A DNA stretch of 62,448 nt, filler included, from Choristocarpus tenellus KU-1152 (lineage: Eukaryota; Protista; Phaeophyceae): the NCBI GenBank assembly GCA_964200185.2. It is 10 parts of 10 records of this genome, joined end to end, with 100 filler letters (N's around TTAATTAATTAA, not from the genome) between each part and the next. Parts side by side here need not be neighbours in the genome. Positions count along the whole stretch, not along the records: positions 49,319 to 55,537 come from CAXNAD020008654.1; 9 more parts are not named here. One strand, written 5' to 3'. Each line of letters begins with the position of its first letter. The stretch's first letter is position 1. The notes under the pieces were generated by a model. The model saw only the letters and a program-made list of their open reading frames with translations. It did not search any database and had not been told where the DNA came from. Position numbers and translations under genes: made by a program. Below, one piece after another: positions 1 through 62,448 of the stretch.

Positions 1-1536
1 AAAGGGGGCCTAAAAAAGTGCTGCAACATTTACAAAAAAAAACATTTGGACACTTTCCGCGCACCATTTTCGGTCAAACTCATCCTCCATAGTATGCTGC
101 ATCCTCAATTTTGGAGAGAGGCTGTTATATATATATGCTGCACTGTGAACAGACGTAAACAAATCAACAGGTTCTTCGAGCTGAAGGGGAGCGGGAAGAC
201 CCACAGGAAGCAAGGAAAAGGAGAGAGACAAGACAAGAGGGAGAGCAATCCCTCAGAAGATTACTCAGGAGGAAAGAGCAAACAGATGGAAAAGTGAATG
301 AGGAGGGTGTTCAATGTCCCCTCAAACCACTCACTGTTTGCTTCAAGCAGATGTTACCTTCAACGTGCAGAAAAAATGTCATATGAACATCAGATTCTAC
401 AAGATAGGTTACCTTTAAGGTGTACCTTCTTTGGAAGATGACTCTCAAATCACCCCCCCCATATATGGTTTGATGCATGTATCAATAAAACACAGGGGTT
501 AATGGGAAATGGAGGAAGTGTGTGCCCAGAAAAATTGACATGAGCATTGAATGGAAAAAGAATAGTCTCTCAACAAGGAAAAACGGTCTTGCAAGAGAGT
601 CGTGTACACAAATATATCTCCATATTTGCAAAAATGCAGAGCAAAAAGAGTTTTTGTGAAACCTCACAACCTAGGCCTTGTAGCGAAGATTGATTTGGTT
701 GTCACCAAATCAGTGTCGCTTCACCTTGATTAGGGTAGATTAAAAAAACATATCTGGGCACATGGAAAGATCACGATTTCGAAGTATCAGATATGACCAC
801 GTCTGGTCAAGTCTTCAATGTGAAAGGGGGCATGGGCAAGGACTAGCTAGTCTTAGCATGAAATTCTCTTAACTCCATCAAGGAGATACAGATGCAAAAG
901 CATGGACCATCATCTCCAATGAGGAGAGGGAAAAAACATGGGAGATTCCCTTAGGGAGCGCAGAAATCGTGATCAAATTACACCTGTTTAGCTGCAGCAC
1001 CAAGCATTATATGCTTGCGTATATAAAATTCAACAGCATATCACATGGATGTTCTAATCATCAGTAGTAAATAAACTCGAAAAAAAAAAATTAAACCGAT
1101 GACAAACACAAGTATGGAGTTGACCATATGCCATCACTGAAATCACTATTGAACAAAACAGTTGTACTCCTGAAAAAACAAATAAATAAAATAAAATATA
1201 ATAAAATAAAGCAAGTGTGCAAGAGTCATTTGAAAAAAATGAACCAGACTCTTCTCTGTTCATACATAGGTGCACATGTCAAAAGAATAAAAAATCAACT
1301 CAAAGTATGGAAACTTTTCATGGATCAGAGTTGATAACAACCTAAGGTTTAATGTTGGAATTGAGCGTATCCAGACAATGTTGTTGATGATATGCAGAAA
1401 TCATTTATGCACAGTATGGCAAATCACGTGGACGATAGAATACATCAGAAGCACGATCATAACCTTTAAGGCGCAATCTATATTCTATGTTCATAGGTGA
1501 ACGAGGCCCACAGGCAAAACTTGTGTCCCCACAATG

Positions 1537-1793
1537 GAGTGAAAGTATCTTAGAGGGTACGAGTTTTGCCCTGTTTGTCCATTTGGGGCTTGGCTTCCCA
1601 TGGGTTTTTTATAACATTTTTCGTACTCAAATGTGTTTAGGACCAGGTAAAGTGTTTATGTTATGAAAAGGTGTCTGGAACATGGATATTGACACGTGCG
1701 AACAAATACGATAGTTAAAATTAAATCAAAATCACAACATTGGATTTTGGCCCCCAAATGGACGCGGCTTTACCCTCTAAGATAATTTGGCTC
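1537..1793 (+). mobile_element. MITE family A copy (~255 bp, TIR GAGT(G/C)AAAGTATCTTAGAGGGTA)
   Basis: Starts gagtgaaagtatcttagagggtac and ends taccctctaagataatttggctc; the internal sequence matches seven other copies in the window. No TSD visible. Confidence 0.9.
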
Positions 1794-1805
1794 GAAGGTG
1801 CAGAC

Positions 1806-2330
1806 CTCCTGTGAGACTTAAATGTCTTGTATACCCTGTCGAATTTGGTGTACTCCATGCCTTTCTCGTTGGAGTATATCAGGTGGAAAGCAATACTCGT
1901 CCTGAATAACCTCTCCACAATTACTCTGGACAGCCCTCCTTTCTCCTTAAGACTGACAGGAATGTTGGCTCTCATTCCAGGCAACGTCTAGTCACAACGG
2001 CCTCGTACACAGTGCTTCGCCCGCCCCCAGACCATCTCTATCAGGTTCAATTCGCAATGGTACTTTGGAAGCATCAGTGTCCTCTGAGACGCTCTACCAT
2101 AATCTTAAGACTCGATTCTACCACCTTGGAATCCCGCTGCTCCCCAAGAACATACGCCATGCTCGTGCTTTAATTCCTGTCCTTGCCCCCCCGTCCTTGG
2201 TCATTCCTGGGATAAACAAACTTCTCTCTTGCAAAATCTATATCATCCCCTTATTAACCTGTCCAACATACGCCCCCTTCTCGCCTTGTGGACGAGCGGA
2301 AATCCTCAGCCGATATCCCTTGCCCCTGGC
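1806..2330 (-). mobile_element. Decayed Tc1/mariner-superfamily (DDE) transposase, C-terminal fragment
   Basis: Minus strand reads LMLPKYHCELNLIEMVWGRAKHCVRGRCD*TLPGMRANIP...YKTFKSHRR, matching the LPKFHCELNPIExxWG...KSHRR signature; contains in-frame stops. Confidence 0.8.
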
Positions 2331-2457
2331 CTCCTGGCGGCACCGGACGAACTCAAATCCAAAAGGGATTGACCACACCACAACGTCAATGTCGTCAGGT
2401 GACAACTCGGAGCTCATTGGGCGTCACAGTGTCCTGTGAGGGGCTGAAAGAGTATTA

Positions 2458-2815
2458 AGTCGAGGCCCGCCGATCACGTACTGTTTCGGCGGTTACCAAT
2501 ATTAATTTTTTTTGAAAAGATTGCCCAACGACGATCAGCATATCCAATGAAAGCTCTTGACCCAAGCTATTTATTTCCACAAATAAATTCTTCGAGAAAA
2601 ATCGTTTTGGTCGTGATATTTATTCCGAAACATTTTCTAGGTTGTCCCGAATATACTTGGTTAAAATTTAATATTACCAAAATAATTTTTCGAAGAATTT
2701 CATTGCGAAATTCGATAGCTTAGATCAAGAGTTTACATTTAATATGCTGATCGTTGATTAACTGGTTGGGAAAGCCATAAAAAAAAATCAAGATCGGTCT
2801 GAGCCTCGAGGCGAC
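2458..2815. repeat. Foldback (long imperfect palindrome) element
   Basis: acgatcagcatatccaatgaaagctcttgacccaagctat (~2531-2570) pairs with atagcttagatcaagagtttacatttaatatgctgatcgt (~2715-2754). Inner arms aaattcttcgagaaaaat / tttttcgaagaattt also pair; centre near 2640. Confidence 0.75.
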
Positions 2816-3189
2816 TGCCAACATTGTGCCTGGAAGAAGGCAATATACATTCCTTCACAAAGATAACAAGGATCATCAAATAAAACAAAAACGAATAAGT
2901 CGAAGAAAAAAGAAAAGAACAGAAAAAGAAGGTGGAAGTGAAAAAAGCACAACCATCCAAGAATGCCACAAGGAGATGAGAACAATGAAAAAAAATCGAT
3001 GGATGCAAGAAAATGAACCCCAAAAGAGAGGACAATGAGAAAAAACAGCATCCAATAGACCGTGGCGTTTATGGAGGTGGTGGTGGTGGTGGATTGGGCT
3101 ACCCTGGCATAGTGCCGGTTTAGCATGGTGTTCATCATTAGCCACTCTGTTATGAAACTTATTGTGCCAGCAGCCACTCACTCATCATA

Positions 3190-4220
3190 CCACTTCCATT
3201 ATTTAGAGGTCTTGGTGTTTCAACCTTAGACCGTAATCTCAAACTTCGCAAGGTCGTCTTGGAGGCATGTTCAACAGTTCTTCTCCTGTCCACCTTGCTT
3301 TCGTTTTCCAGCACCTCATAAACACCAACACCTTAGGAAGTCGCTCATCCCCCATGAGTGCAACTGACCCGGTAAATATGAGTCTCTGCTTTCACCCAGT
3401 TGCCTCAATACTCTCACACCCAGTCTTCACAAGAGTATCTTTGTATAACAGGACGTGATCAGTGTGGTTCCGTTTGGGCAATCCAATTCAATCAAGGAAG
3501 AACTGGTGGTGATGGTAACAAAGCTTCAGAAATGGAGTTGGCGGAGTGTCCATGTCATATATCCACGTAACCGCCGAAGAGAACTAACTAGAAGTACCTC
3601 AGCCTTGAGCGTTCAATCTGTCATATACCATTTAGCTGTATTTACCAAACAATTTTTAGATCCTCTGGCTAATCTCGGCAGTGATTGCGGCTTTGTGATT
3701 GATGGTGTCCCAAGGTACACAAACTTATCAATCTGCTTGTAGGTCTGGTCCAGTGCCTGAACCTGCATGGTATCTATAGCCTGGTTAGGAGGCCGAAGAC
3801 CCATAGTCTCCGTCTTGAGTGGTGGTGACACGGTTACATAGAAATATCTGACCACCTCACAATCAATGTCACCATCCGGACCAAATCTCCTTGGGTCTTG
3901 GAGACATTGCCCGCATCATCAGCGTAAAGCATACCCCATAAGAGTCTCTCAAGTGTTGTCCCACTCCCTAGTGTTCCTCCTCCTCTGATCTGATTGTTTG
4001 TGATCTCTCTCTTGATGACAACACGATCCTTGGAATGGCTGGGTCAGAGGTGAACTCTTTAACAAACGTGCTTACCCTACTACAGTAATAATATATTGAA
4101 GAGATAGGATGAAGAGAACACCCTTATTGAAGGCACTGTTCAACCTCGAATCAGTCTGTGCACTCACCATCATTTACGCGACCACATGCCCTCATCCAAT
4201 CATGGGACTGGGGAATGACA
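3190..4220 (-). mobile_element. Decayed RTE-clade non-LTR retrotransposon, reverse transcriptase region
   Basis: Minus strand gives WMRAC...DGECTD, FEVEQxL, LWGMLYADDAGNVS (3901-3945, YADD motif) and QTYKQIDKFVYLG, with frameshifts and stops. Confidence 0.85.
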
Positions 4221-4830
4221 GAAAGGCTCTCTCTATCCAAATTGTATGTACTCCAATGATAGTGACACGTGGTTGAACTTAGGAGTGACAGATAAAAAAA
4301 TACAGGTATAGATATAAAGCCTTCCATTGATTGTGAAAGAGGGTGCAGATATTGAGCTAGGTTGGTCAACAAAATCGAGACGGCTGGAAAGAGGGAACCG
4401 AGCGAATCATCGTCACGCGGTGAACCTCCAAGAGACTGCGCCCAAAATGTCGGGGGCTCATCACACGGGAGTTTCATCCGCTCAATACGGTCTTCCGCAC
4501 CAGGTGGGCCATGTTTTACAATGATTCGATTTTTTGCATTGCCTCATTGGACTACCTTGCTACTCCCTTGAGATGGCTGGTGAGTGGAATGTTTTGTCCG
4601 CGTACCGCAATTCGATTTAATCCCGCAAATATGTTTCCGTTCAATATCACTGGTAATGACAATTTGGTTGCTCAGGGGGTCGAGTTGACTTGTAAATTTG
4701 GTGGAGGACTTTCGTGTCAACAGTTGCCCGTGACTTCGAGCAGCGATTTAGTTCAGAGCTTGAGATGCCGTATGCAAGGCCACTGACGTCCGATACCCTT
4801 AGAAAATGCACCTTATGTTCTACAAACAAT

Positions 4831-7800
4831 ATGTCGCCCAAATGGAAAGACGTAGGAGTACTGTTGAGACTGGATCCTCTTCCTCATCTGACTACCTCCA
4901 ACCCCTCCCTCTACACGATTCCCTCCTTGAAGGGAGAGGACCGAATGAAGTATGATCGACGGCGAAAGGACAAGGATCGGGAGCGTGTGGAGAAGGAACG
5001 TGTCCGGAAAGAGCACGCGCGCAAAGTGAGGAACCTCTCCACTTCTCACCTTCCCTCCCTCAGCTTTTCCATTCCTGGTTTGCCAAAAATAAGTCATGGG
5101 TGTGTGATCTGATGTGGCAGAATCTGGAAATCTAGAGTGATGTTGCGACTCATTAGCACTACATATTTTCGGGTTAGTTGTTTGGTGTAACCTTGGAGGT
5201 GTATTTTCTTGCCGTAATAGGAAGGTAGGTGGGATTGGTGTTGAGTCCTCGTGCGAATCGAGAGACCAATGGAGGCAAGAGGTTCTGGAATGTCACTGAA
5301 CAAACAGGCAACCATGGTGATGGGTTGAAGTTCAGAACAGTCTTGAGATAAGCCTGTTGAACTCTCTTTAGCACATGCATTCTGTGCACAAGACTGTTTT
5401 GTTTGAGACATGAACGCGTTACCTCACGTACTACCGTGTATGGCAGTTGTCATCCGTGGAAAAATATCCATTATCAGGATTATACCTGAACCATACCACA
5501 TGAAAAACAAAAACACTATTTGCTTTCACAGTTGATGAATAAACAGTCACTTAAGGAACAAAATTCATCCTGTGGTCGATAAGAATGACAAGACAAAGGT
5601 GCCGAATGTTGAACACTTGTTTGAAAGTACATTTGAATTGACAAACAGCTACAGCAGTATCCGGATTGAAGTTGAGGGCGGGGGGAGGGGGGGGGAGGGG
5701 TGATAACTGAATCTGTGCTGAATTTTTGGACCGAAGCATTCAGTGTTAAGGATATGCACAAGATCACACGAATCCATCATCCACAAAGGCTTCAGCCACT
5801 GTGCAAATGTTTTATGTTGAACCATACTCAAAGCTAATCTAAAATCATACTAGTACTTCCCAAAGTAACGAGTGAAAGTATCTTAGGGTTAGGGTACGGG
5901 TTTTGCCCTGTTTGTCCGTTTGTGTCTTGACTTCCCACGGGTTTTTATGACATTTTACCTACCCCGGAACGTTTCAGAGCAGGTAAAGTGTATACGTTAT
6001 GAAAAGGTGTATCTGGAACAAGGATATTGACATTTCCTAACAAACACGATAGCCAAAATTACATCAAAATGGCAACATTGGATTTTGGCCCCCAAATGGA
6101 CGCGGCTCTACCCTCTAAGATACTTTGACTCAACTGTTTCTGTGTCTGTCCATCTCATTAAACGCGCCCATCACATTGTCTGCGCTAGCAGGACTGCATT
6201 GCCTTTGTTTTTAATGCTGTTAATGAAGCAACTCTGGAGCTCACATCATCCTTGCATGGTGCTTTGTATATCTGATCTTCTGGAATCATTAACCCAATAA
6301 ACTATATATGTATCTATATTTGTTAGTTTATCCTTGGTGTGTTAATTATACCGCATGCTTTGTTCCAAGAGGCCAGCTACACAAACCAGAAATCTACAGG
6401 GTCTGTCAAAGTTTAGCCGCTTTTTTTAGCATACCTCTACAGTGTCACCTGTTTCTCTCCTCTCCTCTCTCCTGCACATTGCTGCTTCAACACGATGTCT
6501 CTTACCGCCGCTAGAAGAAACAATATTCCTCTGCAGCAGAGGTGTTGCATGACAAATGCATGGATATTCAACTCCCCTCTAGTAACCTCACCCTTGTAAG
6601 ACACTCCTAAATGTAGTCTGCACTTGTGTAGGAATAAGAATAAGTTGGTTGTTACTACATAAGGCCGATACCCAACCCGACTATTGCCCTCCTTCCTTTG
6701 TCCCCACCCAGGTCCTGGAGGAACAAAAGATCAATAAGGCCCGCCGTAAGTGGCAAAAACAGACAGAATTCCTTTGCACAATCAAGTTTCGCAATCAACT
6801 ACCTGATCCCCCCCTGGGACCCCATTTTCTTAACATCCCCATGGACCTGGATAAGTATGTGCACTATTCCCCCACCACTCTGGAGCGGAACTACAAGTGG
6901 CAGGTGAGACTCTGTGGCACTGCGAGGGGGGTACTACTGGTGTAGACTGTTTTTTGTGGGCGGATTTGTTTGGGGTGGGGTGGGGTGGGGGAGGTACTGT
7001 TGTTAATCGTAGGCTTTGGTAGTGTGTGTGCTTGGATGGTTTTCATGTTGGAAATGGAGGTATCAACTTGTTAGGTTAAGGGCTGTAGGTGCTGAGGTAT
7101 CAGACTTTTTGTTTGGAGAATCGGGTTTGTATCTTTTTGTTTCTCGTGTTGTGATCTGCAGGAAGTATGTTATGTATTTGTTGTGCTTGTTGAGGTCTTG
7201 TGAGAGGAGCTCTTGCCGTGCTATTTCCTTCTCTCACCTCCACATGGATTTTTTTGAGTGAGCATTGAGTGGTTTCTCATCTCAAGCTCAAGAGGCATGT
7301 GAATAAAGGGAGGGAAGAAGAGAGGGAGTACTCTAATTGAGAAGTCCAGGAAGATTGTTTTTGGTAAGGGAGTGAGAAAATGTAAAAGATTAGTTCCGGA
7401 TTGCTTTTTCAATATATTTGAACTAGGTGTGTTTTAAGTACTCAACTAGATGGCACCTTCAGTCCAATTGTTGCAGTATTGTTGACGCTACCATGACTAT
7501 AGTGTGAATAGAATTGAACACTGTAAAGGTGAATGCCTTGGCATTGACTGGTGTGAGTGGAGGAAGTTGAGACAGGATGACAATGAGCCTGGTGATAGTG
7601 ATACTTAGGTCTTGAAGGATTGTGGTGGGTGTTGTGGTTGACTTTTATAAAGGGCATCTTTCATATGGTTTGACTGCATGAAATCCCTTAGTCATTGGTG
7701 CAAACTTCGAATGGCATTTGAAATTTGAAGCGATATGTCTGCTCACAAGATGACACGCTATGCATTATACACCCAAATGCGATGTGCTGCTACTAGCCCT

Positions 7801-10052
7801 GATAGCACCCAACCCTATGTGAGCATTATAGTGTTCCCTTCCCAGCAGACAAGCTAACCCTTCCCCCTTCCTCTCCTTGGGTGTTCTGTTGCCATTGCAG
7901 CTACATTGTGAGAGAGACCTTGGTGTTGATATCAACCTCATTGATACAAAGAAGTATCTCTTGCCAACAAACCCACTCCCCCTGGATCCCTCGGATGAAG
8001 CGTTGATCAATTGGAAGGAGGGGAAAGGCACTCACGCATGTGAGCGTTGCATAACAATTGTGTAAGGGTTGTGTAAGAATTGCGTAAGGGTTGTGTAAGA
8101 ATTGTGTGAGGATTCAAGAAGAGTGGAGGGTGGGACGATTTTTTTTTTTTAATGTTTGTTGGCGATGATTTTTTTTAGCGTTTTTGAGTTAGGGTTAGGG
8201 TTAGAGTTACTTTCATCTGTTTCGTTTTTTTAATTTGAAAGTATTAAGTGGTTTCGTGACACCAGCAACTATTTTATCATTTTTTCTGAACAAAATATCT
8301 CAAGTCAATCCACAAAGTATATGCCCCTGTGATGTCTAGAGTTGAAGTCAATCCTCGTACCACGTATCTATCTCATTTCCGGCCTATTTACGGTTGAAGT
8401 TGAGTTACAACATCTGCACCAGGGTTGGGGTTGGGGTTGGGGTTGGGTTTATCTTCTGTCCAAATCTGATTTATCTGTTCAAGGATTGAGCTGTCTATTG
8501 GCTCCTTGGGGTATCGTTTACTCTTACAAAAAGAAAATACTAAGTTTTTACAAACATTGGTCTGGCCGTACAGTAGCAGTTAGTTACCTGTGCTTTAGGA
8601 AAGTAATTGACAAATTCAGCACCCTTCCTTTGAGAACAATAACCCTTCCCATGGTGTACCAAATACAACGCCTGTCTAGCAATCTGATTCAAAAGGGATT
8701 CAAAAGTGGCTCAAAAGTGATTCAAATGTAATACGAAACTGTCCAAAACAGCGCATGAAGAGGAGGATCTTTCCACCTCTGCAAGGCGAAAGCAAGTGGA
8801 CACTTCAGTGACCTGGTTGAAGAAGACCATGTACCTGACAAATGATCCGTTTGATCCTGTTCACAAGTTCAAGACAGAGCGGCAAACACAGGTTTGTTGA
8901 AATTCAACACTCTAGACTAGACTAGACTAGACTAGGCTAGACTAGACGTGCTCATACATACGTACACACACCTTGCAGTGGTTTGGGCTTGTCTGGGTTG
9001 GGGGAGAGCGATCATGTAACAATTGTGACATGACGTGGTGGATGGATGGGTGGGAATGGCAAAAGAATAAAAGAAGTTGGGGTTGTATTAGTTAAGTTCT
9101 AGAAGAATAATCCTCTTTGAGAAGTGAGGAATGTTTTCAAAGTGTATGGGAAGATGAGTCATGAGATATCCTTCAAGCTGTGGGGTATTCCTGGTTGATT
9201 AGAACTGTTTGTTACAATTCTCCCACTGCCTTCCATGCCGCCCCTTACCATTTTGATAGCATTATCAGTGATCATTAACAGCGACATTTTAGCATTAATA
9301 GTAGTAATAATAGTAATAATACAAGCAAGAACATTAGTAGTAGTAATAATAGCAATAATACAAGCAAGAACATTAATAGTAGTAATAGCAGTAATAATAC
9401 AAGCAAGAACATTAATAGCAGTAATAGTAGTAATAATAAAAGCAAAAACATCAACGTTGCCATTGTTAATAATAATAAACACACTGTGCAGGAAGAGCAA
9501 GTGGAGAATCTGAAGACAGAGATGAGACAAGTTAGGAGTGTTGATCGAAAGACTCTTGTGGAGGAGTCATTCATGCATGCCAACAGTGGGAAGAAGGTGT
9601 GACCAACCCAGAGGAGTGAGAGAAGGAGGTTGGGGGGGTGGGGGGTGGGGAGTGGGGAAGGAATCAAGGAACTGTAAGGAGAGCTCTTGTTGAGATTTAT
9701 TTGTTTACTTTTTTTAATGTTTAGTTCAAACCAGTGATACAGAAAAAAAACCCATTGTATCACTTAATCAGGATATTGCTGAAATGCTTTAGGAATGCAT
9801 CCTAGAAGAAACTCTTGAGTTGTGTCCTGTATTTCATTCCCAAACTTGAGTATATCATTGTGTGATTGAATGTATCATTCCTACAACCCCTTCCCACATA
9901 CCTGTTTGTAGCTGGAGCATGCAACCAAGAAGGGCTTGACTGCAGAGTGGGTCATGCCGGTCATGCCCGATGTAACTCTGTGGCCAAATACCTACACACT
10001 GGTGACATTCGACAAGGACCCAACCACCGAAGAAGGAGTCAAGGGATCACTG
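4831..10052 (+). CDS. PAF1: RNA polymerase II-associated factor 1 (Paf1), 5' part; gene runs off the contig end
   Basis: Phase-consistent GT-AG exons 4831-4851, 4933-5025, 6712-6903, 7901-8039, 8752-8891, 9492-9596, 9912-10052. Product includes FLCTIKFRNQLPDPP, YSPTTLERNYKW, ERDLGVDINLID, LDPSDEAL, VTWLKKTMYL, VEESF, HATKKGLTAEWVMPVMPD and VTFDKDP, which are Paf1-family motifs. The first two exons are less certain. Confidence 0.9.
5870..6131 (+). mobile_element. MITE family A copy in a PAF1 intron, 3-bp TSD AAC
   Basis: aac|gagtgaaagtatct...agatactttgactc|aac; the left TIR carries an extra TTAGGG unit. Confidence 0.9.
8912..8947. repeat. (CTAGA)n microsatellite in a PAF1 intron
   Basis: ctagactagactagactagactaggctagactagac seen directly. 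Confidence 0.9.
9290..9445. repeat. 39-bp tandem repeat (~4 copies) in a PAF1 intron
   Basis: Unit resembles gtagtaataatagcaataatacaagcaagaacattaata; it produces the spurious IIQARTL and poly-Leu ORFs. Confidence 0.85.
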
Positions 10053-10071
10053 GTGTGTTTGTGTTTGTGTT

Positions 10072-10111
<40 letters not shown>

Positions 10112-10939
10112 ACTTTTGTTTCTGCAATAGATATATTGAATGTTGACTGTTGAATGTTGAATGTTGAGGAATTTGACAAATCAAATCAAATCAAAAGAGA
10201 AAGCCAATGGCGCTTTGGTTGATGATATTTGTGTTTGGATTGTGTTATTGAAGTTGATTAGAGTTGTTACCTCCATCTGGTACATGTTACATGTGGTTAT
10301 GGTGCTGGTCCTGTTGGGTTAGGGTTAGGGTTAGGGTAGCTCGAGAGAGGTATTTCACTCTATAGACAACAGAGCTCTTCCCCTGTTAGCATCTCTTCGA
10401 ACACCTCGTGGGGTGGGAAAAATGTCTCATTGGGCAGCATTTTATTTTGTTTTGCAGCTTAGGTTTAGGATAGGATAGAATAGAATAGAAAAGGTATAGT
10501 AGACTTAGTCAGATTTGATTGAGATTTTATGGTAACCTCATTGTAGATTTTTTGCAATTACCCTGCAAGAAGCAGTGAGAATCCAATACCATCCTATGTA
10601 TTCGTATTTGTATTCATGACCTCCTCGGCAAGGTCAGGTTGGTTGATGCTTAACAGAGAAGTAGCTTTTGAAGTTTTTGATACTCATGTGTTATGCTCCA
10701 TAGTTGTGTTTTGCAGCCCCAGCGTTGTGTTAGGTACGTAAATGATGTGACAAATAGTGTGATAAATTGTGTGTGTGTATGTGTGTGTGTGTGTGTCTTA
10801 TTGAGTCACTTCTTGTACGTCAAGTGTATTGTGTTCAATACAATAAATGCCGCATTCCCCTGCCCCCCCCCCCCGCCCCCCCCGCCCCCCGTGGTTTTTG
10901 TTTTTTTGTTGGAAAGGAAGGGGGAAAGGGGTAGGAAGG

Positions 10940-11039
10940 NNNNNNNNNNNNNNNNNNNNNNNNNNNNNNNNNNNNNNNNNNNNTTAATTAATTAANNNNN
11001 NNNNNNNNNNNNNNNNNNNNNNNNNNNNNNNNNNNNNNN
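10940..11039. other. Artificial contig linker N44-TTAATTAATTAA-N44 (first of nine)
   Basis: Identical 100-bp spacers with stops in all six frames at 10940, 15909, 25234, 31823, 36708, 45761, 49219, 55538 and 58371. Confidence 0.98.
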
Positions 11040-11493
11040 TGTAAAGGCACTCTTCCTAATTTTGGTCCAAATGGACACCCTGGTGTAGCCCCCCCCCCCT
11101 CCCCCCCCCCAGATGCTTTGGGTCAGCAGCAGGGTCTGAAGTGCTAAGAACCATTGGGAAAAGAGTGGTATTGTGTTGAATACATGCCTTTCCTGTGTCC
11201 AGTTTTATTGAGCCATGCATGAACACAATATTCAGGCCAGTCACCCACATACATTCAAGAGCCTTGGAGCTTTATCATACTACTAGTAAGTTTTTATTAT
11301 CCTGACAACCGCAGTCATGTAGTTGACCAGGATTGTTATCGACTATCGGAGGACACACTGAACACTAGGGGAATATGGATTGACTTCCTTATCAAAATAA
11401 TGTAGATTAGGGAAGGAGAAATATGCCTCTGCCACCGGATAGGGGAGATAATAGAGTGGAGGCGAAGGATTTGTTGTGTCCTTTTGGGCAGAA

Positions 11494-11675
11494 GGCTCAA
11501 AGTATTTTGGAGGGGGTAGCGGCTGTCCATTTGGGGTCAATTTTTTCATATCGCGATTTTTGTGTGATTTGGTTGCCATACGTCGGATGGATAATGCAAA
11601 TGCACTTTTTCCCGATTTTGGTCCAAATGGACACCCTCATGTAGACCCCCCCCACCCCCCCAGATACTTTGGGTC
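11494..11675 (+). mobile_element. MITE family B copy (~180 bp, TIR G(G/A)CTCAAAGTATCT followed by a G-tract)
   Basis: ggctcaaagtattttggagggggtagcggctgtccatttgggg ... ccccccagatactttgggtc. Related copies or ends at 11040-11124, 15735-15908, 45557-45720, 49319-49366 and 55445-55537. Confidence 0.85.
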
Positions 11676-14600
11676 AGAAGGTATAAAATCAACAACCACA
11701 GTGGGGTCAATAATAATCTGAACAAGAACCGACATATTGTGTGGCAGAAGTATGCAAGTCAAGAGGTCAAATTGCTCACCATGACAACAACAGGGGCATA
11801 CCTTCTCAAACAGAAGACTACGTATTGCACCATCAGTAGCGGCGAGGGAGAGCAGCATGTAATGCTACCGGTCCATCTAGGCGCTTGTTGAAAAAGTTGA
11901 ACTATCTCCTCTCTCTTATAAGGCGATAGATTGCCGCATCTGACGTACACGAGCTACAAGACAGTCCTCGAAATTGCCGAAACAATGCAGTATTACAATA
12001 GATAGTTCTCGTTGAAGAGATCGATGTGTTACAAATACTTGGAAAAAAAATTACACCAACTACCCCTCACACTGAATCTAAGCCCTGGTCTTTTGAAATG
12101 CTCTAAAATTGACCCTCTGTGCCCATAATCGTCTTCTATCCTCCTATGTGTTGTTCACTGTGTTGAAATAGTTTCACCTGAATCATTTTCGCACTCCCCA
12201 TTGTCGACTTCATCTTCCTCTTCGTGTGTGACCCCACCCTGCAGTGCGCCTTCATATTCTTTCACCACCCTCACTGCAGCCAATGCTATAGCACGTACAC
12301 CTTCACATGTAAGAGCAGTTGACCCATTCTCTCCCTCCTCTCCTCTTTGAAGTACACTGCAATTCCCAAACCTGCTTACACCACCACAATCAGCATACTT
12401 ATCCGAGGACATCTGTTCGCCACTGCCTTTCTTGTGTTTGCTCTGTCCCCATGATAATTGCTTTGGAAGGAAAGGAGAGACGAGGGCTTCCACACCTCCA
12501 GCAACAACATTTGAGGAGTTGGCAAGGAGTTTTCGTGTCTGTGATGGACAGCAGTCATGAGTGCGGCAGTGGGGTTAAGAGGTGTTCAAATGGGTTTGTG
12601 GAGTAGGTAATTGAGAGGAAATATTTGCCTCAAGGTGAAAGGCCGGCACATATGTTATAAAAATACTCCATTATGATTAAATGATAAATGAAAGATGTGG
12701 GATAGATATTGCAGCATCGCTGAAGCTTTGTCTCCATTCTTGAGGGTGAAGGACAGATTATCTTCTGTTGGCATGATGAGTATGTTCATGAAGAAGTGCG
12801 AAATGATTTTGATGACTTGAGCACAAGATAATTAGGAACGGGTACAGGGCCGCTTGTCAAACCCAACGTGCACGGACTTCTTGGTACTGTATATATAATA
12901 ATCACACATGAAGTTTTTATCATTATCCTGATGGGCGATAAAATTCTCTATGTAAAGTTTCCTATGCCTGGGATTCTGGGATCGAGTATGTGCCCTCGTT
13001 TTCTTCTTTTAATATATTTCATCTTCCGTACGATACTGTCGAATCGAGTCTCTGTCAAACTTCTGGAATCTGTCAACCTCTGGATGGGTGCTATTACCAG
13101 GTTGCTTTTCCAAGGTTGCCGATTATTTCAACCCCTTTGTGAGTCCTTTGAGGTATGTTTTGGCAAAGGAAGACTTACATAGCAAGAAAATTTCAAACCC
13201 AACAAATCACCAAACAAACTTTGGGCTCAAGAGCCCTTGCAAATATCTGCAACTTCCAAATCCTTCCTGAACATGCCCTCTATTAATCTCCCCATACTAC
13301 TTTGCAACTCGATCTTCAACTTCTCCCTAGGCTCTGCTAAAATAATCCTTGCCCAAGCCAAATCTATCTTGTAGGTTCTATCTCTCACGCTGCCCTCAAA
13401 CTAAAATCCCACACACTAATCAAATATCTTGGTGTAATATTATCCATCACCAAAGTATAACCTGAGCAAAGTACCTGTTGCATCCCATCCCCAACCCCAT
13501 TAATATTTGTTCTGTTCTTGTTCACAAATTACGAAAAAAAAATACACCTCCCTGACAGAGTTGACCAAGAATTATCTCATCGCTCTTGCTCTTTATTGAC
13601 CGCTCTCCATCCAACTCACTGATCCCACTTTGACTGCACCAACATAACGAGTCTCAAAACGCTTTTTACCTGAGGAATGTTCCAAGAATCCCTGTACAAA
13701 TCTCTGAATAGAAGGAAGGCATTGTCTCGAATCAAGCGCAGCTTGTCCATTGAATGCGCTTCCTTCCCCTCATCCCTCAATAGGGGATACAACTCTTGCA
13801 TTGCCCTGATACTGTTCACCTAGCACATATCAACAGGGAGTGGTTCCGAGAGATGGAATCAGTGGGGTGTATGGGACACACCGATGGAAGATGTGAGTTG
13901 TACCGTTTGGGTATGTGTTTGGCCAGTGAGGGAGTGTTCAGAGTGGCATCAAGAAAAAAAAACAATGCTGATATTGAGGAGTGGGATGTTGCATTATAGA
14001 TGCTTCTCATTTGCTCAACAGCATGTAACATATTTGATCGGAGTGTTTCCTACCCCTAAGCCACACCATTGCCCTCTCTATTGCTGAAGTACTACCTAGT
14101 AGTTCTACTTGCCCTAATATAGAGTAGCCACAAGGCACTACAGACAAACGTATTTTAGCAAGCAAATCGTCACATCTACACATTGCACCTGTTGAACGAG
14201 CACAGTAGCTTATAAGAAAGTCCCAATCTTCTACCTGAGTATGGTAATCAAAGCCCTAGCTGCAACCATATCCTAAGCCCTACCGTCCATGCCCCGTTGT
14301 ACATCAAACGTCAAGTCAATCACACCCACCTGGGGTCCAACATGTATGGTAATGGTGGCCGTTGGTCGTGATGTCTGCAGGTTTGCCAATATCTCGTCAA
14401 CAGCAGTGGCTGGTCTGGTCAGGGGGGACAATGCCCACATTGCGGCAGGTGGTTCACCCACCATAGGCGTGCAAATTGCCCCAGTTCTGGTAGCCTAAAC
14501 AAAAACCAGTTGAGTGCATATGCCAAGCAGATCAGTGAACATCCTGACGCCAATATGTTAGTAATCATCACCTTGTGGTAACAAAACCAAGCCACCACAA

Positions 14601-15090
14601 CAGGGAAGATTCTGTTGAGTACTTGTAAACACTTTCTATTTTTTTACATCTGCCATGCTTATTAGGTTTTGGATCGATGTATGCCGATAGTCACAACATT
14701 GTATAAAAGTAAGCCCTTTGAAAAAGTCTTAATATGATTAATCCTTGGATATAAACCAAGAGTGTCTTAGGGGGTTCTTCTTAACCTCTGCTACAATTAT
14801 ATTAATTCCTGTTGCTTGAGTTTTCATTTCCTACTTATTCTCCTAATGGACCAAAGGACTGTGAAGCATATACCCAATGTCCCCTTGCCGCTATAATTGT
14901 GACTGTGCTACTACTTCAGACTTTGTGTATTTCTCAGTTATGTCCAGCCGAAAATGTTTAAGGGTGACCATTACAATATCGTCATGACGACTAACTATGA
15001 ACAATGCAATTTCTCCCTTCCCTGTGTCCTCTAGTCTGCTGTCATATGATGTGGGTGGATGAGCTATGGTTTTATTCTAAACTATCCAGA

Positions 15091-15349
15091 GAGTCAAAGC
15101 ATCTTAGAGGGTAGAGCTGTGTCCATTTGGGGGCCAGAACCCGATGTTACGATTTTGACGAAAATTTTGGCTGTCGTATTTGTTAGCAGTCTCAGTATCC
15201 TTGTTCTGGACGCACCTTTTCATAATGTATACATTTTTCTACTCCGAAACGTTTCAGAGTAGGTAAAATGTAATAAAAAAAAACGCGGGAAGCAAAGCCG
15301 CAAACGGACAAACAGGGCAAAATACGTACCCTCTAAGATACTGTAACTC
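15091..15349 (-). mobile_element. MITE family A copy, reverse orientation, 3-bp TSD AGA
   Basis: aga|gagtcaaagcatcttagagggtag...taccctctaagatactgtaactc|aga. Confidence 0.9.
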
Positions 15350-15734
15350 AGACTGACATAAATCAAAGTAAATAGTGTTAGTGGTGTTGGTTGGTAGAAA
15401 CACTTAAGCAATCATTGGTTTAGCCTTGGTTACCAAGTATCTTTTCCATTCTTTTAATATTATATTGAATTGCAAAATACCATTCCAATGGAAGGATCTA
15501 AAGCATATTGACATAGCCTTGGACAGTGAGCCAAGGTGCGTCCTGTTTTCTCAAGGGACGTTTTCACATACACGGAGAACTTCTGAACTACCTCGGCAGG
15601 TGAAGGTTTTATGCTGATGTCACAACACCATCCTTCTCAAGCCCCATAGTCCAGGAATCCTTTCCCACCTTGTCAATTCCATACATAGACCAAGTGGAAC
15701 CTCATGAAATGCATGGCATATGCTTGAGCCAAAG

Positions 15735-15908
15735 GACTCAAAGTATCTGGGGGGGGGGGGATGGCGGCTGTCCGTTTGAGGCCCATTTTCCATGTCGCGA
15801 TTTTTGAGTTATTTGGTCGCATGCGTCAGATGGATAATGTAGGTTCACTTCTCCTGGTCAGGGACCGAATGGACACCCCCTGGTTTAGAGGCGCCCGCCC
15901 CCCACCCC
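15735..15908 (+). mobile_element. MITE family B copy truncated at the contig end
   Basis: gactcaaagtatctggggggggggggatggcggctgtccgtttg...aatggacacccc, collinear with 11494-11675. Confidence 0.85.
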
Positions 15909-16471
15909 NNNNNNNNNNNNNNNNNNNNNNNNNNNNNNNNNNNNNNNNNNNNTTAATTAATTAANNNNNNNNNNNNNNNNNNNNNNNNNNNNNNNNNNNN
16001 NNNNNNNNGGGGGAACAAGACATAATATAGTACCACTGTTATGAGGTCTATATCATGAAAGCAATATATGATCACTCCTTTTTCTTCTACAGTCCATTTT
16101 TTTTCCCCTCTTTGTAATACGTATGTATTTCCTGTGTTTGTCGTCGTTCTTTTCGATGATGGGTCTGGAATGCTTTACAAATCAGACGAATGACAAAAAA
16201 ATGTACTAATAAATAAGTATAATAGTATTAACTTTTCATTATACAAAATTGGTCAAATCCTCTTTCTTGCAAATCGTAGAATCGTAGTAGTCAGGGTTAG
16301 ACGTCATTGAAGAACTTTTGAAACTGGACAACCAAATATTCAATGTAATATTGGGACAACTGGAAGGAAGGTCATACATAATGCAGATGCACCTCTTAGG
16401 TAATGAACGCGAGGTCTCTGCAGCCCAGCTGTGGAGACATACTTCTTGGGTCTGATCCTCGTCATCACTAG

Positions 16472-19400
16472 ATGCTCTTGACTCTTCGGAGAATTCCCAC
16501 CCTTTCTAGCGAACGTAGTTTGTCAGTTATGCAGCGAATCGCTATGAAATCAAGGCGGTTTTTCTCTTTGCGGGCTGCAGAGCCAGTGCGCCCATCAACG
16601 CTTTCCGAGTTGCCATTCTTCCCCATGGACGATCGAAGGGGTGTTTGTGTTGTTGGTGCTGGAAGAATGGGGATGATCAGGGCTGGGGGTGTCTTGAGCA
16701 ACCCGGGTACCATCCTGACAGCTGTGGTCGACACTGATCGTGAGAAGTCAGTCGCGTTAGCCAAACACCTGTGCGTCCCTGCCTTCAGGTGACCCATCTG
16801 CACCTCAGTTTTGTCTGGCATGTCTTTTTTTTTTCCTCCCTCTTGCTCAGTTATGCGAGACTCCACCTGGTCTTTCCTCGACCAATTTTGAAGGGGGTGG
16901 ACAGAAGGCGCACCACCAAATCTGCCCTCAGTATAGTCTAATCCGACTCGTCGTGTCTGGGGTAGTTCTCATTCTCCCCCAACCAATGCATGAGTACCTT
17001 AACTAACTATACCTTCCTGGTCATACTTCGCAAATGACGAACTTTCTTAGATCACTGCAAGATGCCCTGGGAGATCCTCGTTGCGATGCTGTGTGGGTGT
17101 CAGGACCCACCCCATCCCACAAAGAGACCATCATACTGGCCGCCGAGGCGGGCAAGGCATGTGCTTACGTTAGGATTTATCTGTTAACTTGTATCTGTGG
17201 TTTTAATTTGATTACACGCTCTTTTGTTTCCGTCGTCTGCCCTTGCTTCATGAGGCATGTAGTTTGTCAGTGGTCCTAATTATTTTTTCTCTCTGGTCCC
17301 CCCGTTCCTGGTCTCTCAGGCGGTTGCCGTGGAAAAGCCTGTGGCAACCACTGTCGATGACATCCTGGAGTGCCACAAGGTCTGTGAGGCGAATGGTGTT
17401 CCACTCTTCTGTTCCTACCAAAGGTGAAGAACCTGTTCTTCACCCAGTCTACCTTCAGATTCCTTACGAAAACACACTGAAACGTAGAGGAGATATAGAT
17501 TGATTGACCGAGGAAAGAGTAAAAGAAGGAGAGAAGGATTATTCCTGTAAATGGTAGTTAGAGGAAGAACGACCACATTTCAAGCACAATGAAGTCTACG
17601 GTTCCCATAGTAGAGCTGGTTGGGAGTGAGGTGGTTTTTGGATACTCAGACAATGACTTTCACGAAGTAATCTAGACTTTTCAATGGACTACTTTTATCA
17701 TGGCAAGTCCTTTCGTCCACAACTACGATGAAATATTTTGCATTGCTCCACACCGCGCACCCTCTTGTCACAAAGGCACATTTTTTTGGACCTGAATAAC
17801 TGAAGTAGACCACCTCATTCCACACACCGTTGTCAACAAACCATTGCTTTGTTACATTGTTGACACTCTTCTGTCCCCTCACACACTTCCAATCGCCCCT
17901 CAAGCCTCCCCAACCCTGAACTGTCCCAAGTATCCTGCTCAAGCTCTAAAGTACATATTACTTTTGAAAGCTTATTTTTTCACAAGCACAACTGGATATC
18001 AAATGAACACCACATGCAATTGCATTTGTCCTGTATTGGACCTGATCATATTATGAATTAATGTTCTACCACATTTCATCCAGGCGAACGGACCAATCTT
18101 TCACACAGCTAGCAGCTGCAGTACGGGCAGGTGAAGTTGGACATGTTCGCTCTGTGAGGGCTGTGTTCCGAGATCACCCTACCCCGACATTAGAGTTTCT
18201 CAAAGAGGTGCGGTTATTGCAAAGAGATACGTAGCAGCAGGGGCATTGTGTTGCATGGTTAAATTGCAAATTTATGGTCCCAAAAAAGTCAAATAATGGG
18301 GAAACTTGAAGCACTGCTGGTAAGTTTGAGCATACATCAAATCTTCTTCCTAAAGATCAAAGTTTCTCTTGCTTGCATTGGGTTATCAGCAGGCCTTCCC
18401 TCAGAATATGAACTGCCTTCCTATTGACTTAGTGTGATGGGAATGGGGATAGTTCTTGCAGTCCTGAGAGAGCTCATCCATCATTCTATTCCTTGGTCAA
18501 TGAATGTGCAACAGTGGCAGTACATCAAGCTTTCATATGTGTAGCTGGCATACTGGCCCACTGAAAACTTGAGTGATATTGAAATGGAAGACATTTTTTT
18601 TGTGTGTTCTTTGTCCTTGGCAACATTTTCCCTCTGACTGCCTTTGTGCATCACTGTCCATTAAAATTCACCCTCACTTTTGTTGATAGGAGTGATTTTG
18701 TGAGCAGTCTTTTTGTGCATGCTGAACATTTTTGCACCACACCCCCATCCCACCCCACACACTTCTCTTTGCCTGTGTGCCATGTCCTTCCACACTAAAC
18801 ACAAATGTCGTGTGGGACCATCTTGACAGGGAGGAGATATATTCCACGACCTGGCGCCACATGACATCGATTTTGTATGCTTTAGTTTAGGCCTGGGTGA
18901 CCCCACTGAGGTGAGGTTGAGAGTACTTTTGGAGGGCAGTTTTTTCTTGCTTCATATTGCTAGGCCCAAGCCTTCACTCAACTGAATTAAGCTGGGTGCT
19001 GCTTATGGATCTAGGTATGATAAGCACAGTTTAGTTGGATACTTAAATCAGAGTTGTACCTCTTTGGACTAGGAAAGCATATTATGTGTAAGTTAAATAA
19101 TTCACTGAGATGTGTGGGACAACCATGTGTGTGGTGGCATAATTTGTGTGAGACAAAGACCCATACATTGTTTGTGGAGAATTGTCTTGAAATAGTGTTT
19201 GAGATTTTTAAAAGAGGGTAAATGAACAAATCATTCACTGTCTGCTAAGACAGAATCTATTGATCAAAGAAGGTGTAACCGAGCAGGAGTTGAACCCTGA
19301 ACATCGTTGAGTAGATTCTTCACGCAACACAGGTAGTTTTCCCTCTTATCAACTGATGAAAATTTAGGTAAAAACCATATGGACATCTGAAATAGACTTT

Positions 19401-22300
19401 TGTCAAGGTGTGCATGTTTGCAGCAATAGGAGTTGTACACCAGTATGACTCGAACTTTCCCCATGAACTAATTGATTAGTTGTACATCTGTAAAGGTTGG
19501 GTGGTATTAAACATTTAGCCACAGATGATTGAACAACTTTAAACATGATATCTGGATGTGTACCAGTCCCACTGAATTTTGTTGAGGGGGTCAGGGTTGA
19601 AATCAGAGACGGTAGGATTGGGGTGGGTTGGGCAGCAGCCTACTGGGAAAAATGTCCCTTTCGGTCATTGCTGCCATGAGAGCAGAAAGAACGCCCATGG
19701 TTGGTCGCTAATACAACAGTGTAGATGGAATTGCTGAAGGTTTAACACACTGTGTTGTGTCCTGCCATGATGTTTTGGCATCTTCTTGTCTGACCATCCC
19801 ATGAACAAAATTGGATGAATATTTCCGAATCTGGTTTAGACGAGTCACCTTGTGAGTGGTCCAATGGGCACTGTACTGTGCATCTTTTGAGTTGAGACTG
19901 TTGATCTGTCCCAGCTCCATGGTTAGACCCACTGCTGGGTGATGATATTCCACTGGATAGCCAGGTAGGTATCTCTTAGTCTTGTGTTGTACGCCGATTC
20001 TCTCTGGCATATGCCAAAATGTGGAATAGCCCCTTCCTCCATAAACGTAGATATGATTTCTTTTGTTGACATATCCTCTCCCCCTTGCCCCTCTGCCCCA
20101 GTCTCCTTCAAGTGTCATCTTTTGGGTATGTGACTGCCTTGTATTAGGGAAGACTCTTTGACAAATCAAGCAGCAACTACCAACCCACAAGTGCATCCCC
20201 CCCCCCCCTCCCGCCCCTTCCCCCCCTAGAGCACACAGGTAAGCACTTCCCCCTCAACTCACATTTTGGAACCCTTGTCCATGGCTTTCATCGCCTTTCA
20301 AGGTGTATGCCACAGCGACAAGCTTCCAGTCGGAGCTGGAGGAGTGTGGAGTGAAGGACACTGCTGCCTGCATGTTTAGATTCAGCTCTGGTGTTACCTT
20401 TACTTTGGAAATGACACGCAGCAGCGCCTACGGTTATGACAACCGCATAGAGGTGCGCTGCTGGATGAAAGGGGGTGGCTAGGTGTGGAGAAAGAGGGGG
20501 TAGTTGTTACCTGTGAGAACTAAAAAATGTTGGAATTTGACCCTTGAGCAGTGTTTTTGGGAGATGAAGCACATCAGGCAACGCATGGTGACTAGATCTG
20601 AACTGATTGTCATGAAGTTACTGTGCCTTATTTGCTTCTCTCAGATTTCCTTTGATGATGATGTTGTAGGGGCATTGCTCATTGCAGAATGTCATAGCAG
20701 TTCAGGAGGCTATGGTATTGCCCTGATAGATGTAAGGCTTATGGTTAGAACTGCTTCTTGGCTGGACACAGAAGACTGTGTTCCAATTTTGATTTTGAAG
20801 CACAGGTGGTAGATTTTATTTATGTTGAAACGTATACTTGCATCCATACCTGGGGATGACTTTTTTACCTCTTTCTCAAAACAATTTTTCTTTTTTTAAC
20901 AGTTGAATGGTACTTCACAGGTTTATATTGATTATGGGCCAAACCACATTTGTTAAGACTACTGTTTTTGATTAGAGCACTATGATATCAAGCATTGTTC
21001 GGGGAAGAGTATGAGGTGGGGTGAGGGCATGCTACTTTTGTGATTAGCATCTGGAGGACAGCAGTGATGGTTCATTTGCTTGCTGTTGTGCTTGTTTATT
21101 TCTTTTTCTTGGCTGTCTAAGGAGGGAGATTTTCTTAAAGGTCTGACATCATACAGTGTTTCATGACCTCCAATTTTGATACTTGACTGTAGATGGTAGC
21201 TGCAGAGGGTGGATATTGGTTTATTATCCTTAGAGTTTCCTTTCCGTTGTTTTTCCCTGTATAGTGTGATTCTATTTCTAGCAATGAGAAAGGAGTTGGT
21301 GAGGCCCCTGTTTGGATAATGACTCTGACAACTGGTGCATCATATGCATACTCCCTACCCTACCTCCCCTGTTTAAATCTATGCATCAGGTTCACTCCCA
21401 CGCTCAAGGCACCATGGAAATCCTTACGTCCAAAGCATTTTTAGCTCTAGCAAGGAAGTGATGTGTACTCCACGCCATCACACTCACCAACCTACCCCTG
21501 CATCTGCCCCTCTCCCCTCATACACTGCAGGTGGTGGGTGATAAAGGTATGCTCGAGGTGCTAAATCCCCCGAGGAACAGCTTGAAGTTCTCCTCAGAGA
21601 AGGGATGCACTGGGGGGCGTCCAGACCATTCCTTCCCAGAGCGCTACCGGCAGGTGTGAGAAATAGGTGAAAAAATGGTTTCTGTTACTGTGTATTTCTT
21701 TTCTTGACAGGCACTCCCTGGCAGCAAGAAAATGTAGGGTTCACAGCAGGGTTGGCAGTGCACAAGTTCTCTATGTTTTATTGAAGGATCTTACCTCATA
21801 TTCTGGGTTGGGGTTTGGTGTAGGGTTGAAGGAAGTCATTCTGCTGTGAGGCAACTGGGGTACCTTACCTGTTACCAGGCACATTACCACTGTGATGCAT
21901 TTTGTGGTTAGAATTTCCTGTGGAGATTTGCCCCCATCTCCATTCACTACTGTGTACACTACATCATCATCCCTCTGGTGTGCAAAGGCCCGACCCAACT
22001 CCTGTCCCTTCAAGTGCAAATGCTATGTTCAAAGCCATCGTCTTTCCCCACACCCCCCATCTCTACAGTAGGTCATGAACCCTGCCAATCTTTTCTCAAG
22101 TGATAACTTTTGCACTATATCTTTCCACCACACAGGCCTACATCTCTGAGGTTGGGGCCTTTGAGCAGATGATTCGGGGCCTCGCTGAGCCGCCTGTTAC
22201 ATGCATTCAGTCATGTCACACCTCTGTCATTGCAGAGGCAGCTTCGCAATCTGCAGCGACAGGAGGCCCTGTCCGCATCTCATTTGATGGGATCTGCTGA
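16472..22300 (+). CDS. Gfo/Idh/MocA-family NAD(P)-dependent oxidoreductase, myo-inositol 2-dehydrogenase-like, with a probable mitochondrial presequence
   Basis: Exons 16472-16788, 17051-17156, 17320-17423, 18084-18207, 18830-18910, 20303-20452, 21531-21653, 22136-22300 splice in frame. Motifs: VVGAGRMG (Rossmann), AGKAVAVEKP, YQRR.D, GGDIFHDLAPHDID, YGYDNRIEVVGDKG, FPERYRQAY..E. The start Met is uncertain. Confidence 0.92.
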
Positions 22301-23918
22301 TGGATGCCTGTGCTCCATCAAGGATACATTGTTCTCTTGTGCCTTGCCCCCTTGACCCAATTATCTGGGGGAGGGACGGTGCAGCAATGCAAGGGGCAAA
22401 GGAAACATTTGGTTATTGAATAACTGGTTGCGATTGATTGATAAGGAGATTGAGGCAGATCAACCACCATCGTGGGGATTGGATAAGAAATTTTGATGTG
22501 TTCCTTCCATGCCAAGAGAGACGGGACCCTATATATATATTTTTTTAGGCCTATTTAATACCTTTTGCTTGCTTCAAAAGGAGGTTGATTCGTATACTAG
22601 ACATGTTGACTCAGGCATGGTACTGTTGATGGGATGGAAGTAATGTTGTGGTATGGTGACTAAGAATGGAACACGCATATGCCAGGGGTTTGGTCCTAGT
22701 TTTATTTGTTTTATTCTCCGCATCACGTATGGAAATACTTTTCATCATTCGCAAGCATGCTCAAACAACACTTCTGTATTGTTGGAAGATAGTCTGTCCA
22801 GAGCTCTGCTGGTGCAGAGGCACAGGTGAGGCGATGATGTGGTGATTTGAGGCTTGTGTTGTGTATTTCAAGAGTGCAGTTGGATGTGTGCATACCGAGC
22901 GATTTGTCATAATTGGTGATGGATATCAATCCATCCTTGTTGTGCTGCCCTGAAGCTGAGGATTTTTGTTGATTCAAGTTTGTTACGGTTTTCTCTTGTG
23001 AAATGGGAAGGGATTTGGGGATTAGAATTACCTGTAGAAACTTCATCTGTGTATGTGTATGAACTTGCGTAGGTCTGAGGGGCAGGGGGGTGAGGGGGGT
23101 AGGATGAGGGCATTGCTTTGTGTTTTGTAGAGAAATAAGTCGTTTTGGCCTCCTTGGTTGTCTCCTGCTGCATGCCAATATTGCTGCCCTTCAGCACATC
23201 AGAGGAATATTTTGCCCACTGAGCTGACAAAATCGTTTTTGGAGTCAACTTTCAAGTTTCTTTTCTGCCTCTTACAGCTCTTCTTATGGAGGGAGAACAC
23301 AATAGAAGTAAAGACTACCTTCAGAAGTCAGAGTTTTCCTCACTACAGTGATTTTTTAAAATATTGCCCATCAAGGTATTCATTTTTTATTTATTTATTC
23401 CAAGTGCTCAGTAGGTCATAATTCCCTTGAATAGTGGATAGAAGAAGTTTAGATAGGTGTCGCTTCCATATCAAGGGAGGACCACCCCAACTATTTGTTA
23501 CAGTCCGACTCCGGAATATTGTCAAAGGGTTGAAATCATGTCTTGGATATAAAGGAGTCTTTGTTTCGTTTCCTTTTTGTTTTGCCCTTCATATTAGAAA
23601 TGCAATCACTCACATTTATTTGCCAGCTGCACATTTCTAGTTTTTAATTTCCAATCTCCATGATTGATTACAAAAATAGTGTACATGTTATATACCCATA
23701 CCACATACACCATTGGTACATCAAAGACAGGCTGATAATATTGTTTTGGTGTTGTTGGAGAGCAAATAAAGAATGATGGTGTATCCAATTTGACAAAGGT
23801 ACATATAATCCCACTCTGGCACTACCCCAAATTTTCCTGCCAACTGGATGGTTGGAAGGATAAAGAAGGGGCCGTCCAGAGAGGGTCTTTAAACTTTGTT
23901 TGGTCTCACAATATAGTA

Positions 23919-25233
23919 CTTCCTTCAGAATTACATTTAATGACCCATATATGTGATAAATATTGAGGGCAAGGCTTAGTTCTCATATAGTGGGAGGCGT
24001 GCAAAATTTGAGAGGGTGGGCTGTCGAGACTATGGAGGATCACCAGTACAAAATTGACCAAGCCGCAAATGACGGGATTCAAAAACTTCATGAAAATGTC
24101 AAAGTTGGTGTTTATTGGGATGCCTAGGGCGAAGGTCCCCTGTCGTTCGAGCTGCTCGCTCATCCTGCCATTGCCCATTATTGGTCCCACTTCTTTGACT
24201 CAGAAGTCTGTCTGGGGTCAGGACTCAAACACCCCAGCGAGGAATAATGCAGTGGCGTAAGGCTTGAGGCAAGAGGGTGCGAGACTCGGATGTCTCGGGG
24301 AACAGTGGTGGCTATCCTGGAGGACTTCGGAATTTTCCGAATCACCATGTTCCGTCATCTGAAGGAGTATGACAGCCAGATCACATAGGGTGAATGCATG
24401 GACCTTGTATGAGTATCCTCAACATTTGAGATGTGCCATCAATATACCGCGCATCCTTATGCAAATAGGCGGCCAAAGCTGGGTTATCCCTTGTCTCGTT
24501 GTAGGATCTGTGCAAGCGTGAGAAGGTGAGGAAAGTCAAACAGTGGATTAATGGATTAGGTCAGTCCTCTCAGACCAGCAGAAAGCCAACATGGTAAAAA
24601 CCCACAGAATAAAGGTTACATTATGAAGCTGGTGTTCCTTGCAGCTGTGGCCAGCCCTAGGAATTCCTCCAATGGGGTGTGGTTCAATGGGAAAATCGGG
24701 ATCTGGTCAATCGTGGACACTAAGGTCGCTCAGCGCTCCTGCAAACACCGACCCAAGGGCACCAAGGTGCTTGTGCCAGTCATGGTGAATGGGAAGAGGT
24801 ATATGAAGCACATGATTGAGGATATATCATCCTTGCAATCAAGGCCTGCATGCCTAGGCAGAAAGGATACACCACCTTAGTTCAGGACAGGGCAAAGTCA
24901 CACACCAAGGGGGGGATCATGGAGGCAATCAAGGAGGCAGCGTGGGACGAGGTTGTCATAGAGACCTAGCCAGTCAACTCACCTGACCTCAACGTCAACG
25001 ACCTGGGATTTTTCATTCCATCCAGCGACTGAAAGAAGACGTGGGGGTGACCAACACAAAGGAGCTGGTGGAGGCCACAATGGAGGTGTTTGATGCGTAT
25101 CCCCGCAAGACATTAGAGCACATCTGGAAGAGCCTCTTTGCAGTCTACGGTGAAATGCTAGGGTCCAAGGGTGACAGCGTCTTCAAATTCCCAATTTTAG
25201 AACGGAAAAGGCTGAGAAGTCGGGTAAGCCCCC
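23919..25233 (+). mobile_element. Decayed plant-mariner-like (DD39D/L18-related) transposon, cut off by the contig end
   Basis: Reads KLVFLAAVASPR, WFNGKIGIW, QDRAKSH, *PVNSPDLNVNDLGFF, ELVEAT.E.F..YP...LE.IW.SL with stops and frameshifts. A possible left end TA|CTTCCTTCAG lies at 23917-23928. Confidence 0.85.
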
Positions 25234-26180
25234 NNNNNNNNNNNNNNNNNNNNNNNNNNNNNNNNNNNNNNNNNNNNTTAATTAATTAANNNNNNNNNNN
25301 NNNNNNNNNNNNNNNNNNNNNNNNNNNNNNNNNTGAAGCACTGGGTACAAAAGTGGGTTAGGGGCGTGGGGGAGGTTTATAGGGTAGGGGGAGGGGGAGG
25401 GGGGGGCATTTGCAATGATGTGTGAGGATTTGACTTGCCAAAAACGCTTTTGGGTTAAATATACAATCACTTACTCACCACATCTTGTCGAAAGACTAGC
25501 AGGAATCGAGCTCGTACCTCCACCATACTTGCCTCACATCAGAGTTCCCTTTGCTTAGAGCACACAAGCACAACAACTTGCCCTACATAAACACTACTCT
25601 ACACCTTGCGCATTGGTTAAAAAAATTATAAGAATAATTAATTGTAAAACAGTTCCACAGATTCCCGACTTCAAGAAAAAACAGACATCAGAAACCTGGA
25701 TACGAGTGCAAACACAGTCGTGTCACTCACTACTTAGAGCCCCCCCCACCCCCTAACAAGAAACTTGGCTCGTACTTCAAAAAACAAAAAGAAAAACAGT
25801 GGTTCAAAGCGATCTAATCTTCCAACACCAACGGACACAGGATTATCTTTATTCTTGGACATTTTTCAGATTAGACTAGACCGGACAGCTTCAAACACCA
25901 TCGTTTCAAAACATTTCAGGTCATAAATCCTTCTGCGACTTCATAGTACAATACGCCTGCTTAAAATTTTCCAACGATTCGATCAGGACTGCGTTACAAC
26001 CAGAACACAAACAAAATCGGAACTCAAATATCTACCACACATCTGCCATTGTTTCATCGCTGACAATCCCTCCTATAATACACAACTATGCAGCATACTA
26101 GAGCCGACACCATCGAGATACACTCAACAAAAAAGGCCAAGTTATGAAGTCAAGCTTCACCAGCTCTGTCCAAAACTCAC

Positions 26181-27084
26181 CGGCCAGAAGTGGTCATAGC
26201 CGTTTTTCCTCTGGAACCATTTACTCGACTTCAACGCTTTGACGGTTCTTTCCACCCTATCCAGGTGACTCTCGCCATTACAATCTCCAGCCGTTGTGGA
26301 TTCATCAAAGTCAAAAGTCACAACAAAAATAGTCGCCTCTTCAGGATCCATGGTCCTCCATGGGTGATCAACAAGACTCTTGTGCCACTCCAGAGTTGTG
26401 TCCTTTAGAGAAGACACAACACGTTAATCGACGGGGTTGATATGTTGATTTGAAGCAAGAAAGGGTATAGGTGTAACTCTTCCGGTAGAAGTAGAGGATC
26501 ACCTGGCCTGCAGTCACTGAACTCGTGTTCCAACTGTTCACAAGAAATGATCCATGGTGAACACAAAATCGAAACACAGACTTCAGTCCCATCACACAAT
26601 GAAAAGACAAGAGGGCATTCACTTGGTTCTATTTCGACTCCTCAAATGGATAAATGTGAAACAGGCGATAACAGCCCCTAACACATGCTTTTTGAAGTAT
26701 ATGCACCACATATTCGAATACAACACATCCCATACAATTCCTGTCCAATACGCGCAATCCTTTGATTGGTAGCAGCACCACATTTCACGCCTCCACTACC
26801 ACTACCACTACCACTACCACTACCAAAGGGGAAATCATCTCACTCACCCAGTAAGAGACTGCTAGCCCCTTCTTGCCACCATAGCACTCTTCCTTCATTG
26901 CATCTCCTTTGGGAAGGGCATAGAGGGGCTGCAGGTCTGGCGTGTCGCTACTGTAAAGGTAAAAAAGCATTCCTATTGGCTGCTCTGACGACAACATTGT
27001 GTCTTCCGTCACTGACGATACACCCGCTGGCCAGAAGGCTAACAATATCAAGGCGACAAAAACCACTCCTAGGGGCCACTTCAT
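26181..27084 (-). CDS. Exostosin-family glycosyltransferase (GT47), 5' exons; remainder unresolved or off-contig
   Basis: Exon 27084-26848 (MKWPLGVVFVALILLAFW signal/anchor, donor GTGAGT) joins exon 26402-26181 in phase 0. It encodes HPWRTMDPEEATIFVV and WFQRKNGYDHFW, the GT47 RTxDPEEA and WxRxxGxDH motifs. Confidence 0.85.
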
Positions 27085-30000
27085 GCCGAGAGCTTGCCGT
27101 TGCCGGAGCCCTGACTTGCTCCTGTTCTGCTGTGGGACAACCGTGGTAACAAGGGGAGACTGGGGTTGGACAAGGCGGCAATACAACAATAATTTAGAGA
27201 ACAGGTGCACCTGGACTTTCAAGGACCACCAAGCAATGACCAACCAACACAGTTGTCAGTCATGTGCAAGCGGTGTAGGAATGCACTGGAGGATAACTTC
27301 GAGATGATCGCAGTGTCAACCAAGCCTCAAAGGATACTGAGAGGCTGTAAAGAAGCCTTTTGCTTCATTCAACTGGTTCGGTCTCAGCTGAAGCGAAACC
27401 ATCAATGGACTACACCCAAGGAGATTAGATTTCCGATACAAGGCAACTCAAACCGATCAATTTTGATGTCTGCAGACGTGGATGAGATTCACAGTTTTTG
27501 AACCAAATCAGTCCAAACCAAACAGTTGGAGGCTGTGTCCTGTAATAGACTCAACAACCACACCAACCAAAAACTGGGTATTCATGTAACACAAAAAATC
27601 AAACCCAATTCGACCATATTTTCTACAAGCAAGGGAAGGTGGAATGGCCTCTACTGGCCCTAACGGTGCATTTTGGGTAATTCATGAAATAAAAAGAGTT
27701 ACCACAATTTCTGGAACTTCATAGACCCATGCACACACACTGTGCAGTAATTCTAACATGAAAATATTTCAACTGCTTAAAAACTAACCAGTAACTGAAC
27801 AAAAACAGTAGTCGAGATAATGCGCGAAAATCGTAAATCAGCACATGACTCCAAAAAGGACCGCTCAATGATATCCTCAAGGGGTGGATGATTTCATATT
27901 TTAAAAAGAGGAAAACCGCATAAAGTATCTGCATGCGAAGGTGTGGACTTGATTTCTATCCACGGCACTTGGTGTCCAAGCCTCCTGTAAGGAGTCCAGA
28001 TTACAGACATGCATTGCAAACTAGCAGATCCGGGTTTCATTTCTTTAAATCGACAAAAGTTCCAACAGACTTTCTTGGGTACTCTTGACATGTTGCCACC
28101 ACTTGAATAGCTGCACTGCGAACAAAAGGTTCCAACTGCCCACCCCTTGGACTACCTGAACAATTTGGAAGTAAATCAATTACCCACACTCCCTGGATCA
28201 AATCAGTGCTTGTTTTTCGCCTTGTTTGGCTTCAATGAAGAAAATAGTCTTTACCATCTCTGCTTTGAAGTTTTATAGATTATAGTGAAAGTTATGGGCT
28301 ACAATCTAGCATTGCTCTATTATGTATTACCGTCAAAACCGAAAACTTGACAGTACTTCGTTGAAACACGACTTTTCCTACAACAAAAAAAAACATTTGG
28401 AATGGTCGTCTGGCACGGTGGCCGGATAAACACCTTACACGCAAAAATCAATCCATAAACACTGCATAATTCTAATCACAGAGGTTATTTTTGTCCTCCT
28501 TGGCTGGAATCCATTGTTCAAATTTCAGATTGAAACTCCCCAAAATGGTTCGACAGTCTATATCTTTGGGACTGTGTTTTGTCACTCTTGATGAGACCCG
28601 TTTGTACTGCAAAGAAGGGAAGCTAGGGACGAAATAATCAGTGCAGAATAGCGATGCATAACTTCCATTTTCTAGTACCGTTACTCAGAAAAAAAAGAGG
28701 TTATCAGACCCTACCTAACCTATTCACTAGGGGAGTACATACGAAAGTTCAAAAGTTGTGATGCAGGATACGCATCATGGGCGCAACTCGCAAGATCGAT
28801 CCAGGCAATGCTTATGCGTAAGCGAAACACATCACCGATAGCCTGCATATTCACGTCCTTGGCAACAACTCCCTTGCTCATAGAGATGGTGACAATTCAG
28901 GAAGCAGATAATCGCAAAGATAAAAAAAAAGGTTCAAACTACGGGTGTTGCACCCCGTTCAAGGATGCGTTGGGTTTCCTGGGGTAGAGCGAGCAATCCA
29001 AGACTCTTCTAAGTTCCTTCTTATTGAAGTGTGCTGACTTGAGTGTCTTCGGCATGCCACAGAGATTCTAGACACAGAACTCCGACTGAGAGTGTTACGA
29101 GATACTGTTCACTCACTGTTCACTCTCTTTCCCAGTCTTCCACTAGCTTCTCCCACAGTCACAACATAGCACAAATCGTCTACTGTACCACAATCCTCAT
29201 CTCAACGCTTCGGCTGAATCGCGAGATCGCTCTTCCTAGGACTACTTACAACCAGATCAGCTTCCCTTTGTTCTCTCACAGGGGTTCATCACAAATATAT
29301 TAGTAAGCATGGTCCAGAATAAGCCAACTCTGAACGCGTGGCAAACCTCTCACGGGTCATACTTTCTTCAACAATGAAGCACCGATCAAATCCATGGATG
29401 CAGATGGGGAGGTAACAGAGGTTGACCGAATACCGACACCTACTCACCCTCCATATACTCTTCTAGTTGGATTGTCCCGAGGGTCACGCTTGTACTGACC
29501 TCTATTGAAGAATATCCATCCGCCTCCCATCTCATCTTCACATTGCTTAGTGCGTCGAACATGCTCGAGCTGAGCTCGTTGGGCAGTGCTCACAATCTCC
29601 TTCAAATGAGAAAGGTATATTTCCCACAAAAATCTATAAAATACGTTGTTGGAGTGAGAGGAGAGTAGAGAGGTAGTCATTATGTGCTGATAATCGTTGG
29701 ATGTAGAGAAAATTGGTGATGTCGGTCACGGGTCCGATCCTATCATTCCAGGTCCATTCCTATTCAAGAGCATGGTATCTGTTTGGATCTCTATACATTT
29801 CGAAAATATAAATGTTTATGTTATACTTTTACTTCTTCCCGCTACATATATACAATAAGACGAAGAACAAAACAAAATGTATCCATATTTCTCTATTCTC
29901 CACTTTTTCTTTTCAGTTGGGAAAGTTTGACACTGTTTCTCACCCACGTGATTATTAACTCGTCATCAAATACCAATCCACAATAAATAATATTTCTGTT

Positions 30001-31439
30001 GTACAAACTCTTCGGAGACAAAATGAGTGGGTTCATTTTTCCTACTGCAATCAGTTCAGCAAACTCACCTCTCCTCACATCTGTATTGTTTGTGTTTTCA
30101 TTTGTCGTGCGTTTATTTGCTGTGTGCTTGTTTGCTGTGCGTTTATTTGTTGTGTGTTTGTCGTGTGTACTTCACTTCCTTTGTTCGTAATGAGTCTTCT
30201 CTACCCTGCTCTCCACATCTCCCCTATCTATCCCCTTTTGTAGTTTAGGCAAGGATCGTGTATTGTGAATATTTACCTCCCAACAGAAAAACGTAGTTGT
30301 ATCATCTCTAACAATGAAAAGAGTAGCGACTTCTTAAGAAAGGCGATAGGATGGGATATTTTATGTCTACCAATATCCCTAGAAACGACTGGTAAACCTC
30401 CTAACCTGTTGATAGAAGGAAGTTTTTTGAGTTGGAGGGGATGGAGAATGAGGTCGAAAGGTTCGCGTCAGGTCCTTAACAATTCGAAGAGTTCCAAACG
30501 GAATAACAGGGTGGATCTAGGAAATGTGGACCTTTTCTTTCTTCGAAGAACACCCACACCAAAGGTGGATAGGATGTGTATGGGGAGGAGGTTCCCAAAA
30601 ATAGAATTGATACCATCTAATACTATCTCCACTCTCTATCACACATAGAAGACGGAACAAATGAAAAAATATTAAATATTATTCACAGTTTGATATCGCT
30701 CACTCGTGACAACTCTTAAGTTCTTTTTCTCTTCGAAAACATCAAAACACGCAATTAAAATGTCTCTTGGAGAACATATGAAAGTGAATTTGGTATAATG
30801 TGGTGATAAAAAACGCAGAGTAATTATATGTGATTTAAAAGTCATCGCCTTTGTCTGGACACATTACAAATTAGGTCATTTGCACGACTTTACCCACCCA
30901 TCTCCAGAACCACGGTTTCCACTCACATCCAGAACCACAGTTCGATTATACTCAAATACGTGAAAACAAATCGACACGATTTAATTCCCTCTCACAAATT
31001 CTTTCCATTCACAACATTATTATATAGGAGTAGTAGCGTCTCTACTTATCGCCATCACACACGATGTGCTCGTAGAGGTGGAGGAAGCAATACAACATTG
31101 CAGCACCTTCGAAGCCACCAGGACACAAGTTGAAGCGAAGAATGTTATACGGTAGTGTCCAAGAGTTGTGATGGGACTGATTTCATGGACCACTTTGGTA
31201 CTTACAGACAGAAACACTCCCCATTACTCTAATATGACAATAGGCAGTCGAGAGGATTTGAATGGAAACAGGGCTTGGGTGCTGCTTGCTAGATACCAGA
31301 ATCAAATTTTATATATGGCATTCCACAGAATCAGAGGTGGACTTGGAACTCTTTGGTGTTGCGGATTGGGGGTATGGAGTATAGGAGGCAGAGAACAGTC
31401 TTTGTATGGAACGAATCCCACATTCATATACTCCAATAA

Positions 31440-31822
31440 ATTCATTTCAAATCCCAAACTTATGAAGTATTTTTGTAGAAAGTCCGACGAAGAACGCCAG
31501 CGGCTCAGCGAATTCAACGCAAGTGAACACTGGGTAACAAATTTTGTAGAAGTCCCTCGAAGCAGCTAGCGCGTGGATCTCGTTTGAAGATGAAAAGAGC
31601 ATGGTTGAAGCCATTCGCCTCGATCTTGAGGAGGAAATTCTGGCAGAGAATGCAAATGCTTGGGAAGCCGAGATGGGCTCCAGAACTAACCAGGTCGAGG
31701 ACAATTCCAGGGACTCTGACGCAAAATTGGTAGAAGATCCGAGTCCTCAAGAATCTGAAGGAGTAGTGCCGTACGAGCATGTAGCGGGGTTATTTAGCAA
31801 GTTGGAAGGGCAAGCTGCGCAG
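31440..31822 (+). mobile_element. Possible internally deleted pogo/Tigger-like transposase remnant
   Basis: SEFNASEHWVTNFV resembles the CENP-B/Tc5 HTH motif FxASxxWxxxF, followed by an acidic tail-like segment. Confidence 0.45.
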
Positions 31823-33279
31823 NNNNNNNNNNNNNNNNNNNNNNNNNNNNNNNNNNNNNNNNNNNNTTAATTAATTAANNNNNNNNNNNNNNNNNNNNNN
31901 NNNNNNNNNNNNNNNNNNNNNNCGATGTGATGATGAGTTGGAAAGCGAAATAAATAAATGAACACTAACAACCAATGCAGTGCACCAATCAAAAGTCAGT
32001 ACAAGCTGGTAGGATTGTGTACCATATCAACAGGAGACAAATGAGTAGCCTATGTTTTAACACATACTACTCTGAACATCAGTTCAACAATTCGGGAACT
32101 CTCTAGTAATGCGGGTTTATTGGCTCTATAGACATTCGTACCTTGCATCTGGCCGCTTCCAAATCCTCTATCACCTCTGCTGACCTTCTCTGCCATTGAT
32201 TCCAGCTATCCCCATACCTGTATAACTTCACCATTGCTGCCACGAAACAATCAAAATTGTCTGGCAGTTCGTAATCCTCCTTGAATGTTTTCTCCCCAGC
32301 TCCCCCCTCGGTATGTAGTCCTCGATCGTAAAGGCTGCCAGCTTTTCTGGCTGTCTCGCCACCTCTTCTGTCACATCGGTTGTCTCCTCCACTATCCTTT
32401 GTAACTCCTACTGCGAGTTGCTCCTGCATTCTCCGTGTTGATAAACAAGGCGATGAAACCGAGAAGTACAAAATACTTCCTCACCTCCACCCTGCTCCAC
32501 GCTTGAATTAATGACTTCTCTTTAAACCTCTCTGTCATTGATGTTGATGATATCGAACTTCTTTCCACGGTCGATCTGGCTCCCCCTTCCATCCCTCTGT
32601 CTTCCCCCCCCCTTTCTGTTTTTTGTGCACGACACAGTTGTTGTAATATCTCCATCATCGAGTCTATTCTCTCTGTTATCTTTGTTATTTCATTACTCTG
32701 GGCCTGGGATTCACTGGGGCCACTTCCACTCTTGTTCTCTATGTCATCCTCTTCTTCTTCCACTCCTCTTCTCTCCTTCTCCCCCCTTTCGAAGAATCCC
32801 TTCTCTCGTTATGCTTTCTCGATCTGCGATTGCATCCTCTGCACCGCCAATGTTCCCATCTCCTCTTCGTTTTCTTTCCATCCCTTCTCTTCCTACCACA
32901 CTTCCCTCGTTTTCTCCCCGTCCTTCCCTCGTTCTTTTCCGTTGTTTTCCACCAAATTTTCCCACCTTGTCTTGTTCCTATCATCTTCGTCCTCTCTCCT
33001 GTCCGCCATACCTTTGGTAATAGATCTTGCTCGGAGGTTGCCTTGGTCTCCTCTCCTCGTCCTGTACCCCTGGTTCTCAGTCTTCTTATTTCTTACCGAA
33101 CTCTGCTCCTATCCTTTCCCTGCCACTCGTTTCCATTTAAATTTTCTCCCCTTCCCTAACCATTCGTTCTCTTCCTGCTTCCTTCTTTTTCTTTCCACTG
33201 CCTACCCTCGTCCTGTGCCCCCAGCCAACTAGAATTCTTCCGCCCACAAAACTCAGATTACTTCATATACTTTCACTTT

Positions 33280-33430
33280 GTTAGGAAGTGTCAATATCCT
33301 TGTTCCGGACACACCTTTTCATAACGTATACGTTTTACCTACTCCAAAAATATTTTGGAGTAGGAAGATGACATTGAAGTACCCATGGACAATCAGGGCA
33401 AAACTCGTACCCTCTAAGATACTTTCACTC
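33280..33430 (-). mobile_element. MITE family A partial copy, reverse orientation
   Basis: Ends aaactcgtaccctctaagatactttcactc; the other TIR is missing. Confidence 0.85.
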
Positions 33431-33476
33431 ATGAGGAGTTAGCTTCCCCAAGCCGCAATTGCACCAAGTGTGGTAT

Positions 33477-33566
33477 GTTAAAACACTAGTTTACCCCTGT
33501 GTCTACCGAGCAGGTAGTCAGCTGACTATTTGCTCGGTAGACATTGGGGTTTAGGAATTATCTAAC
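33477..33566. repeat. Hairpin family H copy (GTTAGAACACTAGTAAACCCCTGTG...CTAAC)
   Basis: Near-perfect palindrome centred on agtcagctgact; relatives at 33765-33836, 34391-34526 and 62033-62110. Confidence 0.8.
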
Positions 33567-33764
33567 CAATTATACTGTCATGGGACCGAATCCTGGCATG
33601 GTTAACATGGTTATACATCCGTCAAAAGGCTAAACACGCCGCCAGGATACACAATCTCACATTAGTAACTGCCCCGCCGAAGTTGGTCTCTGATTCGAGG
33701 GATAGCAACCCTTGGGCGAAACCTCATCAAGTCAAACAGCTTGCGATCCCTGGGATTAGCTCTT

Positions 33765-33836
33765 GTTAGAACACTAGTAAAACCCCTGTGTAGTAAACCC
33801 CGGTGTGACAACACAGGGGTTTAATAGTATTCTAAC
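33765..33836. repeat. Hairpin family H copy
   Basis: gttagaacactagtaaaacccctgtgt ... acacaggggtttaatagtattctaac. Confidence 0.8.
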
Positions 33837-34087
33837 ATTGTGGACATGCTCATGATCCTACAATATGTACTTCAGTGTTTGGTGGTAGCTGGGGAAGAAA
33901 AGGACGAGACCGAGGCGGAATCTTCCCGCATTGCTGTGGAAAGTATGATCAGCAGTGGCAACAACGAGTGTGGTACGTACTACTGGCTGCCACTGAAGAA
34001 TCTCCAAAGTAGCAATGCCTAAGGGAAGTGTGGGGTAGGTGGGTGTTTGGTGTCAAATGTTGGAATCGGTACACTAAGAGAAAAGGG

Positions 34088-34348
34088 AGTGATAGAGAGT
34101 ACGAGTTCTACCCTGTTTGTCCACTTGGGGCTTGGCTCCCCTCGGTTTTTTTTCATGACATTTCCCTACTCTGACATGTTTCGGAGCAGGGAAAATGTAT
34201 ACGTTTTGGAGTAGGCACCATGTGTATGTCTGGAACCAGGATATTGACATTTTCTAGCAAACACAATAGCCAAAATTACATCAAAATCGCAACATCTTAT
34301 TTTGACTCCGAAATGGACGCGGTTCTACCCTCTAAGATACTTTGAGTC
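34088..34348 (+). mobile_element. MITE family A copy with a degenerate left TIR
   Basis: Internal sequence collinear with the other copies; right end ctaccctctaagatactttgagtc. Confidence 0.85.
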
Positions 34349-34390
34349 AAGGGGATTTGTGACAAAGCGGCCTCATACCACATGGCAAAC

Positions 34391-34526
34391 GTTAGAACAT
34401 TAGTAAACCCCTCTGTCTACCAAGGAGGGTAGTCAGCTCTGACTACACACTCGGTACTACACGCTCGGTAGATACAGGGGTTGACAATTACTCCTTGGTA
34501 GACACAGGGGTTACAAATGTTCTAAC
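34391..34526. repeat. Hairpin family H copy flanked by a 4-bp direct repeat AAAC
   Basis: aaac|gttagaacattagtaaacccct...aggggttacaaatgttctaac|aaac. Confidence 0.8.
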
Positions 34527-37500
34527 AAACGCTACTCGCATGGGGTCGAATCTCACCATGGTTACACATCCCTCAAAAGGCTAAACAAGCTTCCAGGAAA
34601 CACAACCTCACATTAGTAACTGTCCTGCCGAAGTTGGTCACTGATTAGTCTTGGGCAAGTAATGTGGTGAGTCAGGAAGTGGCGGGTTGGGGAGACACAG
34701 GGAGAAGTCCAAGGAGTACATGGCTTCCAAGCTCCGAAATCGATGTCTGGCCATTGCCATTCAGTAGGTGTGGATGTGACACTGTAGTCCAACCCGTAGT
34801 CGCCATAGCACAGGTGGAGTACAAATGACAGCTAAAACCAGGTACCAGCAGGACAGTGGAGAACAATGGGGCAGGTGATGATGTGTTTTGCTGCAACAGT
34901 CCAGTGAAGGTAGCTTGCCAATGTGTAGTGAGATAGAGGTTCCCTATGCCGGGGGTAGTGATGGGATGAGCAGGGGCAAAGGGTGACAAGAGGTGGTGGG
35001 TGGTGCGGTTGACAGGAAGGATTAGCCAGGGGGGGGCTTTGCAACCAGGGTCAGGTATGATTGAGGTGAGGTCGGTTGTGGGTGTGTCTTCTTGTACTCT
35101 GGGTGTGTGATTGGTCATGATTGGTGGTAGGTGGGAGTGGAGGAAGTGAGAAAGTTTGATACGTGGGTGGTGAGGGTGTCGATGTTGTGCTCAGCATTCT
35201 CGATCAGTGCGTGGGAGTGTCATGTGCTAGGAACACCGGACGTCAGGGAATGTGGTAGGGGCGTGGAGTGGTGGTGGGTTGGGGGCATCGGATGGTGGTC
35301 AAGTGGTGACAGAAGAACGGTTGGGATATTGGCGCAGGAGGTGAACCAGTTCGTGACAGTAGATGCAGTGGTGAGATCGAACAGTGGGAGCAAGGCTGGG
35401 AGTTCCCCGACTCAGGTATTAGCCTTGCCGAGGTGCATGAGAGACAGTGGTCGGGATCCTTGCCAGAGTCCATTGCACAGTACTCGAAGGGGTGATGAAC
35501 AGCAATTATCCGTTGTTCTGACGCAGTGTCGTACGTGAACTTCAGTGTATGCCAGGCTGACAGACTGTCGTAGATGTCAAGGTTCATCCTGCTATTGGAG
35601 TCTGCGAAGAAGGTCTCGCGAAGGTCCGCGGCAGGCAGCAGCGAGACTGCATAACAGCTGGTCATTAACTTCTTCGTACGGGGTGATGGGGATGGAGTGG
35701 TAGTGGTGAAAGACGAGAAGCACACTGGATCAAAACTCGCTGGGTCCGAGGAGCCACACAGGTCCAGATGCTCACGAAGCAAAGTTCAAACGCGTTTTAG
35801 GGGGAGTCTGTATAAAAGTACCGCCCAAATAATCAAAGAGGATAAGGGTACAGCGAGATTGCTTGATTTCAGTAGAGTGATTGATTAAAGCTAAGTGGGG
35901 CATGCAGCACCCCATAAAGTCAGAAATATATATTTTATATGAGAAATTTTCTCGTATAGCTAATCACTACTAAAAGGTTCTGATACCTGAACCACTAATG
36001 ATTGTTCTCTTACTCCATACTTATTTTACTGTAACTGTCCGATAGAGTTGGAAGGGTCTAATCGAACAGAGTGTTAGCTTGCGTTCCATGGCGGTACAGT
36101 GGGTTATCTAGCGCGAAGTGTCGGTGGAAGTTCAAGACAGGGTCGTGCAAATGTGTTGTGGTATGTGTTGATCAAGTATTTAGGGTCATAACCTGTTGAA
36201 ACCTGAATCGAATTGCATCGTTATTTGTGAGCAAAATGTGTAGACTACGAGCGATAAGGAATCATGGTGTTGTAAAGCACCGATGAGTAAAAGACGCAGC
36301 TTGTGTTGTGAATAGATGTAATTGTGCTGCAAAGCACCGATGTATTTATTCTGTTGTAACTGAGGTCATTGGTCGCTCAGTCAAGAATATGATGTGATGT
36401 GAATTCAGTTCTCTTTCATGAGATATTCAACGAAAGAAGTCCATGCTCTGTGGAGAGGCTTGTTACCTTGGTTGGCAAGGGTTTCCGAGGATGGTTTTAA
36501 CTCTGAATATAACATCCAGGTGCGCATCAGGTACACGTATTACAGAGTGTGAGCTTGGTGCATTATAATTATGAGGGTTCAATGACAACCAAGAAAGAAC
36601 TAATAAGTTACAATTTACGTACAACAACAGTCATCTTCTGCTGTTAAAGTGAGAGTTTATGAAGTAAACTGAGTTTTGTGGGCGGGAGAATTCTGGTTGG
36701 CTGGGGGNNNNNNNNNNNNNNNNNNNNNNNNNNNNNNNNNNNNNNNNNNNNTTAATTAATTAANNNNNNNNNNNNNNNNNNNNNNNNNNNNNNNNNNNNN
36801 NNNNNNNGGCCCTTCCAAGTGCAAAAACAGTTGCAAAAAAAACCTTTCGGTACTTTTTCAAGACCGTTTTCGCAGAACAACCATCCTCATAGCCCCGCTC
36901 CATCCTCAATTATTAAAACCCACTGTTATAGGTGTATGGTGGAAACTGGTTGGGGGTGGTGAAATAGAGTCAGACACATTGTAGGATTATATCTGGGGCA
37001 ATCTAGAGAAAAAGGGATAGTGGAAGACTGAGCGCAATATTACGGTGGTTGAAAAAAGGAAAATAATTTTGCAGACAGGTCGATTCCAAAAAGTAGTAGT
37101 TTAGGTAGTTGTAGTAAATGTCGATATTCTCGGACATCAATGTTAGAATCGATAAGTCGGTGCATACAGCAGAATGGAAAAGGTTTGATTGCACTGCCAG
37201 AGTTGCAATCAAGGGGGTAAAAGGGGACTAGTCGTAGAGTGGGCCGTTTCGGTCATAAATATTGCTATCCCATGGTGTCCATGATAAAAATCAAATATCA
37301 TGGGTCGGTGTAGGTAGTAGTTTGCCTGAGATGCAGCAAAAGTTATAAATAGAAGAACTAGGGCAAATATAAGGGGTGAGAAAAAAATATCATTATCGTC
37401 ACGGAGAGACCAGACGATATCTGTTGTATTTACAGTATTCATGGTTAAAATCTGGTTAGAAGAAGACGAGGTACACATCTTGAGAACATACAAAAAGTAC

Positions 37501-38797
37501 CACAGAGCATAATAAAGAAAAAACGTGAAAATCAATGAAAGAAGAAAAAACAATATCGTAGGACAGAGAAGAAGACCTCAAAGTATCTACCAAGATAAAT
37601 AAATAAAAACGCATGTCATGTGCTAACACCTAACTTGAGATAATATGTGGCAGTACCATTGACACACATAACCAAGTCATATGGAAAAGAAGAGGAAAAG
37701 AACGAACTCCCAGTGTCACATCAGTCCATCCAATCCATTATATCTCAATATATATATATATATATATATATATCCCACAAGGAAAGAAAGGGAAGGGAAA
37801 CCGTGAGTCACGAGGGCATTATCATGATAAGAAAATCAGTCTACGGAAATAGCTGAAATGCTTACTCCCATGTCAAAAACGAAGTTTGATATAGTCACTA
37901 TATTGTAGCCACTATTGCCAGATATTTCGAAGTATTTCAGAAGGGGGCAAAATGTAGCAATCCAAAAGATATATAAGACCCTGAAAGGTTGTGAACATTT
38001 CAGGAAGAATTTTTTTCTTATCTCGATGAGGAGTTACCTCTTCTGTTTTCTCAAAAGATATGGTACCCAACAGTGAAATAACAGGGAACAAATAGTGTCT
38101 CGTACAAGCTTGTCAGATGTGGTAAACATGAAAATACATGTAGATATAGATAGGCACATATCTACATAATACCCAGTAACAGTGCAGTGGAGTACTTCGG
38201 TAAACAACATCCGTCGTACGGAAGTATTTTGTTGTTTACAACGTTTTAGCATTGACCCGTGTTATGCTGGCATTGCCTCCCCCTGGATGTGATACATGCG
38301 CTTGCCACACCATCATATCTCTTGGAAATTGTCCTAAGGATATGTCCAATACAGGAGTATATGGGATATGCAATATATAATGCCTGGAGCAGGAGATCCT
38401 GCTGCTTGTAATGATCGTTGAGAACATGGATTCCCGAGCAAGCACACGTATGCTACAGTTGTTATGTTGGAACCACTTGAGGATAGCGAAAGACAACACT
38501 GTTCCTCCTACCCATACAGTACAATGAACTATGGAACTGAGGTAGTCTTTCTCACTGAATCTACAGATGAGGCCTCAGTATGTCTTGTATTCCTCCATGG
38601 AGAGACAGTAGGTTGGAGGAGGAAAGCAACAATAGGCAATAGTTAGAGGCTTTAGGATCATGGACTGTGTATGGCTAGGGCTACAAATATGTACATGTGA
38701 AAATCTTGGTCGACCACGGAGGGGGAGGAAATGTCAATGCCCAGCAAATGCAGTACAACTTGTCAATGAGCCCCCTACCCTACAGTGGCAAAAAATT

Positions 38798-39055
38798 GAG
38801 TGAAAGTATCTTAGAGGGTACGAGTTTTGCCCGGTTTGTCCATTTGGGACTTGACTTCCCACGGTATTTTTATGACAGTTTCCCACTCCGAAACGTTTCG
38901 GAGTAGGTAAAATGTATGTGTTATGAAAAGGTGCGTTTGGAACAAGGGTATTGACACTTCCTCACAAACACGATAGTCAAAACTACATCAAAATCGCGAC
39001 ATTGGGTTTTGGCCCCCAAATGGACGTGGCTCTACCCTCTAAGATACTTTGACTC
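38798..39055 (+). mobile_element. MITE family A copy, 3-bp TSD ATT
   Basis: att|gagtgaaagtatcttagagggtac...taccctctaagatactttgactc|att. Confidence 0.92.
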
Positions 39056-40281
39056 ATTTCAATGTTCAGATTGAAGCAAACTCTTGAAGTGCAAGATCAA
39101 TTAGGAGTTCAGAAGTGGGAGTGGGATGCTAAACCAGTGCTTACTTACTTCCACGAACAACCATTCCTCCCTAGGAGTCTACTCAGCACGACTCCTCCAC
39201 CACTCTTTTCTGGTTTGGCTACCTAGGGAGCGAGAAAATGCCCCTTGCTATGGGCTTGTTCACAATAGGAGTCCTTATGGGAGCGAGGTTGATGTGAAGA
39301 AAATATGGCCATGACTTTGTACTTTGTAGTATGATGAATTTAGATCCCCCTTACAAAGAAAATATGTGCCTTAGACCAACGCCTATCTACTTGAAATGCG
39401 TAACCTTTTTTGCAAAGACGGTCCAAGCCACTAATAAAGGGAGGCCATTCGAGGGGATCAATTGGACATTAGGGCCAACCTATTTTCCCATCCCACATGG
39501 AAACCATAGAACCACCAAAATATATATACTTCAGTACTTTCTCACTGTTGTGCTGTACAGCCATGCACTTCATGTGAGTGTGGAACATCGCTATGGGATG
39601 CTCTCACTCTTTGTCTATCATATTTTACCTATTACTACTATAACGTATGTACTGAGAACTTGGAATGGAGCTCTACATCACCAATCCAACAACGTTCGGT
39701 TGCACTGTTCACAATGGCCTTGGAACCCGCACTGCAACCTTACCCTCTTTCCTCCCAGTGCACCCACTGCAACGTGTTCGTGGATAACTGGGAAATGCCA
39801 GTCATCTAGCGCTGCAAGAAGGGAAGGAAAAGCATCTCTTCAGCAGTGATACGGTCTTCTTGACTGGCCACAAGCGTCTGCAAAAGGAATTTATCGGTAA
39901 GGTGTAGAAGGGTGAAAAAGAGAGGAAAAATCACTACTGGTGGGTGTGAATGAAAAGGTCAGACACTAGAGAGGAAATCATTGAGATATACAAATGTGAT
40001 GTTGAAGAGGGGAAGTGATGTTTGTAGCCCACAGGAAGACGTCATCCATCAATGGAAGTAGACGAAAGAACTACATACTCCGAGGAAGAGACATTTCACA
40101 GTACCGTATCCACCCTGGGATGAAACAACTGGAGGTCTTCGCAAGGGCATACACATGCAATGCAAGGAATGGTTGGCTCTTTCCATGAGGATCTAGAAGT
40201 CATGGAACCAAAGCCAATTGCTTTCCAAGAACCCTTGCCCCTTAAATGATTCATATGGCACAGCTTGATTTTTCCATTGTG

Positions 40282-40421
40282 TAGACATTCATATGTCCAA
40301 CATCATCACCTTGGGTTATATGACATACTGTCCGGCAGAACATAAAGCCTCTAGGCATTCATATGTCCAACACCATCACCTTGGGTTATATGACATACTG
40401 TCCGGCAGAACATAAAGCCCT
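40282..40421. repeat. 70-bp tandem duplication
   Basis: cattcatatgtccaaca(t/c)catcaccttgggttatatgacatactgtccggcagaacataaagcc occurs twice head-to-tail. Confidence 0.9.
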
Positions 40422-41571
40422 ACCTGAACACGGAAGAGGTGCAGTAGCTCTCTCTGCAAAAGGATAGAGAGTGAATGTGTCAGTCTTAATTATCAACACA
40501 GCTTGCTTGGCATGTCATTGCATAAGAGCATTTATCATCTAAAAGGTAATGGACTGTTGACTTGAAAGTCTACCGGGACATACAGTTAGCATATGCCTTA
40601 CTTGGTGTAGCAGTATTCAGGTGATTCACTAGAATTGGATAGGATTCAGAGGAATCCTCAAACAAACTCTCATTACTTGTGCGAGTATTTTACAGGGACT
40701 CCACCACATTGCAGTGTCGATCCTGACACAAGTCACATACTATGCAGATGAGAAAGTGGCTATTGCATGCTAATATATGCTACTTCAAAGTACAAAATGT
40801 ATTTCAGAGGAATATTTTGACAAAGTACAAAGCACAAAGTCTTCTGCATTGATTACAGATAGTCTTCTACACGCTAAATGGTATATGGCAGGATACTGGG
40901 CAATATGTACCATTCATCCACAAGGGCAATGGGAAATAGCAGCAGAACTATTCCATGATCTAATGATCTCAAAAACCTGTAGGAAATCCTGCCTGGAGAA
41001 CCGTCAAAGTGGATGACAAAAACAGCACATGCTCGTCAAAAGTTGAAATCAGGGTGTACAGAAATCAACTAACCGTATGGCGACAGCACCAGAAGGCTCA
41101 GCCTATCAGGACCCTGATTGTAATGCATCCAGGCATACGGGCAAATGCCACAAGTCACCAAATCACACACACTTCAGCAACTACCAAGGGGGCATTAGGT
41201 GGCACCTGCGCCCAGAATATATACTTGTGTCTGATTGCCACTGGTTGCATGTAAACCTTCTATGTGGTACATCTCAACTTGAGTGAAGAAGAAACACAAC
41301 ACGCAACCACTACACCAGAGCTGAAGGGGTAGGAGAACGCACTTCAGTTTTGTGCACTGATGGTTCAATTCTGGGACTTGTCAACCGGCTGATGGGTTGG
41401 CAAGTACAAAGAAAATGCTTCTTCTCCTTGCTATAATCTCGCCTATCTCAGAATGATGTGGGTCAACTCGATGGAAGGGACTATCCTCCAATAGTTGACC
41501 CTTCATCATCACCCGAAGCAAAATAAAATGTTACTCTCTCTCTCTGGAGTTCTATAGTTCATTGTATGAAT

Positions 41572-41817
41572 GAGTGAAAGTACCTTAGAGGGTACGAATT
41601 TTGCCCTGTTTGTCCATTTGGGGCTGTTGTTTTATGACATTTTCCTACCCCAAAATGTTTAGGAGTAGGTAAAGTGTACATGTTGTGAAAAGGTGTGTCC
41701 GGAACATGGATGTTGACACTTCCTAACAAGCACGATAGCCAAAATTACATCAAAATCGCAACATTGGATTTTGGCCCCCAAATGGACGCGGCCCTACCCT
41801 CTAAGATATTTTGGCTT
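41572..41817 (+). mobile_element. MITE family A copy
   Basis: gagtgaaagtaccttagagggtacg ... taccctctaagatattttggct. Confidence 0.9.
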
Positions 41818-44800
41818 GCTTGTATTTACAAGCATGGATGGATGAAAAGAACTGACACAAGTTTCACAAGAGCAATGATTTGTACTATTGCATTGTCAAG
41901 AAGACCTTTGTTGGGTGTGTGGCACCCTTGCACCCGAAGACATGCTATACATTGATAAACTGCAAGGCGATGGCCTCATTGGTCACAGAAAGGAAACTGC
42001 ATCCACCATGACTCTTCAAGGCAACTCTTACCCCAGTGTACTCTCCCCATTGGACGAACAAGGCACATCTCTAGTGTCGCATGGCCCATTTGACTGCTCC
42101 CCACAGTCAGAAGATAAGGCCAAACTATCTCCAGTCCCTTGGCTTACAGTTGTGGCTCCCTCGCTTGTACACCCACTGAGGGAAGGAATTGCCACACCTG
42201 TGTCATTTGCCTCATCGAGCTGCCTACCATATTCAGGGAATATGGGCAGGGATTACCCACCCACCGGTGTGACCAGTGTGCTCAGGGTAACTCCCAGAGC
42301 CCAGATGTCGACAGGTGTCCCACATGCAATCTCGGACTCTTTGAGTCAAGCACACGAGATACCTGTATTATTTTATTGTTATCGAAAATATCAGGCAAGG
42401 ATGGGTCCATTCTGTAGAAGGATTCATCATGCTGCAATGCCAATGGTTCGTACTATGATATCCCCTTCAATATAGATTCACTCTGTACCAGAAGTAGTTA
42501 GTGATGAAGTACTATGTTGGAAGTTGTAATCGCTTGCTACACAACCCAAAGCAGTAAAGGACGGTGCAACACTACTCCACACCCTCCTCCACTACTGAAT
42601 ATTGAGAGGCACAAATATGAAACTTTGTTTTTCTTTCATAAATATTCTAGGTGGCGTAAGGCGGTATGGTTTTGTTGTTTGGGAAGACAAACATGTATGT
42701 GCGCCATATATGAATAATTGTGCAATATTGTGACTAACTGGCGGAGATATGGTCCTTTCTCACCATAATCATATGTGCTTCACTCCTGCATGCAAACAAC
42801 TATTCCTCAACCTATTGTGGCGGAGAGTGGTGTTGAATTTGAGAATGAAGTGCTTGTGGAGCATTCCTTGGTGTAAAAAGAGGTGTTTTTGAATTTTTGC
42901 AAAGGCCAGGATATTGAATATGGTTCTGTCAAATATGCTCTTGCAAGGTTGGAGGTGTAGCAAACAACTTGCACATTGTGTAGAAGATTCGAAAAGAAGA
43001 TCAGGCCAAGCCCCACGAGAGTCAGGAGAACATGAGATGCGGAACAAGATCAACCATGACCCCCTGGTCATTTCCTCCCAAAAATACAAAGTGTTGCCTT
43101 CGACAAATGGCGGGCAATGGCGTATCACAACTACTTGCTCAATACTAGCATGCTTGTTTGACCACCCGGGGCTGGTACCGAGATTTGTAGCTGGTAGAAG
43201 GAATGGCACAACTCTGTGGGATTCTCAATTTCCACAGGGATACATACTTCATACCATGTTACGACTATCCGAGCGAAGGTCCTTGAGTAAGTAAGTAAAG
43301 GATCTTCTGTCGAATCTCACCATGCTGTGCATGAGTTCAGGTGCACGGTGCTCCTCGGTTCAGCGGTCTGGCTCCCTGGAGCCAACCTTAGGATCTATGA
43401 CCATGACCTGACCAAAGTCAGTGAGTTTGCCAGCTAGCACCACCACAGGTGCAAAAGAGGACAAGTTGGAAATGGAATGGTCGGATCATGGAGGAGCATC
43501 GACGAATCTGTTGTGGTCCAAAAGTCGGTGCCTCTCTACAGTACCATGACACGAGGGGACCTTCACTGCTCTAGTCTCCCAGGACTATGAAAATTCATAC
43601 AAAAAATATCACAATATCCTTACCCCTTTGGAACTGATGAGAATATTTCTTCCTTTGACATCGGCATGGACAGCATTCCGTTCATGCAGGTAGACCGGAG
43701 CACTGAGAGCATCATCATCGGCAATCACAGAGGACACAGATTATGGGTCTGATGAGTTATTGCTTCAGGGTATAAAATTGTAAGTGCCCTTCACAAGGAG
43801 TAGGGATGTAGATTTTGTCAGTCCAAAGTGTGAGGGAAACAACTTGAAAGAGAGAACTCAATGAAATTGCAATAGTGAGTAGCCTGGTTTGTTGTTTCTA
43901 CGTTGAATGCTTGAAAACGCTCAAGTCCTGTCTTCCAGTTTTATGGAGATAAGTGGTTCGTCAGGAATAGTGGCAAATGTATGTAGTAGTCCCACACGCT
44001 GCATCTGTTTCTATATTACCCCTACATCGAAGTGAAATAGTTGTGTAGTACAACAAGAACATACCTGGTGAGCCCTTTTGCAATTTTGTCAATAGCAACT
44101 CCCGGCACATGGCCTCCATTGCTGACAAGAAAAGAGTGGTTGGTTAGAGTGGTTGTTACATCAGTGTAGTGAAATAGGTTGGATGAGATCGTCAAGTGTT
44201 GGGTGACCCTTTGAAGGTTAAGAGAAAACAAATATGGAAGTGTACGAAACATGTTTGGTAAATCAATCACCCTGCACTCCTCCCAGATTGACTCAAACAG
44301 AGCAATTGCCAGCCAGGTTCTTCATTGCTACGTTTTCGGTCTTTGGTCATTCTACCTGCAGGCATTGACTTGAGAAATACGTAAGCCACAGACCTGGTGG
44401 AACAGCTTGTAGATAAACATGGCACACACTGACTCAATCACATGGTATAATACAGTTTACGGACTGTGTGAGATGCATACAACATATTCACCGTTCAAAA
44501 TATAGTAGTACCTATTTGCATTTGAGAATGTTATGCAGCTAACTCAAGTACCTGTGGTGGTAAGAGAAAGAATTTGGTAGTGTGTGTAAAGATACTGGTT
44601 GTGATGTAAAAACGAAGAGGACACCAAAATCACACTACTGGGTGGGATGGGGTGGGGATTGAATCAACCAAGCTGATTAGTTGCCTTGAGCAATACTGTG
44701 ATGCATCGACAATAGTAAAACTAGCTAACAACTCTCAGGTCAGGTGCAACAGAAAAGAGGTTGCAATTCCCTCTTCAGTAGTCCATCTTCCAATCTAAGG

Positions 44801-45149
44801 CCAAAATATGACCAAAGTGTATTTTGCACATCTCACATTTCAATTGAGGGGCAATGATTGTGCTTTGATCTTGCACTGACATTTTTGCTAGGACTCAACC
44901 TCTATTGAATGGAAGGTCCTAAGACCGAGTACCTCTGGTTGGGCTAGTTAAATTGATGGAGATGACAGACTCCGCAGTGCCAGCTGGGCATGATTGTCAA
45001 GCCAGGGAAAGGCTAAGGGGGGAAATCCTCCTACAGGGGCATTTGAAGGTGCAGGGTCGATTTATCAGTCTTTTCAAGATCTCTGAAATACGACCCCCAA
45101 ATTCTGGTACATGAGCAGAAGTTCCAGTGTTCCTGATCCCGAGGACTGA

Positions 45150-45465
45150 ATCATACCTGTGTGCCAGGCTCTTTACAAAGTTCAATGCGTTCCCCCCTGA
45201 CATGTACTCCAGCACCAGGGAATTTGGGCAATCCCTACAAATGCTAAATGTCGCGATAATGGAAGGGTGGTTCATCTTCGGCAGAAGGTGCTACCACCAA
45301 ATGTTTTGCCATCAAATACAATTGACTGCAGCATTTCCCCTCCCTCCCTTCAACCTCCCCCCCACCCGCCTGGATTATCCAAAAACCTTAACTCCTTGAC
45401 CTCCTTCTGCTGCAGTCTAATGGCCTCCATAGCAGCAGTGATCTTCATGAGATGTGCTTGCTGTG
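45150..45465 (-). pseudogene. Protein kinase fragment (subdomains III-V), probably part of a decayed or truncated gene
   Basis: A putative exon ...LQQKEVKELR splices to MNHPSIIATFSIC...LVLEYMSGG (HPNII and LVxEYxxGG kinase motifs). No downstream HRD or DFG exon found. Confidence 0.5.
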
Positions 45466-45556
45466 TGGCAAGAGATGTGAAGGTGAGGGTGTAATACATA
45501 CAATGTGGATAGGCAGAAACTCTAAGGGTTGCAAGGGCAATGGAGAGGGAGTTAGG

Positions 45557-45720
45557 GGCTCAAGGTATCCGGGGTGTGTGGTGGCTGTCCATTCGAGGCC
45601 CATTTTTCCATGTCGCGATTTTTGTGTGATTTGGTTGCATGTGTCAGATGGATAATGTAAGTGCACCTTTCCTGGTCAGGATCCAAATGGACACCCTGGT
45701 GTAGACACCCCCCCCCCCCT
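45557..45720 (+). mobile_element. MITE family B copy
   Basis: ggctcaaggtatccggggtgtgtggtggctgtccattcgagg...aaatggacaccctggtgtagacaccccc. Confidence 0.8.
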
Positions 45721-48700
45721 GAAGGCACGTTTAGCCCGGCGGGCCTGCAATACCATGGCCNNNNNNNNNNNNNNNNNNNNNNNNNNNNNNNNNNNNNNNN
45801 NNNNTTAATTAATTAANNNNNNNNNNNNNNNNNNNNNNNNNNNNNNNNNNNNNNNNNNNNACAACAAAAAAGTGAAAATCGAAAAAAGGGTGAAAAACGG
45901 ACGCCGACACCCTCCCCCCAGATAATTTGACTTATTTTTGCGCACATGTTTTTGAAGTATATTATTCTCCATTCTTGGTCAAAACAAAATATTCAGAAAT
46001 TGAAGATATACAGATGACATGATGGAAAAATAGGAGACAAAGCACAGATGATGGGAATCTATTGATAGATTTGAGAAATACAACTCTACGTCTTAAGGAA
46101 AATCAAACGAAATATCTTTAGTCTTCTGAAACATCTTCTGAATCAATCAACTAATCAAGAACAAACAGCGTCCACATTGGTTCCTCACCTTAAATTGCTA
46201 ATTCTACAAAGTTATTTTGGATTAGAATGACCTCTGATCATACATAGAATCAAAGTAAAAAAATATCTGTGTAGAACGGATAGAACAACTTCTTCAGTTC
46301 GTCAGTTTCGTTTTAGGTAAGAACTACTCCATTCTAACTCTTCTATAACTGGATCTCTAAGTTTATCCCTCTAACAAGCTTGACTTAGTTCTGACCCTGA
46401 CCACATTTGAAGAGGACAGTGCGTGAATCTGGTACACTCCACAATCATATTAGGTGGGTGTGGGGACGTGAAGGTAAAAAACATCGGAAAGTGTACCTTT
46501 GCAATACACCCTATACTACCCAAAGAAGATGGTAAGATAAACCGTGAACGCCGACCGAACTTGTCTCTTTCTCTTGTGCAACTACTGTATGGAATGGATG
46601 AATGTTAGAAAGGACCCCAAACCGAAAATATAGAGTTGCTAGGTAGCAGCTTTGCGTGCCCTCAACGAGCACAAAATCGACTCATTGTCCTCATTGGCGC
46701 TTCAAATGAGATAGTGCAGACTTGAAAAGATAATGGATTAGGCGAGTTTTGGTGCAACGAGATTAGGTGGGAATGTATCATTAAGTGCACGATTACCTCC
46801 TATGCCTACCGATCGATATGGATAAATTTAATTGGCTGGAGGGACATAACTCGCCAGTTCAATGGTGCCCATCGCATGATAGCAACATATAGTTCTATTT
46901 CAATCCTTGTTTTTTATTTTTTTAGTTTGTTGGACATGAATATTGTTGTGATGGGTCACTTTCAACACCAGTGACTTCAACTTCTCCGCTCAGCAATCTG
47001 CTATCATCAATCCTCTGCCGGAACAGACATCCATCGCAAGGCAAGGCGAGAGTTCATTGGCGATGAAATTCTCTTGGGAATATGTGCACATCGGGTGCTC
47101 GCAATGTTCATTCTGGGTACACCTGGCAAAGCAGGTCAATTTGGGAGATATGGAATTCCCTCCATAGGGTTAGATCACGTGGGGTTTACCTTCGACAATT
47201 CGGTTATACACAATATAACATTCAGTATCGAGGAGGATGAGCAAGCCACAGGTGAGTACGAAAGAGACAACAGATAGAATCACATAATGGATGAGTTCTG
47301 AACTTGGTGTATGAGGTATCCTACTCTCTCAATAAAGGTTTGGTGCAATAGAAAGGTGTTCAGATGGGGAAGGTGAGCCTTAGGGTCGGATTTGCGCGTT
47401 GACTTCTTGTCCATGGCTTTCCTACTCTCAAGTGCAGCTTTATCTGCATATCGTTATTACGATTATTACCAAGTTGTTGAAGCACTCTACTGTTCATATT
47501 TAATGTTCCAGAGTCATGTTTGTCAATACCGTTGTCATCTCAAGCCTAGATTATCTGGAAGAAACGATAGAAATCATTGTTTTCAGTAGTGTGATGAACA
47601 GAGGGGTTAGCCGCCAAACTCGAGTGGTTACCTGTATAGCGTACAACAAGACTATAAAAAACTCCCTGTTTCTGGCTGCCTCCACTCTACGTTGAAACTG
47701 CAAGTGTCTAAGATCAAACTTGGGAGGCTGGACTGCGACACACTTATTATGGCAGAAGATGCCCTGCTGCTACAGTTTGCCATTAGCAGGACAGAGGTCA
47801 TATAATAAAGGGGATTTTAGCGTCCTCTAGGACTGTTTGGATATGTTGACCCTATAAAAGGCAGCTTTGCCCAGAATACCTACGTTGGTTGGTGGTTTGA
47901 TGTGTGCAAAATAGGACAATACTGAGGTGTGCCCTATTTTTTCCATGTGAAATTATTGCGTTGGATTGAGTTCATGTGATGTAACTAATGAGATAGTGCA
48001 CATCTGGATTTTGTATGGACTTTGGTATTGCAATTGAACTACCAGTACATGGCCGTTGACTTAAATATGAGACACAAACAATAGTTAAGAAACAAGCAGT
48101 AGAAGACACCCCACAAGGTTACTCTTCTAACTTCATCCACCCATTCTTTTTACATTCTGCAAAGGGGGTCGTGTGAGGCTTCACACCTTCTTGTCTTCAC
48201 TATTGACAAATAGCAATACCCTTCCAAGGAAAATTGCAGAGGTTATTAGCCTTAGTAGTATGGAGACTGATCTGAAGAAACTTGCTGTCTGGACAAGGGC
48301 CACAGGTAGGAAAATTGGAGACCTGGTCCACTTGGTGTGGTACTGTGGTTGGTAGGCCGCGCTGAGGGAAAGGGATTGTATGAGATCACCACGAGGGACT
48401 ACCATATTCCTGAAATCCCCACAATCGCCTCGGGACAGGCAATGCGCATGGCACATGCCACATACACGAAGAAAACAAGGCGTTATGGTTCCTGCTTATC
48501 CAAGCAACAAAGGGGCCAGCATCAGGGACGGTTGCAAGATATGAAAACGAGGGTCAGCCGGACGGCTGAGGGGCACGTTTAGAGTTAGAAAGAGTCTAAG
48601 GAGGATGCACGGAGGATGGGATCCCCGTGCAGCTCATTACATAGGACGTGAGACTTCAAGAACTTTGGTGCGCAGTATCACAGGACAGCACGGATTTTGT

Positions 48701-49617
48701 AATTAAACTCAAGCGACTATTTTCCAACTTTGAGCAACTCAAGAAGTCAAAATAGGAAAACATGAAGAGGGCAGGGCGTCTATATGCCTGGCACCAAGAA
48801 GGTCATGCCATAGCTGTTCGTACACTTAATAACATGCCCTGACATCAGATATGAGGAGCTCAATTGGGCAATCATATCTTCGATGGCTTACCTTCACTCA
48901 GACCAAGATGGGCATGATAGGGTATTGGCAATGCACGGCACTGTGACGAACTGAACTGACATGCTGCAAGGTCCTTGGGACCAGCTGAAAACGGCTCCAA
49001 ACGAAACCAATGTGAACACTGCTTAGAAATGAACCATCAATGACGGAGGGTGCAATTCATACTTGGATGACGAGTCACCTACAGCACGCACGCCTGGGAT
49101 GGCACCAGCTAGAACATTTCTGCCACCTCCACCTGGTGGGAATAATAACCACGGTCATACACTGAACAACATGGTCAACAAGAAGATCAACGTATCTTAG
49201 GGGGGGGGGTGGTTTGTGNNNNNNNNNNNNNNNNNNNNNNNNNNNNNNNNNNNNNNNNNNNNTTAATTAATTAANNNNNNNNNNNNNNNNNNNNNNNNNN
49301 NNNNNNNNNNNNNNNNNNATCCTTGTTTTCCCCCCTACCTACCCCCCCCCTCAGATTCTTTGGGTCACCTAGTCTGACCACAACCAGTAAGTACACTTTC
49401 CAATGTCTATGTGGACAAATGTCAACATTCTAACATGGAACTGAGAAACGACTGAGATAATCTTCCCAGGCACTTTGAACTTGGTAAGCACAGCCAATAG
49501 GAGATCGTGACCAAAGCATTACGTATTTTCCATGAGTCAAAATATTGCATGAACAAAGGGACATTGTTTTTCCCGTTGAGATCCTGGAGGGCATGTAGGG
49601 TGCACATCTTGTCCAAT

Positions 49618-49878
49618 GAGCCAAACAAAGTAGATGAGAGGTACCCAGATTTTTGACGTTTTGCACCATAAGGCAGGTTTTCAAACTTTTGCAATTCACT
49701 CATATTTGTATGGATGAAGTGCTAAGTTTTGCTCGACAGGGTTGATTTCTCTGTTGTTTGAAATTTTTTGACGAAATTCGGATAATATAGTACATTTGTA
49801 TTAAAAAATCGAATTTTGCACATATTTGTTGGCATCCTTAAAACGCAATTCTGGGTACCTCTCATTTATTTTGACTCA
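49618..49878. mobile_element. MITE-like element family C with GAG(C/T)CAAA termini
   Basis: tgagccaaacaaagtagatgagaggtacccagatttttgacgtttt pairs with aaaacgcaattctgggtacctctcatttattttgactca. Confidence 0.7.
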
Positions 49879-49879
49879 A

Positions 49880-50620
49880 AGTCAATCATCAAGGTTAGAA
49901 ACAACATTGTTACCCACGGAGAATGTTTCGCATTCCAGGTAATCTCCCAGCAATTATTTGTGCAACAATCTTGAAAAGCCCCTTGCCACTGTTTGACACC
50001 AACGAGATTCCCCTATAGTCAAATCAAACCATGTGATCCTATTTCTTGTAGAGTACCTTGATGACTGCATCCTTCCAAACCTGTGGCGCATGTTCCTGGT
50101 CCCACATGGTCAGCACAATCTTGCGAGAACCCTGGAGGATAGTTTGGTCCTCGTTGAGTCCAACTTCAAGGATTTCAGCCTTGAGACGATTTGGACTCAT
50201 TGCCTTCCTGTTTTTCATGGCCCAGATTGCTTCACCCGCTTTCAGCAGTGTTAAAAAAAATGCTGGTGAATGAGCGAGTGTCAAGTAAGTGGATCATTGG
50301 TTGAGCGGTTCAGCACTGTTGACGTTGAGGTTTACTAACTTGGCATTCAGGAGCACTTCAAAGTGTTGCCTCCACCATTTCTTCATGGTTCCTTGCTTTA
50401 TTTAAATAACCTATCAGATTTGTCGTAGATGTATCGGGAGACCCTGTGCCTGGTCCTCTCTACCTTGAACCCTTTCAGATGTTGGCAGAAACCAGCATGA
50501 TCCCTATGGTGCATTCAGTTTACTATCTTCATTGTGTAGGTGCCAAGGAGTCCCTGCATGGTGTACACCTTCATACATTTAAGCTGTTTGCCAGTCAATT
50601 TCGACACCTATTTGATGGTG
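49880..50620 (-). mobile_element. Decayed RTE-clade LINE, N-terminal RT region
   Basis: Minus strand gives WRQHFEVLLN, AIWAMKNRKAMSPNRLKAEIL, PQVWKDAVIKVLYKK and YRGISLVSNSGKGLFKIVA. Confidence 0.85.
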
Positions 50621-51664
50621 ACATTTGCGGGTCTCTACACTAATTGCAGCCATACCCATTCCCACTCCTCCCAGACCTTCAAGAAGCTTGCTTGAGCTTG
50701 GTCACTTGCACACCACCCTCCAAGTAATACCTTCTGTGTGTGGGGTGCCAGTACTTCCAAAGTGTCTTCTATGAAATAGGATGTGTATGAAGTTGGAATG
50801 ATTTTGACATCCGTCATCACACCACCTGTTGTGTCTTTGGTTGTCAGTGGTTCTTCTGTTGACAGGATTTTTTCCGTAACCACTCCCACCAATTCAAGGG
50901 TCAAAATAGACATTAGACCTTATCGGTTAGGGAAAACACGTCTCTCGCAAGCCTTCCGATATTTGTTCGATACCGATACGATACGGTGATCCGATTTCGT
51001 TGGAAAGTTCAATTTCAAAGTGTAAACCTCGCCTTGTCTCTTGCCCATTGCTGCAAGCACCACCCCATTCGTGCCATTCGTCGCCACGGTTTGGCCATTT
51101 CACATAGCCAAGTTGATCTCTCTGTTGTTCCAGAATCCCTGTTGCCCTAAGTCAGATTGTGTATGAGGTACGAGATGGTCCCTCCTACTGTCTCTTGCTT
51201 TCTATACTTCCTTCCTCCTTTGCTCTGGCTTACCTGCGTTCACGCCTTACTTTTCGTGCCAAGGGAGAAGCCATCCAGCAGCTCGTCAATAACGGCAACG
51301 TCCCTACCGTTGACAAATCCGGCGGATAGTCGTGTGGAGGCAAGAAAGTTCCGATTTCACGTTTCTATGTACCAGGCGTTGTATGACTGCCAGGTTTCTC
51401 GCCATCCTCCCCCCCAACCCATTCATGTAACCATCCTAAATGATCAGGGATGAATATAGTTCTGAGGAGGAGAGAGGCATGGTCATTTTTATGATTTTAA
51501 TTTATAAAGTCAAAGCAGTCTTGCTGCTTGTGAGGACTTAATTGGTTTGTTGGTGTGAACTTGGATTTTATTTCCACTTCATACTTTCAAAACTAAAATT
51601 CGTGCGCGTGGCGCGCGGTGATAGGTTGTTTCCTTGTATAGGTTGATGAGAAGCACACTATCAC

Positions 51665-53305
51665 ATGAGTTCCTCAACAGCACGACAGACAATGGGAACG
51701 AGGAAGAGGTCTCGGACTCTTGTAGGTAGCTTCGCGGTAGTACTAGTCGTGTGTGCGCAATGCACTAGTGCCTTTATCCCAGTGGTGTTGTCGCCGAGAG
51801 CAGGGTTAAGGAGGATGGTGCCTGGCGTTGTGGAGGCGAAAGGTTTTGGAAAGGGGAAGACCTCGCCTCCTCCAGAGGACGCACGTCCGAGGAAAGTGCC
51901 TATTTCAGCACCTACTTCTCCCGAAGTGGGTCTCTGGGAGAAGGAGTACAAGGCTTATATTAACAGAACGGGAGAGTACCTCTGCTCCATGTCGTGGGAA
52001 GGACATGAAAAAATGGGACGAGGGGCAATTTTTGCAAATTATGATGACGCAAGGAAAGATTTGAAGGCACCAAACAAAGTAAGGGCTTGAGAAATGAAAA
52101 ATGCAAAAAAAATATGCAAACGCAAAGTCCTACAAGACAGAAGTTGCCAAACTGCTTTCCATATTCCGATGTACCACTTGACGCCTCGCACTCGTACAGG
52201 TGGAGATGCTGGGCGGGATCCCCTCGATGTACGTACCTTTAAGTGAGTTTGAGAGCATGCAAGGGGCGAAGGAGGATGAAGCTAATGACCTTGCTCAAAT
52301 TATTAACAGGGTTGAAACCTACAGGCCCGAGAAGGAGTTCGTGGTCGTGTTTCAGGCAGCTGGTGTCATGGGGTAAGGAATTAGTTCGTAGCGGATGCCT
52401 TTGTGTCCTGAACATGCTGAATATGTGTTATTATCATGTGCTCATCTTCTCTAGGGCTGTGGAGTCCGGTTATTCTTACCTCCCTACCTTAGCTAGCCTG
52501 GTTGTGGGTTGTGTGTATTGATAGTGATGCTGGGGGAGTTGGTGTTTGTCACTATCGTAATTATCACTATATTTTGAGACAATTTTTGTTATATTAACAT
52601 TTAAATCATTCGCATTTTGCATGTCATTAAAGCGGATATTGAATTTTGCATTTACAGATTCAGGGATAATATTTGTTACTTTATTTCCCGTGTCTATTGA
52701 TGTTAATTCAAGATTTGTACTTTGAAAAAATTCACTGGAAGGTGTGGCAGTGCCCTCCGACGCAAACGGTGTAAAGCATTTGTATTGTTGCTTTGCATGT
52801 GATTTATTAAGCCATTCCCTTACTGAATGTACTGTTTGTATATCGCAGGCTGAAGTTGAGTGGATGTAGTATGCAAGAGGATTGCACAATGGACATAATT
52901 TCTGTAGCGCATGAAAATCCCACACAACATATAGACCCTGGGACCTGGATACTTGACACTGGCACCCTGTCCATCACATATGAAGTAGCCACTTGCTTCC
53001 AAATTACTGTAGTTTCTGGAACTGTTTCCCATTGATTAGTCCTCCAACTCAAATAGATTTTTGAATTGCACATTCTCACTCAACCACCAATGTGCCATAA
53101 CCCACCGGACGCAATGCCCTCAAATCTTTTCCTTTTGATCATCCCAACTTGCAGAACGGACGTTGTAAAGCCGAGCATTAGTCCACCAGAAATGGCCAAG
53201 TACGTTGTGAGCCAAGAGTCGGAGCAGGACAAAGAGGTCGTGGAAGGAAGCAACAATATTGTTGGAGAGGATGGGGTCATTGATGTCACTCCAATTGAAT
53301 TGTAG
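51665..53305 (+). CDS. Plastid-targeted protein with a CcmS-like domain
   Basis: Exons 51665-52078, 52200-52372, 53155-53305 with canonical in-phase GT-AG junctions. Signal peptide ends CTSA-FIP (ASAFAP-type) followed by a basic transit peptide. Core WEKEY...LCSMSWEG...GRGAI...MYVP...LAQIINRVETYRPEKEFVVV...KPSISPP. Gene structure is confident; the family call is an inference. The start may be 51692. Confidence 0.8.
52550..52737 (-). pseudogene. dapE: Bacterial dapE (succinyl-diaminopimelate desuccinylase) gene fragment inserted in an intron
   Basis: SEFFQSTNLELTSIDTGNKVTNIIPESVNAKFNIRFNDMQ matches the alphaproteobacterial DapE dimerisation-domain pattern FQxxNLExTxIDxGNxxxNxIPxxxxAxFNIRFN. 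47 of 180 bases are G/C over 52561-52740. Confidence 0.85.
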
Positions 53306-56300
53306 GCAGGCAAGAGGGCAAGAATACGCCTTTTTGTTGTGAGAAGAAGTCAATGACGACAGGGATTTTGCGTCTTGTTCATTCTTTAGTTGTATCCTCA
53401 CCTTTGCACTACAGGAAGCAGAGCACAGTCCTGCAAATCGAAATACCTCTACTATTACATTAACCACTAGCGGAGGAGAGAAGAAGGCACATTATTGATA
53501 GGGAAACCCCCTGCACTTGTTCGATGACTTAACTAAAGATCATCTGCGGATGTTATCTATGCTGTCATGCAAGAAGAGATCTCACCGCGCGCTTGTACAG
53601 TCTTCTGATTGACCCCACAAACTGCTTATTTGCAGAGTCCAATCCTCTCTCACTTCTATCTCTATGCATGTTGACCAGTACAAGATTAAGTACACCATGC
53701 CCTGTTTCATGAAATACGCCCAAATTTGGGCATATAGTCAATGCACCAGATGCTTTGGTGGAGAGGGGCCCATGCAATGGGCGGAGGAGAATCATACACT
53801 AACCTCGTCAACTCTAGCAACAGGCATATGCACCAGCGCCCCTGTGTTTGTTTCATATACTGATCAACCATCTGGACTGACTTCAAGAATGTTGCTGTCC
53901 TGTTCCAAGGGGAATATATAAAGCTGTTCTTCCTCCTGTTTTTGCCTTTGCAGCGTGTAGCAATGACAGGACAGTGAATATTGCTTAATCGAAGGCTCAA
54001 AATGGCAGTACTACCACCAATAACATAACATTTCTGTTCTTCAGTTATATACTGGCCCTTTGCAGTAGAACATTTTCTTACATGTTGACTTCGCTGCTTT
54101 CACTGTCTGTGAGAGAGTAAGCAGCCCTTTGAGCTGTTCATGATTTTGTTTACCTTAGCCTGCTGGATCCTTTGCCTGCACAGTAGAAGAAATATTCAAA
54201 GCATGACTTGAAGGGGACAGCGTATTTCATAAATGGGATGGTTGATACATGGTGATGCAATATCAAGGTGTCCAGTGGAATTGTGCGCACTCGGGACCAT
54301 TTATAAGTTTCATTGGTAGTAAATGCCACACTTTAGGATCAGTGAGGTGGGAATGTGTGAGCACTATTTCAGAGAAAAATATTTCAAATCCCATAGCCCA
54401 CGAATTAGCTGTGCGGGTGTACAGTTCATCTGCAACTATTCGTCTCTTACCACCAATTGTGTATTAGCTAATCTGTGAAATTCAGTGTTTATGGATGTGC
54501 AAATCTTAACAGTTTCATGTATACATCATTTCTAGGAATGTGGATTCATGCCAATCCAAATGCCTGCCAGTTTGTGCCTGCAAATAATAAATTGGCAAAT
54601 ACTTGTACAACATTTGGCTGGTGTGGTGCCTCCTTGTTCCTCATTGTGTCCAGGGATTTTCTTTGTGAAGAGATTCAATTTCTGCTGGATTGCACCCATT
54701 TTTTCTTGAATGAACAAAATTCTGTATATTTGGGACATTTCTTGTGACTATGTTACAGGAGTAACATACAGATTTGTGCCAAATAGCGTATTGAGTAACA
54801 GTTTACAAATGTATTTATGTGCACATTAGAAGCACCCCTCTGAGAGTGTAGACGTGATCTGCATTCAACTCATTGAGTTGACCCACGTGTAGTAATAGAT
54901 GTCAAAAGCAAATTTATATAACAATTCCACCATTTTAGTTAATCTATCTTTACCTTAGAAAATTTAAGGAGTGATCCACTTAATCTTATTGTAAAATGCT
55001 TGCAAAAATATGTCATTTTTTTTTTAATATACATTGACAAGTGATGAGTCCCTTATATTGGATATAGGGTATGTTCATTTGATTTGTGGCCATCAGTAGG
55101 ACATGCATACCCCTCTGACTTGTGACATTAAACAACATCGAACGGTGTTTTTTATGGAGATGTAGATTTGTTACCAGAATTTCTTTAAAAGTGGACTTGG
55201 GGTAGCCCACATTTACTCCAAGAATGGTGTGGGGATGGGGTGATATTGCTGGTGTGTTTCTGGTTGAGTCGCAATAGGAAATTGTAGATATGGAGGGCCA
55301 CTGAGATAGAAACCTGATTCCACAATATTTCTCCAATACTCTATAGTGAACCTAAGTCAGACCATAATAAATCTATGGAGGTTGTAAATGCAAAAAGCAC
55401 AATTATGCAAAAAAAAATAGCAATGGAAAAGTCAGAGTACCTGAGGCTCAAAGTATCTGGGGGGGGGGGGGGGGGCCCACCACAGGGGGTCCATTACACC
55501 CCCCCCCACCACAAGGGCACTCAACACCCCCCTCCAANNNNNNNNNNNNNNNNNNNNNNNNNNNNNNNNNNNNNNNNNNNNTTAATTAATTAANNNNNNN
55601 NNNNNNNNNNNNNNNNNNNNNNNNNNNNNNNNNNNNNGGGGGGAGGGGGGTGGGTGGGTGGGAAATATACATGGTACCGCTTTTGCCTTGGGATTGTTCC
55701 GAATTTTGTTATTTGTTTATTTGTCTATTTATTTTGATTCTGTTGGTCGGAAGAATACAATGGAGTGGACTCTAGAGTATTAATATTATTATATGACACT
55801 TGTTGTAATTGTTGTTGTTATTGTTAGTATTCTTGTTCTTGTTCTTATTATTCTTATCCTTGTTCTTGTCATTATTATGGTTATTGTTATAGTTATTGTT
55901 ATTATTGTTAGTATTTTTGTTATTATTGTTATAGTTATTGTTATTATTGTTAGTATTTTTGTTCTTCTGTAGCGTTTGTAGTGTGGTCAGGTGATGTTTT
56001 CCGACTGATTTAATCGATAGGTTCAGACACTCTGTGTACAGATTTTTTGTTGTTGTGTTTGATGGGAAAAAGTGGTCGGCATCAACTCCACTCTGAAAAA
56101 ATAAAAGAAAGAAATATATCTATGTATATATCTATGTATATATTTTTTTCTTCTGTATTCCGTATTTTTTCTTATTTTGTGGACTTGGCAATGCTGCCTG
56201 CCTGCCTGTATGTGTTGTGTATGTATGTGTGTGTATGTATGTGTGTGTATGTGTGTGTATGTGTGTGTGTATGTATATATTATGTATTATGTATGTATGC

Positions 56301-57152
56301 ATCCGATGATGGAGTAAATCTCTAACCAAGTGAAAAAAAAAAGAAGGTAAAGTATCGTATCGTGCTTTTGAGAAAAAAAAGGATTTTTTTTGATGTGATA
56401 TTGTTGTTGGAAGTGTGTGCCTTTGTTCAGTGTTTTTGAATTTTGAGTTTTGAATTTTGCTAGTGTCCTTTCATTTGTTTAATGCTGCTATATATATATA
56501 TATATATATATATATTTACTTTTCTGACAACACGACAGAAATCCAGTAGGATAAAATATTATGTACAGTAAGGGTTAGGGTTAGGGTTAGGAAAGAGTGT
56601 GCAATAAGATTTTTGATGTGTGTATAAGTGTGTAAGAGGTGTACGTAACTTCCATTTTTAATTTTTTTGGAATTTTTCTGTTGTTTCAGGTAATTCTCCG
56701 TGATAAGCCCCTTTATTATAAATATTGAGTTATCTGCCTAAACTTACCGATGATCACTTGGCTTGGAAGAAAGAAGTTTAATAGAAATTTCTAAGAATGT
56801 ATGAGAACGCTTTACCTCCCTCCCTCCCTCTCTCCCTCACACAAACACACACACACACACACTCCCACACCCAGGCGTGATATGCCATTACCATTTTATT
56901 ATTTTTGTTTTAACATTTGTTTGAAGGGTTTGTTTGAAGACTCCTGGTAAAAGGGAAAAGGTAGAAGCACCGATATCCCCCCTCCACCGAACCCTATTAT
57001 GCCCATGTTGTATTCATGTCCACACCACCTCTAATAATCCCCTTCCCCCCCCCCCAAATCCCCCCCCCCTTTTTTTTCCCCTTTTTTTTTTTTTCCCTTC
57101 CCAAGTTTTTTCAAAATTTTTTTTTTCCTCTCTCTGCCGTTGTATAACATTC

Positions 57153-57362
57153 GGTGTTGTTGTTATTATTATTATTATTGTTGTTGTTGTTATTGTTGTT
57201 GTTATTATTGTTGTTATTATTATTGTTGTTGTTGTTATTGTTGTTGTTATTATTGTTGTTGTTGTTGTTGTTATTATTATTGTTACTGTTGTTATTATTA
57301 TTATTATTATTGCTATTGTTATTATTGTTACTGTTATTGTTAATATTATTATTATTGTTGTT
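57153..57362. repeat. Compound (GTT/ATT)n microsatellite
   Basis: Seen directly; source of the poly-L, poly-V/I and poly-C/Y ORFs. Confidence 0.95.
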
Positions 57363-57376
57363 TTTGTGTCTCGCAG

Positions 57377-57787
57377 ATTGGAGGCGTGGGGGGCATGGGC
57401 ATGCAACAGGGCATGACCACAGCGCAAATCAACCAGATACAAGCAGGGTACGGCTTGTCGCCGGGGGGTATGGTCCCGCTGGGGGTGAGTTTTTTTTTTT
57501 TAAAGAAAAGAAAATGATCGATGTATTTACCGTACCTGAAAATGAACTTGATTTTTTTTATTTTTTTATGTTGTATATATATACATATATAATATATATT
57601 TACATCTCCCTCTCTCTCTCTCTCTCCCTCTTTTTTTCTCTTCTGTCAAAAAAATAAAATAAAACCCCTCGAAAAGGTCATGTCTGGTGTTCACCCTGGG
57701 ATGGCCACCATGGGTCACCCTCACCCGCAGTCGCCTTACGGCGGATATTGGTCAGGCGAGGTGGACATGGGGGGCAACTACGGAGGG
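57377..57787 (+). CDS. Two internal exons of an unidentified Gly/Met/Pro-rich low-complexity protein
   Basis: cag|57377-57484|gtgagt gives IGGVGGMGMQQGMTTAQINQIQAGYGLSPGGMVPLG; aag|57677-57787|gtgaga gives VMSGVHPGMATMGHPHPQSPYGGYWSGEVDMGGNYGG. Both are phase-0, GC-rich islands in AT-rich repeats. Confidence 0.6.
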
Positions 57788-58146
57788 GTGAGAGCTCCTC
57801 CTCAATTCCCCTTTGTCGGGGATTGATAATAACAATAAGATTGATAATAATAATAATAATAATAATAATAATATGTGTGGGATCGTACGCATTCGGCTCC
57901 AACTGCACCGGATTCTTTGTTTTATTCTTTATTTTATTTTATTTTTGTGAAGAGCAGGGGGAAAAAAATAAAAAAGAGCCAGAAACCATTCGAAACGCCG
58001 TCGTAAGCTTGTCACACACCTTTTATTTTTATTTTTATTTTATTTTTTGTTCTCTCGCCTGCGGCGATAGCCCTGACCAGTCGACCCTGGGGGGTATTGG
58101 GGATGAGTTTGCTTTTTATTTTTATTTTTATTTTAGAGGACAGAAT

Positions 58147-58185
<39 letters not shown>

Positions 58186-58470
58186 AAGTATAATGTCTCT
58201 ATACATACATCTCTCTATATATATTTTTTTATATTTTGAAATTTCGACTCGATGAGCAACTGCTGTGCGTGTGTGACTTAATTTTATTTATTTATTTAAT
58301 TTAGTATGGGTTCAACAGATCCACCCACCCCCTGACGCTCTGCTCCGCCTGTTGTTGATCGAAACCCCTCNNNNNNNNNNNNNNNNNNNNNNNNNNNNNN
58401 NNNNNNNNNNNNNNTTAATTAATTAANNNNNNNNNNNNNNNNNNNNNNNNNNNNNNNNNNNNNNNNNNNN

Positions 58471-58570
58471 GTGGCAATGCTCTTTCTTGACACTGCATAG
58501 TGGCAATGCTCTTTCTTGACACTGCATAGTGGCAATGCTCTTTCTTGACACTGCATAGTGGCAATGCTCT
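58471..58570. repeat. 29-bp perfect tandem repeat at a contig start, probably intronic
   Basis: gtggcaatgctctttcttgacactgcata x3 plus a partial copy. Confidence 0.95.
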
Positions 58571-58661
58571 GCTGCAGCTCTGCCTTTTCTTCTTCAATAT
58601 TTTATTTGTTACGCAAAACCTAGCTCAAGTCTAATCTATATCGCTGCCCACTGATTGACAG

Positions 58662-59576
58662 GGAATGTTGTGGAGAACATGCCTGATGCAGGAATTGCAG
58701 TGATGGAATCGTTTGGCCTAAAGGTGTTTGAAAACACCTTCACCAATGTCAAGTATGGTATTCGGGTCAGTGTGGGTGGTGGCAACAACGAGATCTATGA
58801 CAATGTCTTCGAGAGCGTGTCCCAATGTAAGTTCACAAGTCAACATGGTCTGTTGGGGTGATAATGTGAACAATAATTTTAAGAGGTAATCGATAGTTTC
58901 ATGAAGGCTAGCTGCTCACATCTGTTGCACCATTGATGCTGCAGATGGTATCTACACGTACCAGGGGTCGGATGATCCACTCACCGACAGTGATGGGCGG
59001 CCTAAGGATAACATCTTCATGAACAATAAGGTGTTGGACTGCTCTACAGGAGTTAAGCTTGGGCAGAGCGATGACATTATTTTGACCGGTAAGAAAAAAG
59101 AGCTGTAGTTGAAAGCATCCGTAGTAGTTTTTATGCGTTTGACAATTTTGCCTGACTCGATTTCCAAAAAAAAAATCAAGTCAAACTTAGCACTTCATAG
59201 AGATAAGGGTGAATTGGGAAGTTTATTAAACTGGCTTTGAATGCACAATGGCCAAAACCTTAGCCTCTCGTTTACTTTGGCTTGTTTATAATTCAAGAAC
59301 ATCGAGTTTAAAAAAAAAACGATTTATCTTGAAGTCAATACGTGATTTGAATTCATGACACAAAATTCCCAACAAGCAAACAATCTGAGTAATTCCATTT
59401 TTGTGCACCCTTTTTCTCTATCAGGAAATGAATTCACCGGATCAGAACTTACTTTCGTGTTTTCGGACAGCACGGAAACCCTCTTCCTTGACAACATCTA
59501 CTCCTCTGCTGATTTCGATGTATCTAGCTCATGCTTTGCTGGTGGTTCCCAGGATGGTGCTGCACCTCTTTGCTAA
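58662..59576 (+). CDS. Mannuronan C-5 epimerase (alginate-modifying, parallel beta-helix), last three exons
   Basis: Exons 58662-58826, 58945-59088, 59425-59576 in phase. DAGIAVMESF...YGIRVSVGGGNNEIYDNVF...YGIYTYQGSDDP...DGRPKDNIF is characteristic of brown-algal mannuronan C-5 epimerases. Confidence 0.9.
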
Positions 59577-60618
59577 GGAATGCAAAAAGAAATTTCATTG
59601 AGAATTTGCTGTAACCACTATATCTACCGACCAACAGGTTGGATTTGTATTGTGCTTACAGTGACTAATACCATAAACGTTGGTAGGAAGAAATCATTGA
59701 TGAGATGTTTATCAGGATAAAGTATGGTAGACATTGGGGGTCAAGTGATGCATTTTTTGGGATGCAGCATAGTAGATGTTTACTTGTACCTGGGACCCTC
59801 CTTGCTTTTGGTAAGTGTTTCGAAGTTTAAGTTGATTTGTGGTGGATGCATCAATTTGATGGGGAGTAACACAATTAAAACTCGTTAGAACTAATGATTT
59901 GAGGATGTGGAGGATTTGAGGCCTCCAATACTCTGCATTTTTTGCCCTGTATTATTGCTGCCAATAAATAGAGTGCTGTTCATTGTTGCAGGAGAGGCAG
60001 CCTTGACTCTTGCTCTACAAGAATATTTGTCGTGTAGGTATATACTGTAGTCTGGTCCATGTGATCCATTCGATCAATCTAGGACCGTCCTAGTTCTTGA
60101 TTCCAGCTGTGGAGTCGATGCGTATGAAGAGAGCATGCGGTGTTGTTGTGTAGAAGAACAAGAAAACAGTGTCACACATGAGTATTGGAATTGTGACATA
60201 TTTGTGACCTTTGATTATGTCATCAATTTGTAGCACTATAGATCGTGTCGATGTTTGGAAGCAAGATGACTGGATATGATAATTGCAATGTCACCGTTTG
60301 CGTGTACTTTCTATTTGCTCTTGCAGCCAGTTCTTACTAATGCTTACCTGCATGACAAATATGAGGGCGAAACCTGGTGCAATGTTAGATACAAAGCAAC
60401 CATGTCATACAGTCATCCTCCAACAGAACCTCCACCACTTTGGCCTTGAGCATCCGAATATCTTCACCTCGAGTAATGCGCCAACTGCCCAGATGCGTAC
60501 TTCTTCACTATACTTATGAACTGCCTCCACACCTGTTGGAGCCAGTGGTGGATATTTCGGTTGTAGCAGCATAATGACTGGTAGAACCTGCTTGTACCTT
60601 CACCCTGAGTCCAGATCA

Positions 60619-60867
60619 GAGTGAAAGTCTTAAAGGGTACAAGTTTGGTCCTGTTTGTCCGTTTAGGGCTTGATTTCCCATGTTTTTTTAAATGACATTT
60701 TCCGACTTCAAAACTTATCGGAGTAGGTAAATGCGAATGTTACGAAAAGGTGTCTGGAACAAGGATATTAACATTCTTAAACACGATAGCCAAATTACAA
60801 CAAAATCGAAACATTGGATTATCGCCCCCAAATGGACCCGGCTCTGCCCTCTAGGATACTTTGGTTC
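60619..60867 (+). mobile_element. MITE family A copy (diverged), nested in an RTE remnant
   Basis: gagtgaaagtcttaaagggtac ... tgccctctaggatactttggttc. Confidence 0.85.
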
Positions 60868-61074
60868 ATCTGCATTTCATCTGTTGACTTGTTGGAGACC
60901 CAAAGGCTCACACTTTCCATAATGTGTGTACAGTGTCCACGTCTAATACATTGTTACAATCCTGACCAAGCTCTCTTGAGTGCCCTGGACACAATGCCCA
61001 CATCACTGGCAAAGAGCTTGCGCCTATGTAGGAACAGGCAATACTTTTTTTGAACCTCTCAATATACCATATAT

Positions 61075-61428
61075 AACTATTCCGAACACCCCCCATTATC
61101 CATATTTCCACAGCCTTGCAATCTATAACACGAAATCGACAAATAACTAAAATCTTGGGATGCGCCCCTAACTTGACCAGTATCATTATCTAAGGGACCA
61201 CTCACTCAACACAGTTAAACATGCATTTTGCAGGTCAATAAGGCGGACACACAGAACTATTCCGAGCACCCCCCATTATCGATATTTCCACAGCCTTGCG
61301 ATCTATAACACGAAATCGACAAATAACTAAAATATTGGGATACGCCCCTAACTTGACCAGTATCATTATCTAAGGGGGCTCTCACTCAACACAGTTACAC
61401 CTGCCTTTTGCAGATCAATAAGGCAGAT
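61075..61428. repeat. 180-bp tandem duplication within the RTE RT remnant
   Basis: aactattccga(a/g)cacccccattatc...aataaggc starts at both 61075 and 61255. Confidence 0.9.
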
Positions 61429-62032
61429 GGACAAGAAATCTGTCCGAACTTTTGTAAGACACGTACCATGATATCATGTCAATAGTCGATTGAGGTCAGG
61501 ATCGCTATTGCTCCTCAGGCAGTATGCCCTCCCGCTTTTAACATATACTCCACCAGGGGTTGCGCAGCAACTCTTAGAAACACTTCCGGATTGCCATCAG
61601 CATCAGCAAGGTACCCCTGTAGTTGCCATGTCGAGCACAGTCTCTGTTGTGAGTGATTTGAAAATTGTTGGCTGCGTCTTTCTCATCTATCTTCCTCTCA
61701 GTGAGATATTCTCCAACCTTCACAAACAACGGTAACCTTTGTATTCAATATCAACTCCAAGACACAAAGGTAAATTCAAAACAAATTGCGTTCCCAATTG
61801 CTGTATGACATCGCTAATCATGGCATAATATTCAGGAACTACCTTGCTCCTCACTTTATACATTTTGCTTCCATAGCGAGGGAAGGTTTTCCCACCTATT
61901 TGTCGAACGTCTAACTCAGATACGTGGTTAAAGGATTGAAGCGACGTCTTGGAAGTAGAGAAGTCATTGTTTTGTATTCATTTTGTATTATACGGTATGT
62001 ATCAGAAATTCATTGTTTGCGATCTACCCATT

Positions 62033-62110
62033 GCTAGAACCTCTAGTGAACCCCTGACCTACCCTGAAACAACTTTCATGGTACCTCAGGGGTTTACTAA
62101 AAGCTCTAAC
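62033..62110. repeat. Hairpin family H copy (diverged)
   Basis: gctagaacctctagtgaacccctga ... tcaggggtttactaaaagctctaac. Confidence 0.7.
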
Positions 62111-62448
62111 ACTCATTCCTGGACTATTTTTATTTTTTTCTACAAGCCAGGTACATGAGCAGATTGTAATATTGATGGGTGGACCTACCTTGGACCTGGA
62201 CAGGGAGGGGAGAGTAATGGGCGACAATACAGAATGGAGTGTGACTGCAAGAATAGCTGGACAGGGTTAACAGGGTGGTGATGGTTTCGCAGGGAGAGGG
62301 TATCACTCCTTCAACATACACTCCAAGTGCGGCTAGTTGGGATGGAAGCTCTAGGGAGGAGAGGGGGGAGGCCCCAGGCACCCACAATGGGATAGGAGGT
62401 ATCACTGGGATCCGATAACCTTACTCTCCCACTGGGGACTCTAACCCC

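Follow-up and report, generated by a model that had tools for sequence, protein, structure and literature searches.

A dapE fragment of Rickettsiaceae origin inside a spliced intron of the brown alga Choristocarpus tenellus

Introduction

How does a short, GC-poor stretch of DNA that reads as part of a bacterial dapE gene come to lie in the middle of an intron of a brown alga, and which bacterium did it come from? The locus was met in a 62,448-nucleotide stretch of Choristocarpus tenellus KU-1152 DNA, made of genome parts joined end to end. This whole stretch is called the window here, and all positions count along it unless a contig is named. The piece of the window that carries the locus is identical to the 6219-bp C. 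tenellus contig CAXNAD020008654.1 (GCA_964200185.2). An initial annotation, made from the sequence alone, had proposed that DNA of a Rickettsiales bacterium had recently been inserted at 52550-52737 into intron 2 of a brown-algal gene. It had also suggested that the closest taxon be sought by BLAST and that both junctions be checked for sequence spanning them.

C. tenellus is one of the earliest-branching brown algae, and Choristocarpus and Discosporangium are two genera of one early-branching brown-algal group. Movement of Rickettsiales DNA into the host nucleus is well known from arthropods and nematodes; among algae there is one case, the green alga Volvox. No report of such a transfer in brown algae was found in the literature searched, and the prior evidence for Rickettsiaceae in these algae consists of a few bacterial sequences beside algal data. 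The Phaeoexplorer paper attributes about 1% of brown-algal genes to horizontal transfer; it does not mention Rickettsiales, and its screen for horizontal gene transfer (HGT) excluded singletons and recent events.

Results and Discussion

Using blastn, the insert was aligned with JALZUG010000019.1, a contig of the marine Rickettsiaceae MAG GCA_023301685.1 (hereafter L001), at 97.8% DNA identity, with 4 mismatches over 184 bases and no gaps (Table 1). The aligned block agrees within 3 bases with the fragment initially delimited. Its composition is also as described at that time (~62 antisense codons without a stop, ~26% GC, more GC-rich flanks), since it comprises 61 codons at 25.5% GC, versus 48% and 44% in the 300 bases on its left and right, respectively. 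A 200-bp GC profile falls to 30% at 52519-52718, versus 43-49% around it, and the minus-strand frame is free of stops across 52540-52760. At the left border the identity to the donor ends abruptly, the donor continuation and the host flank sharing no base, and the change from bacterial DNA to host intron at the right border is likewise abrupt. Both borders are observed exactly.

Table 1. Features of the dapE insert and of its host gene, in window positions.
Feature	Positions	Strand	Description and evidence
dapE fragment	52553-52736	minus	184 bp, 25.5% GC; blastn, profile matches and tree
Left junction, host intron/bacterial DNA	52552..52553		base-by-base comparison; bridged by X1 and X2 contigs
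Right junction, bacterial DNA/host intron	52736..52737		base-by-base comparison; bridged by X1 and X2 contigs
Host exon 1	51665..52078	+	138 codons; ORF, X2 joint, Discosporangium homology from residue 10
Intron 1	52079..52199	+	121 nt, GT..AG; X2 joint 52078>52200, depth ~690
Host exon 2	52200..52372	+	X2 contigs; 72% amino-acid identity to Discosporangium
Intron 2	52373..53154	+	782 nt, GT..AG; X2 joint 52372>53155, depth ~600
Host exon 3, including stop codon	53155..53305	+	X2 contigs; 55% identity to Discosporangium

The insert covers codons 227-287 of the 377-codon dapE, which are part of the M20 dimerisation domain. The 149-aa ORF containing its frame matches Pfam M20_dimer (E 3.9e-10). 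The same ORF also gave matches to NF009557 (E 3.7e-15, profile positions 223-291 of 377) and TIGR01246 (E 3e-13, profile positions 219-286), two equivalog models of the proteobacterial DapE. The earlier assignment of the peptide to the DapE dimerisation domain is borne out by these three matches. The score of 56 bits lies far below the curated DapE cut-off of 284 for the full-length protein. The insert has neither a start codon nor a catalytic domain, and a Pfam search found no match to PF01546 (catalytic M20) in it. It is a fragment of a gene and not a gene. The encoded peptide shares 60 of 61 residues with the DapE of L001, and with E values of 2e-35 (tblastn) and 4e-86 (blastn, within the fetched loci) the match to a bacterial dapE is far beyond chance.

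The three-exon host gene would encode 245 aa. Intron 2 was recovered at the very coordinates initially proposed (52373-53154), with GT..AG ends and a spliced contig of the RNA-like library X2, and its splicing is thus observed directly. Within this intron the insert lies antisense to the host gene, with 180 nt before it, counted from the 5' splice site, and 418 nt after it, up to the 3' splice site. The end of exon 3 is also the end of the deposited gene model (2671-3987 on the C. tenellus contig), which starts at window position 51989 and has a 137-aa product. The longer 245-aa model is supported by RNA-like contigs, which begin no later than 51739, and by homology to Discosporangium from residue 10 of the ORF that opens at 51665. 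Exon 1 finds brown-algal proteins only (Ectocarpus, Discosporangium, Sphacelaria, Choristocarpus). As annotated, the host is a brown alga, given the identical C. tenellus contig and orthologs of the gene found only among brown algae. No Pfam family was found for the host exons, which were searched one at a time, and their look-alikes in the Atlas, scored below 0.9, are only a lead. The N-terminus of the host protein resembles a signal peptide followed by SAF, which we take to be similar to the plastid-targeting motif of heterokont algae, as a prediction only. In Discosporangium mesarthrocarpum (CAXNAE020000721.1; L087, 3854-5758) the ortholog keeps both intron positions, the intron sequences having no detectable similarity. 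Intron 2 of this ortholog (~630 bp) contains no dapE-like DNA; it does not align with that of C. tenellus and hence gives no precise empty site.

When each prokaryotic species was represented by one genome, 121 relatives were retrieved. The four best are all labelled Rickettsiaceae (97, 94, 87 and 80% amino-acid identity), and the next stand at ~50%. In blastn, the three Rickettsiaceae MAGs that come next after L001 (L002, L003, L004) reach 88.6, 82.8 and 78.6% DNA identity. The same 97.8% identity to the insert is seen in four additional contigs (L081, L082, L083, L084) that represent the L001-type bacterium in other samples, and one more contig (L085), recovered from a marine metagenome of Tara Oceans, is 97.3% identical. 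The best matches of the BLAST check proposed in the initial annotation are Rickettsiaceae MAGs, not a eukaryotic M20 peptidase. A search of 1.84 billion representative proteins with a 73-aa peptide gave a best match of 61% identity; these representatives stand for clusters at 50% identity, which hide close relatives, and the search gave the family and not the donor. The relatives are named only 'Rickettsiaceae bacterium' or 'Rickettsiales bacterium', and a literature search with the MAG accessions found no paper mentioning them. The L001-type bacterium is widespread at sea and has no known host. Its dapE recurs, identical or near-identical, in several metagenome assemblies that are independent of one another, namely GCA_023301685.1, ERZ23499811, ERZ27288634, ERZ17102814 and ERZ908362 / ERR599277 (L081-L085).

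A maximum-likelihood DapE tree was built that includes the insert fragment, Rickettsiaceae MAGs, Rickettsia, Midichloriaceae, Holosporales and free-living alphaproteobacteria. In it the insert and L001 are sisters (95/78), the end branch of the insert having zero length, inside a clade of 8 rows of Rickettsiaceae MAGs (100/100). A clade of 16 rows that includes the insert forms the sister group of Rickettsia (100/99). The donor clade excludes Midichloriaceae, Holosporales and the free-living alphaproteobacteria, and is itself placed outside Rickettsia proper in the DapE tree. The insert is of Rickettsiaceae origin at the family level, in agreement with the Rickettsiales donor first proposed, and it combines near identity to a bacterial lineage (97.8%) with a nested position in the tree (100/100, 100/99), as looked for in an endosymbiont insert. 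On the present comparison the donor appears to be a close relative of GCA_023301685.1, at species or sister-species level. The Megaira-like donor offered as an example in the initial annotation is only a lead. L001 carries a full DapE of 377 aa (454.8 bits with NF009557) in a normal bacterial locus with the order dapF, small ORF, dapE and tig. Near dapE, the donor-like MAG L081 has genes for an ankyrin-repeat protein of 903 aa and a patatin-like protein of 604 aa (3703-6414 and 19154-20968). Ankyrin-repeat and patatin proteins are typical of intracellular bacteria, and their genes are common in intracellular Rickettsiales.

Each of the four differences from L001 falls at a third codon position; three are synonymous. 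For the fourth, N281K, the alga has K, like the 28 other nearest DapE relatives compared, the exceptions being the L001-type P0283 and P0287; because the alga shares K with the other relatives, this change took place on the L001 side. The chance of four out of four at third positions under neutral decay is ~(1/3)^4 = 0.012. The third-position pattern therefore indicates that the differences mostly reflect strain divergence under selection in bacteria, and not decay in the alga. This pattern, the retained bacterial GC of 25.5% and the zero-length end branch point to a young insertion, a copy with essentially no decay of its own. The recent date initially assumed is supported by the 97.8% DNA identity and this same branch. 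As to the direction of transfer, it is from bacterium to alga, because the whole gene sits in conserved synteny in the bacterium and only 61 abruptly bordered internal codons are present in the alga.

Concerning the route of insertion, no flanking direct or inverted repeats, target-site duplication or terminal repeats were found, only chance-level matches of 10-13 nt. Comparison of the whole piece by blastn and tblastx with ~21 kb of donor-like genome and 80 other loci revealed no second donor fragment. A scan of viral contigs with a 35-mer common to the window and the donor gave no match and no sign of a viral vector. The low-GC patches at 49600-49950 and 54800-55150 have no NCBIfam match in any frame, and an Rfam scan of the piece gave no match. 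A transposon- or virus-borne insertion was considered and is not supported, as target-site duplication, terminal repeats and adjoining mobile or viral sequence were all looked for and not found. Because the insert has neither repeats nor mobile or viral flanks, it was probably captured during the repair of a double-strand break. Lysis of a bacterium within a cell of the alga's reproductive lineage would have released DNA that reached the nucleus, where a dapE piece would have been ligated by end joining into a chromosomal double-strand break. Such capture is known for organelle DNA and for Wolbachia DNA. NUMTs and NUPTs are short non-coding fragments that arise by end joining at double-strand breaks, are often intronic and have no target-site duplications. 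The C. tenellus insert resembles them in being without flanking repeats, whereas its donor is bacterial and not organellar; dapE is not known as an organelle gene, and organelle genomes have no known counterpart of the fragment. The fragment is transcribed in the pre-mRNA and removed with intron 2, encoding nothing. Since it leaves with the intron, no function is expected: the insert is almost certainly without function and most likely neutral.

We estimate at about 85% the probability that a 184-bp dapE piece of an obligately intracellular Rickettsiaceae bacterium was recently inserted into nuclear intron 2 of C. tenellus, where it has no function, probably via break repair. That the donor resided inside cells we infer from the obligate intracellular lifestyle of Rickettsiaceae. 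The insert could also be real without stemming from a resident endosymbiont. Its source might then be environmental DNA or a bacterium of a protist or epiphyte associated with the alga, or a vector, for example a virus, might have brought it in. The closest relatives all come from marine water-column or other metagenomes without a known host. No full-length donor dapE labelled Choristocarpus is present among the best 120 DapE relatives, and exact-pattern scans of JGI metagenomes with window-specific variants gave no match to the exact donor, no bacterium closer than L001 being found. However, it is general knowledge that Rickettsiaceae are obligately intracellular, their free DNA being rare, and that brown algae have walled cells and are not phagotrophic. 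The sequence is in no viral contig, and the insert is without viral or transposon flanks. In addition, sequence data of Nemacystus decipiens and Ectocarpus sp. 12 have yielded Megaira-group Rickettsiaceae (PMC10132079; bioRxiv 10.64898/2026.03.27.714854), which makes an association between Rickettsiaceae and brown algae plausible. Both these reports and the C. tenellus insert link this family with brown algae, the former through bacterial genomes or sequences beside algal data, the latter through integrated DNA. An origin other than a resident endosymbiont is judged unlikely.

A library or assembly chimera, with contaminant bacterial sequence fused to algal sequence in a read and carried into the contig, has less in its favour. 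The genome is a long-read assembly of a non-axenic alga, the contig is short (6.2 kb), and all supporting runs belong to one study. The locus is present in three runs of this study (X1, X2 and X3), probably from one culture, and X1 may be source data of the assembly; the support consists of Logan k-mer contigs and not of raw reads, with depth given as contig mean and not per base. X1 contains a contig of 5739 nt, with a mean word depth of 20.4, which extends over 51300-54000 and has the same structure and 0 differences. In X2, which is another sample and RNA-like, both introns are spliced at a depth of 600-690, and an unspliced 802-nt contig (52382-53183, depth 16.7) crosses both junctions, also with 0 differences. 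A 151-nt contig of X3 (52542-52692) includes only 11 host bases left of the junction and gives weak support. No contig skipping the insert was seen among those of X1, X2 and X3. The junction-spanning sequence that the initial annotation called for was thus obtained from two libraries, X1 and X2, and host DNA lies on both sides of the insert in one molecule in more than one library, as contigs of one study. Because contigs of X1 and X2 span both junctions and none skips the insert, a chimera confined to the assembly is very unlikely. A chimera would moreover rarely leave both parts of one intron collinear on either side of a 184-bp block, and we give little credence to a chimera of any kind. 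The unspliced contig of the RNA-like X2 also implies that the bacterial fragment is transcribed, antisense to dapE, within the pre-mRNA. Unspliced intron 2 amounts to ~2.5% of exon depth in X2. At window position 53557, a single X3 contig (depth 6.6) has G versus C in CAXNAD020008654.1, which may reflect variation between strains or alleles, or else an error.

Finally, the view that the fragment is left over from an old algal gene, nuclear or organelle-derived, for an M20 peptidase or DapE would be favoured by the M20_dimer match taken alone, but it is extremely improbable and was rejected, being contradicted by the 97.8% nucleotide identity to a living bacterial lineage, the bacterial GC, the sharp loss of identity at both ends, the tree placement, the lack of any close protein outside the bacterial family among the 1.84 billion representatives (best 61%) and the absence of dapE-like DNA from the Discosporangium ortholog intron.

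The closest precedent for a Rickettsiaceae insert in C. tenellus is the nuclear genome of Volvox carteri, where a rickettsial insert of ~9 kb, comprising a 16S fragment and portions of four genes, was reported in 2015 from several strains (PMC4324946). In both cases Rickettsiaceae DNA is present in an algal nuclear genome, incomplete and presumably non-functional, and the Volvox insert was read as the footprint of a past endosymbiont (PMC4324946), as that of C. tenellus may be. Unlike the ~9 kb of the green alga, the insert in the brown alga is a single 184-bp piece of one gene, is intronic, and has a far closer match in a known bacterial genome (97.8%). Transfers from Wolbachia to the nucleus of insects and nematodes, for example Drosophila ananassae, are similar in that DNA of intracellular Rickettsiales entered the germline nucleus of the host, and most copies are non-functional (PMC4299567). 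These cases differ in having animal hosts, a donor of the Anaplasmataceae, inserts of up to whole genomes and a symbiont that is usually still present.

Conclusions

An integrated and nearly undecayed fragment is a contamination-proof sign of intimate contact between a germline and a bacterium, and the insert described here ties a widespread, host-less marine Rickettsiaceae lineage to a candidate host. Whether C. tenellus hosts, or very recently hosted, an intracellular member of this lineage, known only from host-less marine bins, is in our view evenly balanced. If it does, an uncultured Rickettsiaceae lineage would gain its first host, and the symbiont may persist in culture. The insert also shows present-day uptake of bacterial DNA by brown-algal nuclei, and such uptake supplies the raw material for the ~1% of genes attributed to HGT. 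Its main value would be as the footprint of an unrecognised symbiosis in one of the earliest-branching brown algae.
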